From contig CAWKPH010000001.1 in NCBI GenBank assembly GCA_963851445.1, positions 489,363 through 553,362 on the forward strand: a stretch of 64,000 nucleotides of DNA, in the 5' to 3' direction. This DNA is from an uncultured bacterium. Lineage in GTDB: Bacteria; Patescibacteriota; Minisyncoccia; Phycocordibacterales; Phycocordibacteraceae. Positions 1 to 64,000 of the stretch are shown here, in pieces; positions within the stretch are counted from its first letter, which is position 1, and each line of letters opens with the position of its first letter. A program made the position numbers and the translations under genes. The notes beneath the pieces are model-generated. The model did not search any database, was not told where the DNA came from, and worked only from the letters and a program-made list of their open reading frames with translations.

Positions 1-2662
1 AGCGATCCGATGGTTTCCGGCCGACGAAAATCTACGAGACAAAGGCTATGAAAAATTGCTTCCGCCCCTTGTGGCTGAACTTCGTAAGAAAGTAAGAGAC
101 TGGAGACTTACAGGCTATGAAGGAGCGAGCGAGACAAGCAAGGCACTTTTGAAGTGGTGGTTTTTGACCGACCACGCAATGGAAAACCCGAATGGCGAGA
201 CGTTTCTTTTTCAATACTATTTTGCCCAGCGAGAAGCCGTCGAAACAGTGATCTGGCTATATGAGGTCGCCAAGGCGCATGACAAGTACGACCTAATTCG
301 CTTCGACGCATCGGGAGCAATCTCGCCGGCAATGTTCGATGAAACATGGACTCGATACATCGTGAAGATGGCTACAGGTGCCGGCAAGACCAAGGTTTTA
401 AGTCTTATCCTCGCATGGAGCTACTTCCACAAACTCTACGAAGACAATTCGCCATTGGCGAGAAATTTCCTTGTGATCGCGCCGAACATCATCGTTCTCG
501 ACCGAATCCGCAGCGACTTCGACGGTCTCAAAATCTTTTTTGAAGACCCGGTGCTTCCTGATAATGGCTACGAAGGCAAAGATTGGCGAAACGATTTTCA
601 ACTGACGCTGCATATTCAAGATGAAATCGGCACTGTGCGAAAGACGGGCAATATCTTCCTCACGAACATTCACCGCGTCTACGAAGGCGCTATGGAAGCT
701 GCTAGTTTTGGCGACGAGGACACGATGAATTATTTCCTCGGCCAGAAACCGGCAGGTGCTACCAACGAATCAAAAATTGACGTCGGCGATATCGTCCGCA
801 ACATCGATGAGCTGGTAGTGCTTAACGATGAGGCACACCACATCCATGATCCGAGGCTTGCGTGGTTCAAGGCGATCGAAGACATTCATAACCGCCTGAA
901 GATGAAGGGTGGCAAACTCAGCTTGCAGGTGGACGTCACTGCGACACCAAAGCACACCAACGGCTCTATTTTCGTCCAAACTGTCAGCGATTACCCGCTT
1001 GTAGAGGCGATCCATCAAAACGTAGTGAAGCATCCTGTGTTGCCTGATCCTGCGAGCCGAGCAAAGCTGCAAGAGCACAAGACCTCCAACTTCAGCGAAA
1101 AATACAAAGACTATATTCACCTAGGCTATCTTGAATGGAAGAAAGTATACGACGAGCATCTCAAGCTCAACAAAAAAGCGGTGCTTTTCGTCATGACCGA
1201 CGACACCAAGAACTGCGATGAGGTCGCCGAATATCTCGAAAACACCTATCCGGAACTCAAGGACGGCGTGCTCGTGATTCACACGAAGGACAACGGAGAG
1301 ATTTCCGAGAGCGTCACCGGCAAAAAGGAAGAAGAACTCAAAAAGCTCCGTGCCGATGCCAACTCGATCGATCGGCTTGATAGTCCCTACAAGGTGATCG
1401 TTTCAGTTTTGATGCTTAAGGAAGGCTGGGATGTCCGGAACGTCACGACGATCGTGGGACTCCGCGCCTACAGCTCAAAGAGCAATATCTTGCCGGAGCA
1501 AACCCTCGGCCGCGGTCTCCGCCGTATGTACCGCGATCCAGACCTTGCCGAAATGGTGAGTGTCGTCGGTACGGATGCCTTCATGGATTTCGTCGAGTCG
1601 ATCAAGAGCGAAGGTGTTGATCTCGAACACCGAAAGATGGGAGAGGGCACCGGCCCTAAATCACCCTTGGTCGTCGAGATTGACCGGGAGAATTTAAAGA
1701 AAGATATCGAGAGTCTTGAAATAGAGATTCCAATCCTCACCCCGCGCATCTACCGAGAGTACAAGAACCTATCGAACCTAGACGTCTCGAAATTCAAATG
1801 TGAAAAACTTCCGATTCAAGAATTTACTGACGAGGAGAAGCGAGAGATCATCTTCCGCGATATCACCAGCGGCGACGTCACGCACAAAACAGAGCTTGAT
1901 AGTAATTTCATACCGAACTACCAAAGTGTGGTCGGCTATTTCACGCAGGTCATCATGAAGGAGCTTCGTCTTGTAAGCGGATACGATATTCTCTACGGAA
2001 AGGTTAAGGAATTTATCCAAAACTGCCTATTCGTGAGGCCGATCGAGCTCGACAATCTGAACTCGCTTCGAAATCTCTCAGAAATCGAAGCTTCCCGAAC
2101 CATCATCGAAACATTCAAGAAAGAGATCAACGCCCTCACTGTTCTCGACAAAGGCGAAGCTGAAATCCGCGACTACATCAAGATCAGCAAAAGCCGGCCG
2201 TTCGTGGTCAAAGATCAGGGCTATATCGTGCCAAAAAAGAGCATCTTCAATAAGATCGTCGGCGATAGCCATCTCGAGCTCGAATTCGCTAATTTCCTCG
2301 AAGGCTGCGACGACATAGTCTCATACGCGAAGAACTACTTCGCGGTCCACTTCAAGATCGATTATCGAAACGCCGACGGCAGCATCTCCGACTACTACCC
2401 TGATTTCATCGTAAAAGTCTCGCCAAAGGAATACTATGTTGTCGAGACAAAAGGTCGGGAAGACCTCGACGACGTCGAGAAGATCAAGCGCCTCAAGCAA
2501 TGGTGCGAGGACGTGAATGCCAACCAGCCAAATTCCAAATTCAAAATGCTGTACGTTAAGCAAGAGGACTGGGATGCGCTTCACCAAAAGCCAAGCAGCT
2601 TCAAAGAAGCTGTGCGAAGTTTCTCCGAAGTCATCGGAGGATCGAGCACTAAGCAAGTCTAA
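1..2662 (+). CDS. Type III restriction Res-like SF2 helicase with C-terminal PD-(D/E)xK nuclease domain (5' partial, reading frame open to window start)
   Basis: Walker A 'ATGAGKTKV', DEAH box 'VLNDEAHH', 'TATP' motif, motif VI 'QTLGRGLRR', 'EGWDV' motif typical of ResIII/HsdR helicases; C-terminal 'PDFIV...VVETKG' PD-(D/E)xK signature. Frame is open upstream of the ATG at 56 to nt 2, so the gene likely starts outside the window. Confidence 0.7.
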   Translation, partial: AIRWFPADENLRDKGYEKLLPPLVAELRKKVRDWRLTGYEGASETSKALLKWWFLTDHAMENPNGETFLFQYYFAQREAVETVIWLYEVAKAHDKYDLIRFDASGAISPAMFDETWTRYIVKMATGAGKTKVLSLILAWSYFHKLYEDNSPLARNFLVIAPNIIVLDRIRSDFDGLKIFFEDPVLPDNGYEGKDWRNDFQLTLHIQDEIGTVRKTGNIFLTNIHRVYEGAMEAASFGDEDTMNYFLGQKPAGATNESKIDVGDIVRNIDELVVLNDEAHHIHDPRLAWFKAIEDIHNRLKMKGGKLSLQVDVTATPKHTNGSIFVQTVSDYPLVEAIHQNVVKHPVLPDPASRAKLQEHKTSNFSEKYKDYIHLGYLEWKKVYDEHLKLNKKAVLFVMTDDTKNCDEVAEYLENTYPELKDGVLVIHTKDNGEISESVTGKKEEELKKLRADANSIDRLDSPYKVIVSVLMLKEGWDVRNVTTIVGLRAYSSKSNILPEQTLGRGLRRMYRDPDLAEMVSVVGTDAFMDFVESIKSEGVDLEHRKMGEGTGPKSPLVVEIDRENLKKDIESLEIEIPILTPRIYREYKNLSNLDVSKFKCEKLPIQEFTDEEKREIIFRDITSGDVTHKTELDSNFIPNYQSVVGYFTQVIMKELRLVSGYDILYGKVKEFIQNCLFVRPIELDNLNSLRNLSEIEASRTIIETFKKEINALTVLDKGEAEIRDYIKISKSRPFVVKDQGYIVPKKSIFNKIVGDSHLELEFANFLEGCDDIVSYAKNYFAVHFKIDYRNADGSISDYYPDFIVKVSPKEYYVVETKGREDLDDVEKIKRLKQWCEDVNANQPNSKFKMLYVKQEDWDALHQKPSSFKEAVRSFSEVIGGSSTKQV

Positions 2663-2669
2663 AATCAAA

Positions 2670-4337
2670 ATGGAAACAGCCGCCCAAGAGGAAAAATATA
2701 AAACAGCACTCTCGGAGAGGGAAAGGCACACCTCGGCAATTTTAAGTTCCACATCAAAAAATAAGATCGTCGTCGCCGGTCCGGGAACCGGCAAGACTCA
2801 TCTTTTTAAGGAAGTCCTGAAAGGAAAAACGAACACGCTCACTCTGACATTCGTTAATGCACTGGTGGAAGATTTGTCGCTTGAATTATGCGGCATCTCT
2901 GACGTGAGGACGCTTCACAGCTACGCCCGCAGCGAATTAAGCAAGGCGGTCAAAAAAGACGTCAAACTATACCCGAAGCTACCCCAGATCATTCAACAGG
3001 ACGCAAAGATTCTGCTCGGCGAGGATATAAATTTTGATCAGATATTTCACGATCGTGACGACGAAAACAAACACATAGATTTTTACAAAAAAAGAAAAGA
3101 CTATTACGACTACTACGGATACTCAGACGTGATCTTCGCAATAGTAAAGCATTTTGAGAGTAAGAAAGATAAAGTACCTACCTATGAACAGGTCGTGGTC
3201 GATGAATTTCAGGATTTCAACAAACTGGAGGTCTCACTTATTGATTTGCTTTCAGAAAAAAGTCCGATGCTCCTAGCCGGCGATGACGATCAAGCTCTCT
3301 ATGGCTTTAAGAGAGCGAGTGCGGATCATATCCGGCATAAACATAGTGACGCGTGTCCTGAATACGCCCCTTTCAACCTGCCATTTTGCTCGAGATGCAC
3401 TCGGGTGATTGTCGATGCGGCGAATGATGTGATCAACGAGGCAACAAAAGCCGGCTTGCTCAAGAACAGAATCAATAAGCCATACACCTACCTCGACCAC
3501 AGAGACAAAGATAAAGAGTGTGCACGCAACCCGAAAATCATGTACAACCAATCCTACGCGGGTCAGATTCCGTGGTTTATCCAGAAGCGCATAGGAGAAA
3601 TTGCGGAAGAAGTGAAAGGTAAATTTTCAGTCCTGATTATTTCGCCTACAAAAACACAATCTCGTACTGTAGTAAATGCCCTGCGTGAAAAAGGATTCGA
3701 AAACATCGAGATCGACAGAAAGAAGGACGAAAAAGAGCCCGTTCTGATGGACGCCTTGGAACTTTTGCTCGAAGAAAAGAAAAGCAATCTGGGCTGGAGG
3801 ATCGCCGCCAAATGTCTTTTAAGCGAGGATGATTTTAAGGATTTACTCAGTAAAACGCAAAAGGCAGACTCGAAGGGAATTTCAGAGATGATCGATAAGA
3901 CGACCAAAAAAGAAGTCGAGGGGATGCTGAAAATACTCAAGACTATCAAGGATGATAAAAAGGTCGACGAAAAAGAGCTGAACGCCTTTCTTGTAAAAGT
4001 CGGCTTTGATCCGTATGAGATATCAAGCGATTTCTTGAAAAGCGAAATGAACTCAGGTACGCTTCGCGGTGGTAGCCCGGGCTTGAGGAGAATCCCAATA
4101 AAGGCCACTACGATTCAAAGTTCGAAGGGTTTGGCGGCAGATTATGTTTTCATCACCCATTTTGATGACACATATTTTATAAAGGATAAAGACAAGACAA
4201 AAATCACTGATCAGGACGTTTGCAATTTTCTTGTCGCAATAACCAGAGCCAAGAAGAAGCTGTTCCTGATTTCCTCGAATACAACCAAGCAGCCGACTTT
4301 TGCAAAGTGGATTAAAGATCGAATTGAAAAAATATAA
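2670..4337 (+). CDS. UvrD/REP-family SF1 DNA helicase
   Basis: Walker A 'VVAGPGTGKTHLF', motif II 'VVVDEFQDFN', motif III 'LAGDDDQALYGFKRAS', C-terminal 'ATTIQSSKGLAADYVFI' (motif VI-like). ATG at 2670 is 8 nt after the upstream stop. The ORF-track start at 2517 overlaps the previous gene and is likely too long. Confidence 0.75.
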   Translation: METAAQEEKYKTALSERERHTSAILSSTSKNKIVVAGPGTGKTHLFKEVLKGKTNTLTLTFVNALVEDLSLELCGISDVRTLHSYARSELSKAVKKDVKLYPKLPQIIQQDAKILLGEDINFDQIFHDRDDENKHIDFYKKRKDYYDYYGYSDVIFAIVKHFESKKDKVPTYEQVVVDEFQDFNKLEVSLIDLLSEKSPMLLAGDDDQALYGFKRASADHIRHKHSDACPEYAPFNLPFCSRCTRVIVDAANDVINEATKAGLLKNRINKPYTYLDHRDKDKECARNPKIMYNQSYAGQIPWFIQKRIGEIAEEVKGKFSVLIISPTKTQSRTVVNALREKGFENIEIDRKKDEKEPVLMDALELLLEEKKSNLGWRIAAKCLLSEDDFKDLLSKTQKADSKGISEMIDKTTKKEVEGMLKILKTIKDDKKVDEKELNAFLVKVGFDPYEISSDFLKSEMNSGTLRGGSPGLRRIPIKATTIQSSKGLAADYVFITHFDDTYFIKDKDKTKITDQDVCNFLVAITRAKKKLFLISSNTTKQPTFAKWIKDRIEKI

Positions 4338-4339
4338 AC

Positions 4340-5092
4340 ATGTCTGAATACTACAAACCAAACCGAATACGCAACATATACGACCCGGCAAGCGCAGAAC
4401 CTTTCAAGCTGTCCCGATCAAAGATAGAAATGTTCATAAAATGCCCGAAATGCTTTTATATGGATCGCCGTCTTGGAGTAGGGCAGATACCGCCGTTTCC
4501 TTTTGCCTTAAACACTGCCGTAGATACTCTTCTCAAGAAAGAATTTGATGTACACCGAGCAGGGAAAACACCGCACCCTCTGATGAAGGCATATGGGCTT
4601 GATATGGTCCCTTTTCAGCATGAAAAAATGGATGAATGGCGCGAAAACTTCAAAGGCGTTCAGTACCATCACAAGCCAACAAATTTTATAATAACAGGTG
4701 CCGTCGATGACCTCTGGGTAGATAAGGACGGAGAGATTGCAGTCGTAGATTATAAGTCGACAAGCAAACCGAGCAAGGTTACCCTTGATGCTGACTGGCA
4801 GATGAGCTATAAGCGACAGATGGAAATATACCAATGGCTACTTCGCCAAGCGGGATTCAGGGTTTCAAACACGGGTTATTTTGTATACTGCAATGGAAAA
4901 ACAGATCGAAAGGCATTCGATGCTAAAATAGATTTTGATATAGATATTTTGCCCTATACCGGCGATAGCTCGTGGGTGGAAAAAGCCCTGTTCGATATCA
5001 AGGAGTGTCTCGATGGAGAAATGCCAGCTGCGGCGCAGGATTGTGATCACTGTAACTATAGAAAAGCGGCAAATGCGGTTGATCCAAATTAA
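4340..5092 (+). CDS. Cas4/RecB-family PD-(D/E)xK nuclease with Cys cluster (DUF83-like), no CRISPR context
   Basis: 'ITGAVDDLWVDKDGEIAVVDYKS' D...D/E-x-K core; N-terminal 'CPKCFY' and C-terminal 'C...CDHC' cysteines consistent with the Fe-S cluster arrangement of Cas4/AddB-type nucleases. Starts 2 nt after the helicase stop. Confidence 0.65.
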   Translation: MSEYYKPNRIRNIYDPASAEPFKLSRSKIEMFIKCPKCFYMDRRLGVGQIPPFPFALNTAVDTLLKKEFDVHRAGKTPHPLMKAYGLDMVPFQHEKMDEWRENFKGVQYHHKPTNFIITGAVDDLWVDKDGEIAVVDYKSTSKPSKVTLDADWQMSYKRQMEIYQWLLRQAGFRVSNTGYFVYCNGKTDRKAFDAKIDFDIDILPYTGDSSWVEKALFDIKECLDGEMPAAAQDCDHCNYRKAANAVDPN

Positions 5093-5103
5093 TAAATAAA
5101 ATT

Positions 5104-5262
5104 ATGCTTGAAGACAAAGACCCAGAAGAAATAATAGAGATTGCTGAAATTGCTCAAAATCACGGCATCGATATTGAAGATGCAGAGCGAGCCAAGGAGC
5201 TCATGGACGAGGAAGGCCTCGACGAAGATGACGCTGCGGAGCTTGCTGAAGCAGGAGTATAA
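5104..5262 (+). CDS. Small acidic hypothetical protein (53 aa; below ORF-track cutoff)
   Basis: ATG at 5104 through the stop at 5260-5262 translates to 'MLEDKDPEEIIEIAEIAQNHGIDIEDAERAKELMDEEGLDEDDAAELAEAGV'. No homology recognised. Confidence 0.2.
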   Translation: MLEDKDPEEIIEIAEIAQNHGIDIEDAERAKELMDEEGLDEDDAAELAEAGV

Positions 5263-5424
5263 AACCAATGGAAGAAAAGATAAAACTATATTGCATACAA
5301 GCCGCAAATTGCGGCCCAACCCTTAATTTCGAAAAGTTTCGGCGCAACTTTAAATTGGGATCAGGAAAAAGGTCTCGCGCTGTCACATCACGGCCCCGAC
5401 GAGAAGACCATCACTGCCGTTTTT

Positions 5425-6121
5425 ATGGCTGTGAGGCCTTTCTTGATGAAGGAGCGGATAAATTTCGAGGAATTATGTAAAGATATTCTCGCGTCTGACT
5501 ACGACGAAGCAATAAAACAGGATACGCAGGAAGTCTTGGAATGCGTGGAACATACTCATGCATCCAGAAAAGGACAAGCGGTCATTCAGATCACCGAGCA
5601 AGAAATTAGCTACCGGAAGAATTTTCTCCTGTGGATGAATGAGGAGCATTTTCACCCCGAAAACTATAAACCTTACGGGTCTCGAGGCCTCTCATTGATC
5701 AAGCAATCTGAAATGCTCGAGTGGTTCTCGAAGCCATTCATGATTGATTTTTTGCAGAATGTTGTACATCTCGTTCTTTGTCTCGATCTTCTCGTACTAT
5801 CAAAACTCGAAGGGAAGACGCTCGGAATGCTCAAAAAATATCGCAGCCCTTCAAGAGGCCGCAGATTTAAAAGCAGCTCTTGAGAAAAAGGGGATTAGGG
5901 TTTTAGCGGAATTAAATGACGGGCATAAGCATATAGATTTGGCCATTCCAAAAGCAAAGATCAATGTTGAGGTGGATGGAATACAGCATCTCACGAATCC
6001 GGATCAGATCATTGCCGACCTCAGTAGGGGATATTATTCGCACAAGAATGGCTACCACGATGCACATTCCAAACGAAATGATTCGCCTGCACTTAGATCA
6101 AATCTCAAGCGCTTTAGCTGA
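5425..6121 (+). CDS. Hypothetical protein with C-terminal DUF559-like (endonuclease-fold) region; apparent +1 frameshift near 5820
   Basis: Two overlapping ORFs (5425..5883 in frame 1, 5744..6121 in frame 2). C-terminal 'HIDLAIPKAKINVEVDGIQHLTNPDQIIADLSRGY' resembles the DUF559 'iEvDG.qH...D..R...L..G' pattern. The frame-1 tail 'KKYRSPSRGRRFKSSS' looks out of frame. Confidence 0.35.
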
Positions 6122-6167
6122 AGCATCAAAGAAAAGAGAGCAGAAGCTGTGTGTGCACGTCGACTAA

Positions 6168-6374
6168 TTAGTGAGAAACCATTGCAATTATTGCAATGAC
6201 GCCAATGATCACGAGCGGCCAGAGAAATCCCAGAATCATCCCGCCAATAAGCGCAGGAATCCAGCCAATCATTAGACCTATGAGCAGGCCCCATGAGGCA
6301 AGAGAGTAAAGCCAGATGGCGATGAAGGAGAGTACGCCAACGATCCAAACGCCGACCATATATCCATTATTCAT
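6168..6374 (-). CDS. Small hydrophobic membrane protein (68 aa, two predicted TM helices)
   Basis: ORF 'MNNGYMVGVWIVGVLSFIAIWLYSLASWGLLIGLMIGWIPALIGGMILGFLWPLVIIGVIAIIAMVSH', almost entirely hydrophobic. No homology recognised. Confidence 0.3.
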   Translation of the reverse strand: MNNGYMVGVWIVGVLSFIAIWLYSLASWGLLIGLMIGWIPALIGGMILGFLWPLVIIGVIAIIAMVSH

Positions 6375-6451
6375 AAGCGATATATTACACCTTTTGTCAA
6401 AGAATTTAAAGTCTCCACTTCGCGCCTGAAAATTGGTATAATAAGCGCAAC

Positions 6452-6764
6452 ATGATTTCAGACGAAGAAAAGAATGCTATATGGGCCGAGATTGAGAAGA
6501 TGTCGCCAGACCTCCTCCAGATTTTTTTGTCGCTCAAGACCATAGACGAAACAAAAGCATTCTTCGTGATTTGCTTAGTGAACGAGATCTCCGCGAGCTT
6601 GCAATGCGATGGGAAGTCGCAAAGAAACTCGACGCTGGCATTCCTTTTTCAGAATCCAAGATGAATACAAGCAATCCTACACAACGATCACTAAGATCAA
6701 CCGCTGGCTCAAAGAAGGCTGCGGTGGCTACAAGATGATGATCGACCGCCTCAAGAAAAAGTAA
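6452..6764 (+). CDS. YerC/YecD-family TrpR-like DNA-binding protein, interrupted by two single-base frameshifts
   Basis: Family hallmarks are spread over three frames: 'AFF' (frame A) / 'RDLRELAMRWEVAKKLDAGIPF' (frame B) / 'IQDEYKQSYTTITKINRWLKEGCGGYKMMIDRLKKK' (frame C). Together these match the YerC consensus '...LAQRLEVAR.L.EG.TYREIAE.TGASTTTISRV.R.L.YG.GGY.L...RL'. Shifts are near 6565 and near 6650 (in a T-run). Confidence 0.6.
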
Positions 6765-6804
6765 AGTTTTTATTAGCTAACTCAGCAATAAAAAGTTAAA
6801 CTAG

Positions 6805-6829
6805 GAACTGATTTCGTCAGTTCTTTTTC
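6805..6829 (+). terminator. Rho-independent terminator (7-bp stem gaactga/tcagttc, loop tttcg, followed by TTTTT)
   Basis: Hairpin plus T-tract read directly, 40 nt downstream of the YerC-like stop. Confidence 0.5.
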
Positions 6830-6857
6830 ATAACAATTCAACCAAAAGGAGGGTCCC

Positions 6858-7978
6858 ATGCAATCAGTCCAACCGACTCGTCATGGGACCTATGTGGTTA
6901 CCTATGACGTGGCAAGTCGTCTTCAGGCATTCCGCCCGAAGACACTCACAATCCCGCGTCCGGACGATCAGTTGTTCGAACGCTTTCACATGAGCCTGTT
7001 TCAAAAGATGCAGCAGGCTCTTCCAGGCATCACGATCGACACGATCGAGATGAGCGAACTCCGGCGCAAAATCTGGGAGCAGGTTGATACGCCGCATCAC
7101 TGACCTCGGTCAACAAGCGGTGCTCAGCACATGCCCAGAGATTGCCGACTCGAATCCAAAAAGCGAAGGTCTGATCCTCAACATCAACCGACTGTTCAAT
7201 ACAGACGGACAATTGATCGGGCATGGTCCTCGTCCCGGTTTCGAGCCGCTCGAAAAGCAATTCGATGATCTGGCCAAGAAGATCGCTGGACGTTCCGTCG
7301 TCCTCATCGAAGACGGAGCATTCACTGGCGGTACGCTTCGCTCTGTGCTTCATGAGCTGAATAGTCGTGGCCTCACAGTCACGGCGGTCGTCATCGGCTT
7401 CTGCTGCACAAGGGCAAAGTTTGTCCTCGGGCAATGTCTTCAATGGCGAGCTCGTCATAGTGCATCCGATCGAGAACCTTCTCGACTGGATTCCCGACCA
7501 CGATCTCATTCCGTTCATCCCGAATTGCGGACGTGTTCTCGGCGAAGCATCGGATCATAGCTTTATGCCGGTCCGAAGCGCGGAAGGTTTCAGCTATGCC
7601 TACCCTTACATCTTGCCATTCGGCAAGATCGAGGAATGGGCGAGTCTGCCGATCGAAGGTGCTCGAGATTTGTCGAGGCTTTGCTTGGAAACAAGCATCG
7701 AACTGTTCGGCCGTGTAGGGCCTAAAATGACGATAGGGGAGCTTTTGGGAGCGAATCCAAGGGTCTCAATGCCTATCGAAATTGGCGCAGATCAGGCTCC
7801 AGGTAGCCCTGAATACGGAAGTCGTCGGCTTTTTGGAGCAGATGCGAAAAAGACTGGGATAACTCACGTCCTTCTTCATGAAAACACAGTCGCATCGCTC
7901 AAAAGGCGGTGCGACTTTTCTTTTAATGCTCAAAAAACCCTTATTTTAATTGACTTTTTAGGTATTTTTCTTGCGTAA
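6858..7978 (+). CDS. Phosphoribosyltransferase (PRTase)-domain protein, apparently split over three frames by two frameshifts
   Basis: Consecutive overlapping ORFs 6858..7103 (f3), 7084..7560 (f1), 7367..7978 (f2). PRTase PRPP-binding motif 'VVLIEDGAFTGGTLRSVLHELNSRGLTV' is in the middle piece. The C-terminal ~190 aa are of unknown function. Confidence 0.4.
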
Positions 7979-7979
7979 A

Positions 7980-8262
7980 GTCTGGAACATACAATAGTCC
8001 TTCTTGACAATAGAAGAGTCACTACACTAGAGTGTAGTGACAACCGAATAAAGCGATCCATTGTCCCGAAAGGGATCAGGCCGTAACGGCTCAGATGCTA
8101 ACAATGGACTTTGACCCAAGCATCAGCTTGCTATGTCCCGAAGGGATAGAGTAAACTGATAGTGCATGCTCGAAAGGGTATGTATCCCAAGCTTGGGAAT
8201 GACGAAAGCCGATTAATTTATTAAGGCGGCGGTCACTAAAAGTCCACTTTGATTAGCATCGA
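7980..8262 (+). other. Structured, palindrome-rich intergenic region upstream of the integrase (candidate ncRNA, regulatory or att region)
   Basis: Perfect inverted repeat at 8018..8041; several GNRA-type mini-hairpins (cccGAAAggg, cccGAAggg, ctcGAAAggg); 12-nt palindrome cccaagcttggg; 11-bp stem aaaagtccact...agtggactttt just before the integrase start; TTGACA at 8004-8009. Confidence 0.25.
8018..8041. repeat. Inverted repeat, 11-bp arms (gtcactacact / agtgtagtgac) with 2-nt spacer
   Basis: Read directly from sequence. Confidence 0.8.
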
Positions 8263-8283
8263 GTGGACTTTTCGGTTGGCCAT

Positions 8284-9417
8284 ATGAAACTAAGCCAAGC
8301 TATAGAAGAATTTAAAAATTGGAGAGGATTCAAAGTAACGGGTCACACAGTGGTCCGTTACGATAGCGCCCTCCGAATTTTCTGCCTTGTCATGGGCGAT
8401 CCTGAGATCGACCAAATTCAAATCAATCATATTCTCCATTACCTTAAGGAAATGGAGCGACTCGGCTGGAAGCGCAACGGCATAAACATCGTCGCCCTCG
8501 CATTGAGAAAGTTTTTTGAATATTACAATCTGCGAGGTTACAACTGCATCAACGAGTCGCTCATCCCGCTTCCTAAAAAGGAATTTAATATACCGCGTGT
8601 TGCGAACGAGGCAGACTTCAAGAAACTCGTGAAGGCAATTCCACGAGACGACAATCCAAACAATATTCGAAACCTCGCGCTCATACACATGGTCTGGGAC
8701 ACTTGGGCGCGCAGCGGCGAAATAATCTCGCTCAATGTCGACGACCTAAAATTCAACAAGGACGGATCGGGCTCGCGATCATCAAGACAGAGAAGTCGAG
8801 CGGTCGTCGTCCAATCCGAGAAATATTCTGGACTGCCCACACCGGCAAGTACCTCAAGGCGTGGCTCAAGAAAAAAGCAGGAGATTCAGGAAAAGATGGT
8901 CTTCGAGGACACCGGCGCAGTCTTTACATCGATCAGAAAATGCGGACCGTATGACGTCCGTGGCAAACGAATGACGGGCCGAGGAGTCTGCGAGGTTTTC
9001 AGAATGATATCAAATCGAGCGGGTTTGCCGTCGATATTCAATGCACACTCCGCACGCCACTACGGCGGCCGCAAGATCATCAAAGAGGGTGGTGCAAGCG
9101 CAGACGTGACCAACATTCTCGGACACTCGAACCTCGAGAGCTCGCAATTTTATACTATGATGTGGGGCAACGACCTCAAGGAGCGATGGCAGCTCTTCCA
9201 GAACAGCTATAATCCGCGGCAAGATAAGAGCCGGCTGAACCGTAATCTCAAGAGCATCACTCACGTCGACAAATTGGACAATGCCAAGGAGCTCGTCGAG
9301 TCATTTATCGAATATATGCAGAAAGGAAACGTGCCGGTAAATCCTCAATTCATAAATGCACCAAAAAGAGCACCAGCTGTCCGGACCGCGGGCGGTGGGC
9401 AATACTCAAAGTTTTAA
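8284..9417 (+). CDS. Tyrosine recombinase / phage-type integrase (XerC/XerD-like), with a probable compensated frameshift pair inside
   Basis: N-terminal SAM-like domain; box I 'WARSGEIISLNVDDL'; C-terminal 'HSARHYGG...LGHSNLESSQFYT' (H-x-x-R ... catalytic Y). Between ~8765 and ~8880 the integrase-like peptide 'GLAIIKTEKSSGRRPIREIFWTAHTGKYLKAWLKKK' is in a different frame (ORF 8703..8954). The main frame there reads S/R-rich text but stays open. ATG at 8284; the ORF track uses GTG at 8263. Confidence 0.8.
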   Translation: MKLSQAIEEFKNWRGFKVTGHTVVRYDSALRIFCLVMGDPEIDQIQINHILHYLKEMERLGWKRNGINIVALALRKFFEYYNLRGYNCINESLIPLPKKEFNIPRVANEADFKKLVKAIPRDDNPNNIRNLALIHMVWDTWARSGEIISLNVDDLKFNKDGSGSRSSRQRSRAVVVQSEKYSGLPTPASTSRRGSRKKQEIQEKMVFEDTGAVFTSIRKCGPYDVRGKRMTGRGVCEVFRMISNRAGLPSIFNAHSARHYGGRKIIKEGGASADVTNILGHSNLESSQFYTMMWGNDLKERWQLFQNSYNPRQDKSRLNRNLKSITHVDKLDNAKELVESFIEYMQKGNVPVNPQFINAPKRAPAVRTAGGGQYSKF

Positions 9418-9460
9418 TCCCTCTTTTCGTTTTTGAAAATCGGAATAGTATTAGCAGTCT

Positions 9461-9700
9461 ATGGCCAATAAGCCCCGTCAAAAAAGAAATGAGGAGATCG
9501 TCCGACTGCATGACCGCGATCCGATCCGCTATTCCTTTGCAAATTTAGCAAGACGATTCAAGAATAAGCGAACAGGGAAGCCTCTCACCCGATCGACGAT
9601 CCATGAGATTTATACCCGGGAAAAGGCAAGATCGGGGGACGAAAAAGCCCAGTCTTCAGGCCTTATAAAGAGCAAATATCCAAGCCTAATTACTTATTAA
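9461..9700 (+). CDS. Small basic putative HTH DNA-binding protein (possible excisionase/regulator) downstream of integrase
   Basis: 79-aa ORF with 'IRYSFANLARRF...GKPLTRSTIHEIY', an HTH-like segment. Sits immediately downstream of the integrase. Weak evidence. Confidence 0.3.
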   Translation: MANKPRQKRNEEIVRLHDRDPIRYSFANLARRFKNKRTGKPLTRSTIHEIYTREKARSGDEKAQSSGLIKSKYPSLITY

Positions 9701-10000
9701 CAGGGCCGTTTTTTCGGCTTGCTATGTGTCAGGAGTTCGAGTAAAATTGCTGTGTAAGTCCTTTGACAACTACACACTTCGCTCGCCTGCTGAGCTTCTG
9801 AAGCCGTTTCTCGGAATTTTAGCAGGTGAGCGAGCGGAGTTTTTTCTCCCGAAAAGTGATACAATTAGCCCATGAAAAAGTCGAAAACGTTGACGTGGTA
9901 CAGTAATGAAATGGGGTACACTGGCACCCTTGTGCGACATGTTATTGCGGCAGGCCCCACGCCCTAGCCCAGAAGGGATTTTTAAAGAGCTAAATGCTAT

Positions 10001-10489
10001 ATGGAAACAAATGTTTTTATTGCTTCCGATCATGCAGGTTTTGATCTTAAGGGTGCGCTCATACCTTATATAGGTGAACTTGGCCATACGGTTAAGGATC
10101 TAGGACCATACAAGCTCGATCCGGAAGACGATTACCCTGATTTTGTAGTGCCCTGTGCACGACTTGTTGCTGCTACTCCAGGAAGTTTCGGCATCATTAT
10201 TGGTGGATCGGGCCAGGGTGAAGCCATGGCGGCAAACCGTATCGCTGATGCTCGTGCCGCGGTGTTTTATGGACCAGCTCATGCGCTCGGTAGCGTTGAC
10301 GTAGAAGGGGACAAATCCACTGATGATTTCGAGATAGTTCGCCTCGTGCGTAAGCACAATGATGCCAATATTCTTTCATTCGGGAGTCGGTTTATATCAC
10401 TAGAGCAAGCCAAAAAGGCCGTAAATCTCTTTCTTGAGACTCCGTTTTCTCACGAAGAACGGCATGAGCGAAGAGTTTCTGAATTTTAA
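10001..10489 (+). CDS. rpiB: Ribose-5-phosphate isomerase B (RpiB/LacAB family)
   Basis: 'IASDHAGFDLKGALIPYIGELGHTVKDLG...DYPDFVVPCARLV...GIIIGGSGQGEAMAANRIADARAAV' matches the RpiB consensus. Confidence 0.85.
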   Translation: METNVFIASDHAGFDLKGALIPYIGELGHTVKDLGPYKLDPEDDYPDFVVPCARLVAATPGSFGIIIGGSGQGEAMAANRIADARAAVFYGPAHALGSVDVEGDKSTDDFEIVRLVRKHNDANILSFGSRFISLEQAKKAVNLFLETPFSHEERHERRVSEF

Positions 10490-10568
10490 AATCCGTGTGG
10501 AGATTCAGGGGTTATGCAAATCGAGTGAGATATACTTCACATATGGATGGCAGAAGAATTTTTAAGAA

Positions 10569-11207
10569 ATGAAAGAATTCCTGTCCCAGATTCGATTTAA
10601 AAGATCTATGCATAAACCGACTCGAGGATTTACTCTGATAGAACTTCTCGTAGTAATTGCTATCATTGGCATTCTTTCAGCGGTCATCCTTGCTGCACTT
10701 AATATCGCGCGACTGAAAGCCTACGACGCGCAGCGCCTTTCGGATCTGCGCACTGTTCAGAATGCTCTCGAACTGTATGCGAATGATCACGCTGGAAGCT
10801 ATCCCACAACAGGTAGCGTACCACCTAATTTTAATGTCTGGTATTCCGCCTGTAATACTAGTTCTACAGATGGTCTCACGAATAAACCGCCGACTACATA
10901 TATCCCAAACCTTGTTTCAGGCGGGTATATCAGCACACTACCGCTCGATCCCCAAATGAATGCTAGTGCCGATACCTGCTGCTATGCTTATGCATCAAAC
11001 GGAACCGACTATAAATTCATGACAGGCTTTAATTGTGCAACGGCGAATAACAATTTCAATAACCCCAATCCTGTAGGAAGTGAAACACATTCTCTACTCG
11101 ACCCAGCCCTAGACGGGGGGTCTGACCCCTCAATTGTCGACAGTACAGGCGGTCAGCTTCCAGGTGCTGCATGGGCAGTATACAGCCCGGGTGCTGCAAG
11201 TTGGTAG
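10569..11207 (+). CDS. Type IV pilin / pseudopilin-like protein (prepilin-type N-terminal cleavage/methylation domain)
   Basis: Class III signal 'TRGFTLIELLVVIAIIGILSAVILAAL' (G|FTLIE processing site). Confidence 0.8.
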   Translation: MKEFLSQIRFKRSMHKPTRGFTLIELLVVIAIIGILSAVILAALNIARLKAYDAQRLSDLRTVQNALELYANDHAGSYPTTGSVPPNFNVWYSACNTSSTDGLTNKPPTTYIPNLVSGGYISTLPLDPQMNASADTCCYAYASNGTDYKFMTGFNCATANNNFNNPNPVGSETHSLLDPALDGGSDPSIVDSTGGQLPGAAWAVYSPGAASW

Positions 11208-11263
11208 GATTTTTATACACTTGGCAAGCATATGTGGGAGAGTCAGGGGCTATACTTATAGGA

Positions 11264-11983
11264 ATGGGTGTCATCATTCCTGCCATACTTCCAACGTCGT
11301 ATGAGGATTTGAAGCGTAAGCTCGCTGCGCTAGAGGGTATTGTTGACTCAGTGCAAATCGACATTGTTGATGGCCGATTCGTTGGCCCCTCTTCGTGGCC
11401 ATATACAGACCCCGCAGCATTCGCTGCACTGTCGCTTGAAGGAGCCATATTGCCATATCTCGGTGAGATGCATTTTGAAATGGATCTCATGGTTTCTGAT
11501 CCTGAACAGGTGACGGGAATTTGGATTGACGCCGGCGCCGATCGCATCACGCTCCATGTCGAAAGCACAAATTACCTGCCGCGCGCCATTACCGACCTCG
11601 AAGTGAAATACGGTCATGCCAAAGATTTCGCTTCGAACTTATTGTCGCTTGGTCTGGCGATCAATATTCAGAGTGATCTTGCGCTCATTGAACCATACAT
11701 AAATTCTGCAGACTATGTTCAATTTATGGGTATCGACACCATCGGGAAACAGGGCGAACCATTTGACGCTAGGGTGTTACAAAAAATTAGAACATTCAAA
11801 GAGAAATATCCTAAAATGCCTCTACAAGTAGATGGCGGCGTATCATTCGAAACGGCTCCTAGACTTCTGGCTGCAGGCGTACAAAGACTCATTGTCGGTT
11901 CAGCATTTTGGGAATCATCAAATCTAGCAGAGACGTTCAAGAAAATGTCGGCGCTCGCCGAAGAATACGGCACGTACACATAG
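11264..11983 (+). CDS. rpe: Ribulose-phosphate 3-epimerase
   Basis: 'IIPAILPTSYEDL...VQIDIVDGRFV...MHFEMDLMVSDPE...GADRITLHVE...MGIDTIGKQGEPFD...QVDGGVSFETAPRLLAAGVQRLIVGSAF' follows the Rpe TIM-barrel consensus. Start at 'MGVIIP'; the ORF-track start at 11171 overlaps the pilin gene. Confidence 0.8.
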   Translation: MGVIIPAILPTSYEDLKRKLAALEGIVDSVQIDIVDGRFVGPSSWPYTDPAAFAALSLEGAILPYLGEMHFEMDLMVSDPEQVTGIWIDAGADRITLHVESTNYLPRAITDLEVKYGHAKDFASNLLSLGLAINIQSDLALIEPYINSADYVQFMGIDTIGKQGEPFDARVLQKIRTFKEKYPKMPLQVDGGVSFETAPRLLAAGVQRLIVGSAFWESSNLAETFKKMSALAEEYGTYT

Positions 11984-12006
11984 ATTCGCGTGGTATTCTG
12001 TGAGTA

Positions 12007-12909
12007 ATGGCTCTCACAGATAAGGAAGTAGCCTCTCTCGAGAAAAGAGCGGAGCAGATTCGCGAGACAATTATCCAAATGCTCACGACTGCAAAAAGTG
12101 GTCACACGGCAGGACCGCTAGGCATGGCCGACATCTTCGCGGCATTTTATTTTCATATACTAAAGCACGATCCAAAAAATCCTGATTGGATGGATCGTGA
12201 TCGCCTTATACTTTCAAATGGTCATATCGTACCCGTGCAATATGCCGCCATGGCGCACGCGGGATACTTTCCTCTTGAAGAATGTATGACGCTGCGCAAA
12301 TTCGGATCACGGCTTCAGGGTCACCCTGAGCGTGTTCGTTTGCCGGGGCTTGAGACAACCTCAGGCCCGCTTGGTGAAGGGCTTTCGCAGGGAGCAGGAA
12401 TGGCATACGCATTTGCAATGGACAAGAAAAAACCCTCATCAGAGAGCGGCAGACGCCTATACGTTGTGATGGGGGACGGTGAACAGGACGAAGGCGAAGT
12501 ATGGGAGGCTGTTATGTGGGTAGGAAAGAACAAGCTGCATAATATAACTGCAGTTATCGACCGCAATAATATACAGATTGACGGTATGACCGAGGATGTC
12601 ATGCCGCTCGATTCACTTCGCGCGAAGTACGAAGCCTTTAATTGGCATGTGCTTGAGGTTGATGGCCACAATATTCGACAATTTATAGAAGCAGTTGATG
12701 AAGCAAAAGCAATATACGAAAAACCAACCGTAATTATTGCGCACACGATTCCAGGGAAGGGTGTCCCAGAAATTGAATTCGACTATCGTTGGCACGGGGT
12801 AGTTCCTGGCGGTGGTCCTGACGACAAAGTTTCCAAAGATCAGCAAGAGCGAGTATTTTTGAAGGATTTGCGAACTCTGAATGGCAAAGTGCCGCACGAA
12901 TATGCGTGA
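12007..12909 (+). CDS. tkt: Transketolase, N-terminal (TPP-binding) subunit
   Basis: 'GHTAGPLGMADIFAAFYF...DRDRLILSNGH...GPLGEGLSQGAGMA...VVMGDGEQDEGEVWEA' are transketolase N-terminal motifs. The separate C-terminal subunit follows 12 nt later. Confidence 0.85.
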   Translation: MALTDKEVASLEKRAEQIRETIIQMLTTAKSGHTAGPLGMADIFAAFYFHILKHDPKNPDWMDRDRLILSNGHIVPVQYAAMAHAGYFPLEECMTLRKFGSRLQGHPERVRLPGLETTSGPLGEGLSQGAGMAYAFAMDKKKPSSESGRRLYVVMGDGEQDEGEVWEAVMWVGKNKLHNITAVIDRNNIQIDGMTEDVMPLDSLRAKYEAFNWHVLEVDGHNIRQFIEAVDEAKAIYEKPTVIIAHTIPGKGVPEIEFDYRWHGVVPGGGPDDKVSKDQQERVFLKDLRTLNGKVPHEYA

Positions 12910-12921
12910 TATAGAAATACT

Positions 12922-13908
12922 ATGATTAGTGTAGCTGCAAAACTTGCCTCGAATATATTCGATTCGAAAATCGAGAAGAGACCGACGCGAGATGGATTTG
13001 GTAATGGTACGGTTGAAGCAGGAACGGACGACGAGAATGTCGTGGTGCTCTGTGCAGATCTCGCTGAATCAACGCGTGCGGAGTGGTTTCAGCGGAAATT
13101 CCCGAACCGATTTATCGAGGTCGGAATCGCTGAACAAAATATGGCTGCACTTGGTGCTGGTTTTGCTGCTGCAGGCAAAATTCCCTTCATCGCCTCCTAC
13201 GCTGCTTTCTCTCCTGGCAGAAATTACGAACAAATTCGTACAACGATCGCGCTTAATCAAAAACATGTGGTCATCTGCGGTATGCATGCGGGGGTATCGG
13301 TGGGTCCAGATGGTGGAACGCACCAGATGCTCGAGGATCTCGGACTCATGCGCATGCTCCCTCATATGACAGTATTAAATCCAGGAGACGCCGAGGAAGC
13401 CCGAAAGGCAGTCATTGCTGCAGCGAAAGAAAAAAAGGATGCACCTATATATATACGCTTCGGACGTTCCGCAACACCTGTATTTACAAGCCCCGAGACC
13501 CCGTTTGAAATCGGGCACGCACTTTCTTTGTGGGAATCAGCGCAGCCGAAGGTAACACTCATGGCAACCGGAAACATGTCATACCAAGCTCTTGTTGCAG
13601 CCCGTGCGCTCGACGCTGAAGGCATCGGTTCAATCGTCTTGCATGTTCCGACTGTAAAACCACTTGATGCTCATGCAGTTGTTCTTGCGGCACGTCGCTC
13701 GGGTCGCGTCATTACCATTGAAGAACATCAAGTAGCAGGTGGTTTTGGCAGTGCAGTTGCAGAACTTCTATCGCAGGAACACCCGGTACCAATAAAGCGT
13801 ATAGGTGTCCAGAATGCATTTGGACAATCAGGAGATCCTGATGAATTGCTCGAGCATTACGGCCTGAGTGCAGTACACATTCAAGAGGCGGCACGCGCCA
13901 TGGTCTGA
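12922..13908 (+). CDS. tkt: Transketolase, C-terminal (pyrimidine-binding) subunit
   Basis: 'RDGFGNGTVEAG...FIEVGIAEQNMAALGAGFAAAGKIPF...' matches the transketolase pyrimidine-binding/C-terminal domains. Confidence 0.85.
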   Translation: MISVAAKLASNIFDSKIEKRPTRDGFGNGTVEAGTDDENVVVLCADLAESTRAEWFQRKFPNRFIEVGIAEQNMAALGAGFAAAGKIPFIASYAAFSPGRNYEQIRTTIALNQKHVVICGMHAGVSVGPDGGTHQMLEDLGLMRMLPHMTVLNPGDAEEARKAVIAAAKEKKDAPIYIRFGRSATPVFTSPETPFEIGHALSLWESAQPKVTLMATGNMSYQALVAARALDAEGIGSIVLHVPTVKPLDAHAVVLAARRSGRVITIEEHQVAGGFGSAVAELLSQEHPVPIKRIGVQNAFGQSGDPDELLEHYGLSAVHIQEAARAMV

Positions 13909-13933
13909 CTATGAATTGGATGACCTAGAACGT

Positions 13934-14149
13934 ATGTGGAATATCACCATCAACTCCTACGCAGCACTCTTCCTGATTGCCATTGTGGGATCAGCAGCAA
14001 CGGCGCTTATCGTATATACAGCAAATCAGGCATACAGCGACGGAAATAGTTATTCAGCATCCCTGAACTCTGCCTATAATGGAACTCCAAGTGTAGCGAG
14101 CACGCACATCATTCGTTCCGGTATTTCTCACACTGGAGTACCTAATTAG
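13934..14149 (+). CDS. Small hypothetical membrane protein (72 aa)
   Basis: Internal ATG of ORF 13868..14149 chosen so it does not overlap tkt; single TM 'AALFLIAIVGSAATALIVY'. Weak evidence. Confidence 0.25.
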   Translation: MWNITINSYAALFLIAIVGSAATALIVYTANQAYSDGNSYSASLNSAYNGTPSVASTHIIRSGISHTGVPN

Positions 14150-15174
14150 AATGGCGTCACACGATAGGATTCAGGTGCATCAGCAAGATACTTTTCAAGA
14201 GCATCACGAGAGAGAAGACCTTTCTGTGCCCCCACTTGTTGTACGACCGACATAGAGTTAATAGGTCCCCAGAGAAGAGCTTCTTCAAGGGGGCGCCCTA
14301 GCGCAAGTGCGCTCGTAATTGCAGACGCGAAAGCATCTCCCGCGCCTGTTCTTTCGTAGGGCGGTTCCTGGTCGGGGTACATAGGTATGAAAAACATTTG
14401 CGTACCATCATAGAAATACGCACCCTTGGTACCATCAGTTATAAGTACAATTTTTGGACCTAAATCGTGCATACTCTTTAAAAGAGCTTTCAATTCCTGT
14501 CCGGGTTCAAGTTTCAAGATTCGCTCAGCCTCTTCTTTATTTACAACAAAAAGCTCCGAACGCTCGTATAAACCCTTAAGCGCATCGACACCCATATTTA
14601 TTTGAAAAGTTCCCGGTTGAAAGGCGAGTTTGGTATCAGGATGTTGTTTTAGAAGCTCAGTAAGTGCCTGGTGATAGGGGAGTGAATGCTCAGCTAATGA
14701 GGAAAGGTAGATCCATTTTGGGCTTGTCGTGAGCTCTGGCACCTGGTAGGTATAGTCTTCATGCTTCACGAGGATCGTTCGATCGGTTCCGAACCAAAGG
14801 ACATAGTGATAGTTAGTTTTTTTACCTGGCTCTTCCACCATATATGAGGTATCGACTTTTTCTTTTGTAAGAACGTCTAGACAACCTTTCGCGTAGGTAT
14901 CCTCACCTAGGTACGCGTGTAAAGCAGACTTGAGGCCGAGCCGAGCTGCAGATACCGCAGCATTCGAGGCATTTCCAACTGCTGCAAGAAGTTCTGAGGA
15001 TTCATAAGGAATTTTGTCGCCGTAGCGCATACAGAGCTCACAACCCTCCTCCTTATGTAAGTCGCAACGTACCTCGGCATCTTTAAGCTTAATAAAGGGT
15101 TCAGTGACAATGTCACCGATAGCTAAAATATCCAAAGGATCGCTGTGTTGTTCCATATATGTCGAGTTTACCAT
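14146..15174 (-). CDS. PfkB-family carbohydrate kinase (ribokinase-like)
   Basis: N-terminal 'DILAIGDIVTEPFI' and C-terminal 'TGAGDAFASAITSALALG' PfkB signatures. Confidence 0.8.
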   Translation of the reverse strand: MVNSTYMEQHSDPLDILAIGDIVTEPFIKLKDAEVRCDLHKEEGCELCMRYGDKIPYESSELLAAVGNASNAAVSAARLGLKSALHAYLGEDTYAKGCLDVLTKEKVDTSYMVEEPGKKTNYHYVLWFGTDRTILVKHEDYTYQVPELTTSPKWIYLSSLAEHSLPYHQALTELLKQHPDTKLAFQPGTFQINMGVDALKGLYERSELFVVNKEEAERILKLEPGQELKALLKSMHDLGPKIVLITDGTKGAYFYDGTQMFFIPMYPDQEPPYERTGAGDAFASAITSALALGRPLEEALLWGPINSMSVVQQVGAQKGLLSRDALEKYLADAPESYRVTPF

Positions 15175-15212
15175 GTGCAGCAGCCTGGAGTGTTGCGTGG
15201 TAAAATCTTTTT

Positions 15213-16214
15213 ATGGTTGATCTTTTGTTTTCAGCGCGTACGCTCGTCGCTCCGGGCAAGGGCATTCTTGCCGCAGATGAGAGCAATAAATCAGCGGACG
15301 AAAAACGTCTGAAAGCATACGGGATCGCGACCGGTGAAGCGATGCGACGAAGTTTTCGAGAACTCTTTCTCGATACCCCGGGTATAGAGAAATATATTTC
15401 AGGTATCATTCTTTTTTCTGAAACGCTCGATCAGAAAAGCGATAGGGGAGAACCATTTCCAAAATTACTCGAAGATCACGGCATTATGCCGGGTATAAAA
15501 GTTGATGAGGGACTCTCACCGTTTCAGGAGAGTAAGGACGAAACAATTACCGAAGGGCTCATTGGGCTTCCTGAGCGACTCGCAAATTTTCGTGAAAAAT
15601 ACGATACGGGCTTTACAAAATGGCGCGCCGCGATAAAAATCGATGGAGATCGCTTACCAACTGCACAGGCAGTTGTCGAGAACACAAAGCGTCTCGCAAC
15701 ATACGCTTCTGAAGCACAGAAAGCCGGTATGGTCCCACTCCTCGAACCGGAAGTGCTACTCGATGGGAATCATAGTCGTCTTCGCGCACGTGAGGTGATT
15801 GAAAAGGTACTACGTGCTCTCATTGCCGCACTTGAGGATCAGGCAGTTGACTTGAGCGGAGTTATTATCAAAACATCAATGGCACTATCGGGAAGCGATA
15901 GCGGTCACGAGGATACTCCTGAAGAGGTTGCAGAGGATACCCTTGGAGCCCTGCTTGCGGCAGTGCCGCCAATTGTTCCAGGCGTAGTCTTTCTTTCAGG
16001 CGGCCAGACCCCTGACCAGGCAACGGCAAACTTAGCTGCTATTTCTAAACTTGCTCGCCAAAGAAAAGCACCCTGGCCTCTCACTTTTTCATATGCGCGT
16101 GCTCTTCAGGAAGAGGCACTGGCAATTTGGATAGGAAAGCCAGAGAATGTGCCTGCGGCACGCGATGCCTTTCTTGCGCGCCTCAAAAAAGTTTCAGAGG
16201 CTTCGCAGGCGTAG
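15213..16214 (+). CDS. fba: Fructose-bisphosphate aldolase, class I (eukaryote/Glycolytic-type fold)
   Basis: 'GKGILAADESNKSADEKRLKAYGI...RELFLDTPGIEKYISGIILFSETLDQKSD...GIKVDEGL' closely parallels class I (muscle-type) aldolase motifs. Confidence 0.85.
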   Translation: MVDLLFSARTLVAPGKGILAADESNKSADEKRLKAYGIATGEAMRRSFRELFLDTPGIEKYISGIILFSETLDQKSDRGEPFPKLLEDHGIMPGIKVDEGLSPFQESKDETITEGLIGLPERLANFREKYDTGFTKWRAAIKIDGDRLPTAQAVVENTKRLATYASEAQKAGMVPLLEPEVLLDGNHSRLRAREVIEKVLRALIAALEDQAVDLSGVIIKTSMALSGSDSGHEDTPEEVAEDTLGALLAAVPPIVPGVVFLSGGQTPDQATANLAAISKLARQRKAPWPLTFSYARALQEEALAIWIGKPENVPAARDAFLARLKKVSEASQA

Positions 16215-16254
16215 CTTGCACAGCAACGCGTTATAAGGCATACTCGCTCTACAT

Positions 16255-16899
16255 ATGGCCGTACCCCTTTCCGTACAACCACGAACTCAGATCGGGAAAT
16301 CTTCCCTCAAGCTTGCAAAGGATAGCCAGATTCCGGCTGTCGTCTATGGTCCAAAACAGGAGCCTCTTTCGATCTCGCTTTCGCTACTTGAATTCAATCG
16401 TCTTCTACGCGAGGAGGGGGAATCTTCAGTTGTAGAACTCACCGGACTTTCAAAACCGATTCAGGCCCTCATCCATGAAGTCGATCGCGATCCTGTCACC
16501 AGTCAACCACGCCACGCAGATTTTTATGCGATAGAGAAGGGTGCGAAAGTCGAAGTTGCCGTACCGCTTGAATTCATCGGCGAATCAGAAGCGGTGAAAG
16601 CGGGTGCGAACCTCGTGAAGGTTATGCATGAACTGGAGATTGAAGTTGCGCCAGAGAATCTTCCTCATCAAATTGAAGTCGATATTTCAGCGCTTAAAAA
16701 CATTGGCGATCAAATTCATGTACGCGATCTCAAAATCCCACAGGGCGTAACGGTGGTGACTCATGAAGAGGAAGTGGTTGCGCTGATCCAGGAGATCGTT
16801 GAGGAAGTTGAGGAAGTGACAGCATCTCCAGATATGAGTGCCATCGAAGTAGAACAGAAGGGCAAGACCGAGGAAAGTGAAGCTGACGTAAGCGAGTAG
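16255..16899 (+). CDS. rplY: 50S ribosomal protein L25 / general stress protein Ctc
   Basis: N-terminal 'RTQIGKSSLKLAKDSQIPAVVYGPKQEPLSISL' and the acidic C-terminal tail are typical of L25/Ctc. Confidence 0.85.
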   Translation: MAVPLSVQPRTQIGKSSLKLAKDSQIPAVVYGPKQEPLSISLSLLEFNRLLREEGESSVVELTGLSKPIQALIHEVDRDPVTSQPRHADFYAIEKGAKVEVAVPLEFIGESEAVKAGANLVKVMHELEIEVAPENLPHQIEVDISALKNIGDQIHVRDLKIPQGVTVVTHEEEVVALIQEIVEEVEEVTASPDMSAIEVEQKGKTEESEADVSE

Positions 16900-16969
16900 A
16901 AAACTGCTATATAACACAAAAGGGCCCGCTAATCAGGGACCGTTTCTGCTGTGCTATACTGTAGTCTCC

Positions 16970-18436
16970 ATGTGTTTTTGGGAGCACTTTTCATACAAGA
17001 AATTTGTCGTTTTGATCGTGGCGACAATAATCGCTGTTGGTACGATCGGCATACTCTCTCCTCGGGTCATTTTCGCTCAGACCACCAATTCCACAAGTGC
17101 ATCCCCGTCCACTTCTCCAAGTTCAGGTGATATCGGGGCAGAGCGTGCGCAGCTCCAAGCACAGCTCAATACACTCGATACAGAGATCGATCAGACTCAG
17201 GCTACGCTTACAACACTTGGTACAGAAGGCAAGAGCCTACAGAATCAGATTGATACACTAACCGCCCAGATTAAAAAATCCCAACTGCAACTTCAAGCGA
17301 CTAAAATTGAGATCCAAGCCCTTGCGAGCAATATTGTTGTGCACGGGAATACTATTAATACTCTTTCCGGCCAATTGAGCGATGAGCAACAATCTCTTGC
17401 ACAGATCATCCGCCAGACGAATGAAATTGATAGCTACTCACTCGTTGAGGTCGCCTTGTCTTCAGAGGATGTCTCAACCTTTTTCGGAGATATCGATTCC
17501 TTTAATGCCATAAACCAGGAATTGAATTCGTCCTATAGTCAGATCACTAATACACGTTCACAAACGGAGAATGAAAAGAATCAGCTCCAGGACCAACAAA
17601 CTCAGCAGGAACAACTAGCGCAAGAAGAAAATCTTGAAGAGCAACAGATTCAAAGCTCCGAAGCCGCAAAACAGCAGCTTCTTTCAGAAAATCAGAGCCA
17701 GACTGCGTCTGTACAAGCAGTGTATAACGTACAGAAACAAAGCATCGCGCAGATTCAGGCAGAACTATTCGCTCTTGCGGGTGGTTCTTCGAACATTTCT
17801 CTTCCTGATGCCATTGCGCTCGCGAAAACAGCAGGAGCTGACACCGGTGTTGATCCTGCACTCATTCTCGGCATCCTTAAACAGGAGACGGACATTGGTC
17901 AGAATGTTGGAGTTACCGGTAGTTGGACCACGGAGATGAGTCCTACGCGCGACCAACCAGTATTCAAAGTCATTATGGCTACCCTTGGTCTTGACCCGGA
18001 TACCGTAAAAGTCTCCAAAGCACAGGGCGACGGTTGGGGTGGGGCAATGGGTCCGGCGCAATTCATCCCTTCGACCTGGGCATGTTACGCAGGCTATATA
18101 AATGTAACAACCGGCTCGTGTGGAAAAGGAACCGATGGTACCTATCTAGGTCCTTGGCAGTATGATCCTTCACAAGACCGTATTGCAAAGCTTGCTGGGC
18201 ACCCCGGCACCCCATCTAATCCATGGAATAACACTGATGCATTCGTCGCAGTCGGCATGCTTATGTCTGACAATGGTGCCGTCATAGGAAATCTTGCCTC
18301 AGAACGCGAAGCGGCTCTTCGCTACTATGCCGGATGGGGTGGTGCGGATAATCCAGCCTATTCTTTCTATGGGGACGACGTCATGGCATTTGCTGCACAA
18401 TTTGAATCAGACATCAATACACTTGCAGGCTCTTAA
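16970..18436 (+). CDS. Membrane-anchored coiled-coil protein with C-terminal lytic transglycosylase (SLT-like) domain
   Basis: N-terminal TM; Q/L-rich coiled coil; C-terminal 'ILGILKQETDIG...GAMGPAQFIPSTWA' resembles the SLT catalytic E ... 'GlMQ' motif. Confidence 0.55.
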   Translation: MCFWEHFSYKKFVVLIVATIIAVGTIGILSPRVIFAQTTNSTSASPSTSPSSGDIGAERAQLQAQLNTLDTEIDQTQATLTTLGTEGKSLQNQIDTLTAQIKKSQLQLQATKIEIQALASNIVVHGNTINTLSGQLSDEQQSLAQIIRQTNEIDSYSLVEVALSSEDVSTFFGDIDSFNAINQELNSSYSQITNTRSQTENEKNQLQDQQTQQEQLAQEENLEEQQIQSSEAAKQQLLSENQSQTASVQAVYNVQKQSIAQIQAELFALAGGSSNISLPDAIALAKTAGADTGVDPALILGILKQETDIGQNVGVTGSWTTEMSPTRDQPVFKVIMATLGLDPDTVKVSKAQGDGWGGAMGPAQFIPSTWACYAGYINVTTGSCGKGTDGTYLGPWQYDPSQDRIAKLAGHPGTPSNPWNNTDAFVAVGMLMSDNGAVIGNLASEREAALRYYAGWGGADNPAYSFYGDDVMAFAAQFESDINTLAGS

Positions 18437-18460
18437 TAAAACTAATTTTTTAAGGAGGTA

Positions 18461-19987
18461 TTGATTATGAAAAAAGAGGAATCAATTTTCCCTCAGGTTA
18501 AACCTCTTGTACTAGGACTTCTCTCGGGAGTACTGCTTTCAGTAGGCTATAGGATTCCTGGTGCCTGGCCGCTTTTATTTATTGCGCTGCTGCCCCTATT
18601 GTTTGGGATATATGCATCAGTTTCGGTTCTCGAAGTCCTGTTCGCGGGTGCTATCGCAGGACTCTTTCTTATGGGGACTGCCACCTTTTGGCTCTTTAAT
18701 TCGCTACCGCTTCCTTTGTCGTACGGTATTGCAGCGCCTTGGATCGGTTTTATAGTGGTAGCAACAAGCTGGCTGCTCGAAATAATTGCGACAGGAATGA
18801 TGGTCGGTATTTGGGCAGTGCTTGTGAGATTCTTAAAACTCAACCGTTTCCTGGATCTAGGTGCAGCTGCCGTACTTTGGGTGTTTGCCGAGTTCGCACG
18901 GATGCTTTCCTACAATCTTTTAACGATTGCTCCGAAAATCAGCAACCCGCCCTTTTTCTCTCCCGGATTTCTTGGCTACCCACTTATGGATAGCGAAAGC
19001 TTTAGACAGATTGCCGCATTTGGCGGCATTTATGCCTGTAGTTTTTTTGTCGTTGCGGTGAATCTTTGTTTTTATTTCTTTTTACGCTACTCAAAAGGAA
19101 GAAAGGGTTACGTCTTTAGTGCAATTCTCGCAAGTATTCTTTTACTCATCTCAATCCTTCCGATTGCGTCTTTTCGAGAAAATTTTGCTCCGAAAACAAC
19201 GCAAACAATACGAGTTGCAATACTTTCGGTGCACGTGCCCCCCTCGCTAGATGAATCTCAGGCAACGACAACGATTGCTGAGCAAGAGCTGAGTTTTGTG
19301 AAAGACGCATCAAACAAGGGAGCCGATATTATCCTATTGCCCGAGGATTCACATCTTTTCGTGCCTTTTACCACATATACCGTTGGAGAGTTCCTTCCTC
19401 CAGGAAGTTCATCAATCGTAACTGACTCCGGCGAAATAATTGCTTCTGACGGAAGTAGGCCCGAGCGCGTATATGAGGATACTATAGAGGGTGTGACGGG
19501 AATACGCGATAAACTAGTGCTCACTCCTCAGGGGGAGTACATTCCCTTACTGTTCTCAGCCCCTCTGAATATTTTAGGGGGGCGTAATGAGTTACAAAAA
19601 TTCGATACATCTCGAGGCTTTACCACTGGAAAGGGAATTGGAATCCCACTTACAAGCAACGGAGCCCAGGCATCCGTACTCTTTTGCCTTGAAGTTATGG
19701 ATCCAGGCCTTGCGCTATCTCTAAAAGAGCACGAAAGGCTGAATCTTATACTCGTACCCGCCTCGCATCTGATTTTTAAGCCCTCAAAGAGTCTTGAACA
19801 AGACACACTTCGGTATGCGCGTGCTCAAGCCGTCGAATCAGAGCTACCTCTGGCTAGTTCAGTCCTTCAGGGCACTGCGTTTGTTCTTGATCCCTATGGA
19901 CGAGAACTTGAAAGTGTTGGTGCGGACGGAAATTCGGGGAGCAAAATCATTACTCTTTTCCTGGCCGCAGGAAACTATAAGGATTGA
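18461..19987 (+). CDS. lnt: Apolipoprotein N-acyltransferase-like protein (polytopic N-terminal domain plus C-N hydrolase domain)
   Basis: Multiple N-terminal TM helices; C-terminal nitrilase-like segments 'IRVAILSVHVPP', 'ADIILLPED', 'VLFCLEVMDPG' (E/K/C triad-like). Confidence 0.55.
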   Translation: MIMKKEESIFPQVKPLVLGLLSGVLLSVGYRIPGAWPLLFIALLPLLFGIYASVSVLEVLFAGAIAGLFLMGTATFWLFNSLPLPLSYGIAAPWIGFIVVATSWLLEIIATGMMVGIWAVLVRFLKLNRFLDLGAAAVLWVFAEFARMLSYNLLTIAPKISNPPFFSPGFLGYPLMDSESFRQIAAFGGIYACSFFVVAVNLCFYFFLRYSKGRKGYVFSAILASILLLISILPIASFRENFAPKTTQTIRVAILSVHVPPSLDESQATTTIAEQELSFVKDASNKGADIILLPEDSHLFVPFTTYTVGEFLPPGSSSIVTDSGEIIASDGSRPERVYEDTIEGVTGIRDKLVLTPQGEYIPLLFSAPLNILGGRNELQKFDTSRGFTTGKGIGIPLTSNGAQASVLFCLEVMDPGLALSLKEHERLNLILVPASHLIFKPSKSLEQDTLRYARAQAVESELPLASSVLQGTAFVLDPYGRELESVGADGNSGSKIITLFLAAGNYKD

Positions 19988-20117
19988 AAAACGTCTAAAA
20001 AGGCAAATACAAAACAACCTAGCACAAACAGAAAGTAATGATTCATTCCTTGGGATGGATTGTTACCTTATACACACCCAACCATCCGAGAATTCGGTTT
20101 CTTGCTATACTAAACCC

Positions 20118-22928
20118 ATGAAAATAGAACCCTTTGCAAGACTCTCCTCCCGCGTGCTTCTATCACTTTTATTCCTCTCAACCTTATTCATCCACACACC
20201 CACCACATTTGCATACACCTTCACCTCTCCCATGGGGGTTGGCTCCACAGGAGAGGAGGTTGTCCAGCTCCAGACTGTTCTTGTTGCCGATGGGTTCCTC
20301 GCTGGTAAATATAAAACAGCCTATTACGGCTATCTTACCCAAGATGCAGTGAAGCAATACCAAATTGTCTACAATATCACCCCTGCAGATGGAAACGTCG
20401 GCACAGCAACTCTCGCCGCTCTCAATAGTGGAGAAGGGGTTCCAGGAGCACCACCAAGTACTTCTGTCCCCACCTCTCCGACCGTCACTCTCTCCATATC
20501 TCCACCTTCCATAACCTCAGGAAGTTCTGCCACCATCTCCTGGACTTCTACCAACGCGACCTCCTGCATTACCAGCGGCTTCTCAGGAAGCGGTACGAGT
20601 GGCTCAGCTAGCGTATCTCCAACCACCTCCACAACTTACTCTGTCACCTGCATGGGATCAGAAGGAAGCGCTACCGGATCAGCCACCATATCAGAACCAT
20701 TGACTGTGACTCCAGCCACTGTACAAACCCCAACGGTTTCTCTCACCGCATCACCAACCTCTATAACTTCAGGGGGATCTTCAACCCTTACGTGGAGCAG
20801 CACTAATGCAAGCTCATGTGTGGCTACCGGCTTCACTGGTACCGCTACCACCGGCTCGGCTACTGTCTCGCCAACCACTTCAACCACCTATTCCATCACC
20901 TGTACGGGAACGGGAGGAAGTGCGACAGGGTCGGCTACGGTATCGGTGACAGCTACCACTCCAGCCCCAACGGTTTCTCTCACCGCATCACCAACCTCTA
21001 TAACTTCAGGGGGATCTTCAACCCTTACGTGGAGCAGCACTAATGCAAGCTCATGTGTGGCTACCGGCTTCACTGGTACCGCTACCACCGGCTCGGCTAC
21101 TGTCTCGCCAACCACTTCAACCACCTATTCCATCACCTGTACGGGAACGGGAGGAAGTGCGACAGGGTCGGCTACGGTATCGGTGACAGCTACCACTCCA
21201 GCCCCAACGGTTTCTCTCACCGCATCACCAACCTCTATAACTTCAGGGGGATCTTCAACCCTTACGTGGAGCAGCACTAATGCAAGCTCATGTGTGGCTA
21301 CCGGCTTCACTGGTACCGCTACCACCGGCTCGGCTACTGTCTCGCCAACCACTTCAACCACCTATTCCATCACCTGTACGGGAACGGGAGGAAGTGCGAC
21401 AGGGTCGGCTACGGTATCGGTGACCACATCTGGCCCCCCTAATCCATCAATTCCTCCGATCTTGAACTTCAGCTCTCTCAACTGTCCTTCAGCTCCTGCG
21501 TCTTTCACCACTGCTTTTTATGTGGATCCGAATGCCGCTTCCTCTGGACAAAACGGCTCACAAAGTCATCCATGGACCTCACTTGCTACTGTCCTCTCCA
21601 CTCAAGTAGGTGGCTCAGGCCCTGTTCAGCCCGGCGACGTCATCTATCTTAACTCTGGCAACTACGGCGACGTCACCATTACGAACGTAAACAATGCCTT
21701 CATCGGCCTCGAGGCGGCATCTGGACAAACACCGGTCTTCCACACGCTCACCGTAAATGGTGCTCGCTATTGGTATATTCACGGAATAAAGATTCAGCCG
21801 GGACCTGAAACTGGCCCCAATCATTGGATTGTAACTATAACCCCTAACGGTCAATCGCTTCCCGTGAACAATATTATCCTCGATGGCAACACTATCTCCA
21901 CCGTAGATAGCACTCAGGGTTGGACCACGACTCAGTGGCAGACTCAGATGGCAAATGGATTACATTTGGACATGAATGGCTACACCGGCTCAGGTTGCGT
22001 TGAAGTGACCAATAACGCGATTTCTAATGTAACCTATGGTTCTAATTTCGGCATCGATAACAGCCTCTTCTCTGGTAACACCATCAACAACTTCGGCGAC
22101 GATGCACTCGACTTCACTGGGTACAACAATCTCTTCATGACGAATAACACTTTCACCAACAGTAATAATGATGGTGATGGCAACCACGAAGATTTCTTCC
22201 AAGGTTACACAGCTGGAGAGCGTCCTGTCATAGCGCACAGCAATATCCTTATAAGTGGCAACACGCTCATCCGCCAGACCGGCGCGACCGGTAGCCCAGG
22301 TGTTACGGCATTCCCAGCAAATATTCAGGGTATCGATATCTTTGATGGTCAAACTGTTCCTTGGAATAACGTGCAAGTTCTTGGCAACACCATCATAACA
22401 AGTTCGTACTGGGGCATTGGACTTCTTGACACTGATAGTGGTTTGATTGCAAATAATACTGTTCTTGATGATGGATCCAATGTGGCGGGTACCAACGGAC
22501 AGTTGTGGATACAAGCGGGAACCGACGGGGATTGCGGAGTCACAACCACGCCGACGGTAACCGTAGAGAACAATATTGCGCCCATACTGTATCAAAAAGA
22601 ACCAACTGCAAAATTCACCCATAACTTTGGAACTCAATCAGCACATTGTGTGAATGGCTCTGAAGCTTACGACAACAACACCGGACCGAATTGGACCAAC
22701 AACGTAATTGATTCGAATTTACTCTCGTACCTTCCAGGTTACCATCCAACAAGCTACCAATTCAATGTGACGCCTGCCGCAGGTAGCCCTGCCGCAAACT
22801 ACGGTGTGACTGCACCAACAACTCTCGTTTCCGAAAGCACTACCCTCAATCGCTCTACACTCCTTGCTTCGGTCGGAGCTGGTATTGCGGAGCTCATTCA
22901 GACACTCAACAATTTGCTTCATGAGTAA
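20118..22928 (+). CDS. Secreted/surface protein with peptidoglycan-binding domain, four Ig-like S/T-rich repeats and C-terminal parallel beta-helix domain
   Basis: Signal peptide 'MKIEPFARLSSRVLLSLLFLSTLFIHTPTTFA'; PG_binding_1-like 'GSTGEEVVQLQTVLVADGFLAGKYKTAYYGYLTQDAVKQYQ'; 79-aa repeats; beta-helix 'NNAISNVTYGSNFGIDNSLFSGNTINNFGDDALDFTGYNNLFMTNNTF'. The ORF-track start at 19794 overlaps the lnt-like gene; ATG at 20118 is preferred. Confidence 0.7.
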   Translation: MKIEPFARLSSRVLLSLLFLSTLFIHTPTTFAYTFTSPMGVGSTGEEVVQLQTVLVADGFLAGKYKTAYYGYLTQDAVKQYQIVYNITPADGNVGTATLAALNSGEGVPGAPPSTSVPTSPTVTLSISPPSITSGSSATISWTSTNATSCITSGFSGSGTSGSASVSPTTSTTYSVTCMGSEGSATGSATISEPLTVTPATVQTPTVSLTASPTSITSGGSSTLTWSSTNASSCVATGFTGTATTGSATVSPTTSTTYSITCTGTGGSATGSATVSVTATTPAPTVSLTASPTSITSGGSSTLTWSSTNASSCVATGFTGTATTGSATVSPTTSTTYSITCTGTGGSATGSATVSVTATTPAPTVSLTASPTSITSGGSSTLTWSSTNASSCVATGFTGTATTGSATVSPTTSTTYSITCTGTGGSATGSATVSVTTSGPPNPSIPPILNFSSLNCPSAPASFTTAFYVDPNAASSGQNGSQSHPWTSLATVLSTQVGGSGPVQPGDVIYLNSGNYGDVTITNVNNAFIGLEAASGQTPVFHTLTVNGARYWYIHGIKIQPGPETGPNHWIVTITPNGQSLPVNNIILDGNTISTVDSTQGWTTTQWQTQMANGLHLDMNGYTGSGCVEVTNNAISNVTYGSNFGIDNSLFSGNTINNFGDDALDFTGYNNLFMTNNTFTNSNNDGDGNHEDFFQGYTAGERPVIAHSNILISGNTLIRQTGATGSPGVTAFPANIQGIDIFDGQTVPWNNVQVLGNTIITSSYWGIGLLDTDSGLIANNTVLDDGSNVAGTNGQLWIQAGTDGDCGVTTTPTVTVENNIAPILYQKEPTAKFTHNFGTQSAHCVNGSEAYDNNTGPNWTNNVIDSNLLSYLPGYHPTSYQFNVTPAAGSPAANYGVTAPTTLVSESTTLNRSTLLASVGAGIAELIQTLNNLLHE
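20730..21440. repeat. Three near-identical 237-bp direct tandem repeats (each encoding a 79-aa Ig-like S/T-rich module), plus a diverged copy upstream at ~20480-20729
   Basis: Repeat anchor 'ccaacggtttc' at 20730, 20967, 21204 (period 237). Antisense ORFs 20888..21124 and 21125..21361 have identical translations; 20816..21043 and 21053..21280 are likewise identical. Confidence 0.9.
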
Positions 22929-23154
22929 AGAGCTACAGAGGTACAGGCGACCAAGCATGTGAACGCGGTAACGCGCGTCGTGGGAGTTGTTTGTGCTGCG
23001 GCAAAATACATCACGTCGCATCCTATGCCTTTAGGGGGGTCGTTCCTATGCTTTGACGGCGCCCTCAATTCCTAAACGTCAGGAAGAAAAGTGAAGGAAT
23101 ATGTTATCCACATCTTACCTTATATCTACTTAAGCCATGCTAAAGTGGAGAGAC

Positions 23155-24621
23155 ATGGGAGTACGAAAGGTTGTCTCATTACTAACTACAGGAGCTTTCT
23201 TGGTGTCGCTCTCTTTTCTTCCTTTGGCTACTTTAGCAGCGATTCCCGCAAGTTCTGCAGTGACATCAACTACGCCGCTTACCGTTGCAGAAATGGCTGG
23301 AATGATTCATGTAAGTTCTACGGCCACATCGACTCAGGCACTCCCATCTTGTTTTGACTACTACACGTTCGGTTCTGTGCCGGTAGTGCTTAGCTCAAGC
23401 CTATCAAGTGTGATTGAGGGAACACCCCTTTCTGTTACCGCAAGCATTGAAAACAAGAATAACTATCCAATCGTTGATGCTGCTCTCTATATACGGGTGT
23501 TTAAGGAACCGCTTAGTACCACAAAAAATGTGAACGGACCAGATGTGGTGGACTTCTTTCCGGTGGCACAAAACATATCACTTAAAGCCAATCAACAGGA
23601 AGAAATGAGTTTCACCTGGAATGTTCCTTCGGATGCTGACTCAGGTAATTATGAAATGGTGCCGTTCGTAGTACAGGACAGCCGTTTCAATTTCTTAGGG
23701 CTAACATTTACGGACGATATCACAGGTCCTCCGCTCAATTTCAGCATAACGAATACTGAGGTGAACGGCGGTATACGCTTTGATCGCACCGATGCCACAC
23801 TCAACGGGCAACCTTACTACTTCGCGGCATACAGCCCGATCATTGCGGCAAATGTACATGATGTACCGGTAACGCTTTCGGTCAATAATACGACAAATAC
23901 TCCGTATTCAGGGCAAGTTACCTGGAGTCTCTATTATTGGGACGGATTAAAGCCCGGCTCGATGCTCTCGCAAAGCAGCGAAGCGATCAGTGTAGGTTCA
24001 GGAGCATCGACAACGGCAAGCTATACGGTTACTGATGAGGCACACTCGGTCTATTACCTGACTGCAGAATTAAGCACAAAAGGCGGCTCGAAATCAATCG
24101 CAGCAGTGCGATTTGTACGCGCGGGTGTAAATGAGCCGCGACTAAGCTCAGTGGACGTCTCTGGGTATCCTCTTGCTCCCGGATCGGTTGCTTTTGCGTG
24201 TTTCCACAGCGCTGGATCGAGCCCAGCCGGGAATGTCGAAGTTAAGCTTGCGGTAAAGACGATTCCATTTCTAGGCATTTCTTGGCCACTTGCATCCCGT
24301 TCTTATAGCGGCGACGCTCCTGGTAACCTCGTTGCTTTAACCATTCCAGTTGCAAGTACCTATGACTCATTTGAGCTCGTTGCAACGCTCTTTCAGAACG
24401 GGAACCAGATTGATCAGGTTACGGTGCCCTACAGCTGTAGTGTTCTTGGATCGTCATGTAAAGGAAGTATAATCCCGATAGTGATTGCAGTAGTTGTAGC
24501 CATTCTTGTAATACTTCTTCTCGTAATTGTTCTGATTCTGGTTAGGAAGCATAAAAAAAGAAATACCATGGCATCGATATCCAGCAGTCTTCCCGTAAAT
24601 CCTACCCAGCCACCTGTATGA
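23155..24621 (+). CDS. Secreted hypothetical protein with N-terminal signal peptide and C-terminal TM anchor plus basic tail
   Basis: N-terminal 'VVSLLTTGAFLVSLSFLPLATLAA'; C-terminal 'IIPIVIAVVVAILVILLLVIVLILVRKHKKRN'. No LPXTG motif was seen. Confidence 0.5.
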   Translation: MGVRKVVSLLTTGAFLVSLSFLPLATLAAIPASSAVTSTTPLTVAEMAGMIHVSSTATSTQALPSCFDYYTFGSVPVVLSSSLSSVIEGTPLSVTASIENKNNYPIVDAALYIRVFKEPLSTTKNVNGPDVVDFFPVAQNISLKANQQEEMSFTWNVPSDADSGNYEMVPFVVQDSRFNFLGLTFTDDITGPPLNFSITNTEVNGGIRFDRTDATLNGQPYYFAAYSPIIAANVHDVPVTLSVNNTTNTPYSGQVTWSLYYWDGLKPGSMLSQSSEAISVGSGASTTASYTVTDEAHSVYYLTAELSTKGGSKSIAAVRFVRAGVNEPRLSSVDVSGYPLAPGSVAFACFHSAGSSPAGNVEVKLAVKTIPFLGISWPLASRSYSGDAPGNLVALTIPVASTYDSFELVATLFQNGNQIDQVTVPYSCSVLGSSCKGSIIPIVIAVVVAILVILLLVIVLILVRKHKKRNTMASISSSLPVNPTQPPV

Positions 24622-26987
24622 AAAAATTATCATCTGCCACGAAATCACGAATTGGGCTTGCCCTGCTCGTTCTCGTTCTCTTAATAGGCGCAGGCTTTGC
24701 ACCTAACCTAGCGCATGCTTTGTCGGGCGGTATTACTATTGGCGGCGGCGGTGTCACCCTTCCAAGTTGTTTCGTGAGTGGAGAGTTGGGGACTCCAAAC
24801 AATTGTGATTCCAACATAACCATTACGCCGGGAAGCCAGTCCAACCCTGTCACCGTGCAAGGACAGTATCAGCTAAACGTTCAAGTTCCCACGGATCTTT
24901 GGTATGCGTTTAATCGTGCCCTGGGTACTTCACCAAGCTCTGATACAGAAATGTTGGGGTATGTCGATGGATTAAGTCAGCCGAACGTAACCATAGGATA
25001 CGATCTTTCCGTACTCGAAGTTAATGGCGCAAGTACCACGCCTGTAGCTCCTTCTTCGAATATACCAGAGGGCCAAACCCTGGAGCTCGTATTTGCTCCA
25101 CTAGTTGACCAGAATATTGGATGGTTCGGCACAGGATATTCGATGGATTCGCCCTATGGTAATTGGGATCCAGGGGTGGTAGCGCCGGCACGTGTTAATG
25201 ATTCAGAAGGAATTGATCAGGTCTCTTGCGACCTAAATGACTTTTTGAATTACACCACACTTTCGATAGGTGGTTTAAGTGCTGGTTACGGTGTATACAT
25301 ACCCTTTGAAGTAAGTCCGCCAACTCGAACGGTTAGCAACTTATCGGGGTTAAGTTGCAATCAGGGAGTAACGCAATCAAATAGTGCCACATCTTCAATC
25401 ATATATACCTGTACCGCCTCTAACATTCCGCAAACCATCAATCCAAGCTTCAATTTCTCGAATACCTACGGTGAATTTTATTACAGATATTCTGATCCCG
25501 GGTATTGGCCAGGCGACTCCGCCGGATGCTACGGGAACAATATTCCAATGACTGGAGTTTATGGTACCCCCACCGCGAACGGGAACTCGACGAGCACAAG
25601 CGCATTACCTGGTGGGGATCTCATACCTGGGGCTGTCATATTAGGAAGCACCACCACACCGTCCACCGATATACAACCAGCATACAAGGTTATAATTCCA
25701 TCTGATTCTATTCCGTATCCGCTTACTATAGTTGCGCCAACTGGCGCTCCAACCCCACCAGTAATTACTGGTCCAAAAACGGGTACTGTCGGTACTGCCT
25801 ATACGTATAGCTTTACGGGTGCTGATTCGTCCGGAGACCCTATACGCTACGGCGTTGACTGGACCGATATTGGTACTGCGCAAACGTACTTACCATCATT
25901 TACCGGGAGTGTTGTTTCGAGCACCACGCAGTCATATCTATACCCAGGATGGGGTACTGCCGGTACTTATACTTTCGAGGCATTTACAGAAGATGCAAGC
26001 ACGAGTGAGAAATCTGCCTGGGCCTCATATACCGTTGTCATCACTGCTCCAGAACCTGACCTCACCGCCTCTGACGTTACCCCCTCAACCGCGATAGCTG
26101 GTGCGGCAACTACCCTCGGTGCCACCATAAGCAATTCAAATTCAACGACAACATCAGAAGCGTTTCCAGATCTTTTCCAGGTTGCAACAAGTGTGGCAGG
26201 TGAAAGCAACCCGGCTTGGAAAGCAACATTCTCGAATCCTAAACTTGCCGCAAGCAAAACAACACACGCAACGACGGTATACACTTTTGCTTCAGCCGGT
26301 ACCTATTACGTACGAGCGTGTGCTAATGAGAATATTTCTGGAACGAATATTGTGGACGAATCAAATTATGGCAATAATTGTAGTCCTACATGGACAAAGG
26401 TTACGGTCTCCTCATCTCCTTCTTCAGCGTCGGTTAGCTGCAGCGTAAGTAGTGGTAATCCTCCAATTGGCACCCCTGTTACATACACCGCAACAGCTTC
26501 TGGAACCGTGACAACCCCATATACCTGGACTGGTTCGAATCTGGTCATGTGTAAAGCAAGCACAAGTGCGACGAAGGTCTGTACATATACAATTGCGGGC
26601 AATGAAACAATGTCCGTTAAAGGTGCAAATACTGTTGCAGCAAGTTGCTCACCAGTTGCAGTTGGCGATGGCTCTTGTGGCACCGCCACTCCTACCATCA
26701 CCGCTAGTCCAAACCTTGTAAATCCTAATGACCCGTCGAAAAATTCTTCAACTCTCACGTTTAGCGCCACTGATAATGTGAACACTTCATGTATCCTTAG
26801 TGACCCCACGGGGCCGATCCCAGGCCAGACTTATGATGCGACTTCCTGTGATCTTCCGGGCACTCCTCCGTATACGCTCGTGGTTACGCCGACTACCCAA
26901 ACCAAATACTGCTTCACCTGCGATGGAGATACTGCAATGCAAGCATGCGCAGTTGTAAATGTTGTCCCAGGTGTTACGGAGTTCTAG
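24618..26987 (+). CDS. Large secreted hypothetical protein (S/T/G-rich, likely cell-surface)
   Basis: Signal peptide 'MKKLSSATKSRIGLALLVLVLLIGAGFAPNLAHA'. Start overlaps the previous stop by 4 nt, indicating an operon with the two upstream surface-protein genes. Confidence 0.55.
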   Translation: MKKLSSATKSRIGLALLVLVLLIGAGFAPNLAHALSGGITIGGGGVTLPSCFVSGELGTPNNCDSNITITPGSQSNPVTVQGQYQLNVQVPTDLWYAFNRALGTSPSSDTEMLGYVDGLSQPNVTIGYDLSVLEVNGASTTPVAPSSNIPEGQTLELVFAPLVDQNIGWFGTGYSMDSPYGNWDPGVVAPARVNDSEGIDQVSCDLNDFLNYTTLSIGGLSAGYGVYIPFEVSPPTRTVSNLSGLSCNQGVTQSNSATSSIIYTCTASNIPQTINPSFNFSNTYGEFYYRYSDPGYWPGDSAGCYGNNIPMTGVYGTPTANGNSTSTSALPGGDLIPGAVILGSTTTPSTDIQPAYKVIIPSDSIPYPLTIVAPTGAPTPPVITGPKTGTVGTAYTYSFTGADSSGDPIRYGVDWTDIGTAQTYLPSFTGSVVSSTTQSYLYPGWGTAGTYTFEAFTEDASTSEKSAWASYTVVITAPEPDLTASDVTPSTAIAGAATTLGATISNSNSTTTSEAFPDLFQVATSVAGESNPAWKATFSNPKLAASKTTHATTVYTFASAGTYYVRACANENISGTNIVDESNYGNNCSPTWTKVTVSSSPSSASVSCSVSSGNPPIGTPVTYTATASGTVTTPYTWTGSNLVMCKASTSATKVCTYTIAGNETMSVKGANTVAASCSPVAVGDGSCGTATPTITASPNLVNPNDPSKNSSTLTFSATDNVNTSCILSDPTGPIPGQTYDATSCDLPGTPPYTLVVTPTTQTKYCFTCDGDTAMQACAVVNVVPGVTEF

Positions 26988-27058
26988 GTCTAGGATAGTG
27001 TAGTAAAAAGTAAGACTGCGTATTGCAGAACCTCGTCTTTCTTGTTATAGTGCGCCCA

Positions 27059-27319
27059 ATGAAAAAGGACACTCATCCGGTCGATTACCGCCAAGTAATT
27101 TTCGAAGATATGTCTTCGGGATCACAATTCCTGACTGGTTCGACAATACGTACCACTGAGACGGGGAAGTTCAAAGAGGATGGTAAGGAATACCCCAAGG
27201 TGACTGTCGAGATATCGAGCAAATCACACCCATTTTATACAGGTGAGGATCGCACGCTTGATAAGACTGGCCGCGTCGAGAAGTTCAAGCAGAGGGCTGC
27301 AGCAGCGAAGAAGAAATAG
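27059..27319 (+). CDS. rpmE: 50S ribosomal protein L31
   Basis: 'MKKDTHPVDYRQVIF...TVEISSKSHPFYTG' matches the L31 family. Confidence 0.8.
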   Translation: MKKDTHPVDYRQVIFEDMSSGSQFLTGSTIRTTETGKFKEDGKEYPKVTVEISSKSHPFYTGEDRTLDKTGRVEKFKQRAAAAKKK

Positions 27320-27340
27320 AGATCAACCGATAATGCGCTT

Positions 27341-28312
27341 TTGCGCTATTATCTGTATATGGAGTATTCGTCGGAACTCAAAAAGAACCACGAGACAGCG
27401 TATCTCGCGGAGGAATATGAACGACTCAGTGCGCAGGAGGAGGAGTCCGAGCATGCGGCAGGAGAAGATCCGGAGCTTTTGCTAATGGCAAAGGAGGATA
27501 CGACTCGCATCGCGCTCCGTAAAAAAGAGATACTTGCTGAAATAGAACAAATTCTTGCCAAAGAGAAAGAAGAAGCTGTAGCGCCTAAAGCAATTGTACT
27601 TGAATTCCGAGCTGCCGCTGGGGGTGATGAGGCAAACCTCTTTGCGAAGGAACTAAAGGAAATGTACCAGAAATACGCTGAAGGAAAGGGATGGCGGGTG
27701 CGTGTCATCGATGATCTTACGCTTGAAATTGAGGGCGCAGCTGCCTATGACGCGCTCAGGTACGAAACAGGAGTACACCGCGTCCAGCGTGTTCCAGTCA
27801 CAGAAAAATCAGGACGCATTCACACCTCGACCGCATCGGTTGCAGCGCTCCCAATTCGTACAAAACCAAAATTCGAAATAAATCCAGCTGACATTGAAAT
27901 GGAATTCACAAGAAGCGGTGGCGCAGGGGGACAAAACGTCAATAAAGTCGAGACTGCGGTTCGACTTATCCATAAGCCTACAGGGATTGATGTCCGTTCA
28001 TCCTCAGAGCGTTCACAACTTGCAAACCGCGAGAAGGCCATGATGATCCTCGCGGCTAAACTAGATACGATAGCTGAGGAAGAAGAAGCGAAAAAACACG
28101 CTGACCTTAGAAGTGGGCAGATTGGCACTGGGGATCGCTCAGAGAAAATCCGCACCTATAATTTTCTCCAAGATAGGGTCACAGACCACCGGATAAAGGA
28201 ATCGTGGCACAATCTACCAAAGATCATGCTAGGCGGCATAGATCCGATTCTAGAGGCACTCCAGAGGGCAGCTCTAGCAGGTGGGATCGGCGCGGCCGGG
28301 GAAAGTGAGTAA
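27341..28312 (+). CDS. prfA: Peptide chain release factor 1
   Basis: GGQ motif '[21 protein letters not shown]'; RF1-type tripeptide '[17 protein letters not shown]' (PxT rather than the RF2 SPF); no in-frame UGA. Confidence 0.85.
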
Positions 28313-28314
28313 AA

Positions 28315-29064
28315 TTGCGTGATTTTAGAGCACATGCTATCTTCAAAGGTATGAATACCGATAGTTCGGCTAGTGTTTCTAGTGGTGTTGGCGTCGACCG
28401 TCTCTTCGAGACGGGCGCTCATTTTGCACAGCTTAAGAGTCGTCGCCATCCATCAATGAAACGCTTTATCGTCGGCGTGAAGTCGAAAGTTGAGATTTTC
28501 GATCTTTCTCTCACCGATGAACAACTTGCGACCGCTAAAGGAGTCATGAAAACACTCGCACAAGCTGGCAAAACAGTTCTTTTCGTTGGTGGTAAGCGCG
28601 AAGTGTCTGATGCGGTTCGCGAAGCAGCCCTACGTATCGGGCAGCCCTACGTGGCTGGCCGCTGGCTTGGCGGGACGATTTCTAATTTTTCTGAAATAAA
28701 GAAACGTATTGATCGCCTCGCTGATCTTACGAGTAAGCGTGATTCGGGGGAACTTGCAAAAATATACACGAAGCTCGAGCGTATCTACATCGACCGTGAG
28801 ATCGATCGACTCAATGAGCGCCTTGGAGGTCTCGGTGATCTCGCAAAGCGTCCTGATGCCTTTGTCATCGTTGACACTCGTCACGAAGCTCATGCGACCA
28901 AGGAAGCCAACGATGCACATATCCCGGTCATTGGCATTATGAGTTCTGACTGTGACCTTAAGGATGCAAAGTATCCGATTGTGACAAACGATTCATCACG
29001 TAAGACGGTACGACTCATTCTCGACGAATTAACTGAGGCATACGAGGAGGGCAGGCGAGCATAA
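28315..29064 (+). CDS. rpsB: 30S ribosomal protein S2
   Basis: 'GAHFAQLKSRRHPSMKRFIVG...IFDL...LFVGGKRE...YVAGRWLGGTISNF...IPVIGIMSSDCDLKD' is the S2 consensus. Confidence 0.85.
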   Translation: MRDFRAHAIFKGMNTDSSASVSSGVGVDRLFETGAHFAQLKSRRHPSMKRFIVGVKSKVEIFDLSLTDEQLATAKGVMKTLAQAGKTVLFVGGKREVSDAVREAALRIGQPYVAGRWLGGTISNFSEIKKRIDRLADLTSKRDSGELAKIYTKLERIYIDREIDRLNERLGGLGDLAKRPDAFVIVDTRHEAHATKEANDAHIPVIGIMSSDCDLKDAKYPIVTNDSSRKTVRLILDELTEAYEEGRRA

Positions 29065-29146
29065 TCTCTCTTAGAGGGATTTTCAAATTCTTCATAAACT
29101 CGCGGATTATCGATGTGTTTTGTATACTAATGAGAAGTAATTTTAG

Positions 29147-29737
29147 ATGCATATGGAAATTTCAATAGATCTAGTGAAGGAACTTCGCGATAGGACCGGC
29201 GTCTCTGTGGCACAGTGCAAAAAGGCGCTTGAGGAGACCGCTGGCGATATTGATAAAGCAGAGGTAGTGCTGCGAAAGCGCTCAAGCGCTGCAGCAGAAA
29301 AGAAAGGAGATCGCGAACTTGGAGCTGGAGCTATTGGTACCTACGTCCACGACTTCGAAATTGGAGCGATGGTACTTCTCTCGTGCGAAACTGATTTTGT
29401 GGCTCGTAACGAGGAGTTTCCGAAACTTGCGCGCGAAATTGCTATGCAGATAGCGGCAACGAACCCGAAATATCTTTCTGAAGCTGAGATAGACCCAGAA
29501 ACTCAAAAGGCAGCTGAAGCGGTTTTTCAAGAAGAAGTGAAGGATAAGCCCGCAGATATGCGTGAGAAAATACTCGAAGGCAAGATGAGAAGCTATTTCA
29601 AGGACATGCTTCTCCTAGAGCAATCGTACATTAAAGATGAGACAAAAACGGTGCGCGATCTTATCACCGAGGCATCGCAGAAATTCGGTGAGCGTATCGA
29701 GATAACTCGCTGGTCCCGTTTTTCTGCGCGCGGATAA
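29147..29737 (+). CDS. tsf: Elongation factor Ts
   Basis: 'LVKELRDRTGVSVAQCKKALEETAGDIDKAEVVLRKRSSAAAEKKGDRELGAGAIGTYVH...LLSCETDFVARNEEF' matches EF-Ts; rpsB-tsf synteny. Confidence 0.85.
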   Translation: MHMEISIDLVKELRDRTGVSVAQCKKALEETAGDIDKAEVVLRKRSSAAAEKKGDRELGAGAIGTYVHDFEIGAMVLLSCETDFVARNEEFPKLAREIAMQIAATNPKYLSEAEIDPETQKAAEAVFQEEVKDKPADMREKILEGKMRSYFKDMLLLEQSYIKDETKTVRDLITEASQKFGERIEITRWSRFSARG

Positions 29738-29743
29738 TATTCT

Positions 29744-30184
29744 ATGGGCATGGCGCTCATCCTTCTCATTATTTCGTTACTCCTATTCCTAGGATTCTTT
29801 GGGTTAACGGTTATGGAAGCAGAAACGGGGGTCCGTTTCTTAGAAAGACCCCGAGGAAGGTTTGATGCGTATCTTATGCGCATGGCATTTGTCGCTCGTC
29901 ATATTGACTGGGGTGACCTCCTTTCCCATGTAGTGGAAAGCATGGTCGCACGCGTCGTGCATGATGTAGCGCATTGGTCGCTTCTTTTTGTGCGATTTGT
30001 TGAACGTGAGCTTACGAATATTGTTCAGTATTTACGGAACCGCCGCCCCAACGTTCTTGCGCCGCACCCCTCTCGTTCCTCAAGTTTTGCCCAGACAAAG
30101 GAATATCTCCAAAGGATGTTCCGCATTTCTGAGCACAAGGGAACACGGGAGCATTCTGAGGATGAGGGAGGCACAACCAGATAA
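29744..30184 (+). CDS. Hypothetical membrane protein
   Basis: N-terminal TM 'MALILLIISLLLFLGFFGLTV'. No recognised homology. Confidence 0.35.
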   Translation: MGMALILLIISLLLFLGFFGLTVMEAETGVRFLERPRGRFDAYLMRMAFVARHIDWGDLLSHVVESMVARVVHDVAHWSLLFVRFVERELTNIVQYLRNRRPNVLAPHPSRSSSFAQTKEYLQRMFRISEHKGTREHSEDEGGTTR

Positions 30185-30206
30185 AAGATGTTAGTCTAGT
30201 CCAAAA

Positions 30207-30282
30207 GCCGCCTTAGCTCAGTTGGTAGAGCAACTGTTTTGTAAACAGTAGGTCCCCAGTTCAAGCCTGGGAGGCGGCTCCA
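30207..30282 (+). tRNA. tRNA-Thr (anticodon UGU), CCA encoded
   Basis: Cloverleaf folded by hand: acceptor gccgcct/aggcggc; D-stem gctc/gagc; anticodon stem actgt/acagt with loop tttgtaa (anticodon TGT); T-stem cccag/ctggg with loop ttcaagc; discriminator t; CCA. Confidence 0.85.
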
Positions 30283-30289
30283 AGAAGCT

Positions 30290-30994
30290 TCATTTACTTG
30301 TGGTACCTGTCGTACTCGTGGCAGTACTTGTCGCAAAGAGCGAAGAAGGGAAGTCCTTCTCCAAATCATCGAGCGTTGTAAAACCTGAATAATGCTCGTG
30401 ATTTATCACGAATGCTGGCAGAGGCGGTTCGACCTTCTCGATAGATATAAGAGTGTTGAGGGCCCCCAGATTAAGGTCATAGTCGAACGAATATACGCGT
30501 AGTGTCGGATAGGTCTGACGAAGATACGAGAGCGCCACGCCAGCTCGTCCACAATCGATACATTCACCTGGTGTATTTGAGTAGAAATATAGTACGACAG
30601 TAGGATTTGCGCCGCAGGTCTGTGCGATCTGTTCTGTGAGTAAGTAATCACGAATCTCAAGCAGGGTATACTGCTCCTTGAGCTGAATGACCTGTGAGTT
30701 GTCATTGCCGAGGGTTGTTTCTGCGTATGAAAGTTTATCGCCCAGATCACTTACTTCCTGTGAAAGACTCGTGCTTTCGGTGGTTGAGCCATTGGTGAAA
30801 TCGCTACAAGGAGCGTCAGCAAGAAGCGAGTACTGCGTTTCTATATTAAGTGAATCAGTAGAGAGCTGATCTTCGATTGTATTAAGTTCGGCAATACGCT
30901 GTTGATTTAAGTAGTTAATCGCGTATACAACGGTGCCAATAATGAGCACGGTGATGACAAGCGAGATAATGACATTACGAGTGAAGAGGGACAT
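30290..30994 (-). CDS. Membrane-anchored coiled-coil protein with thioredoxin-like CxxC motif (putative thiol-disulfide oxidoreductase)
   Basis: N-terminal TM 'VIISLVITVLIIGTVVYAI'; 'VVLYFYSNTPGECIDCGRAG' resembles a thioredoxin-fold CxxC. Weak homology evidence. Confidence 0.4.
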   Translation of the reverse strand: MSLFTRNVIISLVITVLIIGTVVYAINYLNQQRIAELNTIEDQLSTDSLNIETQYSLLADAPCSDFTNGSTTESTSLSQEVSDLGDKLSYAETTLGNDNSQVIQLKEQYTLLEIRDYLLTEQIAQTCGANPTVVLYFYSNTPGECIDCGRAGVALSYLRQTYPTLRVYSFDYDLNLGALNTLISIEKVEPPLPAFVINHEHYSGFTTLDDLEKDFPSSLFATSTATSTTGTTSK

Positions 30995-31013
30995 AGATGT
31001 TCTTATGAATATA

Positions 31014-32276
31014 CTACCGCCAAGAGCGACGAACGCCAGTCGTCACGTCGTATACCGTTCGCATAAGCCAGAGTGGTGAAATGAAACCATACACTATGGT
31101 ATAGGCTACAATCCCGGCGAACAGTTTCCCTGGTGTCTTTGAAATCTGCTGTCCCAGTATGGTGAATACGATTGATCCTATGACTGCAACGGACCCGAGA
31201 AGTACCACGGCAGTAATTGGGATGTAGAACCACTCAATGGTGTGTATATGCGGAGTGAGTGTATACGAAAGAGGTATCCCGCGCGTAAGGAAATATTCGC
31301 TCGTGATGCTCTGAATAAATTGATATATGGCCAGACAAAAGAGTGCGAGGCCGCTTATAATCGAGATGAGTCCGAGTGGAAGTACGAGAATACCCAGTGT
31401 GCCGAATTTTGGATTACCAATTAGATCGCTATATTCATACATCACGTTACGAACAAACCCCGTCGTCCAGCGTGTGCGTTGTTTAACGAGACCACGGATG
31501 GTTTTCGGACCTTTCGTATAGACCCGCGCTCGCGGCGCATTCTCGATAAGATATCCAGCGCGCTGAAGGCGCAGTGCCATTTCAAGATCCTCAGTATTGT
31601 GGGCTTTCTTGAAATAGCCGAGGTCCACGATGATTTTTCGTCGATAGAATGAAAATGGCCCTGGCGTCACATACAAACCATTAACTGAAGCCATGGTGTG
31701 ACGGTGTGCGATACCATAGATATATTCGATATTCTGCATGTGTTCGATGAACTTCTTTGGCTCATGAATCGACATCGCCGCTGTTACTGCCGCCACCTGA
31801 GGGTCTTCGAAGTATCCAACCATTTCGCGAAGTGCATCTGGCGCTACGAATGAATCGGCATCAAGGCATCCAACGAACTCGGCTTGCGCCGAAATATGGA
31901 TCCCTGCATTTACCGCGGTATGCTTTCCGCCATTTTCTTTATGGATGATCGTTATATGTGGCGTATCCTTATATGAATCCATGACATTCGCTGTATTATC
32001 TGTCGAACCATCATCAACAAGGACAATCGAAAGTTTTTCTTTCGGATAATCGAGTGCAAGAAGCGAATCAATAGTTCCTTGTATAGTATTTTCTTCGTTA
32101 AAGCACGGAACTATGACCGCGACCGTCGGTGTATACCCAAGCACTGGACGTTTCTTACGACTTAGACGAGCTGGCTCCGAAAGAAAGGTAACAAGAAGAA
32201 ACGTCTCAAAAAAAATTGATACGAAGAGAAATGGATAGGCGACAAGGGCAAACCCCATAGGGACTAATGTCTGCAA
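31014..32276 (-). CDS. Processive family-2 glycosyltransferase (NodC/HAS/PgaC/cellulose-synthase-like) with TM helices
   Basis: 'VAVIVPCFNEE...SIVLVDDGSTDNT', 'GCLDADS', and the processive-GT2 signature 'QRTRWTTG' (QxxRW); N- and C-terminal TM segments. Confidence 0.75.
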   Translation of the reverse strand: MQTLVPMGFALVAYPFLFVSIFFETFLLVTFLSEPARLSRKKRPVLGYTPTVAVIVPCFNEENTIQGTIDSLLALDYPKEKLSIVLVDDGSTDNTANVMDSYKDTPHITIIHKENGGKHTAVNAGIHISAQAEFVGCLDADSFVAPDALREMVGYFEDPQVAAVTAAMSIHEPKKFIEHMQNIEYIYGIAHRHTMASVNGLYVTPGPFSFYRRKIIVDLGYFKKAHNTEDLEMALRLQRAGYLIENAPRARVYTKGPKTIRGLVKQRTRWTTGFVRNVMYEYSDLIGNPKFGTLGILVLPLGLISIISGLALFCLAIYQFIQSITSEYFLTRGIPLSYTLTPHIHTIEWFYIPITAVVLLGSVAVIGSIVFTILGQQISKTPGKLFAGIVAYTIVYGFISPLWLMRTVYDVTTGVRRSWR

Positions 32277-32313
32277 CTATAGCAAATAAAAGCCTGTATT
32301 CATAGGACGGTCC

Positions 32314-33060
32314 GTGGGATATACTTCGAATATGGAGGGAAGACTACATCCTATAACCGCAGCAACGCGCGAGGTAGCAGACATATTCGCAGAGATGGGA
32401 TTTTCGGTAGCATTTGGGCCGGAGCTTGAGGACGAGCGATACAACTTCGATATGCTTGCAATTCCAAGTGACCATCCGGCGCGCGACATGCAAGATACGT
32501 TCTGGATCAAGGATAAAAAAGAGAAAGTCATGCGTACACATACCTCACCAGTCCAGGTGCGGTACATTGAAGAACAATTGAAGGAAGGTATACAACCTCC
32601 TTATAGAGTCATTGTACCGGGTAAGGTGTTCCGGAACGAAGCCACTGATGCGACGCACGAAGCACAGTTTTACCAGAACGAGGGACTCGCTATAGGTGAA
32701 GATGTTACACTTGCCCACCTAAAAGGAACACTCGATCAGTTTTTTAAACAGTATTTGGGGGAGAATGCGAAGGTCAGGTTTCGGCCGAGCTTCTTTCCAT
32801 TTACCGAGCCTTCAGTCGAAGTCGATGTATGGTTCGAGCCAATGGGAAAAGAAGGACGGTGGCTCGAGGTCATGGGTGGTGGGATGGTACATCCTTCAGT
32901 CATTGAGAATGCAGGGCTCGATTCGAAGAAATATCAGGGCTTCGCATTTGGTGGTGGTATCGAGCGACTGATCATGATAAAGCACGGGATACCCGATGTG
33001 CGACTTTTCCATTCAGGCGACCTGCGCTTTATATATGGCTTTGACGAGAGCGTGCGATGA
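32314..33060 (+). CDS. pheS: Phenylalanine--tRNA ligase alpha subunit (short form)
   Basis: 'DHPARDMQDTFWI', 'FRPSFFPFTEPSVEVDV', 'GFAFGGGIERLIMIKHGIPDVR' are class II aaRS motifs 1-3 of PheS. GTG start at 32314 or ATG at 32332. Confidence 0.85.
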   Translation: MGYTSNMEGRLHPITAATREVADIFAEMGFSVAFGPELEDERYNFDMLAIPSDHPARDMQDTFWIKDKKEKVMRTHTSPVQVRYIEEQLKEGIQPPYRVIVPGKVFRNEATDATHEAQFYQNEGLAIGEDVTLAHLKGTLDQFFKQYLGENAKVRFRPSFFPFTEPSVEVDVWFEPMGKEGRWLEVMGGGMVHPSVIENAGLDSKKYQGFAFGGGIERLIMIKHGIPDVRLFHSGDLRFIYGFDESVR

Positions 33061-33079
33061 AGAATCCAGCTTATTGCGT

Positions 33080-35047
33080 ATGAAGATTTCACGAAAATGG
33101 TTGCAAACCTATTTTGATACGGAGCTCCCAAGCACAGAAGAAATCGTTGATGCACTTACGTTCCATGTTGCCGAAATCGAGAGTGTAGAAAAGATTGTTA
33201 ACCAATCTAGAGATGAGGTACTCGATGTGAAAGTGCTGCCCGATCGCGCTGCGTACCTGTTCTGTCATCGTGGGGTCGCAAAAGAGATCTCGGCAATACT
33301 AGATGTTCCTATGAGAAATGATCCGCTCCGAGAGCCGCTCCATGAATATCCAAAGACTAATAAGCTTGCAATAAAAATTCAGGATTCGCAGAAATGTCCT
33401 CGATACATAGGCGCACTCGTGCGTGGTATAAAAGTTGCACCATCACCTACATGGCTTAAAGAAGCACTTGAATCTGTTGGGCAGCGGTCGATAAACAACG
33501 TTGTTGATGCGACCAATTATGTGATGCTGAATATAGGTCAGCCACTCCACGCATTCGATGCAAGCCATATGGCAACGAATGACGGCACATATGCAATCGA
33601 AGTACGCGCCGCGTATAAAGACGAAAAGATTATGGCGCTTACGGGCGAAGAATATATCTTACCGGAAGATACGATACTCATCACGGATTCATTTGCGGGT
33701 AAGTCTATCGGCATTGCGGGAATTAAGGGTGGCCTATCCTCAGGAATTAGCGAAACGACGACAGATATTATCATCGAATCAGCAAATTTTGATGGGACCT
33801 CTATACGCCGTGCATCGCAAGCCCTAAAACTTTGGACAGATGCGTCACAGCGTTTTCAAAACAGACCATCGCCTGACCTTGCAGCGTATGGTATGCGTGA
33901 CGTTCTGGCACTCATAAAAAGTATCGCGGGTGGGGAGGTGGTAGGCGTAACGGATGTGTATCCAGGAGAAGGAGCAGAACAAGCGCGACAGGCGTCGACT
34001 GTAATCGTATCAAGTCAAATTATCAACGGGCTTCTAGGCTCTACCTTTTCTAATGAAGACATTGCAAACACATGGAGGGGCCTTGGATTTGAGTACGAGC
34101 AGACTGGCGATTCCTTTACAATAACGCCGCCCTTTGAACGACGCGACCTAGTAATTCCTGAAGACCTTGTCGAAGAAGTTGGTCGCATTATCGGCTACGA
34201 TCGGATTCTCCCAAGACAACTTCCTCCCATGCCAAAAGCGCCAGATCAGATTCGCTTTCAAAGCATCGAATATATCAAGGATTTTCTCACCGAGCACGGC
34301 TTTACTGAGCTTTCAACACAAACCTTTACCAGGGAAGGGGATGTCTGGCTTGCAAACCCACTCGACCAAACACGCCCCGCACTCCGGACCACTCTTACCG
34401 GAAATATGCATGAGGCGCTTTCTCGTGCTATAACGATCGCGCCTCGCATATATGGGGCAGCTGAAAATCTTTGTTTGTTCGAGATAGGTACCATCTTTAA
34501 ATCTGAATCTGAGTGTCTTTCGCTTTGTCTGGGCTACGCGCAGCTGGCGGGTAAGGATGGTTCGGATTTTCTCATGCAGGTTATTGCCCAAATGAAGGAG
34601 CGTTTCAACCTCGGTGATTTTGAGGATCAACGGGAATCAAATACCTTGATTGCTTCAACGATACTTACCAATGAGCAATTAAATGCAATCGTGAAGAATG
34701 ACAGTGTAGCGGCTTCACAACTGAAACGTGTTGCGCTCGGAGGATTTATTCCCTTTTCTATGTATCCGTTCGCGCTGCGCGACATCGCGGTATGGACTCC
34801 AGTGGGAACTCAGGAGAATGAGATTTCGAGTGCTATCACTACAGAGGCAGGCGATCTTCTGGTGCGAATTGATCTCTTTGACCGTTTTGAAAAGAAGGAT
34901 GCTCAGGGAGTAGCAAGCCGTGCGTCATATGCGTTCAGACTCGTGTTCGAATCTCCCAAACGTACACTCTCAGATGAAGACTTGAAACCCCTCATGGAAA
35001 GGATTACGAAAGCGTTAAACGCCCGTGAGGGGTGGGAAGTACGTTAG
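33080..35047 (+). CDS. pheT: Phenylalanine--tRNA ligase beta subunit
   Basis: N-terminal 'MKISRKWLQTYFDTELPSTEEIVDALTFHVAEIESVEK' is a typical PheT start; pheS-pheT synteny. ATG at 33080 chosen over the longer ORF-track start at 32996, which overlaps pheS. Confidence 0.85.
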   Translation: MKISRKWLQTYFDTELPSTEEIVDALTFHVAEIESVEKIVNQSRDEVLDVKVLPDRAAYLFCHRGVAKEISAILDVPMRNDPLREPLHEYPKTNKLAIKIQDSQKCPRYIGALVRGIKVAPSPTWLKEALESVGQRSINNVVDATNYVMLNIGQPLHAFDASHMATNDGTYAIEVRAAYKDEKIMALTGEEYILPEDTILITDSFAGKSIGIAGIKGGLSSGISETTTDIIIESANFDGTSIRRASQALKLWTDASQRFQNRPSPDLAAYGMRDVLALIKSIAGGEVVGVTDVYPGEGAEQARQASTVIVSSQIINGLLGSTFSNEDIANTWRGLGFEYEQTGDSFTITPPFERRDLVIPEDLVEEVGRIIGYDRILPRQLPPMPKAPDQIRFQSIEYIKDFLTEHGFTELSTQTFTREGDVWLANPLDQTRPALRTTLTGNMHEALSRAITIAPRIYGAAENLCLFEIGTIFKSESECLSLCLGYAQLAGKDGSDFLMQVIAQMKERFNLGDFEDQRESNTLIASTILTNEQLNAIVKNDSVAASQLKRVALGGFIPFSMYPFALRDIAVWTPVGTQENEISSAITTEAGDLLVRIDLFDRFEKKDAQGVASRASYAFRLVFESPKRTLSDEDLKPLMERITKALNAREGWEVR

Positions 35048-35153
35048 GGGTGATTTGTGTAAAAGTGGGGTCCCAAAAGCTCTCATAATTTGGCCATGCG
35101 TGCCTAAATTTAGGGCTTAATCGAGGAGGCAATCTATAGGTGTTTATGCTATA

Positions 35154-37310
35154 ATGGCTATACGAAATATGCCTAAAAGCGAGGATACAATAGCTAAGAA
35201 AAGCGGCGCCAAAGGCGCCGCTGCCAGTGCCTCGGGCACTTCTAAAAAAACACCGTCTCGAGGCTCTACAGCGGCTGACAGAGGCAGTTATGATGCATCC
35301 TCGATTACCATCCTCGAAGGTCTCGAACCGGTCAGGAAACGTCCGGGCATGTATATCGGTACGACCGGTCCAGATGGTCTTCACCACCTGATTTGGGAGA
35401 TTTTTGATAATGCACGTGACGAAGCGATGGGTGGATTCGCTGATGATATTGAGATCGCGCTTCTTCCTAACAACCGTGTTCGTGTCGTTGACAACGGTCG
35501 TGGTATCCCCGTAGACAAACATGCGCACAGTAAGGTTTCCGCTCTTGAGACGATTATGACTACTCTGCATGCGGGAGGAAAGTTCGGCGGAGAAGCATCA
35601 GGATACAAGGTATCAGGAGGTCTTCATGGCGTGGGGGCTTCGGTTGTGAACGCACTTTCAACCTATGCGCGCGTCGAGGTCCATAAGGATGGTAGTAAGT
35701 ACGAGCAGGAATATAAAATAGGAAAATCGCTTGCACCAGTGAAGAAAATCGGGACAACCAACCACCAGGGTACGATCGTTACGTTTGAAGCAGATGCTTC
35801 CATTTTCCCTGAAGTAAAGTACGAATGGAGCCGCATTGTGTCGCACGTTCGGCAGCAGGCCTATCTTGTGAAAGCTACACGCATTTCAGTTATCGATGCT
35901 AGGGGGCTCGAAAAAGTTGCGGATAAGGAGGTTGTCTACATACGTGAGCTTGCTCTTGAAGTTCCGTCGATGAGCTTTTATTTCGAAGGTGGTCTTCGTT
36001 CTCTTATTTCTTTCTACAATCAGCACCAAACGCTGGTGCACAAGAATATTTTTTACATCGAAAAAGAGCAGGACAATGTATCAGTCGAGATCGCACTGCA
36101 ATACATTGACGATATGACCCCGCGTCTCACGGCTTTTGCAAATAATATTTACAATGCTGAGGGAGGAACACATGTAACTGGTTTCAAAACGGCACTTACG
36201 CGTACTTTGAATACCTATGCTCGTACATCAGGCATCCTCAAGGAAAGCGAGGAGAATTTTACAGGAGATGATGCACTCGAGGGAATCACTGCAGTCGTAT
36301 CAGTTAAGATGCAGGAGATACAATTCGAAGGGCAAACGAAGGGGAAGCTCGGTTCAGTTGAGGCACAGGGGGCAGTAAATACGGTATTTACTGCAGCGTT
36401 CTCAATGTTTCTTGAAGAAAATCCTGATGACGGACGCGCGATCGTAAACAAGGTACTTCTGGCACTCAAGGCTCGCAAAGCGGCCAAAGCGGCTAAAGAT
36501 TCAATTTTACGTAAAGGAGCCCTCGAAGGCATGACACTTCCCGGTAAGCTTGCTGACTGTCAGACCAAGGATGCTTCTGAATCAGAGCTTTTCATTGTGG
36601 AGGGTGATTCAGCGGGAGGCTCCTCGAAAATGGGTCGCGATCGTCGCACACAAGCCATTCTTCCGCTCCGCGGTAAGATCTTGAATATAGAGCGCGCACG
36701 CCTCGATAAGATGCTTGCGAGCGAACAGATTAAAAATCTCGTTGTTGCGCTTGGTACAGCAATTGGTGACGTCTTTGATCTTAGCAAGTTACGCTATCAC
36801 AAGATCATCATTGCAACTGACGCTGATGTTGATGGTGCCCACATTCGCACCCTTCTCCTCACGCTATTCTATCGGCATTTCCGACCGATCATTGATGGCG
36901 GTTTCATCTATATTGCACAACCGCCGCTCTATAAGATCAAGCGAGGAAAGGAGATCATGTATGCGTATTCCGATGAGGAAAAGTTTAAACTTCTTGGTGA
37001 GGATACTGAGGTAATGGATGCAGCAGAAGAGGAAGAAGCTGAAAAGGCTGAAACTGAGGAATCTGAAGAAGCCGCAACGACAAAGAGATCAGCGAAAGTC
37101 TCCATCCAGCGATATAAGGGTCTTGGTGAGATGAATCCATCAGAGCTTTGGGAGACAACGATGGATCCGAAAAATCGGGTGCTCAAACAGGTACGCGTAG
37201 AAGACGCTTCCGAAGCTGACCGCATCTTCGATGTATTAATGGGTTCGGATGTTGCAGGACGTAAATCGTTTATCCAATCAAACGCCAAGCTTGCGAATTT
37301 GGATGTGTAA
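35154..37310 (+). CDS. gyrB: DNA gyrase subunit B
   Basis: GHKL ATPase 'LEGLEPVRKRPGMYIGTTGPDGLHHLIWEIFDNARDEAMGG'; TOPRIM 'LFIVEGDSAGGS'; 'PLYKIKRGKEIMYAYSDEE'; C-terminal '...ANLDV'. Confidence 0.9.
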   Translation: MAIRNMPKSEDTIAKKSGAKGAAASASGTSKKTPSRGSTAADRGSYDASSITILEGLEPVRKRPGMYIGTTGPDGLHHLIWEIFDNARDEAMGGFADDIEIALLPNNRVRVVDNGRGIPVDKHAHSKVSALETIMTTLHAGGKFGGEASGYKVSGGLHGVGASVVNALSTYARVEVHKDGSKYEQEYKIGKSLAPVKKIGTTNHQGTIVTFEADASIFPEVKYEWSRIVSHVRQQAYLVKATRISVIDARGLEKVADKEVVYIRELALEVPSMSFYFEGGLRSLISFYNQHQTLVHKNIFYIEKEQDNVSVEIALQYIDDMTPRLTAFANNIYNAEGGTHVTGFKTALTRTLNTYARTSGILKESEENFTGDDALEGITAVVSVKMQEIQFEGQTKGKLGSVEAQGAVNTVFTAAFSMFLEENPDDGRAIVNKVLLALKARKAAKAAKDSILRKGALEGMTLPGKLADCQTKDASESELFIVEGDSAGGSSKMGRDRRTQAILPLRGKILNIERARLDKMLASEQIKNLVVALGTAIGDVFDLSKLRYHKIIIATDADVDGAHIRTLLLTLFYRHFRPIIDGGFIYIAQPPLYKIKRGKEIMYAYSDEEKFKLLGEDTEVMDAAEEEEAEKAETEESEEAATTKRSAKVSIQRYKGLGEMNPSELWETTMDPKNRVLKQVRVEDASEADRIFDVLMGSDVAGRKSFIQSNAKLANLDV

Positions 37311-37316
37311 CACAAA

Positions 37317-37354
37317 AAGAAAGAGCTTGTGACCAAAACCACAAGCTCTTTCTT
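37317..37354. terminator. Bidirectional rho-independent terminator between gyrB (+) and the convergent CARDB-like gene (-)
   Basis: 14-bp stem agaaagagcttgtg / cacaagctctttct, loop accaaaac, U-rich flanks on both strands. Confidence 0.6.
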
Positions 37355-37369
37355 ATAAGTTTATTTAGT

Positions 37370-38161
37370 TTAGTACTGAGCGGGGAGTGCGTAGGGACCT
37401 CCAACTTCTATATTTGCAGTCTCGACGTTATTGGCTTTGTTGTATTCTTGGATTTGATCATTCGGATCGACAACGATACTGACTACCTGATTGCCAGGCA
37501 CGGTCTGATTGAAGCCAAGCGTAAAGCTAATACCATTCTTAGGAGCAATTGGTGGCTCGAGTGGGGAATTAAATACCGGACCAGTGGCCGAAGGAATGTC
37601 TGCATTGAAAGTCCAAGCCGGACTAATATTTGTGCCGACGTTATTTACGATGAACTTCACCGCAGGATGGGCACCTGGTGGAATGACTGTTGCCGGCACG
37701 AAGGTATCCGTAGTATCACCTGCAAGATAACCAACGGCGGTAATTGTTACGGAGAGATCAGGAAGGCCATAGAAAGCCGGTTGCTGCTCTGCCGGTGCCC
37801 TGGTCTGACTCGATTGAGTTGTGTAACCAGCGGGAGCACTAGAATTCTGAGATTGTGTAGCATTAGGAATGGACTGCGTAGGAGTCATTACCTCCGGAAT
37901 TGCAGAGAATGGAATAGTTGTTGTCGCAGGAACTACGGCAAGCGAAGGGTTTGGGGTGGTCGATGTGCCTGAGAGGGTAGCAAGTTTCGTCACTGCCTGT
38001 GGCACGTAGCGTGCGCTATAGATTGCGAGTGCAATACCAAAAACGACAAGTGCGACGAACCCAACAACGGCAAGACCATTAACCGCAGCTTGACGGGCTC
38101 CCTTGTTGTTACTTGCGTCCTGATTCTGTGGATTCCCTACGTTCGTGCTCGACTGATTCAT
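37370..38161 (-). CDS. Membrane-anchored protein with C-terminal CARDB-like (cell-adhesion related) beta-sandwich domain
   Basis: N-terminal TM 'LAVVGFVALVVFGIALAIY'; C-terminal 'KFIVNNVGTNISPAWTFNADI...SIVVDPNDQIQEYNKANN' resembles CARDB domain endings. Confidence 0.5.
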   Translation of the reverse strand: MNQSSTNVGNPQNQDASNNKGARQAAVNGLAVVGFVALVVFGIALAIYSARYVPQAVTKLATLSGTSTTPNPSLAVVPATTTIPFSAIPEVMTPTQSIPNATQSQNSSAPAGYTTQSSQTRAPAEQQPAFYGLPDLSVTITAVGYLAGDTTDTFVPATVIPPGAHPAVKFIVNNVGTNISPAWTFNADIPSATGPVFNSPLEPPIAPKNGISFTLGFNQTVPGNQVVSIVVDPNDQIQEYNKANNVETANIEVGGPYALPAQY

Positions 38162-38307
38162 ATAGCCCTATATTTAACATACCTAGTATTTTTTGTCAAC
38201 CTATCTGGGATAAGCCCATTTTACGGGATATTGTCAATATCTCGAGAAAGGGCCTCAGCATAACCTTGACAAAGAGAATGAAGTGGTGTATTAATGCTTA
38301 AGAACAT

Positions 38308-39027
38308 ATGACCGCAGCAAAAGCCTTTGTCGCCCTTATCAGGGCCCCAAAAAAGATCGCAGAACGGAAGTGGAGCTTCCTGGCTGTTTTTATTGTGGTT
38401 TTGATAGTGACGGTGAGCATATGTTCGGCAACAGGATTCATCCCTGACCCAGTATCGGCAAGCACGGCTTCTTCTACGCCTTCAACGAACGTAGAGACGT
38501 CTCCGCTCGTCGCATCAGCGATAACGGGCAATGGCACCGCAGCGCCGCTCAATGGGCAGATCAATATGTCAGGAGACTTGCCAGTCCACATCATAATTCC
38601 AAGTATCGGAGTTAATGCTACCGTTGCGAACCCAGATACGCTTGATGTGAATGCACTCGACAACTACCTTTCATATGGAGCTGCTCGTTACCCGACGTCG
38701 GCGACGCTTGGTGAACAGGGCAATATGATTCTGTTTGGCCACTCAAGTTATTTGCCAATTGTGTATAACAAGGCATATAAGACTTTTGATGGTATTCAGA
38801 ACCTGAAGCCAGGCGACCAGATTGACGTATACAGCACTACCAAGGAGTACGTGTACTCAGTCGATACCGAACAGAAGGAAAGTGAGACGTCAGATTCAAT
38901 TCCATTGACTGATACCGGTTACACGCTTACTCTTTCTACCTGCGATTCGTTTACTGTAAAGACTGATCGTTTCATCGTCACGGCAACGCTTGTTGGAAGC
39001 TATCCGCTCGGAAGTACGACTCAATAA
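38308..39027 (+). CDS. Sortase-family transpeptidase (class D/E-like)
   Basis: N-terminal TM anchor; 'GNMILFGHSSY', 'LKPGDQIDVYSTTKEYVYSV', and the catalytic-Cys motif 'LTLSTCD' (TLxTC). Confidence 0.75.
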   Translation: MTAAKAFVALIRAPKKIAERKWSFLAVFIVVLIVTVSICSATGFIPDPVSASTASSTPSTNVETSPLVASAITGNGTAAPLNGQINMSGDLPVHIIIPSIGVNATVANPDTLDVNALDNYLSYGAARYPTSATLGEQGNMILFGHSSYLPIVYNKAYKTFDGIQNLKPGDQIDVYSTTKEYVYSVDTEQKESETSDSIPLTDTGYTLTLSTCDSFTVKTDRFIVTATLVGSYPLGSTTQ

Positions 39028-39208
39028 AAGTCGGGCTCCCGCGTGTATAGCTCCTAGGAAGTATTCGGGAGAAGACGCCCAGCGCACCGCAAGGTGCGAG
39101 TAGGGACGCAAGAACATTCATAAATCTGCTGCGATCTCTGTGAAAGGAGACAAGGTCCCATTCCGGGATCGCAGTAAAACTCAACCCAAAACGAAGGAGA
39201 TTAATCCG

Positions 39209-40195
39209 ATGAGGAAGCAATTCCTTAGCCTGTTTGCGGCGACGTGCCTTACGGGCGCCGTCGCAATTGTCGCTGTGCCTAACCAGGCGCATGCGGCTTT
39301 TCACTGGAGGAACTATGACGCCGACCCGGCCTTTCCGAACCGGCAGGCCGCCATGGCCGGACGCGAACAATACTTCAAACAAATCGGGTGGTCCGGCGGA
39401 CTGCTCGAGGCAGCCATGAAAGCGACTTCGGTCGCCGGCACGATTGAGACCAAGGGTCTCAAGCCCGGTATGCATCTGCACAGCATGGAGTCCGGCGGCG
39501 GTGTCGTAAATTACGACATCATCGTTATGTCCAGTCCAAGCTTCGGCGACGGTGTGGACGTCGAGGTCTGGACCTTCCAGTACGAGGGCGAGACCCACAC
39601 GATCTACCTCCCCGTCAGCTGCCACAATTGGGCAGAGGCGGTGGTTGGCACCACCGTATCGGAAGTTCCTGTCACCCCTACTTGCGGCACAATCGGGGTC
39701 GAAATTCCGGACGAAGATGAAAATCTTCATTCGGGGGTCCTCGGCAACACACCAATCCAGGACAGTCGTCACTGCTTGGCCTGGAGCCTGGACAAGGTCC
39801 AATGGAATCCGTGGCAGGACAACTGCCCCGATAACTGCCGCTTTAATGCGGCGGCGAATCAGGTCCATAAGGACGTGCTCCTGACCAATTCCTTGCCGGT
39901 TCCTTCGGGGACTCGCAAGGTCTGGTTCCGAGTTCCCGAGAACTTCACCGCGGCGGCCTCAGACAAGATGACCGCATTTTGCATGAAGCAGGCCGACACC
40001 GGCAAGCAGTCATGCACCATGCTCGTCGTGCCCTATAACTATCACGGCGGCATGGCTACTCTTTGGGCTTCCCGCGCGGCGATCCCGCTCGAGAAGTACA
40101 AGGAAGGCGCCCGTCTCTATTGGATCTATCCCAAGATCCAAGCAGACGGGTCGCAGGAATGCGAGCCGGAGAGTGACCAAATGCCGTCGAAGTAA
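39209..40195 (+). CDS. Secreted Cys-containing hypothetical protein encoded in a GC-rich (~60%) segment
   Basis: RBS 'aaggag' at about 39194-39199, 9 nt upstream of ATG 39209; signal peptide 'MRKQFLSLFAATCLTGAVAIVAVPNQAHA'. GC is elevated relative to the ~48-50% surroundings, which also produces a long antisense ORF (38978..39868). Confidence 0.5.
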   Translation: MRKQFLSLFAATCLTGAVAIVAVPNQAHAAFHWRNYDADPAFPNRQAAMAGREQYFKQIGWSGGLLEAAMKATSVAGTIETKGLKPGMHLHSMESGGGVVNYDIIVMSSPSFGDGVDVEVWTFQYEGETHTIYLPVSCHNWAEAVVGTTVSEVPVTPTCGTIGVEIPDEDENLHSGVLGNTPIQDSRHCLAWSLDKVQWNPWQDNCPDNCRFNAAANQVHKDVLLTNSLPVPSGTRKVWFRVPENFTAAASDKMTAFCMKQADTGKQSCTMLVVPYNYHGGMATLWASRAAIPLEKYKEGARLYWIYPKIQADGSQECEPESDQMPSK

Positions 40196-40346
40196 CGTCG
40201 GCGAATCTGAGTTGAGTAACAGAGAGGTAGCGGTCGGATTCCTTTGGATCCCGATCGCTGCTCCTCTTTTTTGTACGCCGGTTAAGTCGGCAATGTGTCA
40301 TATTTTTACCATCGTCATCCCATTATCAAGCGTCAGCTATCAACTT

Positions 40347-42386
40347 ATGGAAATCAATAAAACAACACTTCATGCTTCACAAAAGCGCTCGATCTATATC
40401 GGGCTATTTGCGGTACTTGCCGTCTTGATACTTAGTGCTGGGGTTGCTTTCGCGACAGGATTGACACATCCCGTAATGGCCCATGCTCAATTCGATGATA
40501 GCGTTGATGGCGACAGCACTATTGATATCACGGAGCCAGTTACAGTCGCACCTACCGATACAGATGCCGACACAGGGGGCGATACTATCTCGGATATTGA
40601 ACCGGTAATAGTTGCTCCACCTTGCTGCACACTCCCCGATGATTCCGGTATCCCAGAACCCGTAACCACAGCTCCATCAGATACTGACACAGGGAATACT
40701 CCTGAACCTGTAACAGTAGCTCCACCCTGCTGCACGTTGCCGGTAAACCCTGAACCAGTAGTGGTTGCACCACCTTGCTGCACTTTGCCAACTACCCCTA
40801 CACCCCCAGTGACTCCTCCCGTGACTCCTCCCGTGACTCCTCCGGTAATACCGCCACCACCCCCTCCACCCCCTCCACCACCGGTGCTGCCTGAATGTAA
40901 ATTCCTCACAGCAAGTGCGAGTAACATCTCGCCTGGTCAGGCCGTAACGCTTTCTTGGCAGACGCTCAATGCAACCTCAATTTCAATTAATAATGGAGTG
41001 GGTTCAGTTACACCGGTAAATTCTGGTTCAACCGTTGTACATCCAACTGGAAGCACAACGTACATCGCGACGGTGAATAATGGTATTCATAGCGTGAATT
41101 GTCAGGCATCGGTAACCGTACAAACACCTCCGCCACCAAATGTTCCCGCATGTCTTTATCTTCATGCAGATCAGACGAACATCACACCTGGACAGGCAGT
41201 TACGCTTACCTGGGCATCTCAGAATGCAACCTCGATATCAATCAATCAAGGAATCGGCAACGTTACCCCGGTTGCTACCGGTTCAACCACGGTACATCCT
41301 ACGGGCACAGTCACTTACATCGCTACAGTTCCTGGAGCAACTGCAAATAGTAATTGTGAGGTAACGGTAACGGTTCAAGCACCGAGTTGTTCAACCACCA
41401 ATTCTTGTGGGGGCGGCGGTGGTGGAGGGGGAGGCGGGGGTGGCGGAATCGTCACCCAGGCCCCACCTCCACAGACAGAGGTCTATCTTTCACAGATTCC
41501 GTACACCGGTCTTGACCTCGGTCCCGTCGGTACGGTCATCTATTGGGTTCTTCTTGTGGCATGGTGCCTTGCTGCTGCGTATCTCGCACTCTTTGTCATC
41601 ATCCCATTCGTTTACAAGAGTCTAATGGCCTTTGGGGCTAATGTCGGGCATTTGCTCAACAATCCTACGAATCTTACCCCTGTAGCTGCAGGTGGACATA
41701 CCGTAGCGTCAACCTACGAAGCATATCGAGCCCATATGCAGCCAGGTATGCCAGCAGCTGAGCCCAGCTACGCTCCTGCTTCGTACGCCGCATATTCTGC
41801 CGCACCAACCGCAACGTATGCGAACAACACTTCCCAAGGGTTTCGTTCATTTGCTGCAGCAGGTTCAGCACTCACGATTGATGACATTGTAAAAGGCCTT
41901 TCCCGTGAGTCAGCGGCATCACAGCAGTCGGCATACGTCTCACAACCTCCTCATCAACAGGAAGATCTTGTAGCGACAGGGCAGGCAGCTCATACTAACC
42001 CTATGCCTCCTGTCCGAAAGACAGCTCCCGCACCTCAAACTACGTATGTAGCTCCGGTATCGACTGATGTCCGGGATTTCGTTGCAGCACTCCTTGATGG
42101 AGATCGTCAGACGGTATTCAGCACTATACGTCAGATGGTTCGTGAGGGGGGCAATGCTGAGGACTTTCTCACGCAAGTTGTTTGTGCTCTCGATGATGCA
42201 TACCGCGCGCCGCTCGACGGCACACCGGTTAATCTTGAGATTGCACAACTCACACAGAATTGTGCACCAGCATTCCTTGAGCGTATTGTTATGTCGCTCA
42301 CCAATGCCGTCGACTCAAGTTACTCGCCAGGTATCACAGGCGCTAAGCTTGCTGCGACCCGAGCACTTGCAGTTGTAGAAGGCTAA
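40347..42386 (+). CDS. Large membrane protein with three 'EPV(T/V)VAPPCCTLP' repeats, a poly-Pro tract, two Ig-like repeat domains, a 13-Gly linker, a TM helix and a C-terminal domain
   Basis: N-terminal signal anchor 'IYIGLFAVLAVLILSAGVAFA'; 'PVTPPVTPPVTPPVIPPPPPPPPPPPVLP'; duplicated 'I(S/T)PGQAVTL(S/T)W...TGST(V/T)YIATV' modules; 'GGGGGGGGGGGGG'; TM 'VIYWVLLVAWCLAAAYLALFVIIPFVY'. Confidence 0.5.
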   Translation: MEINKTTLHASQKRSIYIGLFAVLAVLILSAGVAFATGLTHPVMAHAQFDDSVDGDSTIDITEPVTVAPTDTDADTGGDTISDIEPVIVAPPCCTLPDDSGIPEPVTTAPSDTDTGNTPEPVTVAPPCCTLPVNPEPVVVAPPCCTLPTTPTPPVTPPVTPPVTPPVIPPPPPPPPPPPVLPECKFLTASASNISPGQAVTLSWQTLNATSISINNGVGSVTPVNSGSTVVHPTGSTTYIATVNNGIHSVNCQASVTVQTPPPPNVPACLYLHADQTNITPGQAVTLTWASQNATSISINQGIGNVTPVATGSTTVHPTGTVTYIATVPGATANSNCEVTVTVQAPSCSTTNSCGGGGGGGGGGGGGIVTQAPPPQTEVYLSQIPYTGLDLGPVGTVIYWVLLVAWCLAAAYLALFVIIPFVYKSLMAFGANVGHLLNNPTNLTPVAAGGHTVASTYEAYRAHMQPGMPAAEPSYAPASYAAYSAAPTATYANNTSQGFRSFAAAGSALTIDDIVKGLSRESAASQQSAYVSQPPHQQEDLVATGQAAHTNPMPPVRKTAPAPQTTYVAPVSTDVRDFVAALLDGDRQTVFSTIRQMVREGGNAEDFLTQVVCALDDAYRAPLDGTPVNLEIAQLTQNCAPAFLERIVMSLTNAVDSSYSPGITGAKLAATRALAVVEG

Positions 42387-42408
42387 TTAATAAGACATTT
42401 CACAAAAA

Positions 42409-42450
42409 AGAAAACAGCCTCGGCATGAAAAATGCTGAGGCTGTTTTCTT
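42409..42450. terminator. Bidirectional terminator hairpin between the convergent large membrane protein gene (+) and thrS (-)
   Basis: Stem aaaacagcctcggca / tgctgaggctgtttt (one G-U pair), loop tgaaaaa, flanked by A/T runs. Confidence 0.55.
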
Positions 42451-42458
42451 AATACATT

Positions 42459-44267
42459 CTACGTATGATTCTCGATCTCCTTCTTGATTTTGCTCAGGAA
42501 ATCAGGGACAGATCCTGGTGTAGACTTCTCGCCGTCGCGGCTTTCTACAGTAATTGTTTGATCGGTTACCTCCTTGTCCCCAACGACAAGTACATAAGGG
42601 ATTTTTTCAGTCTTTGCAGTTCTGATTTTTTTGCCGAGAGACTCATTCGCATCATCAATATCCGCACGAATACCAGCATCCTTAAGTAGTGCCAAGACAG
42701 ACCGTCCATAGGCAACATGTTTTTCAGATACGGGTACGATACGTGCCTGCAGCGGCGAAAGCCACGTAGGAAATGCGCCTGCATATTTTTCTATGAGAAA
42801 TGCCATGATACGTTCAAGAGCTCCAATTGAAGAGCGATGTACCACAAACGCTCGCTTTTCGGTTCCATCCTGTCCAACGTAGGTAAGATTGAAACGTTCT
42901 GGCATACAAAAATCGTATTGCACCGTAAAGGCAGTATCCTCTTTGCCGTTCACATTCTTCATCTGAATATCTATTTTAGGACCGTAGAAAGCAGCTTCTC
43001 CCGGTGCTTCAACAAAATGCGCTCCACGCGCTATGAGCATTTTCCGTAGGAGATCTTCTCCTACGTCCCATGCAGTGTCATTTTTATAGTATTTCTCGCT
43101 ATCAGAACGATCTCCAAGGGACAAGCGATATGAATAATCCGTTCCGTGCACCAAGCCGAACGTTCCAGCCACGAATTCTATAAGATCAAGAGCCGCACCA
43201 ACTTCTTCAATAGCTTGCTCTTCAGAAGCAGTTACAATGTGGGCATCTGCGAGACAGAACGTGCGCACGCGCAAAAGTCCCGAAAGTTCACCTGATTGTT
43301 CATATCGATAAAGCTGCGCAAGTTCTGCTATACGCATGGGAAGCTCGCGATAACTTACGGGTTTTCGAAGATAAAGTTCGAAGTGATGTGGACACGTCAT
43401 CGGGCGCAGCATAAATTTCTCCCCATCGATGTCTATTGGCGCATACATCGAATCTTTGTAGTGCGGGTAGTGACCCGATTTTTCGTACAGATCGAGTTTT
43501 GCAAGATCTGGGGTATAGACGTGAAGATAGCCGCGCCGTATTTCTTCATCGACGATGAATCGCTCGAGCTCGCGACGTACCACGGAACCTTTTGGAGTAA
43601 AAAGTGGAAGACCTTTCCCAACAAGGTCGGAAAAGGTGAAAAGATCAAGCTCCTTGCCGAGTTTCCGGTGGTCGCGCTTTTTTGCTTCCTCACGCTGTGC
43701 AATGTAATCCTCGAGATCTTTTTTCGTCTCGAATGCAAGACCGTAAATACGAGTAAGCATTGGCTTGGTCTCATCGCCGCGCCAGTATGCACCTGCTATG
43801 CGATCGATCACGAAAGAGTCGGGCGCAATATCGTGAGATGGATTTTCCGCATGACCCCCACGGCATAGGTCAGTGAAGCCGTCTGCGCTGTACAACATTA
43901 TTTTCTCACCCTTACCCACGATTTCATCGATAAGTTCGAGCTTATAGGGATTTTCAGCGAAACGAGCTCGCGCATCTTTTTCCGAGACTTCAACGCCAGT
44001 CATTGAATTCCAAGATGCGAGCAACTCACGCATTGTTTCCTCAAGCGATGCAAGATCTGTTTCCTTAGGCGCATCGTTCTCCCTTTTTATTTCAGGATTA
44101 TTCTGGTCATCTTTAGGAGTAGAGAAATCAAAGTCATAGTAGAAGCCGTTGTCGATAGCAGGTCCGATAGTCGTTTTGGCATGCGGATATCGTTCAAGAA
44201 CAGCCGCCGCTAAAAGATGAGCCAAGGTATGGCGTTTTTCAGCAAGTGAGGCGTTTGAAGAGGGCAT
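42459..44267 (-). CDS. thrS: Threonine--tRNA ligase
   Basis: Class II aaRS core plus C-terminal anticodon-binding domain: 'FVVHRSSIGALERIMAFLIEKYAGAFPTWLSP...ARIVPVSEKH'; N-terminal 'TLAHLLAAAVLERYPHAKTTIGPAIDNGFYYDF'. Confidence 0.9.
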   Translation of the reverse strand: MPSSNASLAEKRHTLAHLLAAAVLERYPHAKTTIGPAIDNGFYYDFDFSTPKDDQNNPEIKRENDAPKETDLASLEETMRELLASWNSMTGVEVSEKDARARFAENPYKLELIDEIVGKGEKIMLYSADGFTDLCRGGHAENPSHDIAPDSFVIDRIAGAYWRGDETKPMLTRIYGLAFETKKDLEDYIAQREEAKKRDHRKLGKELDLFTFSDLVGKGLPLFTPKGSVVRRELERFIVDEEIRRGYLHVYTPDLAKLDLYEKSGHYPHYKDSMYAPIDIDGEKFMLRPMTCPHHFELYLRKPVSYRELPMRIAELAQLYRYEQSGELSGLLRVRTFCLADAHIVTASEEQAIEEVGAALDLIEFVAGTFGLVHGTDYSYRLSLGDRSDSEKYYKNDTAWDVGEDLLRKMLIARGAHFVEAPGEAAFYGPKIDIQMKNVNGKEDTAFTVQYDFCMPERFNLTYVGQDGTEKRAFVVHRSSIGALERIMAFLIEKYAGAFPTWLSPLQARIVPVSEKHVAYGRSVLALLKDAGIRADIDDANESLGKKIRTAKTEKIPYVLVVGDKEVTDQTITVESRDGEKSTPGSVPDFLSKIKKEIENHT

Positions 44268-44333
44268 ACTAGGAGCATAGCATATGCGATTAAACCTCTT
44301 GAGGCAGAGGAAATAAGATCATTATTTCGGAGC

Positions 44334-47300
44334 TTATAATGCTTTCAAATTCTCAATAGCAAGGCTAGTCTCGCCATTGCGGTTTGAAACTGTCCCTTTA
44401 ATCAGAAGGCATGAGCCTGGCAAGACGAGTTCGGCATGCTCTCGGAAAAGCTTTGGGAAAATCACCGCTTCGATCGAGTCAGTTCGATCCTCGAAGCGGA
44501 CAAATGCCATGCGGTCGCCGTTCTTTGTGAGGACCGTACGAACTTCCCCCACGAGCACCGGCAAGATGAGTGCCATGCCCACCTCTGCTTTATCGTTGAT
44601 CTGGGCAATGGTGGTGTGTGCTCGTGACTCTATAGCCTCGTGTGCATCGAGCGGATGACCAGATACGTAAATACCTAGTAATTCCTTTTCCCATGACAAT
44701 TTTTCACCAAGCGATATTGGGTACTCAGTGGCTGGAAGCGTAAATATCGGCGCTGCTACCATTGTTCCAAAGAGCGAATCTTGTGAATGCACGGCGGTAG
44801 CATCACGGTGAAAGGCGAGCATCGCATCTAAATTTGCTAAGAGAGTCCCGCGACCATTCACTCTGTCAACAAATCGATCAAGTGCACCGCATTTAATAAG
44901 AGACTCGAGTGATTTCTTATTTAAATTCCGGGACTCGATGCGCGACAAGAAATCTGAAAGAGACTGAAATAACCCGTTTTTCTCGCGCTCTTCAAGAATT
45001 GTTCCTGCAACACCTTCGCCAAAATTCTTTATTGAGCAAAGACCAAAACGGATTACTTTTGCAGGGACATTTCCGTGAGTTTTCGTATCGGAATTCTCAC
45101 TTTCAACCAGCAGCGCGGGATTTGTGACCACAGTGAAATCAGTGCCACTTTCGTTGACATCAGGAGGCAGAACTTTTATCTGCATACGCTCACATTCGGC
45201 GACCGAGCGCGCGATCGATTCCGTATCACCAGCATCTGCGGTGAGGACCGCTGCCATATACTCCACAGGATAATTTGCCTTCATATATGCGGTCTGATAT
45301 GCAACTTTTCCATAACTTGCCGCATGTGCTTTATTGAATCCATATGCGGCAAAAGGCTCAATAAGTTTCCAGAGCTGATCTGCTTTCTTTTCAGTTAGAC
45401 CACCGTACTCCATGAATCCTTTCATAAGTTTTGCTTTCTCGGAGCGCATAATTGCAGGCACTTTTTTACCCATTGCTTTGCGGAGCGTATCGGCTTCGAG
45501 CCACGAATAGCCACCAAGACGTATCGCTGATAAGAGCACATCATCTTGATACACGAGAAGACCGTATGAAAAATCAAGATAATCAGCCATGCGTGGATCG
45601 AGAAACGTTGCAAGTTTGGGGTTATGTTTTCGTTCAATATATTGCGGAATCGTTTCCATCGGGCCAGGACGATATAAGGCAACCATAGCGTTGATATCGT
45701 GAATGGTTGTTGGTCGGAGCTCTTTTAGATAGCGCGTCATGCCCGAGCCGTTCAACTGGAAAATTCCTTCAGTTTCGCCGCGCGCAAGCATTTCATACGT
45801 TTTGGCGTCGTCAATCGGAATGTTTTCTATATCGACCAAGATTCCTTGCGATTCCTTAACACGCTCGACGGCGTCTGCAAGTATGGCGAGATTTTTAATC
45901 CCGAGGAAGTCGAATTTGAGAAGGCCAACACCTCCATATTCGTCAGAGATCGAGCGCATATCATACTGCGTTATGATTTTCCCTTCGCCTGACCCTTGCG
46001 CTTTGGGGTCGAACTGAAGAGGTGTCCATTCGACGAGCGGTGTCGGCGAGACTACGACACCCGCAGCATGCACCCCAACATGTCGCACACATCCTTCAAT
46101 ACGCTTCGCGAGATCAAGTATCTGATGGACATCATCATCTTCGTCATAGAGGGATTTAAGTTCTGGCGTTTCTTCGAGTGCCCGATCAATAGTCATGGGG
46201 AATCCCTGAGAGCCTATAGGTATGAGTTTTGCAATTCGATCGCCCATGCCGTACGAATGGCCAAGCGCACGCGATACGTCGCGGACCGCAGCACGAGCCG
46301 CAAGTGTTCCGAAGGTGCCGATTTGTGCCACATGATCAGCGCCGTATTTTCGCTTTGTATAGGCGATCATGTCATCGCGACGGTTATCAGCCATATCCAT
46401 GTCGATATCGGGCGCTTTCGGGCGTTCAGGATTAAGAAAGCGTTCAAAAGGTAGTTTGTAGAAAAGGGGATCAACGTTTGTGATTCCCGTAAGATATGCT
46501 ACCAAAGAGCCCGCGGCGGAGCCGCGCGTCGTCGTCAAAATACCGGCAGTTTTCGCATAATTCAAAAGATCAGAAACGACAAGATAGTACACAGCAAATC
46601 CCTTAGAGATAATGATGTCGAGTTCATACTCAATACGCTTCCTCACTTCTTCCGTCTCCTCCATTTCACGCACTGCAAGTCCTGCGTATGCCTTCTTGCG
46701 CAGTTCATCATCATGAGATTTGTATCCCTCAGATATTGGTACAGCAGGGAATACCCACGTGCCAAGATCAAATGACACCTCGCAACGATCTGCAATTGTA
46801 CGCGAATTATCAACTGCCTCCGGAATATCCTTAAAAACCTTTAAAGCTGTACTTTCTGAGATAAAGGAAAAATCCTCTTGTTCGTTACTACGATCACCTC
46901 CTGCGCCTGCCCGCCCGTGTTGGATACGTCGCATAACCTCAGTCGCCTCACGGTCTTCCGGTTTCAGATAGTACACATCTTGTTGTGCAACAAGGGGTAC
47001 CCCCGACTGCTTCGAGAGTTCAATCAGTTTATGCATCTTTGCTTCATGTCCTGGCACCGTCGGGTGATAGGTGACTTCAAGGTACAAATTCTTCTCACCG
47101 AAAATGCTGACATATTCTGCAAGCGAAGCAGCAGCACCATTGTTGTCGCCTGCCGAGAGCATATAAGGTACTTCTCCCGCGAAAGAAGGAATGATGGCGA
47201 TAAGACCTTTTGCGTGTGTTCGCATTAGTTCCTTATCAATACGGGGCTTGTCAAAGAATCCTTCGACATGCGATTTCGTGATAAGTTTCAGTAGATTCTT

Positions 47301-47597
47301 GTAGCCTTCATTATTTTCCGCTAGTAGGACGATGCGCGAATACTTCGCATCAAGTACGCGATCCTTATCAAGTCTCGAGCGTGGAGCTACATATATATCG
47401 ACACCAAGAATCGGCTTTACTCCCATTTTTGTAGCAGCCTTATAAAATTCGATTGCGCCATGCATATTACCTGAATCGGTTAGCGCAACTGCCTCCATAC
47501 CTTCCTTACGTGCCGCCTCTACGAGCTCTTCAACCTTCGGGAGCGCCTGTAAGAATGAGTAGTGGGTATGAGTATGGAGATGAATGAAACGGCTCAT
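44334..47597 (-). CDS. dnaE: DNA polymerase III alpha subunit (DnaE-type)
   Basis: PHP domain start 'MSRFIHLHTHTHYSFLQALPKVEELVEAARKEGMEAVALTD'; full-length pol III alpha homology through the OB-fold region. Start moved to the internal ATG at 47597: the upstream 149 codons of the ORF are S/P-rich and overlap the rnhB gene on the other strand. Confidence 0.9.
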   Translation of the reverse strand: MSRFIHLHTHTHYSFLQALPKVEELVEAARKEGMEAVALTDSGNMHGAIEFYKAATKMGVKPILGVDIYVAPRSRLDKDRVLDAKYSRIVLLAENNEGYKNLLKLITKSHVEGFFDKPRIDKELMRTHAKGLIAIIPSFAGEVPYMLSAGDNNGAAASLAEYVSIFGEKNLYLEVTYHPTVPGHEAKMHKLIELSKQSGVPLVAQQDVYYLKPEDREATEVMRRIQHGRAGAGGDRSNEQEDFSFISESTALKVFKDIPEAVDNSRTIADRCEVSFDLGTWVFPAVPISEGYKSHDDELRKKAYAGLAVREMEETEEVRKRIEYELDIIISKGFAVYYLVVSDLLNYAKTAGILTTTRGSAAGSLVAYLTGITNVDPLFYKLPFERFLNPERPKAPDIDMDMADNRRDDMIAYTKRKYGADHVAQIGTFGTLAARAAVRDVSRALGHSYGMGDRIAKLIPIGSQGFPMTIDRALEETPELKSLYDEDDDVHQILDLAKRIEGCVRHVGVHAAGVVVSPTPLVEWTPLQFDPKAQGSGEGKIITQYDMRSISDEYGGVGLLKFDFLGIKNLAILADAVERVKESQGILVDIENIPIDDAKTYEMLARGETEGIFQLNGSGMTRYLKELRPTTIHDINAMVALYRPGPMETIPQYIERKHNPKLATFLDPRMADYLDFSYGLLVYQDDVLLSAIRLGGYSWLEADTLRKAMGKKVPAIMRSEKAKLMKGFMEYGGLTEKKADQLWKLIEPFAAYGFNKAHAASYGKVAYQTAYMKANYPVEYMAAVLTADAGDTESIARSVAECERMQIKVLPPDVNESGTDFTVVTNPALLVESENSDTKTHGNVPAKVIRFGLCSIKNFGEGVAGTILEEREKNGLFQSLSDFLSRIESRNLNKKSLESLIKCGALDRFVDRVNGRGTLLANLDAMLAFHRDATAVHSQDSLFGTMVAAPIFTLPATEYPISLGEKLSWEKELLGIYVSGHPLDAHEAIESRAHTTIAQINDKAEVGMALILPVLVGEVRTVLTKNGDRMAFVRFEDRTDSIEAVIFPKLFREHAELVLPGSCLLIKGTVSNRNGETSLAIENLKAL

Positions 47598-47658
47598 ATC
47601 ATGAGTATAGCGCGAATAGCGAAGTGCTAAAATTAGTGCATGAAAAGGCAAATGATCC

Positions 47659-48285
47659 ATGAGACTGATTCTTGGAGTTGATGAGGCTGGGAGGGGGCCA
47701 CTCGCAGGACCCCTTGCGGTCGGAACAATTGCCGTTCCTGAGGGAACCAATCTACTTGAGATATTTCCAGGCCTTAATGACTCAAAACAGCTCTCTGAAG
47801 AGATGCGTGAAAGGATCTTCGGACAATTAGAAGAAAGCGTCTTGCGTGGAGAAGTGCGATTCCATGTCCAACTGGTGGGTCCGAAGTATATCGATACAGA
47901 AGGTCTCACGGAAGCGATTGGCGTGGGCGTCCGAAGCGGTGTGAGGATGCTCTTGCCCAACCCGTCACTTGGAAAGGTCTTCCTAGATGGTTCGCTCAAG
48001 GCGCCTGAGGAATATGACCAGGAAACCATCATAAAAGGGGACACACTGATCCCTGAGATTATGCTCGCTTCAATCGCCGCAAAAGTGACCCGTGATCGAC
48101 GTATGGTACAGCTTGGGCATAAATATCCTCAATACGGATTCGAAATACATAAAGGATATGGCACCGAAGCCCACTATCAAGCACTGCGAGAGCATGGGCC
48201 CTGCAAGATACATAGGCAATTATTTCTACGAAAATTCAACAATGCAATGCTGGAAGAAAAAACGGAAATGGATTCGCCGGCATAA
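47659..48285 (+). CDS. rnhB: Ribonuclease HII
   Basis: 'MRLILGVDEAGRGPLAGPLAVGTIAV' is the RNase HII catalytic N-terminus; length 208 aa. Confidence 0.85.
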   Translation: MRLILGVDEAGRGPLAGPLAVGTIAVPEGTNLLEIFPGLNDSKQLSEEMRERIFGQLEESVLRGEVRFHVQLVGPKYIDTEGLTEAIGVGVRSGVRMLLPNPSLGKVFLDGSLKAPEEYDQETIIKGDTLIPEIMLASIAAKVTRDRRMVQLGHKYPQYGFEIHKGYGTEAHYQALREHGPCKIHRQLFLRKFNNAMLEEKTEMDSPA

Positions 48286-48393
48286 TTTTAGAAATTGATA
48301 AAAAATGAGGCAATTTGCCGCATTCATTTCTGAGCAATTTCTACGACGATCTCTTTCTGGCCTTTTCACGTGACTTGTGCTACGGTGTGACCC

Positions 48394-48759
48394 ATGTCAG
48401 TCCGAATGCGCCATACGAGCTCCCACAGCAAGAATCGTCGAAGTCACCATGCTTTATCGAATGCTACTATCGTGACCGATAAGGAAAGTGGCAAGCTTCG
48501 CTTGCCCCACACTCTTGATGAATCGACCGGTATGTATCGAGGCATTCAGATTGTTCCCAAAAAAGAGATTCGCAAAGAAGAGAAGAAGGACGAAGCGAAA
48601 ACTAAGCATAAGCGCGAGCACACTCCTGCTGGCGGCGTGAATGAACCCATCCATACTGAAAAGCATCAAGCGAAAGAGAAAAGTGAAAGACAATCACAAG
48701 GACTGTTCGAGAAAGTCACTCATGACAGAACTCGTTCGCGGTCGGGCACTGGTTCCTAA
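48394..48759 (+). CDS. Small basic low-complexity hypothetical protein
   Basis: 121-aa K/E/R-rich ORF followed at 48773-48793 by a small hairpin (ccgc ttcaa gcgg) plus TTTTT. No homology recognised. Confidence 0.25.
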
Positions 48760-48873
48760 GAATAGATATGCAAACCCGCTTCAAGCGGTTTTTGCTTATA
48801 CACTTTATACACCTCATTACGCCTATTCAGAGCGTCCTAATATTGTTACTCTAGTAAGGTACTGCTCTTTCAT

Positions 48874-49785
48874 ATGGCCAATCGGCATCTAGCACGTTCA
48901 GTCGTTCTTCAAACACTTTTTGAGTGGGATACAACGCATGCCCAGGACGAGAATGTTATCGAAATTCTAGATCGCAACGTTGAAGAATTTGGGGGCGAGG
49001 ATACCGATCGCGTCTTTATGGAACAGCTTCTCAAGGGTGTCATCGCGAAACGTCAAGACCTTGACCTTGTTATAGGCAAGGCGGCCCCCGATTGGCCTAT
49101 TGAAAAGATCGCACCCGTTGATCGGAATATTTTACGCATTGGACTCTTCGAGCTCTTGTTTGCTGACCGTACACAAGTTCCGGCGAAAGTTGCAATCAAT
49201 GAGGCCATTGAGCTTGCAAAAATCTTCGGCGGTGAATCATCAGGTCGATTTGTGAACGGCGTGCTTGGCGCTGTATACAAAGAGATGGGCGAGCCTGGTA
49301 AAGACGAAACCGGGAAAAAGCAAAAGGTAAGCCGTGCGGAACTTCCGCTACAGCAGTTAGGAGGTGCAATCGTTTATGCATACCACGAAGGGCAGTATTA
49401 CCTCGCGCTTGTGCACGATGTTTTTGGGCATTGGACCCTATCGAAGGGCAAGCTCGAACCAGGAGAAAATGTAGAACAAGGAACAATCCGCGAAATCAAA
49501 GAAGAAATGGGCGTGGACATAACAATCGAGGCAAAGATCGGTGAGAACGAATACATCGCGTCGCACCCTGAAAAAGGGAAGTTCCGCAAGCACGTAAGTT
49601 ATTTTCTCGCACGCTCGGAATTTGAACCTCTCAAACTTCAAGAGGAAAAAGGGGGTCTCGACGATGTGCGCTGGTTTCGCCTAACCGATATTCTTGACCT
49701 TAACTTCTACGATGATATGCTGCCAATCGTAACGGCGGCGGTGCAGAAAATACTCGACACAGCACCCAAGCCCCGAGCCTCATAA
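48874..49785 (+). CDS. nusB: NusB-like antitermination domain fused to a C-terminal NUDIX hydrolase domain
   Basis: N-terminal ~135 aa: 'ARSVVLQTLFEWD...DRNILRIGLFELLFADRTQVPAKVAINEAIELAKIFGGESSGRFVNGVLGAV' (NusB). C-terminal Nudix box 'GKLEPGENVEQGTIREIKEEMGV' (Gx5Ex7REUxEExGU) in the same uninterrupted ORF. Confidence 0.75.
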   Translation: MANRHLARSVVLQTLFEWDTTHAQDENVIEILDRNVEEFGGEDTDRVFMEQLLKGVIAKRQDLDLVIGKAAPDWPIEKIAPVDRNILRIGLFELLFADRTQVPAKVAINEAIELAKIFGGESSGRFVNGVLGAVYKEMGEPGKDETGKKQKVSRAELPLQQLGGAIVYAYHEGQYYLALVHDVFGHWTLSKGKLEPGENVEQGTIREIKEEMGVDITIEAKIGENEYIASHPEKGKFRKHVSYFLARSEFEPLKLQEEKGGLDDVRWFRLTDILDLNFYDDMLPIVTAAVQKILDTAPKPRAS

Positions 49786-50475
49786 ATGCCTGACTTTTCT
49801 GAATACGCTAAGAAACTTGAATTAACTTTTAGTAACCTTGATCTCTTTGTCGAGGCGCTCACCCATCGTTCCTATCTAAACGAGAATCGTGATGCAGTCC
49901 ACGCTCATAATGAACGGCTCGAATTTCTCGGTGATGCCGTACTGGAACTTGCAGTTACTCACTTTCTTTTTCATAAATTTCCCGATCGTGATGAAGGTGA
50001 TCTAACTGCGTATCGGGCCTCGCTTGTGAATACCGTGTCGCTCGCACACATTTCACAAACACTCGGACTCAACGATATGCTCCTGCTTTCAAAAGGGGAA
50101 GCCAAGGATACTGGACGCGCAAGACAGATCATCCTTGCAAACGCTTTTGAGGCACTCCTTGGTGCCATTTATCTCGATCAGGGATATGAGGTTGCAGAAT
50201 CGTTTCTTGCGAAGCATCTTTACAATAAAATCGACGACGTGATCAAGACACGTGCCTGGCAGGATGCAAAGAGTCATTTTCAAGAAGTCGCGCAGGATAA
50301 GGAAAACACAACACCTCACTATCAAACCATTCACGAAGAAGGTCCTGATCACGACAAACATTTCACGGTCGGGGTATATCTTGGCAGCAAGGAGATTGCA
50401 CAGGGCGTTGGTAAATCAAAGCAGGAGGCTGAGCAAGAAGCGGCAAAAAATGCGCTTGCGAAGACCGGCTGGTAG
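49786..50475 (+). CDS. rnc: Ribonuclease III
   Basis: RNase III signature 'HNERLEFLGDAVLELAVTHFLF'; C-terminal dsRBD 'KSHFQEVAQDK...HFTVGVYLGSKEIAQGVGKSKQEAEQEAAKNAL'. Start codon overlaps the upstream stop (taaATG). Confidence 0.9.
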   Translation: MPDFSEYAKKLELTFSNLDLFVEALTHRSYLNENRDAVHAHNERLEFLGDAVLELAVTHFLFHKFPDRDEGDLTAYRASLVNTVSLAHISQTLGLNDMLLLSKGEAKDTGRARQIILANAFEALLGAIYLDQGYEVAESFLAKHLYNKIDDVIKTRAWQDAKSHFQEVAQDKENTTPHYQTIHEEGPDHDKHFTVGVYLGSKEIAQGVGKSKQEAEQEAAKNALAKTGW

Positions 50476-50510
50476 TAACGTAAGCTCTTTGGTGCGGTAT
50501 ACTTTTACAA

Positions 50511-52724
50511 ATGCTGAAGCGACTCGAGATCGCTGGTTTCAAATCATTCGCGCGTAAGACGGTGCTTGATTTCTCTGCACAGGCGACTGCGATTGTGGGA
50601 CCAAACGGATCGGGCAAATCGAACCTTGCAGAAGCCTTTCGTTTCGCTCTCGGCGAGCAGTCGATGAAGAGTATGCGCGGGAAGCGCAGCGAGGACCTCA
50701 TCTTTGCGGGTTCGCACACAATTCAGCGCGCGAATCGTGCGGCGGTTGCGATTGTATTTGATAATACGCGACGTATATTTCCGAGACTTGATTTCGATGA
50801 AGTCATTGTCGAGCGAGCGGTTTTTCGCGATGGCAACAGCGAGTACTCGATAAATGGTAGTCGTGTACGCTTGCGAGATGTACAGGAACTCCTCGCAAGT
50901 GCGAATATCGGCGAAACGGGACACCACATCATTTCCCAAGGCGAGGCAGATCGCATATTACTTGCTGCCCCGCGCGAGCGACGCGCAATGCTCGAGGACG
51001 CGCTCGGCCTTAAGACATTTGAATTCAAGAAACAGGAAGCAGAGCGTAAACTCGAAAAGACCGAGGAGAATGTTAAGCAAGTAGAGTCGCTGCGTCGAGA
51101 GATAGCGCCACACATCAGATTTCTTTCAAAACAGGTCGAACGTCTCGAGCGTGCTGACGAGCTCCGCCGAGATCTTCAGACCGCATACCAGACGTATTTT
51201 GCGGTCGAAGAGACCTATCTTTCGGTTGAAAAAGAACAAACCGAAAAAGAGCTCAGCGAAACTGATGATCGTCTTCGGGTTCTGGAACGTGAACTTGCCG
51301 AATACGAAAAAAAGACTGCGCACGATACAGCCGGTATGCAGCGGACACAGGCAGTGCGCGAAGCTGAGCGAGAAGTGGATCGGATCACGAGTGAGCGAGC
51401 AGGACTTGCTCGAGAGCTCGGTCGTGTTGAAGGAGCTGTCGAATCAGCACGCAAGCGAAGCATCCAAATGGCTCGGGATTCATATGTGAAGGTGTCTCGC
51501 GATGATCTCGCAAGCCTGAAGAGTGAAGTCGATCGTCAGAGCATGATTAGCGAGACAAGCGATACTTCAGCATTCCGTGCAGCTCTAGAATCAATACATC
51601 GCGCAGTCACAAATTTCTTTGAACGATTTGCAACCCCAAACGATGATTATCTCTCTGAAGAGGAGAAAACGGTTTTCTCTCTCGAAAAGGAACATGGTGA
51701 ACTTGTTGCAAAGGAAGAGACACTGAGCGCGGGGCTTGAGGAGGCGCGCACGAAACTTGCTCGCATGCGTGAAGCTATAATCGCGCATGAGGAAACTGGC
51801 CGTGAGGAAAATCACCGCATGCTCGGACTCGTCGAAACGAAAGCTCGTGAAGAGGGGATCATAAGCAAGTGCAAGACGCATCTCGAGCGCCTCGTGTTGC
51901 TCAAGGCTCAGTTTGAGCGCGAGCGCGGCGAGGCTCTCGCACTAGCAGGAACGCCGGCACTCTCCTACGTCGGTGTTGAAGAGCTTCCTCGTGAGGAGCG
52001 CAGCGCACAAGAAGATCGGCTACGTGTTATCGAACGTCTTAAAATCCGCGTTGAGGAAGCAGGTGGTGCAGGTGAGGATGTGCGTTCAGAATATAAGGAT
52101 TCGGTTGAGAGAGAGGCATTTCTTGCACGAGAGCTTGAGGACCTTTCAAAATCAGCTGCTGGTCTACGCTCTTTGATCAAGGAGCTTGATGAAGAGTTGA
52201 GCAAGACATTTTCCGATGGCCTACGTAAGGTAAATATATCTTTTAATGAATTTTTTGCACTTATGTTTGGCGGCGGCAAAGCAGAACTCGTGCTTGAAGA
52301 ACTAACAAATGAAGATGACGAAGAAGAAAGTATGGATGAAGTACCGCACGAACTTCATATACATCGTAAACCTGGCATTGAAGTTAGTGTAAACCTTCCG
52401 AAAAAGCGTGTGCAATCACTAATGCAACTTTCAGGGGGCGAACGAGCCCTCACCTCAATTGCGCTCATCTTCGCAATGAGCCAGGTGAACCCGCCGCCGT
52501 TTCTCATTCTCGACGAGACTGATGCAGCGCTCGATGAGGCAAATTCGCGCCGCTATGGTGATATGATCGAGAGCCTAGCGAAACGTTCCCAGCTAATCGT
52601 AATTTCTCACAACCGCGAAACAATGAGCCGAGCTGGTATTTTATATGGTGTAACTATGAGCGCCGACGGTGTCTCGAAACTGCTCTCCGTTAAATTTGAA
52701 GAAGCTGCTGCTGTCGCCAAATAA
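50511..52724 (+). CDS. smc: SMC-family chromosome segregation ATPase, unusually short (737 aa)
   Basis: N-terminal head 'MLKRLEIAGFKSF...IVGPNGSGKSNLAEAFRFALGEQSMKSMRG'; C-terminal head 'LSGGERALTSIALIFAMSQVNPPPFLILDETDAALDEAN'; long E/R/L-rich coiled coil between. rnc-smc synteny conserved. Confidence 0.75.
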   Translation: MLKRLEIAGFKSFARKTVLDFSAQATAIVGPNGSGKSNLAEAFRFALGEQSMKSMRGKRSEDLIFAGSHTIQRANRAAVAIVFDNTRRIFPRLDFDEVIVERAVFRDGNSEYSINGSRVRLRDVQELLASANIGETGHHIISQGEADRILLAAPRERRAMLEDALGLKTFEFKKQEAERKLEKTEENVKQVESLRREIAPHIRFLSKQVERLERADELRRDLQTAYQTYFAVEETYLSVEKEQTEKELSETDDRLRVLERELAEYEKKTAHDTAGMQRTQAVREAEREVDRITSERAGLARELGRVEGAVESARKRSIQMARDSYVKVSRDDLASLKSEVDRQSMISETSDTSAFRAALESIHRAVTNFFERFATPNDDYLSEEEKTVFSLEKEHGELVAKEETLSAGLEEARTKLARMREAIIAHEETGREENHRMLGLVETKAREEGIISKCKTHLERLVLLKAQFERERGEALALAGTPALSYVGVEELPREERSAQEDRLRVIERLKIRVEEAGGAGEDVRSEYKDSVEREAFLARELEDLSKSAAGLRSLIKELDEELSKTFSDGLRKVNISFNEFFALMFGGGKAELVLEELTNEDDEEESMDEVPHELHIHRKPGIEVSVNLPKKRVQSLMQLSGGERALTSIALIFAMSQVNPPPFLILDETDAALDEANSRRYGDMIESLAKRSQLIVISHNRETMSRAGILYGVTMSADGVSKLLSVKFEEAAAVAK

Positions 52725-52765
52725 ACAAAGATACCAGTCTATACTCACGACTCTACAAGGAATCT

Positions 52766-54760
52766 TTATTGCTGTTCTATCAAACCGAAATCAAGTTCGC
52801 GCTCAGGAAGTCGCACCGCAATAAGTTTTACGCGAATTGGGTCGCCAAGCGCATACTGCTTCTTGCTTCGCTCACCGACAAGTCGATACCGCTTCTCGTC
52901 GTAAATATAGTAGTCATTACCAAGGTCGCGGATGCGAACCATTCCCTCCGCATGAGTTTCCTTAAGCTCTACATATAGGCCGCGATCCGAAACACCACTG
53001 ATGACTCCGTCAAATTCCTGTCCTAACTTGTCAGCCATAAATTCGACCAGCTTCATCTTGATTGAATCGCGCTCGGCATGCGCCGCTGCGACTTCACGTT
53101 CGCTTGAATGGAGCGCAAGCGCATCAAGCTCCTGAAGCTCTTCTTTTGATACTTTTTCTCCGCTATTGAAATGTTTCACCATACGGTGCACGAGAAGATC
53201 AGGATACCGACGAATCGGGGACGTAAAATGAGTATAAAAAGAAAAAGCGAGCCCAAAGTGACCGATGTTACGCGTTGTATAGGTCGCTTTCGCCATGGAC
53301 CGGAGTGCTGCTGTTTTAATCAAATATTCCTCTGGTGTACCTTCGACTTTTTTCAAGAGTGTATTAAGGTCTGTTCCCTTAACTCTGCCTGCTTGGGTTG
53401 GGAGCTCGTATCCCATAACTTTCAGAAATTGAGATAGATCTTCAATGCGATCAGCATTCGGGACGTCGTGTACACGATAAATAAAGCCGTTCTCTAGATT
53501 CACTTTTTTCGATTCATCAGCGAGTTCTTCAGCAACCGATTCGTTTGCCAGAAGCATGAAATCTTCAATAAGAAGATTTGTGTCTTTGCGTTCTTTAAGT
53601 ACGACCTCGATTGGCTTGCCAGTCTCATCAAGCTTCACTTTCACTTCTGCAGTATCGAATTCGATTGCGCCCTTGGCAATGCGGCGAGCGCGAATCTTCT
53701 TCGAAAGGTCGCGAATAGCAATGAGTTCATCTTTCATGTCACCAGTGCCAGTATCGAGAACCTCCTGTGCATCCTCATACGTAAAGCGACGGTCAGAATG
53801 GATGACGGTCTCACCAAACCACTTCTTCAGTACATTCGCATCTCTATCAAGCACAAACACGGCAGACACAGACAAACGATCCTCGTGTGGATTGAGCGAG
53901 CATAAATTATTTGAAAGTACTTCCGGAAGCATTGGAATGGTGCGATCAACAAGGTAGACAGAGGTTGCACGTACCTCAGCTTCTTCATTGATTGCCATAC
54001 CAGGACGCACAAAGAAAGAGACGTCAGCGATATGTACACCTACCTCAATATTCCCATCGCCGAGGAATTTCACTGAAATTGCATCATCAAAGTCCTTCGC
54101 GTCGAAAGGGTCAATCGTGAATGTGTGAACGTTTCGGAAATCACGCCTGCGTCCGCTTGTAATCCCCTCGGTAACGTCTTTTGTGATCATCGCTTTTCCA
54201 TCCGCCTCAAGTTTCTTCGCTTCTGAAATGACTCCCGGAGGGAACTCAGAACGAAACCCCTCAGCAAGTGCGAGTGCGCGCATTTCTGTCTCATGGATTC
54301 CTGCAGGGCCAATAATTTCTTCAACCGTTCCCCAGGGATAGGGATTACTCTCTACCCATCCTTTAAACCGAAGCACAATTTTGAACCCAAGCGGCAGATT
54401 CTCGCCTCGCACCTCGAACGGTGTGTACATTTTCTTCCAATCAGGAATCATCAAAATTTGGCCATGTGGTGCTCCTGGCGTCGTATCCTCAACGAGCTTC
54501 CCAACAAATGTCTCGCGAGATCGTGAAGTAACTTCGAGTACCTTTCCTGCTGCCCGTTTAACTCCACCACGAGTACCATCGATATATCCAGCGCTCGCGA
54601 CCTTAACCGTGTCGCCAGGGAATGCGCCGCCAAGCCACTCACGCGGTATTAGGAGATCTTCTAGCGGCTTACCATCCTTATCGAAGCCAATAGGCATGAA
54701 GCCGATGCCCCGCGGTGTAATCACGATTGGTCCTTCGTATATCTTCGATTCAGAATTCAT
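52766..54760 (-). CDS. rnr: Ribonuclease R / RNase II-family 3'-5' exoribonuclease
   Basis: RNB-domain signature 'HFGLAFSFYTHFTSPIRRYPDLLVHR'; N-terminal cold-shock/OB region and C-terminal S1-like 'GVISGVSDRGLYVELKETHAEGMVRIRDL'. Confidence 0.85.
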   Translation of the reverse strand: MNSESKIYEGPIVITPRGIGFMPIGFDKDGKPLEDLLIPREWLGGAFPGDTVKVASAGYIDGTRGGVKRAAGKVLEVTSRSRETFVGKLVEDTTPGAPHGQILMIPDWKKMYTPFEVRGENLPLGFKIVLRFKGWVESNPYPWGTVEEIIGPAGIHETEMRALALAEGFRSEFPPGVISEAKKLEADGKAMITKDVTEGITSGRRRDFRNVHTFTIDPFDAKDFDDAISVKFLGDGNIEVGVHIADVSFFVRPGMAINEEAEVRATSVYLVDRTIPMLPEVLSNNLCSLNPHEDRLSVSAVFVLDRDANVLKKWFGETVIHSDRRFTYEDAQEVLDTGTGDMKDELIAIRDLSKKIRARRIAKGAIEFDTAEVKVKLDETGKPIEVVLKERKDTNLLIEDFMLLANESVAEELADESKKVNLENGFIYRVHDVPNADRIEDLSQFLKVMGYELPTQAGRVKGTDLNTLLKKVEGTPEEYLIKTAALRSMAKATYTTRNIGHFGLAFSFYTHFTSPIRRYPDLLVHRMVKHFNSGEKVSKEELQELDALALHSSEREVAAAHAERDSIKMKLVEFMADKLGQEFDGVISGVSDRGLYVELKETHAEGMVRIRDLGNDYYIYDEKRYRLVGERSKKQYALGDPIRVKLIAVRLPERELDFGLIEQQ

Positions 54761-54835
54761 TTACTTAGACTCTAGCAGATACGTAGATAAGCCGCCATTG
54801 ATTCTTTGAGGGATTTCTGATACCCTTGCCTCACT

Positions 54836-55318
54836 ATGTTGATGATCCGTTTTCAACGCATCGGCCGGAGGAATGATCCGGCTTTTCGCATTGCCGTCCT
54901 CGAAAAGACCGCAGGTCCTAAGGCAGGAAAATATGTCGAATTAGTGGGAACCTATAACCCAAAAACTAAGGAGACGAACTTAAAGCCAGAACGCATCAAA
55001 GATTGGATTTCCAAGGGCGCTCAGGTTTCTCCGTCACTCCACAATCTTCTCGTGAGCAAGGGAGTGTATGAGGCCAAGAAAATTAACGTTCTTCCGAAGA
55101 AGACCGTTCCCGTAAAAGAGACCGTTCCCGAGGTCACGCCAGCTCCTGCCGCAGAGGCTCCTCCTGAGATTCCGGAAACAATCCCTGCTGCAGAAGAAGT
55201 GGTATCAGAAGTTCCAGCTGAAATGCCGACTGAAGCTGAGGTAGAAGTAGAAGCAGTTGATGCAAGCCCCGAAGAAGAGAGTGCTTCTGACGAAGCAGAA
55301 GCACCTGCGGCAGAGTAG
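54836..55318 (+). CDS. rpsP: 30S ribosomal protein S16 with A/P/E-rich C-terminal extension
   Basis: 'MLMIRFQRIGRRNDPAFRIAVLEKTAGPKAGKYVELVGTYNP' matches the S16 family. Confidence 0.85.
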   Translation: MLMIRFQRIGRRNDPAFRIAVLEKTAGPKAGKYVELVGTYNPKTKETNLKPERIKDWISKGAQVSPSLHNLLVSKGVYEAKKINVLPKKTVPVKETVPEVTPAPAAEAPPEIPETIPAAEEVVSEVPAEMPTEAEVEVEAVDASPEEESASDEAEAPAAE

Positions 55319-55409
55319 GCTGCTTCGAGGCAGCAAGTAGGTCACGAACTTGCTTACCGGTTCCTTTGTAACATGCTCGTATTCTTAAACGCCGAATAAT
55401 CTTTACGCC

Positions 55410-55718
55410 ATGCAAGAACAAGACTACGCTTTCCTGGAATACGTTATCAAGTCCCTCGTCGACCATAAGGACGAAGTAATAATCACGCGCACTGTCGATG
55501 AAATGGGAGTACTTCTCACTTTGACTGTAAGTCCGACTGATATGCCAAAGATTATCGGACGTGATGGCAATATCGCAAAGGCACTGCGAACACTTCTGCG
55601 CGTCGTGGGTATGCGCCACAATGCACGTGTCAATCTTAAGATCAACGAGCCAATAGGTGGCAAGCGCCGTCCAGAGGAGATGAAGACCATTGACCAGGTA
55701 GTCGACGAACTGAGTTAG
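55410..55718 (+). CDS. KH-domain RNA-binding protein (YlqC/UPF0109-like)
   Basis: 'LVDHKDEVIITRTVDEMGVLLTLTVSPTDMPKIIGRDGNIAKALRTLLRVVG' (KH GxxG-like loop 'IGRDGN'); conserved position between rpsP and trmD. Confidence 0.75.
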   Translation: MQEQDYAFLEYVIKSLVDHKDEVIITRTVDEMGVLLTLTVSPTDMPKIIGRDGNIAKALRTLLRVVGMRHNARVNLKINEPIGGKRRPEEMKTIDQVVDELS

Positions 55719-55765
55719 TAAAATTCAATAGGATCTACTAGGGGATCTTTAATGAAAAACTCTAT

Positions 55766-56441
55766 ATGGCTGCAATCCGATTCCATTTGGTGACGCTCTT
55801 TCAAGAGGCCTGTAAACCCTATTTAAGCGCTTCTATCGTAGGACGAGCTCAGAAGCAGAAATATATAAAGATTTTCTATCAGAACCCACGTGATTTTGTC
55901 ACCAATAGATGGGGAAAAGTCGACGAGCGTCCATATGGTGGTGGTCCGGGAATGGTTATGACTGCGCTACCCGTTGTCAAATCCGTGAAGAAGGCACTCA
56001 CTGCTAGGACAGATAAAAAGAAAATCGCCATTGTATGGTTTGTGCCTGGCTCAAAAGCGTTTACGAATAGCGACGCTGACAGGTTAGCAAAATTTAATGA
56101 CATCGTACTCGTGTGTGGACGATATGAAGGTATCGATGAACGCGCGTTGAAAATTTTTCAAGACCATGGGAATTGTAAAAACGTATTCCGTAGGAGAAGC
56201 CACTTTAACTGGTGGAGAAGTTCCTGCACTCGCGGTCATAGATGCCATAACACGCAGGCTCCCAGGAGTTCTCGGAAAGGACGCTTCAATCGAAGAGCGT
56301 CGCGTGGCTTCGCACGAGGTGTATACAAGACCCGAAACCATTGAATGGAAGGGCAAAAACTACAAAATACCGAAAGTTCTGCAAACCGGTCACCATGCGA
56401 ATATCAATTCCTGGCGCTCAAAACCAAGTCGCAAAGCATAA
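55766..56441 (+). CDS. trmD: tRNA (guanine37-N1)-methyltransferase, interrupted by one frameshift near 56165
   Basis: N-terminal 'IRFHLVTLFQEACKPYLSASIVGRAQ...NPRDF...VDERPYGGGPGMVM...LVCGRYEGIDERA' in frame 2; C-terminal 'GEATLTGGEVPALAVIDAITRRLPGVLGKDASIEE...YTRPE...VPKVLQTGHHANINSWR' in frame 3 (ORF 56166..56441). Confidence 0.8.
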
Positions 56442-56694
56442 CAAGAATTTATTCCACAGGCTCTGTTAAGGGTAGTTGACGGCAGACAGGGGTTCGCGTT
56501 ACTATAGGCATACGAGATTGAGTAACGAAGGGCGGTTACGTTATGTGCAGGCAATAAAAGCCGTGGGGAAGATTTAGGGCAGAAAACCAGTTGGAGAGTA
56601 CTTTTATCAGCGCCTCGGAAAACGAGTAGCGCCGCTCGTACGTATGTACGAGCCGTTCGACGTTTTATACCTTGGCTATCTTCATATAATCTAC

Positions 56695-63664
<6,970 letters not shown>

Positions 63665-63777
63665 ACTTAACAATGAGAAGGAAATGTGCGATGGAAAACA
63701 CTGGGTGGAATCCGGTGTTTTCCAAGTAAAATTCGTAAGGCGCGAATATGTTAATTTTGGAGTAAAATTAGAGAACG

Positions 63778-64000
63778 ATGGCCGATACAGTACAGCGTAT
63801 AAAGGAGAAACTCTCGATAATCGATGTCGTGACGCCATATGTGAAGCTCTCCAAGGCAGGCAAATATATGCGTGGACTTTCGCCATTTACGAAGGAAAAG
63901 ACACCGTCCTTCTATGTTTGGCCAGAGCGTGGCTCATATTATTGTTTCTCAACTGCACAAGGAGGCGATCATTTCACCTTCATTGAAAAGATGGAGGGAC
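63778..64000 (+). CDS. dnaG: DNA primase N-terminal (zinc-ribbon-like) region, 3' partial at window end; canonical Zn ligands substituted
   Basis: 'RIKEKLSIIDVVTPYVKLSKAGKYMRGLSPFTKEKTPSFYVWPERGSYYCFSTAQGGDHFTFIEKMEG' parallels the DnaG consensus 'I.ivd....V.L...G....g.CPFH.EKTPSF.V......yhCFGCG.gGd...F', but with CPFH->SPFT and CFGCG->CFSTA. Frame 1 ATG at 63778; the ORF-track ORF 63684..63986 is in a different frame. Confidence 0.5.
   Translation, partial: MADTVQRIKEKLSIIDVVTPYVKLSKAGKYMRGLSPFTKEKTPSFYVWPERGSYYCFSTAQGGDHFTFIEKMEG

What the first reader, a model, noticed from the sequence alone, without database searches (positions are those of the whole stretch)
1..5092. Tightly packed helicase-helicase-nuclease operon (Res-like SF2 helicase/PD-(D/E)xK, UvrD-like SF1 helicase, Cas4/RecB-like Fe-S nuclease): candidate defence module
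Three genes are separated by 7 nt and 2 nt, so one transcript is likely. Gene 1 combines ResIII helicase motifs (GxGKT, DEAH, TATP, QxxGRGLRR) with a C-terminal PD...ETK nuclease core, like a Type III Res subunit. No Mod methyltransferase is visible because the window starts inside this gene. Genes 2 and 3 together resemble a RecB/AddA split into a UvrD helicase (Walker A, VDEFQD, GDDDQALYGF) and a stand-alone Cas4-type nuclease with a Cys cluster. No CRISPR array or cas1/cas2 is present, so the Cas4-like gene is not CRISPR-associated. Two independent helicase-nuclease units in one operon, next to an integrase-bounded region, is the architecture of phage-defence systems. I cannot match it confidently to a named system (Gabija, Hachiman, DISARM, Nhi and others differ in domain content).
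Basis: partly seen in the sequence, partly recalled or inferred. Interest (0 to 1): 0.7.

Follow-up and report, generated by a model that had tools for sequence, protein, structure and literature searches.

The report
Restriction operon with bolt-on helicase and nuclease
The three genes are real, but they are the tail of an ordinary Type III-like restriction-modification operon followed by two separately mobile accessory genes (a UvrD-type helicase and a Cas4-like nuclease) in a defence-gene hotspot, not one new three-part system.

Summary
Three same-strand genes sit 7 and 2 nt apart: Res-like SF2 helicase/endonuclease (2-2662, about 7 N-terminal residues missing), UvrD-type SF1 helicase (2670-4337) and a Cas4-like PD-(D/E)xK nuclease (4340-5092).

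- **Gene 1:** it is the Res subunit of a Type III-like R-M family abundant in Patescibacteria. In all four contexts fetched around 80-89% identical homologues, a 739-754 aa Mod-type methyltransferase lies upstream.
- **The slot after res:** it is swappable. DNA homology with the closest locus stops at the res stop codon and resumes at the nuclease ATG. Here the slot holds UvrD. Elsewhere, in front of the same nuclease family, it holds a Ppl-like ATPase, MTase+HerA, Gabija, SMODS+SLATT, or nothing.
- **The helicase family:** it occurs in variable contexts, often inside Type I, IIG/ISP and III operons. Only 4 of 75 non-redundant genome loci have this nuclease after it.
- **The nuclease:** with a conserved 52-aa acidic mini-protein (5104-5262), it recurs at the integrase-proximal end of R-M islands.

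No named system matches. The closest precedent is the 2017 report of UvrD-Cas4 fusions beside Type III R-M. This is a modular defence island of modest novelty.

The parts
2..2662 (+). res: Type III-like restriction subunit, an SF2 helicase with a C-terminal PD-(D/E)xK endonuclease. About 7 N-terminal codons lie outside the window.
   Evidence: Pfam ResIII 1e-14 and RE_endonuc 23.1 bits. PADLOC REase_III 72 bits. NCBIfam NF046055 273 bits, below its cut-off of 800. Homologues of 893 aa at 80-89% identity, several named 'type III restriction enzyme' by their sources. A Mod gene lies upstream in every context fetched.
2670..4337 (+). UvrD/PcrA-type SF1A helicase (555 aa) occupying the variable slot after res.
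   Evidence: Pfam UvrD-helicase, AAA_19 and UvrD_C. AlphaFold model pLDDT 86. Best folds are UvrD/PcrA/Rep at TM about 0.7, then AdnAB/AddAB/RecB, with GajB at 0.35. More than 1100 homologues, 58-77% identical across phyla. Neighbourhoods are variable and often R-M.
4340..5092 (+). Cas4-like / RecB-family PD-(D/E)xK nuclease (250 aa) with two invariant CxxC pairs. It is the conserved right flank of the slot.
   Evidence: PDDEXK_1 59.7 bits; Cas_Cas4 20.8 bits, below its cut-off of 22.7. Invariant D123/D124, D137-x-K139, Q160...Y164, C35, C38, C235, C238. Model pLDDT 87. Best folds are the AdnAB nuclease domain, lambda exonuclease, MGME1, Cas4 and Exo5. It recurs at the end of R-M islands.
5104..5262 (+). 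52-aa strongly acidic mini-protein, 11 nt after the nuclease gene.
   Evidence: 21 D/E against 3 K/R, pI 4.05. It is 80-87% identical in L088 and L188 directly after the nuclease gene, and is also found in L169, L008, L215 and L216. No Pfam-style PHROG hit.
5268..8260 (.). Apparently decayed stretch of the island with short overlapping ORFs. It includes a frameshifted MTES_1575/DUF559-like endonuclease remnant at 5891-6170.
   Evidence: ORF list. Weak MTES_1575 hit. tblastx matches L185 9890-10171 in two frames.
8263..9417 (+). Tyrosine integrase marking the right end of the island. Housekeeping genes (RpiB, a pilin-type protein, Rpe) follow.
   Evidence: Pfam Phage_integrase 5.7e-16, and the families found downstream.

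Best explanation
Window 1-5262 is the right-hand part of a defence island on an integrase-associated element. The host is most probably a Patescibacteria/CPR-type bacterium.

**What each gene is**
- Gene 1 is the Res subunit of a Type III-like restriction-modification system. Its Mod methyltransferase should lie just upstream of the window.
- The interval between the res stop codon and the next conserved gene is a cargo slot. In this genome it holds one gene, a UvrD-type 3'-5' SF1 helicase. That helicase family travels on its own and is often embedded in R-M operons of Types I, IIG/ISP and III.
- The slot is closed by a conserved Cas4-like (RecB-family) nuclease gene and a 52-aa acidic protein. 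Together with an integrase, these behave as the island's backbone.

**How it most likely works (inferred, not shown)**
- Mod marks host DNA.
- Res, with Mod, uses ATP to cut unmodified incoming DNA.
- The helicase and the nuclease then act on the nicks or ends this creates, unwinding and degrading DNA in the manner of AddAB/AdnAB.
- Each is a separable add-on, not an obligate subunit of one machine.
For: **Res and Mod**
- Domain and motif evidence for Res.
- All four fetched contexts of 80-89% identical Res homologues have an N6_N4 methyltransferase of 739-754 aa upstream. It is either directly adjacent or separated by one inserted gene.
- The L088 Mod scores 378 bits on PADLOC MTase_III.

**Cassette swap**
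- Window 1-2609 matches L088 at 75% nt (88.5% aa).
- Window 4330-5243 matches L088 at 75.6% nt.
- Between these two stretches the window has UvrD, where L088 has a 931-aa Ppl-like ATPase.
- Alignments place the breakpoints at the res stop codon and the nuclease ATG.

**Other slot contents in front of the same nuclease family**
- MTase + HerA + hypothetical protein (L181).
- OLD + UvrD, i.e. Gabija-like (L223).
- SMODS + SLATT (L218).
- SNF2 helicase (L215).
- NOV_C + DUF3644 (L216).
- Nothing (L219, Mod-Res-nuclease).

**A block that moves between R-M types**
- The closest UvrD relative (77% identity, L188) sits behind a Type I HsdR.
- Window 2687-5251 matches L188 at 72% nt.

**Independence of the two families**
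- Of 75 non-redundant genome loci found with the helicase, only 4 have this nuclease after it.
- Of 78 metagenome loci found with the nuclease, none has this helicase directly upstream.
- Among the helicase loci with at least 5 kb of flank, 21 of 72 have R-M or defence seed hits within 5 kb.
- Tight partners of the helicase include HsdS/M/R, a Type ISP MTase, DUF499, GmrSD and Mrr.

**Backbone**
- L088 and L188 share the nuclease (86%), the acidic ORF (80%) and the integrase (81%), but they carry different R-M types and different cargo.

**Folds**
- Searches support a UvrD-like motor and a RecB/lambda-exonuclease/Cas4-like nuclease.
Against: - The Mod gene of this genome could not be read. The source contig is not retrievable, so 'Type III R-M' rests on homologous loci.
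- UvrD followed by this nuclease with 2-16 nt spacing recurs in at least 6 distinct loci behind four kinds of R-M. That is also what a functional pair would look like.
- The enrichment of R-M genes around the helicase was counted with seeds taken from the same loci and without a formal background.
- No experiment or expression data exist. The end-processing mechanism is an analogy with AddAB/AdnAB.
Confidence: 0.6

Rival explanations
1. The UvrD-like helicase, the Cas4-like nuclease and perhaps the acidic mini-protein form a dedicated, portable two- or three-component helicase-nuclease system: a split AddAB/AdnAB-like machine. It plugs in behind any R-M system and destroys the ends made by restriction, or it defends by itself.
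For: - The adjacency has 2-16 nt spacing in the window/L001, L188, L002, L008, L012 and L083, behind Type III, Type I, HsdR-like+M/S and PLD-SNF2+MmeI-type systems.
- The block is conserved at 72% nt between the window and L188.
- Fold matches of both proteins include AdnAB and AddAB.
- UvrD-Cas4 fusions next to Type III Mod/Res were described and predicted to be ancillary defence proteins (PMC5704561).
- In other loci the helicase is tightly followed by other nucleases: an RNase H-like exonuclease, GmrSD and Mrr.
Against: - Only 4 of 75 helicase loci and 0 of 78 nuclease loci show the pairing.
- The same nuclease follows Gabija, SMODS+SLATT, Ppl-like ATPases, or res directly, so adjacency is explained by a shared slot.
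- Identities are not congruent. The window nuclease is closest to copies without the helicase: 92% to L215, 87% to L185, 77% to L088.
- No UvrD fusion appears among the 150 best cluster representatives of the nuclease family.
Confidence: 0.2
2. The Cas4-like nuclease and the acidic mini-protein are maintenance, recombination or counter-defence genes of the integrative or prophage-like element itself, not defence effectors. Only Mod-Res and the helicase are defence cargo.
For: - The nuclease, the acidic ORF and the integrase co-vary as a backbone in L088 and L188 while the cargo differs.
- Close relatives (up to 92% identity) lie near the ends of IMG/VR viral contigs.
- In L185 the gene sits between prophage tail genes with methyltransferases and host glycosyltransferases.
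- There are PHROG hits to phage exonuclease families.
- Many family members sit in housekeeping neighbourhoods. Solo-Cas4 genes were reported as common in CPR and in mobile elements (PMC5704561).
- A protein that is 40% acidic residues resembles DNA-mimic anti-restriction proteins. That resemblance is my own knowledge, not a test.
Against: - No annealase or replication gene was seen next to it.
- In most of the 14 viral-contig loci it directly terminates an R-M or defence operon on the same strand.
- The role of the acidic protein is untested.
Confidence: 0.15
3. Genes 2 and 3 are an ordinary housekeeping DNA-repair pair (UvrD plus a RecB-like exonuclease) that happens to lie beside an R-M operon.
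For: - UvrD/PcrA is the best fold match.
- Part of the nuclease family shows conserved housekeeping synteny with cyclophilin, DHH and TGT genes.
- An unfused UvrD+Cas4-like operon without defence context was noted in Clostridiales (PMC5704561).
Against: - The NCBIfam uvrD, pcrA, rep and addA models score far below their cut-offs: 62 against 965-1144, and 30 against 708.
- The helicase family has no conserved synteny, spans many phyla at 55-77% identity, and is repeatedly embedded in R-M operons.
- The window copy lies in an island bounded by an integrase.
Confidence: 0.05

Closest known systems
Type III restriction-modification systems (EcoP15I/EcoP1I type, including the m4C subgroup with an extra ATPase; PMC8259958)
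   Same: - Res has SF2 helicase motifs and a C-terminal PD-(D/E)xK domain.
- In homologous loci a beta-class N6/N4 Mod gene lies 5' of res in the same operon.
- Extra ATPase or helicase genes in Type III operons have been reported.
   Different: - Res is below the curated NCBIfam cut-offs for both Type III models.
- The Mod of this genome is unseen.
- The extra genes lie 3' of res, not 5' of mod, and they vary between close relatives.
UvrD-Cas4-like fusion proteins (pfam12705 branch) beside Type III Mod/Res, predicted ancillary defence components (Hudaiberdiev et al. 2017, PMC5704561)
   Same: An SF1 UvrD-type helicase plus a pfam12705 Cas4-like nuclease lies next to Type III Mod/Res. The same paper notes stand-alone and variable contexts, and many solo Cas4-like genes in CPR.
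   Different: - Here there are two separate genes, each of which mostly occurs without the other.
- No UvrD fusion is among the 150 best representatives of the nuclease family.
- Orthology with the fusion clade was not established.
Gabija (GajA OLD nuclease + GajB UvrD helicase)
   Same: A UvrD-family helicase is encoded next to a nuclease in a defence context. There are weak PADLOC GajB hits of about 70 bits.
   Different: - There is no OLD/TOPRIM GajA partner.
- The fold is closer to UvrD/PcrA (TM about 0.7) than to GajB (0.35).
- A true Gabija-like pair occupies the same slot in L223.
AddAB / AdnAB / RecBCD helicase-nucleases
   Same: A UvrD-like motor is combined with a RecB-family nuclease. 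Both models find AdnAB and AddAB among their top structural matches.
   Different: - These are small single-domain proteins rather than about 1000-aa fused subunits.
- NCBIfam addA and recB scores are about 25-30 bits against cut-offs of about 700.
- The cysteines form two CxxC pairs, not C...CxxCx5C.
Defence hotspots flanked by conserved genes in prophages and satellites, and defence genes embedded in R-M operons
   Same: Conserved flanks (res or hsdR on one side, the nuclease gene on the other) surround interchangeable defence cargo near an integrase. An embedded system inside a Type I locus has been described in Vibrio (PMC11411939, listed). The P2/P4 hotspot concept is my own knowledge.
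   Different: The flank here is a Cas4-like nuclease with an acidic mini-protein, in elements of CPR-type bacteria. I found no description of this particular hotspot.

Membership tests
Type III R-M | Res with SF2 helicase motifs (Walker A, DEAH, motifs III and VI) | tested here: met
   GAGKT, DEAH, TATP and QTLGRGLRR are in the translation. Pfam ResIII 1e-14. PADLOC REase_III 5.6e-21.
Type III R-M | PD-(D/E)xK endonuclease domain at the C-terminus of Res | tested here: inconclusive
   The motif PD...ETK is visible. Pfam RE_endonuc scores 23.1 bits, just under its 23.4 cut-off. Most homologues carry a precomputed PF19778 hit.
Type III R-M | Beta-class N6/N4 Mod methyltransferase gene adjacent, 5' of res | not testable with these tools
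   The window starts inside res and the source contig could not be fetched. In all four homologue contexts fetched a 739-754 aa N6_N4_Mtase lies upstream. It scores 378 bits on PADLOC MTase_III.
Type III R-M | Score above the curated NCBIfam equivalog cut-off | tested here: not met
   NF046055 scores 273 against 800, covering only profile positions 69-410. NF012027 scores 23.5 against 564.
Gabija | GajA (ATPase + TOPRIM OLD nuclease) encoded next to the helicase | tested here: not met
   The neighbours are Res and a PD-(D/E)xK nuclease.
Gabija | Helicase belongs to the GajB family | tested here: inconclusive
   The best PADLOC GajB hit is 70 bits. Foldseek TM to GajB 8sm3_B is 0.35, against about 0.7 to UvrD.
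AddAB / AdnAB / RecBCD | Large subunits with helicase and RecB nuclease domains fused, passing curated models | tested here: not met
   The proteins are separate, 555 aa and 250 aa. addA scores 29.6 against 707.65 and recB scores 25.3 against 696.
AddAB / AdnAB / RecBCD | UvrD-like motor fold and RecB-like nuclease fold | tested here: met
   Foldseek gives AdnA/AdnB and AddA for the helicase model, and the AdnAB nuclease domain as the top hit for the nuclease model.
Cas4 (CRISPR-associated) | Passes the Cas4 family models | tested here: not met
   PF01930 scores 20.8 against 22.7. TIGR00372 scores 33 against 65. PF12705 scores 59.7, above its cut-off of 22.
Cas4 (CRISPR-associated) | Adjacent cas1/cas2 genes or a CRISPR array | tested here: not met
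   The neighbours are the helicase and an acidic ORF. No CRISPR-like repeat array is in the 64-kb window.
Cas4 (CRISPR-associated) | RecB motifs (D, DxK, QxxxY) and four cluster-binding cysteines in the C...CxxCx5C pattern | tested here: inconclusive
   D123/D124, D137-x-K139 and Q160...Y164 are invariant. Four invariant cysteines are present, but as C35xxC38 and C235xxC238. The bound metal is unknown.
UvrD-Cas4 fusion clade (PMC5704561) | Helicase and pfam12705 nuclease fused in one protein | tested here: not met
   There are two ORFs with a stop codon and a 2-nt gap between them.
UvrD-Cas4 fusion clade (PMC5704561) | Neighbourhood of Type III Mod and Res | tested here: met
   res is directly upstream, and Mod is inferred from homologous loci.

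The most novel reading that the evidence does not exclude
The UvrD-like helicase, the Cas4-like nuclease and the 52-aa acidic protein are a portable 'post-restriction' end-processing unit. It would be a miniature split RecBCD/AddAB surrogate whose nuclease is held in check by a DNA-mimic-like inhibitor. Small-genome bacteria would attach it behind restriction systems of any type to finish off cut invader DNA. More broadly, the Cas4-like gene would mark a previously undescribed defence hotspot in mobile elements of CPR bacteria.
Probability: 0.2. Interest if true: 0.6.

Novelty: new variant of a known kind. Interest (0 to 1): 0.35.

Why it matters
- It shows how restriction operons in small-genome, uncultured bacteria collect interchangeable add-ons at one precise position. 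The conserved flanks (res or hsdR on one side, the Cas4-like gene on the other) could be used to look for new defence genes in CPR metagenomes.
- It points to a very widespread, highly conserved and uncharacterised UvrD-type helicase family: more than 1100 clusters at 90% identity, spanning bacterial phyla and some archaea. Its recurrent placement inside Type I, IIG/ISP and III operons suggests a general helper role for restriction that nobody has tested.
- The locus itself is not a new kind of immune system.

Tried and rejected
- **Source contig:** exact look-ups of the helicase and the nuclease did not reach the 687,765-nt contig, so Mod could not be read directly. The helicase was 'not on record', and the nuclease returned only a 3-kb Logan contig, twice.
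- **A named system:** PADLOC gave only generic REase_III, GajB and Cas4 hits. Literature searches for UvrD + Cas4/RecB-like + R-M found only the 2017 fusion report.
- **Rosetta-stone fusion:** two long relatives of the nuclease (P0415, 858 aa; P0361, 749 aa) have no UvrD-like N-terminus.
- **An obligate pair:** rejected on the counts from both sides.
- **Solved structures by sequence:** only weak UvrD/PcrA hits for the helicase, and nothing meaningful for the nuclease or Res.
- **Zinc site in the helicase:** the invariant CSRC corresponds by position to motif IV (NYRS in UvrD, from my own knowledge). It is more likely a motif variant than a metal site. Not tested.
- **RecBCD/AddAB in CPR:** a literature search on whether these genomes lack RecBCD/AddAB gave nothing usable.


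Full report
**1. Observation**

The three genes exist as described.
- Gene 1 is open from window position 2 to the TAA at 2660-2662.
- Gene 2 starts at ATG 2670, 7 nt later, and ends at 4337.
- Gene 3 starts at ATG 4340, 2 nt later, and ends at 5092.
- The 2670 start, not the upstream in-frame ATG 2517, agrees with the N-termini of 26 homologues.
- Full-length relatives of gene 1 are 893 aa against 886 aa readable here, so the window lacks only about 7 codons.

Family searches confirm the domains.
- Gene 1 hits ResIII, plus a borderline RE_endonuc match.
- Gene 2 hits UvrD-helicase, AAA_19 and UvrD_C.
- Gene 3 hits PDDEXK_1, with Cas_Cas4 below its cut-off.

No + strand terminator-like hairpin lies between 463 and 7661, and promoter-like matches are fewer than in shuffles. 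Co-transcription is therefore plausible but not shown. A near-identical 3-kb contig from an independent sequencing run carries the same arrangement (L001, 99.4% nt).

**2. Gene 1 is the Res subunit of a Type III-like R-M system**

The Res family is very large. The best 120 clusters are 80-89% identical. Those that carry names come from Patescibacteria lineages (Nomurabacteria, Uhrbacteria, Paceibacterota, Zambryskibacteria) and are labelled 'type III restriction enzyme'.

I fetched four different contexts around close homologues. All have an N6_N4 methyltransferase of 739-754 aa upstream on the same strand.
- L088-90: Fic, Mod, Res, a 931-aa ATPase, the PD-(D/E)xK nuclease, a 51-aa ORF, an integrase.
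- L091-94: Mod, an OLD-like ATPase/TOPRIM protein, Res, a 239-aa hypothetical.
- L175-180: Mod, a 267-aa hypothetical, Res.
- L181-184: Fic, RadC, DUF4268, Mod, Res, a small MTase, a DUF87/HerA protein, a 452-aa hypothetical, the PD-(D/E)xK nuclease.

The L088 Mod scores 378 bits on PADLOC MTase_III.

The Mod of the window's own genome could not be read. The 687,765-nt source contig is listed but not retrievable. The R-M assignment therefore rests on homologous loci. Res is also below the curated NCBIfam cut-offs, which is why I call it Type III-like.

**3. The position after res is a cassette slot**

Against L088, the closest Res relative, homology behaves as follows.
- Window 1-2609 aligns at 75% nt (88.5% aa).
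- Window 4330-5243 aligns at 75.6% nt.
- The 1.67-kb helicase gene between them is replaced in L088 by a 2.8-kb gene for a Ppl-like ABC-type ATPase (PADLOC Ppl, 139 bits).
- Alignments of the junctions place the breakpoints at the res stop codon and at the ATG of the nuclease gene.

In L181 the same interval holds a Type II-like MTase, a HerA-like ATPase and a hypothetical protein.

Relatives of the nuclease gene on IMG/VR viral contigs, up to 92% identical, show the same layout behind other restriction systems.
- L223: HsdR, then an OLD-family protein and a UvrD-family protein (a Gabija-like pair), then the nuclease.
- L218: HsdM, HsdS, HsdR, then SMODS/AGS_C and SLATT, then the nuclease.
- L221/222: a PLD-SNF2 helicase, an MmeI-type MTase, a Ppl-like ATPase, then the nuclease.
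- L215: an SNF2 helicase and a 407-aa protein, then the nuclease and the acidic ORF.
- L216: NOV_C and DUF3644 proteins, then the nuclease.
- L219: Mod and Res, then the nuclease directly.

Some of this cargo carries its own effector domain (SLATT; the OLD nuclease). The nuclease is therefore better read as the conserved right flank of a hotspot than as the specific partner of whatever sits before it.

**4. The helicase family**

More than 1100 clusters match gene 2. The best 120 are 57-77% identical and about 555 aa long. Those with names come from very different phyla.

A scan of one genome per species found 439 relatives, all of the best 80 from MAGs of many phyla, including some archaea. 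Their neighbourhoods are highly variable.
- About half of the helicase genes have no close same-strand neighbour on at least one side.
- Recurrent neighbours are restriction genes:
  - Type I HsdM/HsdS/HsdR, with the helicase embedded inside the operon in L067, L086 and L026;
  - HsdR-like plus an M/S fusion (L008, L012, L014, L016, L023);
  - PLD-SNF2 plus an MmeI-type MTase (L083);
  - a Type ISP MTase (L013);
  - DUF499 (L063, L072);
  - GmrSD (L053), Mrr (L078) and Shedu SduA (L008).
- With seeds from these loci, 21 of 72 loci with at least 5 kb of flank have an R-M or defence hit within 5 kb. This is a biased count made without a formal background.

The AlphaFold model (pLDDT 86) is closest to UvrD, PcrA and Rep (TM about 0.7). 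AdnAB, AddAB and RecB follow, and GajB is clearly more distant. Walker A, DEFQD, GDDDQALY and the motif V/VI residues are invariant, so an active motor is expected.

**5. The nuclease family and the acidic mini-protein**

Gene 3 belongs to a huge family of about 250-aa solo proteins: 8000 or more clusters at 90% identity and 1981 representatives at 50%. Sources name it 'RecB family exonuclease' or 'PD-(D/E)XK nuclease family protein', mostly from CPR lineages.
- Invariant residues include D123/D124, D137-x-K139, Q160...Y164 and two CxxC pairs, C35/C38 and C235/C238.
- That cysteine spacing differs from the canonical Cas4/AddB pattern. The bound metal is undetermined.
- The model (pLDDT 87) matches the AdnAB nuclease domain, lambda exonuclease, MGME1, Cas4, Exo5 and RecE.

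In 78 metagenome loci found with this protein, none has the helicase family directly upstream. Part of the family sits in housekeeping synteny with cyclophilin, DHH, TGT and ABC transporter genes. Among the 43 of these loci with at least 5 kb of flank, 7 have R-M seeds nearby.

The 52-aa ORF that follows in the window (5104-5262) has 21 acidic and 3 basic residues. It is 80-87% identical in L088 and L188, and is also present in L169, L008, L215 and L216, always in island-type loci. It has no PHROG hit.

L088 and L188 share the nuclease (86%), the acidic ORF (80%) and the integrase (81%), but carry Type III plus a Ppl-like ATPase against Type I plus the helicase. This is the pattern of a conserved element backbone with exchangeable cargo.

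**6. Is the helicase-nuclease pair a unit?**

For:
- The pair is adjacent with 2-16 nt spacing in the window/L001, L188, L002-4, L008, L012 and L083, behind four kinds of restriction system.
- Window 2687-5251 matches L188 at 72% nt as one block.

Against:
- Pairing is rare from both sides: 4 of 75 non-redundant genome loci for the helicase, and 0 of 78 metagenome loci for the nuclease.
- The window's nuclease is most similar to copies that lack the helicase (92% L215, 87% L185, 77% L088), not to the paired copies other than L188 (50-64%).
- The slot model explains adjacency without any functional link.
- No UvrD fusion appears among the 150 best representatives of the nuclease family, and the two long hits I checked have unrelated N-termini.

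I therefore rate a dedicated pair as possible (about 0.2) but not the best reading.

**7. Mechanism**

Established knowledge of Type III systems gives the first steps. Mod methylates one strand of an asymmetric site. Res, with Mod, uses ATP to communicate between unmodified sites and cuts.

The remaining steps are inferred. A 3'-5' SF1A helicase and a RecB-family nuclease encoded directly behind res would most plausibly act on the resulting nicks or ends, as AddAB, AdnAB or RecBCD do. The acidic protein could modulate the nuclease or mimic DNA. None of this is shown. The comparative data say that each add-on is separable.

**8. Comparison with the literature**

Hudaiberdiev et al. 2017 (PMC5704561) reported several relevant points.
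- The largest pfam12705 branch consists of UvrD-Cas4-like fusion proteins.
- Their commonest neighbourhood is Type III Mod/Res.
- They probably play an ancillary role in several defence systems.
- Solo Cas4-like genes are over-represented in CPR.
- An unfused UvrD plus Cas4-like operon exists in Clostridiales without a defence context.

Murray et al. 2021 (PMC8259958) described Type III systems with a third helicase-like ATPase gene of unknown function. The present locus is an unfused, modular variant of that theme. I found no named or tested system that matches it.

**9. Verdict**

The locus is a Type III-like R-M operon with add-on genes in a hotspot of an integrase-associated defence island. 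The novelty is modest: a new variant of a known kind. Two leads are worth following. One is the widespread helicase family associated with R-M operons. The other is the conserved flank formed by the Cas4-like nuclease and the acidic protein.

Noticed in passing
window 5104-5262 (+): A 52-aa ORF with 21 acidic and 3 basic residues (pI about 4) starts 11 nt after the Cas4-like gene. It is 80-87% identical in L088 and L188, also occurs in L169, L008, L215 and L216, and has no family hit. It could be a DNA mimic or a nuclease regulator.
   Followed up: partly
window 5268-8260: A stretch of short, overlapping ORFs looks like decayed genes. Positions 5891-6170 match, in two reading frames, the 122-aa ORF that follows the nuclease gene in L185. 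This is a frameshifted MTES_1575/DUF559-like endonuclease remnant.
   Followed up: partly
window 8263-9417 (+): A tyrosine integrase with a low-complexity, Ser/Arg-rich insertion. It is only 20-23% identical to the 310-aa integrases of L088 and L188, which are 81% identical to each other. The island's right end therefore differs from its closest relatives.
   Followed up: partly
window 20728-21424 (inside ORF 19794-22928, +): A perfect 237-bp tandem repeat, 2.9 copies (79-aa units), lies inside a 1044-aa ORF. This is probably a repeat-containing surface protein.
   Followed up: no
L218 6125-7993; L223 3803-7983; L220-L222 about 5150-8000: On IMG/VR viral contigs the same slot, between restriction genes and the Cas4-like gene, holds SMODS/AGS_C + SLATT, an OLD + UvrD Gabija-like pair, or a Ppl-like ATPase.
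   Followed up: partly
L067 340-9362; L086 8467-16455: The helicase family is embedded inside Type I hsd operons, between hsdM/hsdS and hsdR. In L067 it follows a 313-aa protein with a weak Peptidase_U49 (Lit-like) match.
   Followed up: partly
L091-L094 6128-7993 (L094 3257-5122): An OLD-family ATPase/TOPRIM gene is inserted between mod and res of the same Res family. A second insertion point therefore exists inside the R-M operon.
   Followed up: no
window 3381-3392 (helicase residues 238-243): Helicase motif IV reads PFCSRC, with C240, R242 and C243 invariant in 27 sequences, where UvrD has NYRS. This is a family-specific signature of unknown meaning.
   Followed up: no

Follow-up and report, generated by a model that had tools for sequence, protein, structure and literature searches.

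NusB joined to a Nudix-fold domain upstream of rnc in the Parcubacteria group

Why should a NusB protein carry a Nudix domain, and what could this domain do next to the gene for RNase III? This question is raised by an ORF of 303 aa (positions 48874..49785, + strand) in the window, i.e., the whole 64-kb stretch of DNA analysed here. The ORF runs without internal stop or frame change through three parts, all read on the + strand. The NusB domain (aa 1-139; 48874..49290) was recognized by PF01029 and, above cutoff, by TIGR01951, Pfam placing NusB at aa 7-136 with an E-value of 1.9e-34. It is followed by a Lys-rich linker of about 17 residues (aa 140-156; 49291..49341), which is predicted to be disordered, with an AF2 pLDDT below 50 over aa 140-151. 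The third part is a Nudix-fold domain (aa ~157-296; 49342..49761; PF00293), in which Pfam placed NUDIX at aa 183-282 (E 5.2e-14). Its Nudix box, G192-V214 (GKLEPGENVEQGTIREIKEEMGV; 49447..49515), matches GX5EX7REUXEEXGU exactly when searched by regular expression, meaning that the complete box described in the earlier note is indeed present. A motif, Y135-K-E-x-G-E-P-G-K-D-E145, precedes the linker; it does not vary within the close family and is largely retained in distant representatives. The AF2 model of the fused protein had a pTM of 0.54, and no fixed arrangement of the two domains or contact between them is predicted.

An ORF of this kind could have been produced by a sequencing indel or a mis-assembly joining two genes. 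The assembly is not error-free, as rpoB and rpoC, located 7-14 kb downstream in the same window (56.4-63.7 kb), are interrupted by TGA codons in frame and by apparent frameshifts, and corroboration from other assemblies is therefore important. The same architecture was found in hundreds of independent assemblies (NCBI, JGI, ENA, Logan), the identical fused protein is present on an independent Logan contig, and the linker motif is conserved across homologues, so that we consider an artefact practically impossible. Both Pfam domains were detected in all 240 homologous clusters among the matches listed, with 57-100% identity. The full-length fusion is also encoded at the best 80 GTDB species loci (Parcubacteria group) and, after clustering at 50% identity, is present in about 45 full-length cluster representatives. 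According to the names on the loci, the lineages concerned are Kaiser-, Adler-, Lloyd-, Nomura-, Zambryski-, and Moranbacteria as well as Paceibacterota, and the fusion is retained across lineages whose Nudix domains share just about 30% identity. Altogether, these results indicate that the fusion is genuine, as first proposed from the uninterrupted ORF, and that NusB::Nudix is how NusB normally occurs throughout the Parcubacteria group. The earlier note had itself raised two objections. One, that separate genes had been merged by an indel, is ruled out by the homologous clusters and the GTDB loci. The other, that the fusion might be common and annotated, holds for its first half, the fusion being very common, and fails for its second, since the databases annotate the fused proteins as "NusB" alone. 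The extra Nudix domain is thus invisible in current annotation because of this label. In a literature search, we found no paper that describes a NusB-Nudix fusion, which is consistent with the earlier remark that it seemed undescribed.

The fused ORF is probably the NusB of the organism. It scored 128 bits against the TIGR01951 nusB model (cutoff 88.35), and its NusB part aligned end to end with the NusB proteins of E. coli, T. maritima, and A. aeolicus. The all-helical NusB fold was recovered, with an AF2 pLDDT of about 85-95 over aa 1-139 and with Foldseek TM scores of 0.86 (1tzv) and 0.89 (3r2c, a structure of the NusB-NusE-BoxA complex). Both the N-terminal R4 and R8 and the core NEAIELAK..F.NGVLG are conserved. 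By analogy with the rRNA antitermination complex of E. coli, the NusB part would bind S10 (NusE) and the boxA of nascent pre-rRNA and would travel with RNA polymerase.

The gene order rpmF - nusB::nudix - rnc - smc is conserved among related loci. Upstream, rpmF (ribosomal protein L32; 48394..48759, + strand) encodes a 121-aa protein that ends in a Lys-rich tail (Ribosomal_L32p at aa 6-54, E 6e-10; TIGR01031), and shortly 3' of it a consensus scan detected a terminator-like hairpin, CCGCTTCAAGCGG, followed by a T-run (48776..48796, + strand). Downstream are rnc, encoding RNase III (49786..50475, + strand; TIGR02191, 260 bits; Pfam Ribonucleas_3_3 and dsrm), and smc (50511..52724, + strand; Pfam SMC_N). 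The fusion had been reported to lie directly upstream of rnc, and this proved correct, as rnc begins at the base after TAA; the stop and start codons had also been said to overlap, but they abut (TAA then ATG, gap 0). Such a tight abutment exists in just 15 of the 79 related loci, while rnc is directly downstream on the same strand in 79/79, the L32 gene is upstream in 72/80, and smc is downstream in most. The rnc-smc order is, we assume, also that of Bacillus subtilis. The nusB::nudix and rnc genes are probably co-expressed. Moreover, the hairpin after rpmF, if it functions as its sequence suggests, would make nusB::nudix-rnc the start of its own transcription unit, and many related loci have, upstream of the gene, a comparable GC hairpin and then a -10 box resembling TATACT. 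When most of the large ORFs of the window were searched with Pfam, no second Nudix gene and no gene for SuhB, NusA, NusG, or S10 was detected.

A boxA-like element, GCTCTTTCATA (48864..48874, + strand), matches GYTCTTTAANA at 10 of 11 positions and ends on the A of the nusB::nudix start codon. Such a match is not significant in the window alone, where 15 matches were found for 8.7 expected. Among related loci, GYTCTTT starting between -30 and -5 of the nusB::nudix ATG was found in 21 of 78 (0.66 expected), and the pattern G[CTA]TCTTT was found at the same place in 31 of 78 (0.85 expected). As controls, the heptamer was searched for at rnc (1/76), smc (0/69), rnhB (1/56), and rpmF (0/72). The enrichment across these species is significant and suggests that the element is a candidate site for autoregulation by NusB/S10, which, once bound at the start codon, would probably repress the translation of its own gene. 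Autoregulation mediated by boxA elements upstream of Nus genes is known, and the consensus used here comes from the same source (PMC5725501).

The Nudix part scored 52.8 bits against PF00293 (cutoff 21.1) and has the alpha/beta/alpha fold of the Nudix superfamily. Its nearest relatives by phmmer were Ndx1 (1e-8), MutT1 (6e-8), and Ap4A hydrolases (1e-6), followed by Dcp2, and its best structural superpositions by Foldseek included 3i7u (TM 0.90), 1vc8 (0.87), and 4mpo (0.79), with 9cxx and 1ktg also found. A Lys precedes the Gly of the box (P-K-G type), K191 aligning with K36 of 1kt9; more generally, K191, K239, and Y279 align with K36, K83, and Y121 of the Ap4A hydrolase of C. elegans, which we take to be ligand-contacting residues. 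Models of individual families scored far lower than their cutoffs: 22.2 bits for RppH (NF001936, cutoff 118), 22.7 bits for NudC (NF001299, cutoff 158), 18.2 bits for the ADP-ribose/ADP-sugar pyrophosphatase type NudE (NF008736, cutoff 169), and 31 bits for the MutT1 equivalog (NF052459, cutoff 475), a model that also spans a second domain. The YtkD model for RppH, TIGR02705, gave no match at E<=0.01. A SQPWPFPxS-type motif, presumably the signature of NudC, is absent after the box as read from the sequence, and the Foldseek top 50 contained no RppH structure and NudC at rank 32 only, with a poor superposition. Judged from these matches in sequence and fold, the domain is no orthologue of RppH or NudC but a descendant of the (di)nucleoside-polyphosphate hydrolase branch, which comprises Ndx1, the Aquifex Ap4A hydrolase, the N-terminal domain of MutT1, and Dcp2-like proteins.

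Although perfect in this genome, the box is the least conserved part of the protein across orthologues. Of the 278 fused sequences, 151 (54%) have an intact REx2EE, versus 16 of 17 stand-alone relatives, whose length (about 140 aa) and canonical boxes are those of ordinary Nudix proteins. Among the deep representatives of the fused family, it is intact in 6 of 38. The full box was kept in 35/120, 59/120, 6/38, and 16/80 members of four orthologue sets. The weighted frequency of E207 is 0.42, while those of W187, Y279, T188, K191, D182, and W267 are all at least 0.96; most of the invariant residues of the domain belong to the core of the fold and may have a structural role alone. In most deep lineages, and also in many orthologues that are nearly identical, K, V, I, A, or G stands in place of the catalytic Glu of RE, and the box passed between intact and not intact at least 56 times on the tree. 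Pairs that are 93-98% identical outside the box differ within it, and the most variable 24-aa windows of the protein among close pairs span it (starts 193-197). Omega was the same, 0.11, in NusB and in the remainder of the Nudix domain, and reached 0.27 in the box itself, this last value coming from just 22 near-saturated pairs with a dS of about 1. By these substitution rates, the Nudix domain outside the box is under purifying selection equal to that of NusB, and the box is relaxed, not neutral.

Other causes of the variability of the box were considered. Positive selection is unsupported, omega being below 1 in the same 22 near-saturated pairs. A recent recombination or cassette swap was rejected on the basis of two orthologues, P0015 and P0039, which show 15 residue differences and an indel inside aa 193-216 and 4 differences elsewhere: their genes are 84% identical in DNA with synonymous changes evenly spread, and the box pattern therefore reflects unequal constraint over a long time. 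Diversity-generating retroelements are common in CPR bacteria; one acting here is unlikely, as the variation includes indels and has, by eye, no adenine bias. Because the box is the least conserved part across orthologues, catalysis cannot be what maintains the fusion. A degenerate box is no proof of inactivity, since some Nudix enzymes function with altered boxes, and the retention of REx2EE in this genome and in about half of the closer orthologues means that catalysis may matter in their sub-clade.

What, then, is the domain for? The functional link between NusB and RNase III in rRNA maturation is well established (PMC4807359; bioRxiv 10.64898/2026.03.17.712431), and the E. coli rRNA antitermination complex (rrnTAC) boosts RNase III processing. 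It keeps the 5' leader close to the polymerase and favours co-transcriptional cutting by RNase III, which here is encoded by the gene that follows. In this organism, the Nudix domain, tethered through its flexible linker, would be an accessory subunit of the corresponding complex. An enzyme fold with such a role has a precedent in SuhB, a subunit whose activity is dispensable (PMC4807359) and which is required for the stable integration of NusB/E (PMC6614801). In the explanation that we tentatively favour, with a little less than even confidence, the Nudix domain would serve the rRNA transcription/processing complex as a tethered accessory, with binding as its conserved role, hydrolysis as an option, and autoregulation through the start-codon element. 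From the pattern of sequence conservation, the conserved role is probably binding rather than mainly enzymatic. The likeliest ligand would be a group of the phosphate or nucleotide type, provided either by the leader RNA at its 5' end or by a nucleotide signal, and a partner protein or RNA of the complex is a possible alternative. Where the box is complete, as in this genome, the domain may also hydrolyse its ligand (5'-ppp or an NpnN cap, or ApnA). In a narrower version, which we hold to be rather improbable, the domain would read the 5'-triphosphate or NpnN-capped end of the pre-rRNA leader, cleave it if the box is intact, and tether this end to RNAP via NusB until RNase III cuts the leader-trailer helix, acting as a covalent functional replacement of SuhB. 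If true, bacterial antitermination complexes would thereby gain their first known reader of RNA 5' ends.

Three other explanations were weighed against the one we favour. In the first, which follows the proposal of the earlier note, an active enzyme of the RppH or NudC type would be brought by NusB to nascent transcripts, where antitermination, conversion of 5' ends (RppH-like, or NAD/Np4N decapping), and RNase III cleavage would be coupled. The perfect box of this genome, the conserved adjacency to rnc, and the membership in the same branch as Dcp2 and the Ap(n)A hydrolases, enzymes that split 5'-5' polyphosphate links, all speak for it, and boxA being in the 5' leader, a domain tethered to NusB would be near the 5' end, as we infer from PMC4807359. 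We found this proposal unsupported and consider it unlikely, since the equivalog scores of about 22 bits are far below the RppH and NudC cutoffs, the nearest relatives are Ap4A/Ap6A hydrolases and MutT1, the Foldseek matches contain NudC only far down and RppH nowhere in the top 50, and the Glu of RE is replaced in most deep lineages while the domain is under strong purifying selection. A small-molecule sensor similar to NrtR, binding a nucleotide metabolite (ApnA, ADP-ribose, or an alarmone) and tuning NusB and rRNA output to nucleotide status, would fit a domain that can do without its catalytic residues but retains K191, Y279, and K239, and the best Foldseek E-value was obtained with the non-catalytic, ADP-ribose-binding Nudix domain of NrtR (3gz8). 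The superposition on NrtR (TM 0.69, rmsd 4.2) is, however, worse than those on the Ap4A/Ap6A hydrolases (TM 0.87-0.90), and no allosteric interface with NusB is predicted at the pTM given above, making a sensor quite unlikely. Finally, the two halves could be independent, a housekeeping hydrolase of Ap(n)A or oxidised NTPs having been joined to NusB during genome reduction. Small CPR genomes contain many gene fusions, and the stand-alone relatives are ordinary Nudix proteins with canonical boxes. Nevertheless, a passenger enzyme without catalytic residues should decay or vanish, whereas the domain outside the box evolves with the same omega as NusB, and the fusion persists even between lineages in which the Nudix domains have only about 30% identity; a functionally unrelated fusion is therefore very unlikely.

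To our knowledge, the rRNA synthesis factor NusB is universal and present in a single copy, and few of its accessory partners outside model bacteria have, as far as we know, been described. Here, a radiation of ultra-small uncultured bacteria has joined a Nudix module to NusB and kept it while the catalytic motif drifted, a clear natural case of an enzyme domain becoming a pseudoenzyme. This pattern points to an unrecognised component of rRNA transcription and processing, possibly the built-in equivalent of SuhB or a module that reads RNA 5' ends or nucleotide signals.

Compared with the stand-alone NusB proteins of E. coli, Thermotoga maritima, and Aquifex aeolicus, the present protein has the same all-helical fold of about 135 aa and the N-terminal Arg and passes the equivalog cutoff, but it is extended by the linker and, at the C terminus, by about 140 aa with a Nudix fold. 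Its gene lies between rpmF and rnc, unlike in model organisms; in proteobacteria, we take the context of nusB to be ribH-nusB. The ribH-nusB order is mentioned for Pseudomonas (PMC5725501). Like RsmB, the 16S rRNA m5C967 methyltransferase, the fusion joins a NusB-like N-terminal domain to an enzyme domain, which in RsmB acts on rRNA. The RsmB model NF011494 matched the NusB part at 62.8 bits, and the RsmB cutoffs of 319-540 bits are far above this score; moreover, RsmB ends in a SAM methyltransferase and is not the antitermination NusB. Among Nudix proteins, the best matches in sequence and fold are the Ap4A/Ap6A hydrolases and the N-terminal Nudix domain of MutT1 (T. thermophilus Ndx1, 1vc8; A. 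aeolicus aq_158, 3i7u; Chlamydia CT771; M. tuberculosis Rv2985; M. smegmatis MutT1), with which the domain shares the W-x-x-x-K-G lead-in to the box. Those proteins are free-standing or joined to a histidine phosphatase domain and have conserved boxes, whereas here the domain is fused to NusB and the box is its most variable segment. RppH, NudC, and Dcp2 belong to the same superfamily, Dcp2 being among the sequence and fold matches, and an action on RNA 5' ends of their type would be compatible with where NusB binds; unlike NudC, the domain has no zinc or N-terminal domain, and unlike Dcp2, it has no regulatory domain. CFIm25/NUDT21 is a non-catalytic Nudix domain that binds RNA. NrtR, the ADP-ribose sensor and a top Foldseek match, likewise has a Nudix fold that serves for binding although the catalytic box has been lost or relaxed, but it is joined to a DNA-binding winged helix, regulates NAD genes, and fits less well than the Ap4A hydrolases. 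Lastly, SuhB in the E. coli rrnTAC resembles the Nudix module by functional analogy alone, as an enzyme fold serving as a structural accessory that stabilises NusB/S10 and promotes RNase III processing (PMC4807359, PMC6614801, bioRxiv 10.64898/2026.03.17.712431); SuhB has an inositol monophosphatase fold and is a separate dimer, whereas the Nudix module, whose place in the complex is putative, is covalently joined to NusB.

The gene at 48874..49785 (+), nusB::nudix, is one ORF of 303 aa, free of stops and frame changes, in which Pfam places a NusB domain at aa 7-136 (E 1.9e-34) and a NUDIX domain at aa 183-282 (E 5.2e-14). Both its score against the NCBIfam equivalog TIGR01951 (nusB; 128 bits, cutoff 88.35) and its fold make the protein a NusB. 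It belongs to the Nudix superfamily by fold and, for the window copy, also by the box that the earlier note had called complete: G192-V214 (GKLEPGENVEQGTIREIKEEMGV) fits GX5EX7REUXEEXGU exactly. An independent Logan contig carries the identical protein with identical neighbours. When 5.8 billion proteins were searched, both Pfam domains were found in all 120 listed clusters (76-100% identity), and a profile search listed a further 120 (about 57-64% identity), again with both domains in all. With the Nudix part alone as query against a protein library clustered at 50% identity, about 60 of the best 150 representatives had an N-terminal NusB; about 45 of these were full-length fusions, their Nudix domains just 29-56% identical to that of the window. 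A GTDB scan with one genome per species confirmed at least 597 relatives, and the best 80 of them, taken as our loci set, were all full-length fusions (80/80, 61-81% identity). Their record names (Kaiser-, Adler-, Lloyd-, Nomura- and Zambryskibacteria, Paceibacterota, Parcubacteria) all belong to the 'Parcubacteria group' of NCBI. The uninterrupted fusion proposed in the earlier note thus recurs in the independent contig, the clusters and the GTDB loci, and nusB::nudix is a real, ancient and clade-wide NusB variant. Source annotation calls it 'NusB' or 'N utilization substance protein B', nothing more, and its two Pfam domains are already on record in protein databases. We found no description of the fusion among 8 million full-text papers (NusB with Nudix, Patescibacteria or Parcubacteria; Nudix with candidate phyla radiation) and, in line with the earlier note, the variant is apparently undescribed so far.

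Independent corroboration matters here because, under genetic code 11, frameshifts as well as in-frame TGA codons interrupt both rpoB and rpoC in the same window (56400-63700). The rpoB gene keeps a single frame over 56578-57642 and 57646-58464, with in-frame TGA codons between, and continues piecewise in other frames (58634-59323, 59044-59430, 59181-59897); rpoC keeps one frame across a split at 60502/60644. The breaks stem either from errors of assembly or collapsed strains, or from an unusual mechanism, for instance recoding, and they indicate that the assembly is not flawless and not trustworthy base by base. We nevertheless see next to no chance that the fusion is an artefact. Just upstream of rpoB, a TrmD-like ORF of 192 aa (55766-56344) covers no more than the first half of the profile for tRNA m1G methyltransferase (positions 2-98 of 195) and may be truncated by similar sequence problems. 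The left end of the window has what looks like a mobile or defence island: clustered there are genes for a ResIII helicase that includes an endonuclease domain (56-2662), for a UvrD-like helicase (2517-4337), for a PD-(D/E)XK nuclease (4340-5092) and for a tyrosine integrase (8263-9417).

Upstream of nusB::nudix lie rnhB (47659-48285) and rpmF (L32; 48394-48759), and downstream rnc (49786..50475; TIGR02191, 260 bits), smc (50511-52724) and, on the opposite strand, an RNase R gene. Among the best 80 loci the order dnaE(-) - rnhB - rpmF - nusB::nudix - rnc - smc - (rnr, opposite strand) is nearly exceptionless, with rpmF upstream in 72/80. The adjacency to rnc noted earlier holds throughout, the gene being immediately 3' on the same strand in 79/79 loci that reach far enough, whereas the proposed translational coupling does not: in the window rnc starts on the base right after the TAA, so that stop and start codons abut without overlapping, and the estimated gap in the 79 loci is ≤0 in 15, 1-30 nt in 18, 31-150 nt in 33 and >150 nt in 13. 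Co-expression is therefore conserved, but tight coupling is not. The rpmF product (121 aa) extends from its L32p domain (aa 6-54) into a long C-terminal tail rich in Lys and Glu. Gene calling on the Logan contig overlooked rpmF and placed two small ORFs on sequence that overlaps it.

A terminator-like hairpin stands 3' of rpmF (48776-48796), and many relatives have a hairpin and, behind it, a TATACT-like box some 20 nt from the nusB::nudix ATG, which suggests a dedicated promoter. At ten of the related GTDB loci (L014, L020-L027, L030), TTTGCTATACT, an extended -10-like TGnTATACT, recurs some 35 to 20 nt ahead of the ATG, after a GC-rich hairpin and before a boxA-like AGATCTTTCC-ATG. As far as sequence can suggest, nusB::nudix would have this putative promoter and a very short leader of about 10-15 nt, without a Shine-Dalgarno. 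The 11 nt at 48864-48874 (GCTCTTTCATA), ending on the A of the start codon, match at 10/11 positions the published boxA consensus GYTCTTTAANA. In the window alone such matches are not significant (15 vs 8.7 expected). Over the loci, which are phylogenetically related, GYTCTTT starts at -30..-5 of the ATG in 21/78, where background density predicts 0.66, and G[CTA]TCTTT in 31/78, where 0.85 are expected, and equivalent windows upstream of other genes are almost devoid of the heptamer (rnc 1/76, smc 0/69, rnhB 1/56, rpmF 0/72). In gamma-proteobacteria, boxA elements ≤50 nt upstream of Nus-factor genes serve autoregulation, experimentally shown for suhB and predicted from sequence for rpsJ and ribH-nusB (PMC5725501). 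The boxA-like element at the nusB::nudix start codon is possibly such an autoregulatory site. No rRNA genes lie within the 64-kb window.

We then asked which Nudix family the domain belongs to. The fused protein passed none of the curated NCBIfam models for Nudix proteins, scoring below the cutoffs of RppH (22 bits vs 118), NudC (22.7 vs 158), MutT (22 vs 148) and NudE (18 vs 169). The closest solved protein by sequence was T. thermophilus Ndx1, an Ap6A hydrolase (E 1e-8), with mycobacterial MutT1/Rv2985, Ap4A hydrolases, Chlamydia CT771 and Dcp2 also among the nearest. An AlphaFold2 model from a 62-sequence alignment (mean pLDDT 84) showed two well-folded domains and a disordered linker (aa 140-151, pLDDT below 50); with a pTM of 0.54, no fixed mutual orientation of the domains is predicted. 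In Foldseek comparisons with the PDB, the NusB half matched 1tzv and the NusB-NusE-BoxA complex 3r2c (TM 0.86-0.89), and the Nudix half matched best the Aquifex Ap4A hydrolase 3i7u (TM 0.90, rmsd 1.9), then Ndx1 1vc8 (TM 0.87), Rv2985, MutT1, CT771 and the C. elegans and human Ap4A hydrolases. Further matches included Dcp2 and NrtR, the Nudix domain of which is non-catalytic. Stand-alone relatives of about 140 aa exist, and they too match the MutT1 Nudix domain best and pass no cutoff. Altogether, the domain lies in the Ap(n)A-hydrolase / MutT1-N / Dcp2-like branch, outside any curated model. This branch forms other fusions too: P0261, a homologue of 381 aa, joins a standalone-type Nudix domain with a canonical box to a C-terminal domain that by eye is deoxyribose-phosphate aldolase-like. 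Another homologue, P0213 (577 aa), with a long unrelated N-terminal region, a partial NusB (aa 327-418) and a Nudix domain (aa 420-563), represents either a still larger fusion or an error of gene calling. Directly behind the final NusB helix, the segment Y-K-E-M-G-E-P-G-K-D-E (49276-49308, aa 135-145) shows no variation within the close family, and much of it (GEPxK) persists in representatives of only 30-50% identity, though AlphaFold predicts disorder; it looks like a candidate short linear binding motif.

In ordinary Nudix hydrolases the box is normally the most conserved segment; in the fused family, unexpectedly, no part of the protein is conserved less. The full box was found in 16/17 stand-alone relatives, and in the fused proteins in 35/120 close and 59/120 mid-distance homologues, 6/38 deep representatives and 16/80 GTDB loci. 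E207, the Glu of 'RE' and motif-position counterpart of MutT Glu53, is retained in just 10/39 deep representatives; V, K, I, A or G takes its place in the others. With position-based weighting of 278 fused sequences, box residues have frequencies of 0.42 (E207), 0.67 (E210), 0.71 (R206) and 0.78 (E198), and other residues 1.0 (W187, Y279), 0.99 (T188, K191), 0.96 (D182, W267), 0.95 (Y243) and 0.92 (Y227). The state of REx2EE in the box changes at least 56 times between intact and not intact on a UPGMA tree of the remaining protein sequence, and the box differs between proteins 93-98% identical outside it. In 580 pairs ≤10% divergent elsewhere, aa 193-216 diverge 3.6x as much as the rest, and no 24-aa windows of the entire protein vary more than those starting at aa 193-197. 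A recent cassette swap of the box was rejected: the genes of the most extreme pair, P0015/P0039, share only 84% DNA identity and their synonymous differences are evenly spread, which points to unequal constraint over the long term. Rough Nei-Gojobori estimates of omega (22 pairs, dS about 1) were 0.11 for NusB, 0.11 for the Nudix domain minus the box and 0.27 for the box, without any sign of positive selection on the latter. The Nudix fold is therefore conserved as strongly as NusB, and the catalytic helix is under relaxed, yet not neutral, constraint. Several replacements (RK, KR, KK) make the acidic metal-binding face basic. K191, H186, K239 and Y279 align on K36, H31, K83 and Y121 of the C. 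elegans Ap4A hydrolase, which we take to be phosphate- and adenine-contacting residues.

In E. coli, NusB/S10 bind boxA of the pre-rRNA leader and, with NusA, NusG and SuhB, remain on RNA polymerase, so that the looped leader can pair with the trailer; rnc mutations suppress nus and suhB defects (PMC4807359). The assembled complex strongly raises co-transcriptional RNase III cleavage (bioRxiv 10.64898/2026.03.17.712431). The link between NusB and RNase III drawn in the earlier note is thus biologically sensible. Its dedicated RNA 5'-end enzyme is weakened, since the catalytic motif decays; even with Dcp2 among the relatives, we find it unlikely that NusB delivers an active enzyme of this type. 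A small-molecule sensor like NrtR, whose non-catalytic domain shares the fold, seems rather improbable beside Ap4A hydrolases as best matches. That the domain is an unrelated passenger enzyme, as stand-alone relatives might suggest, is quite improbable; its fold is as constrained as that of NusB and the fusion is clade-wide.

Our analysis shows the domain architecture, its spread over the clade, the synteny, the pattern of selection and the assigned folds. From there we tentatively favour, at somewhat less than even confidence, a reading in three parts, whose molecular interactions we infer. The fused protein would be the NusB of Parcubacteria: it would act on boxA together with S10, in functional partnership with RNase III from the adjoining gene. 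The tethered Nudix-fold domain would be an accessory module of the NusB complex with a conserved role in binding, not hydrolysis, its ligand being of phosphate or nucleotide type or else a partner. Where the box is complete, as in the window's genome, hydrolysis of a 5'-ppp/NpnN-cap end or an ApnA-type ligand may be retained as an additional activity. The more interesting story would then be a Nudix fold kept as a non-catalytic, or optionally catalytic, part of the rRNA transcription and processing machinery. A NusB-like domain joined to an rRNA-directed enzyme has a known precedent in RsmB, but the fused protein is no RsmB; it is a true NusB.
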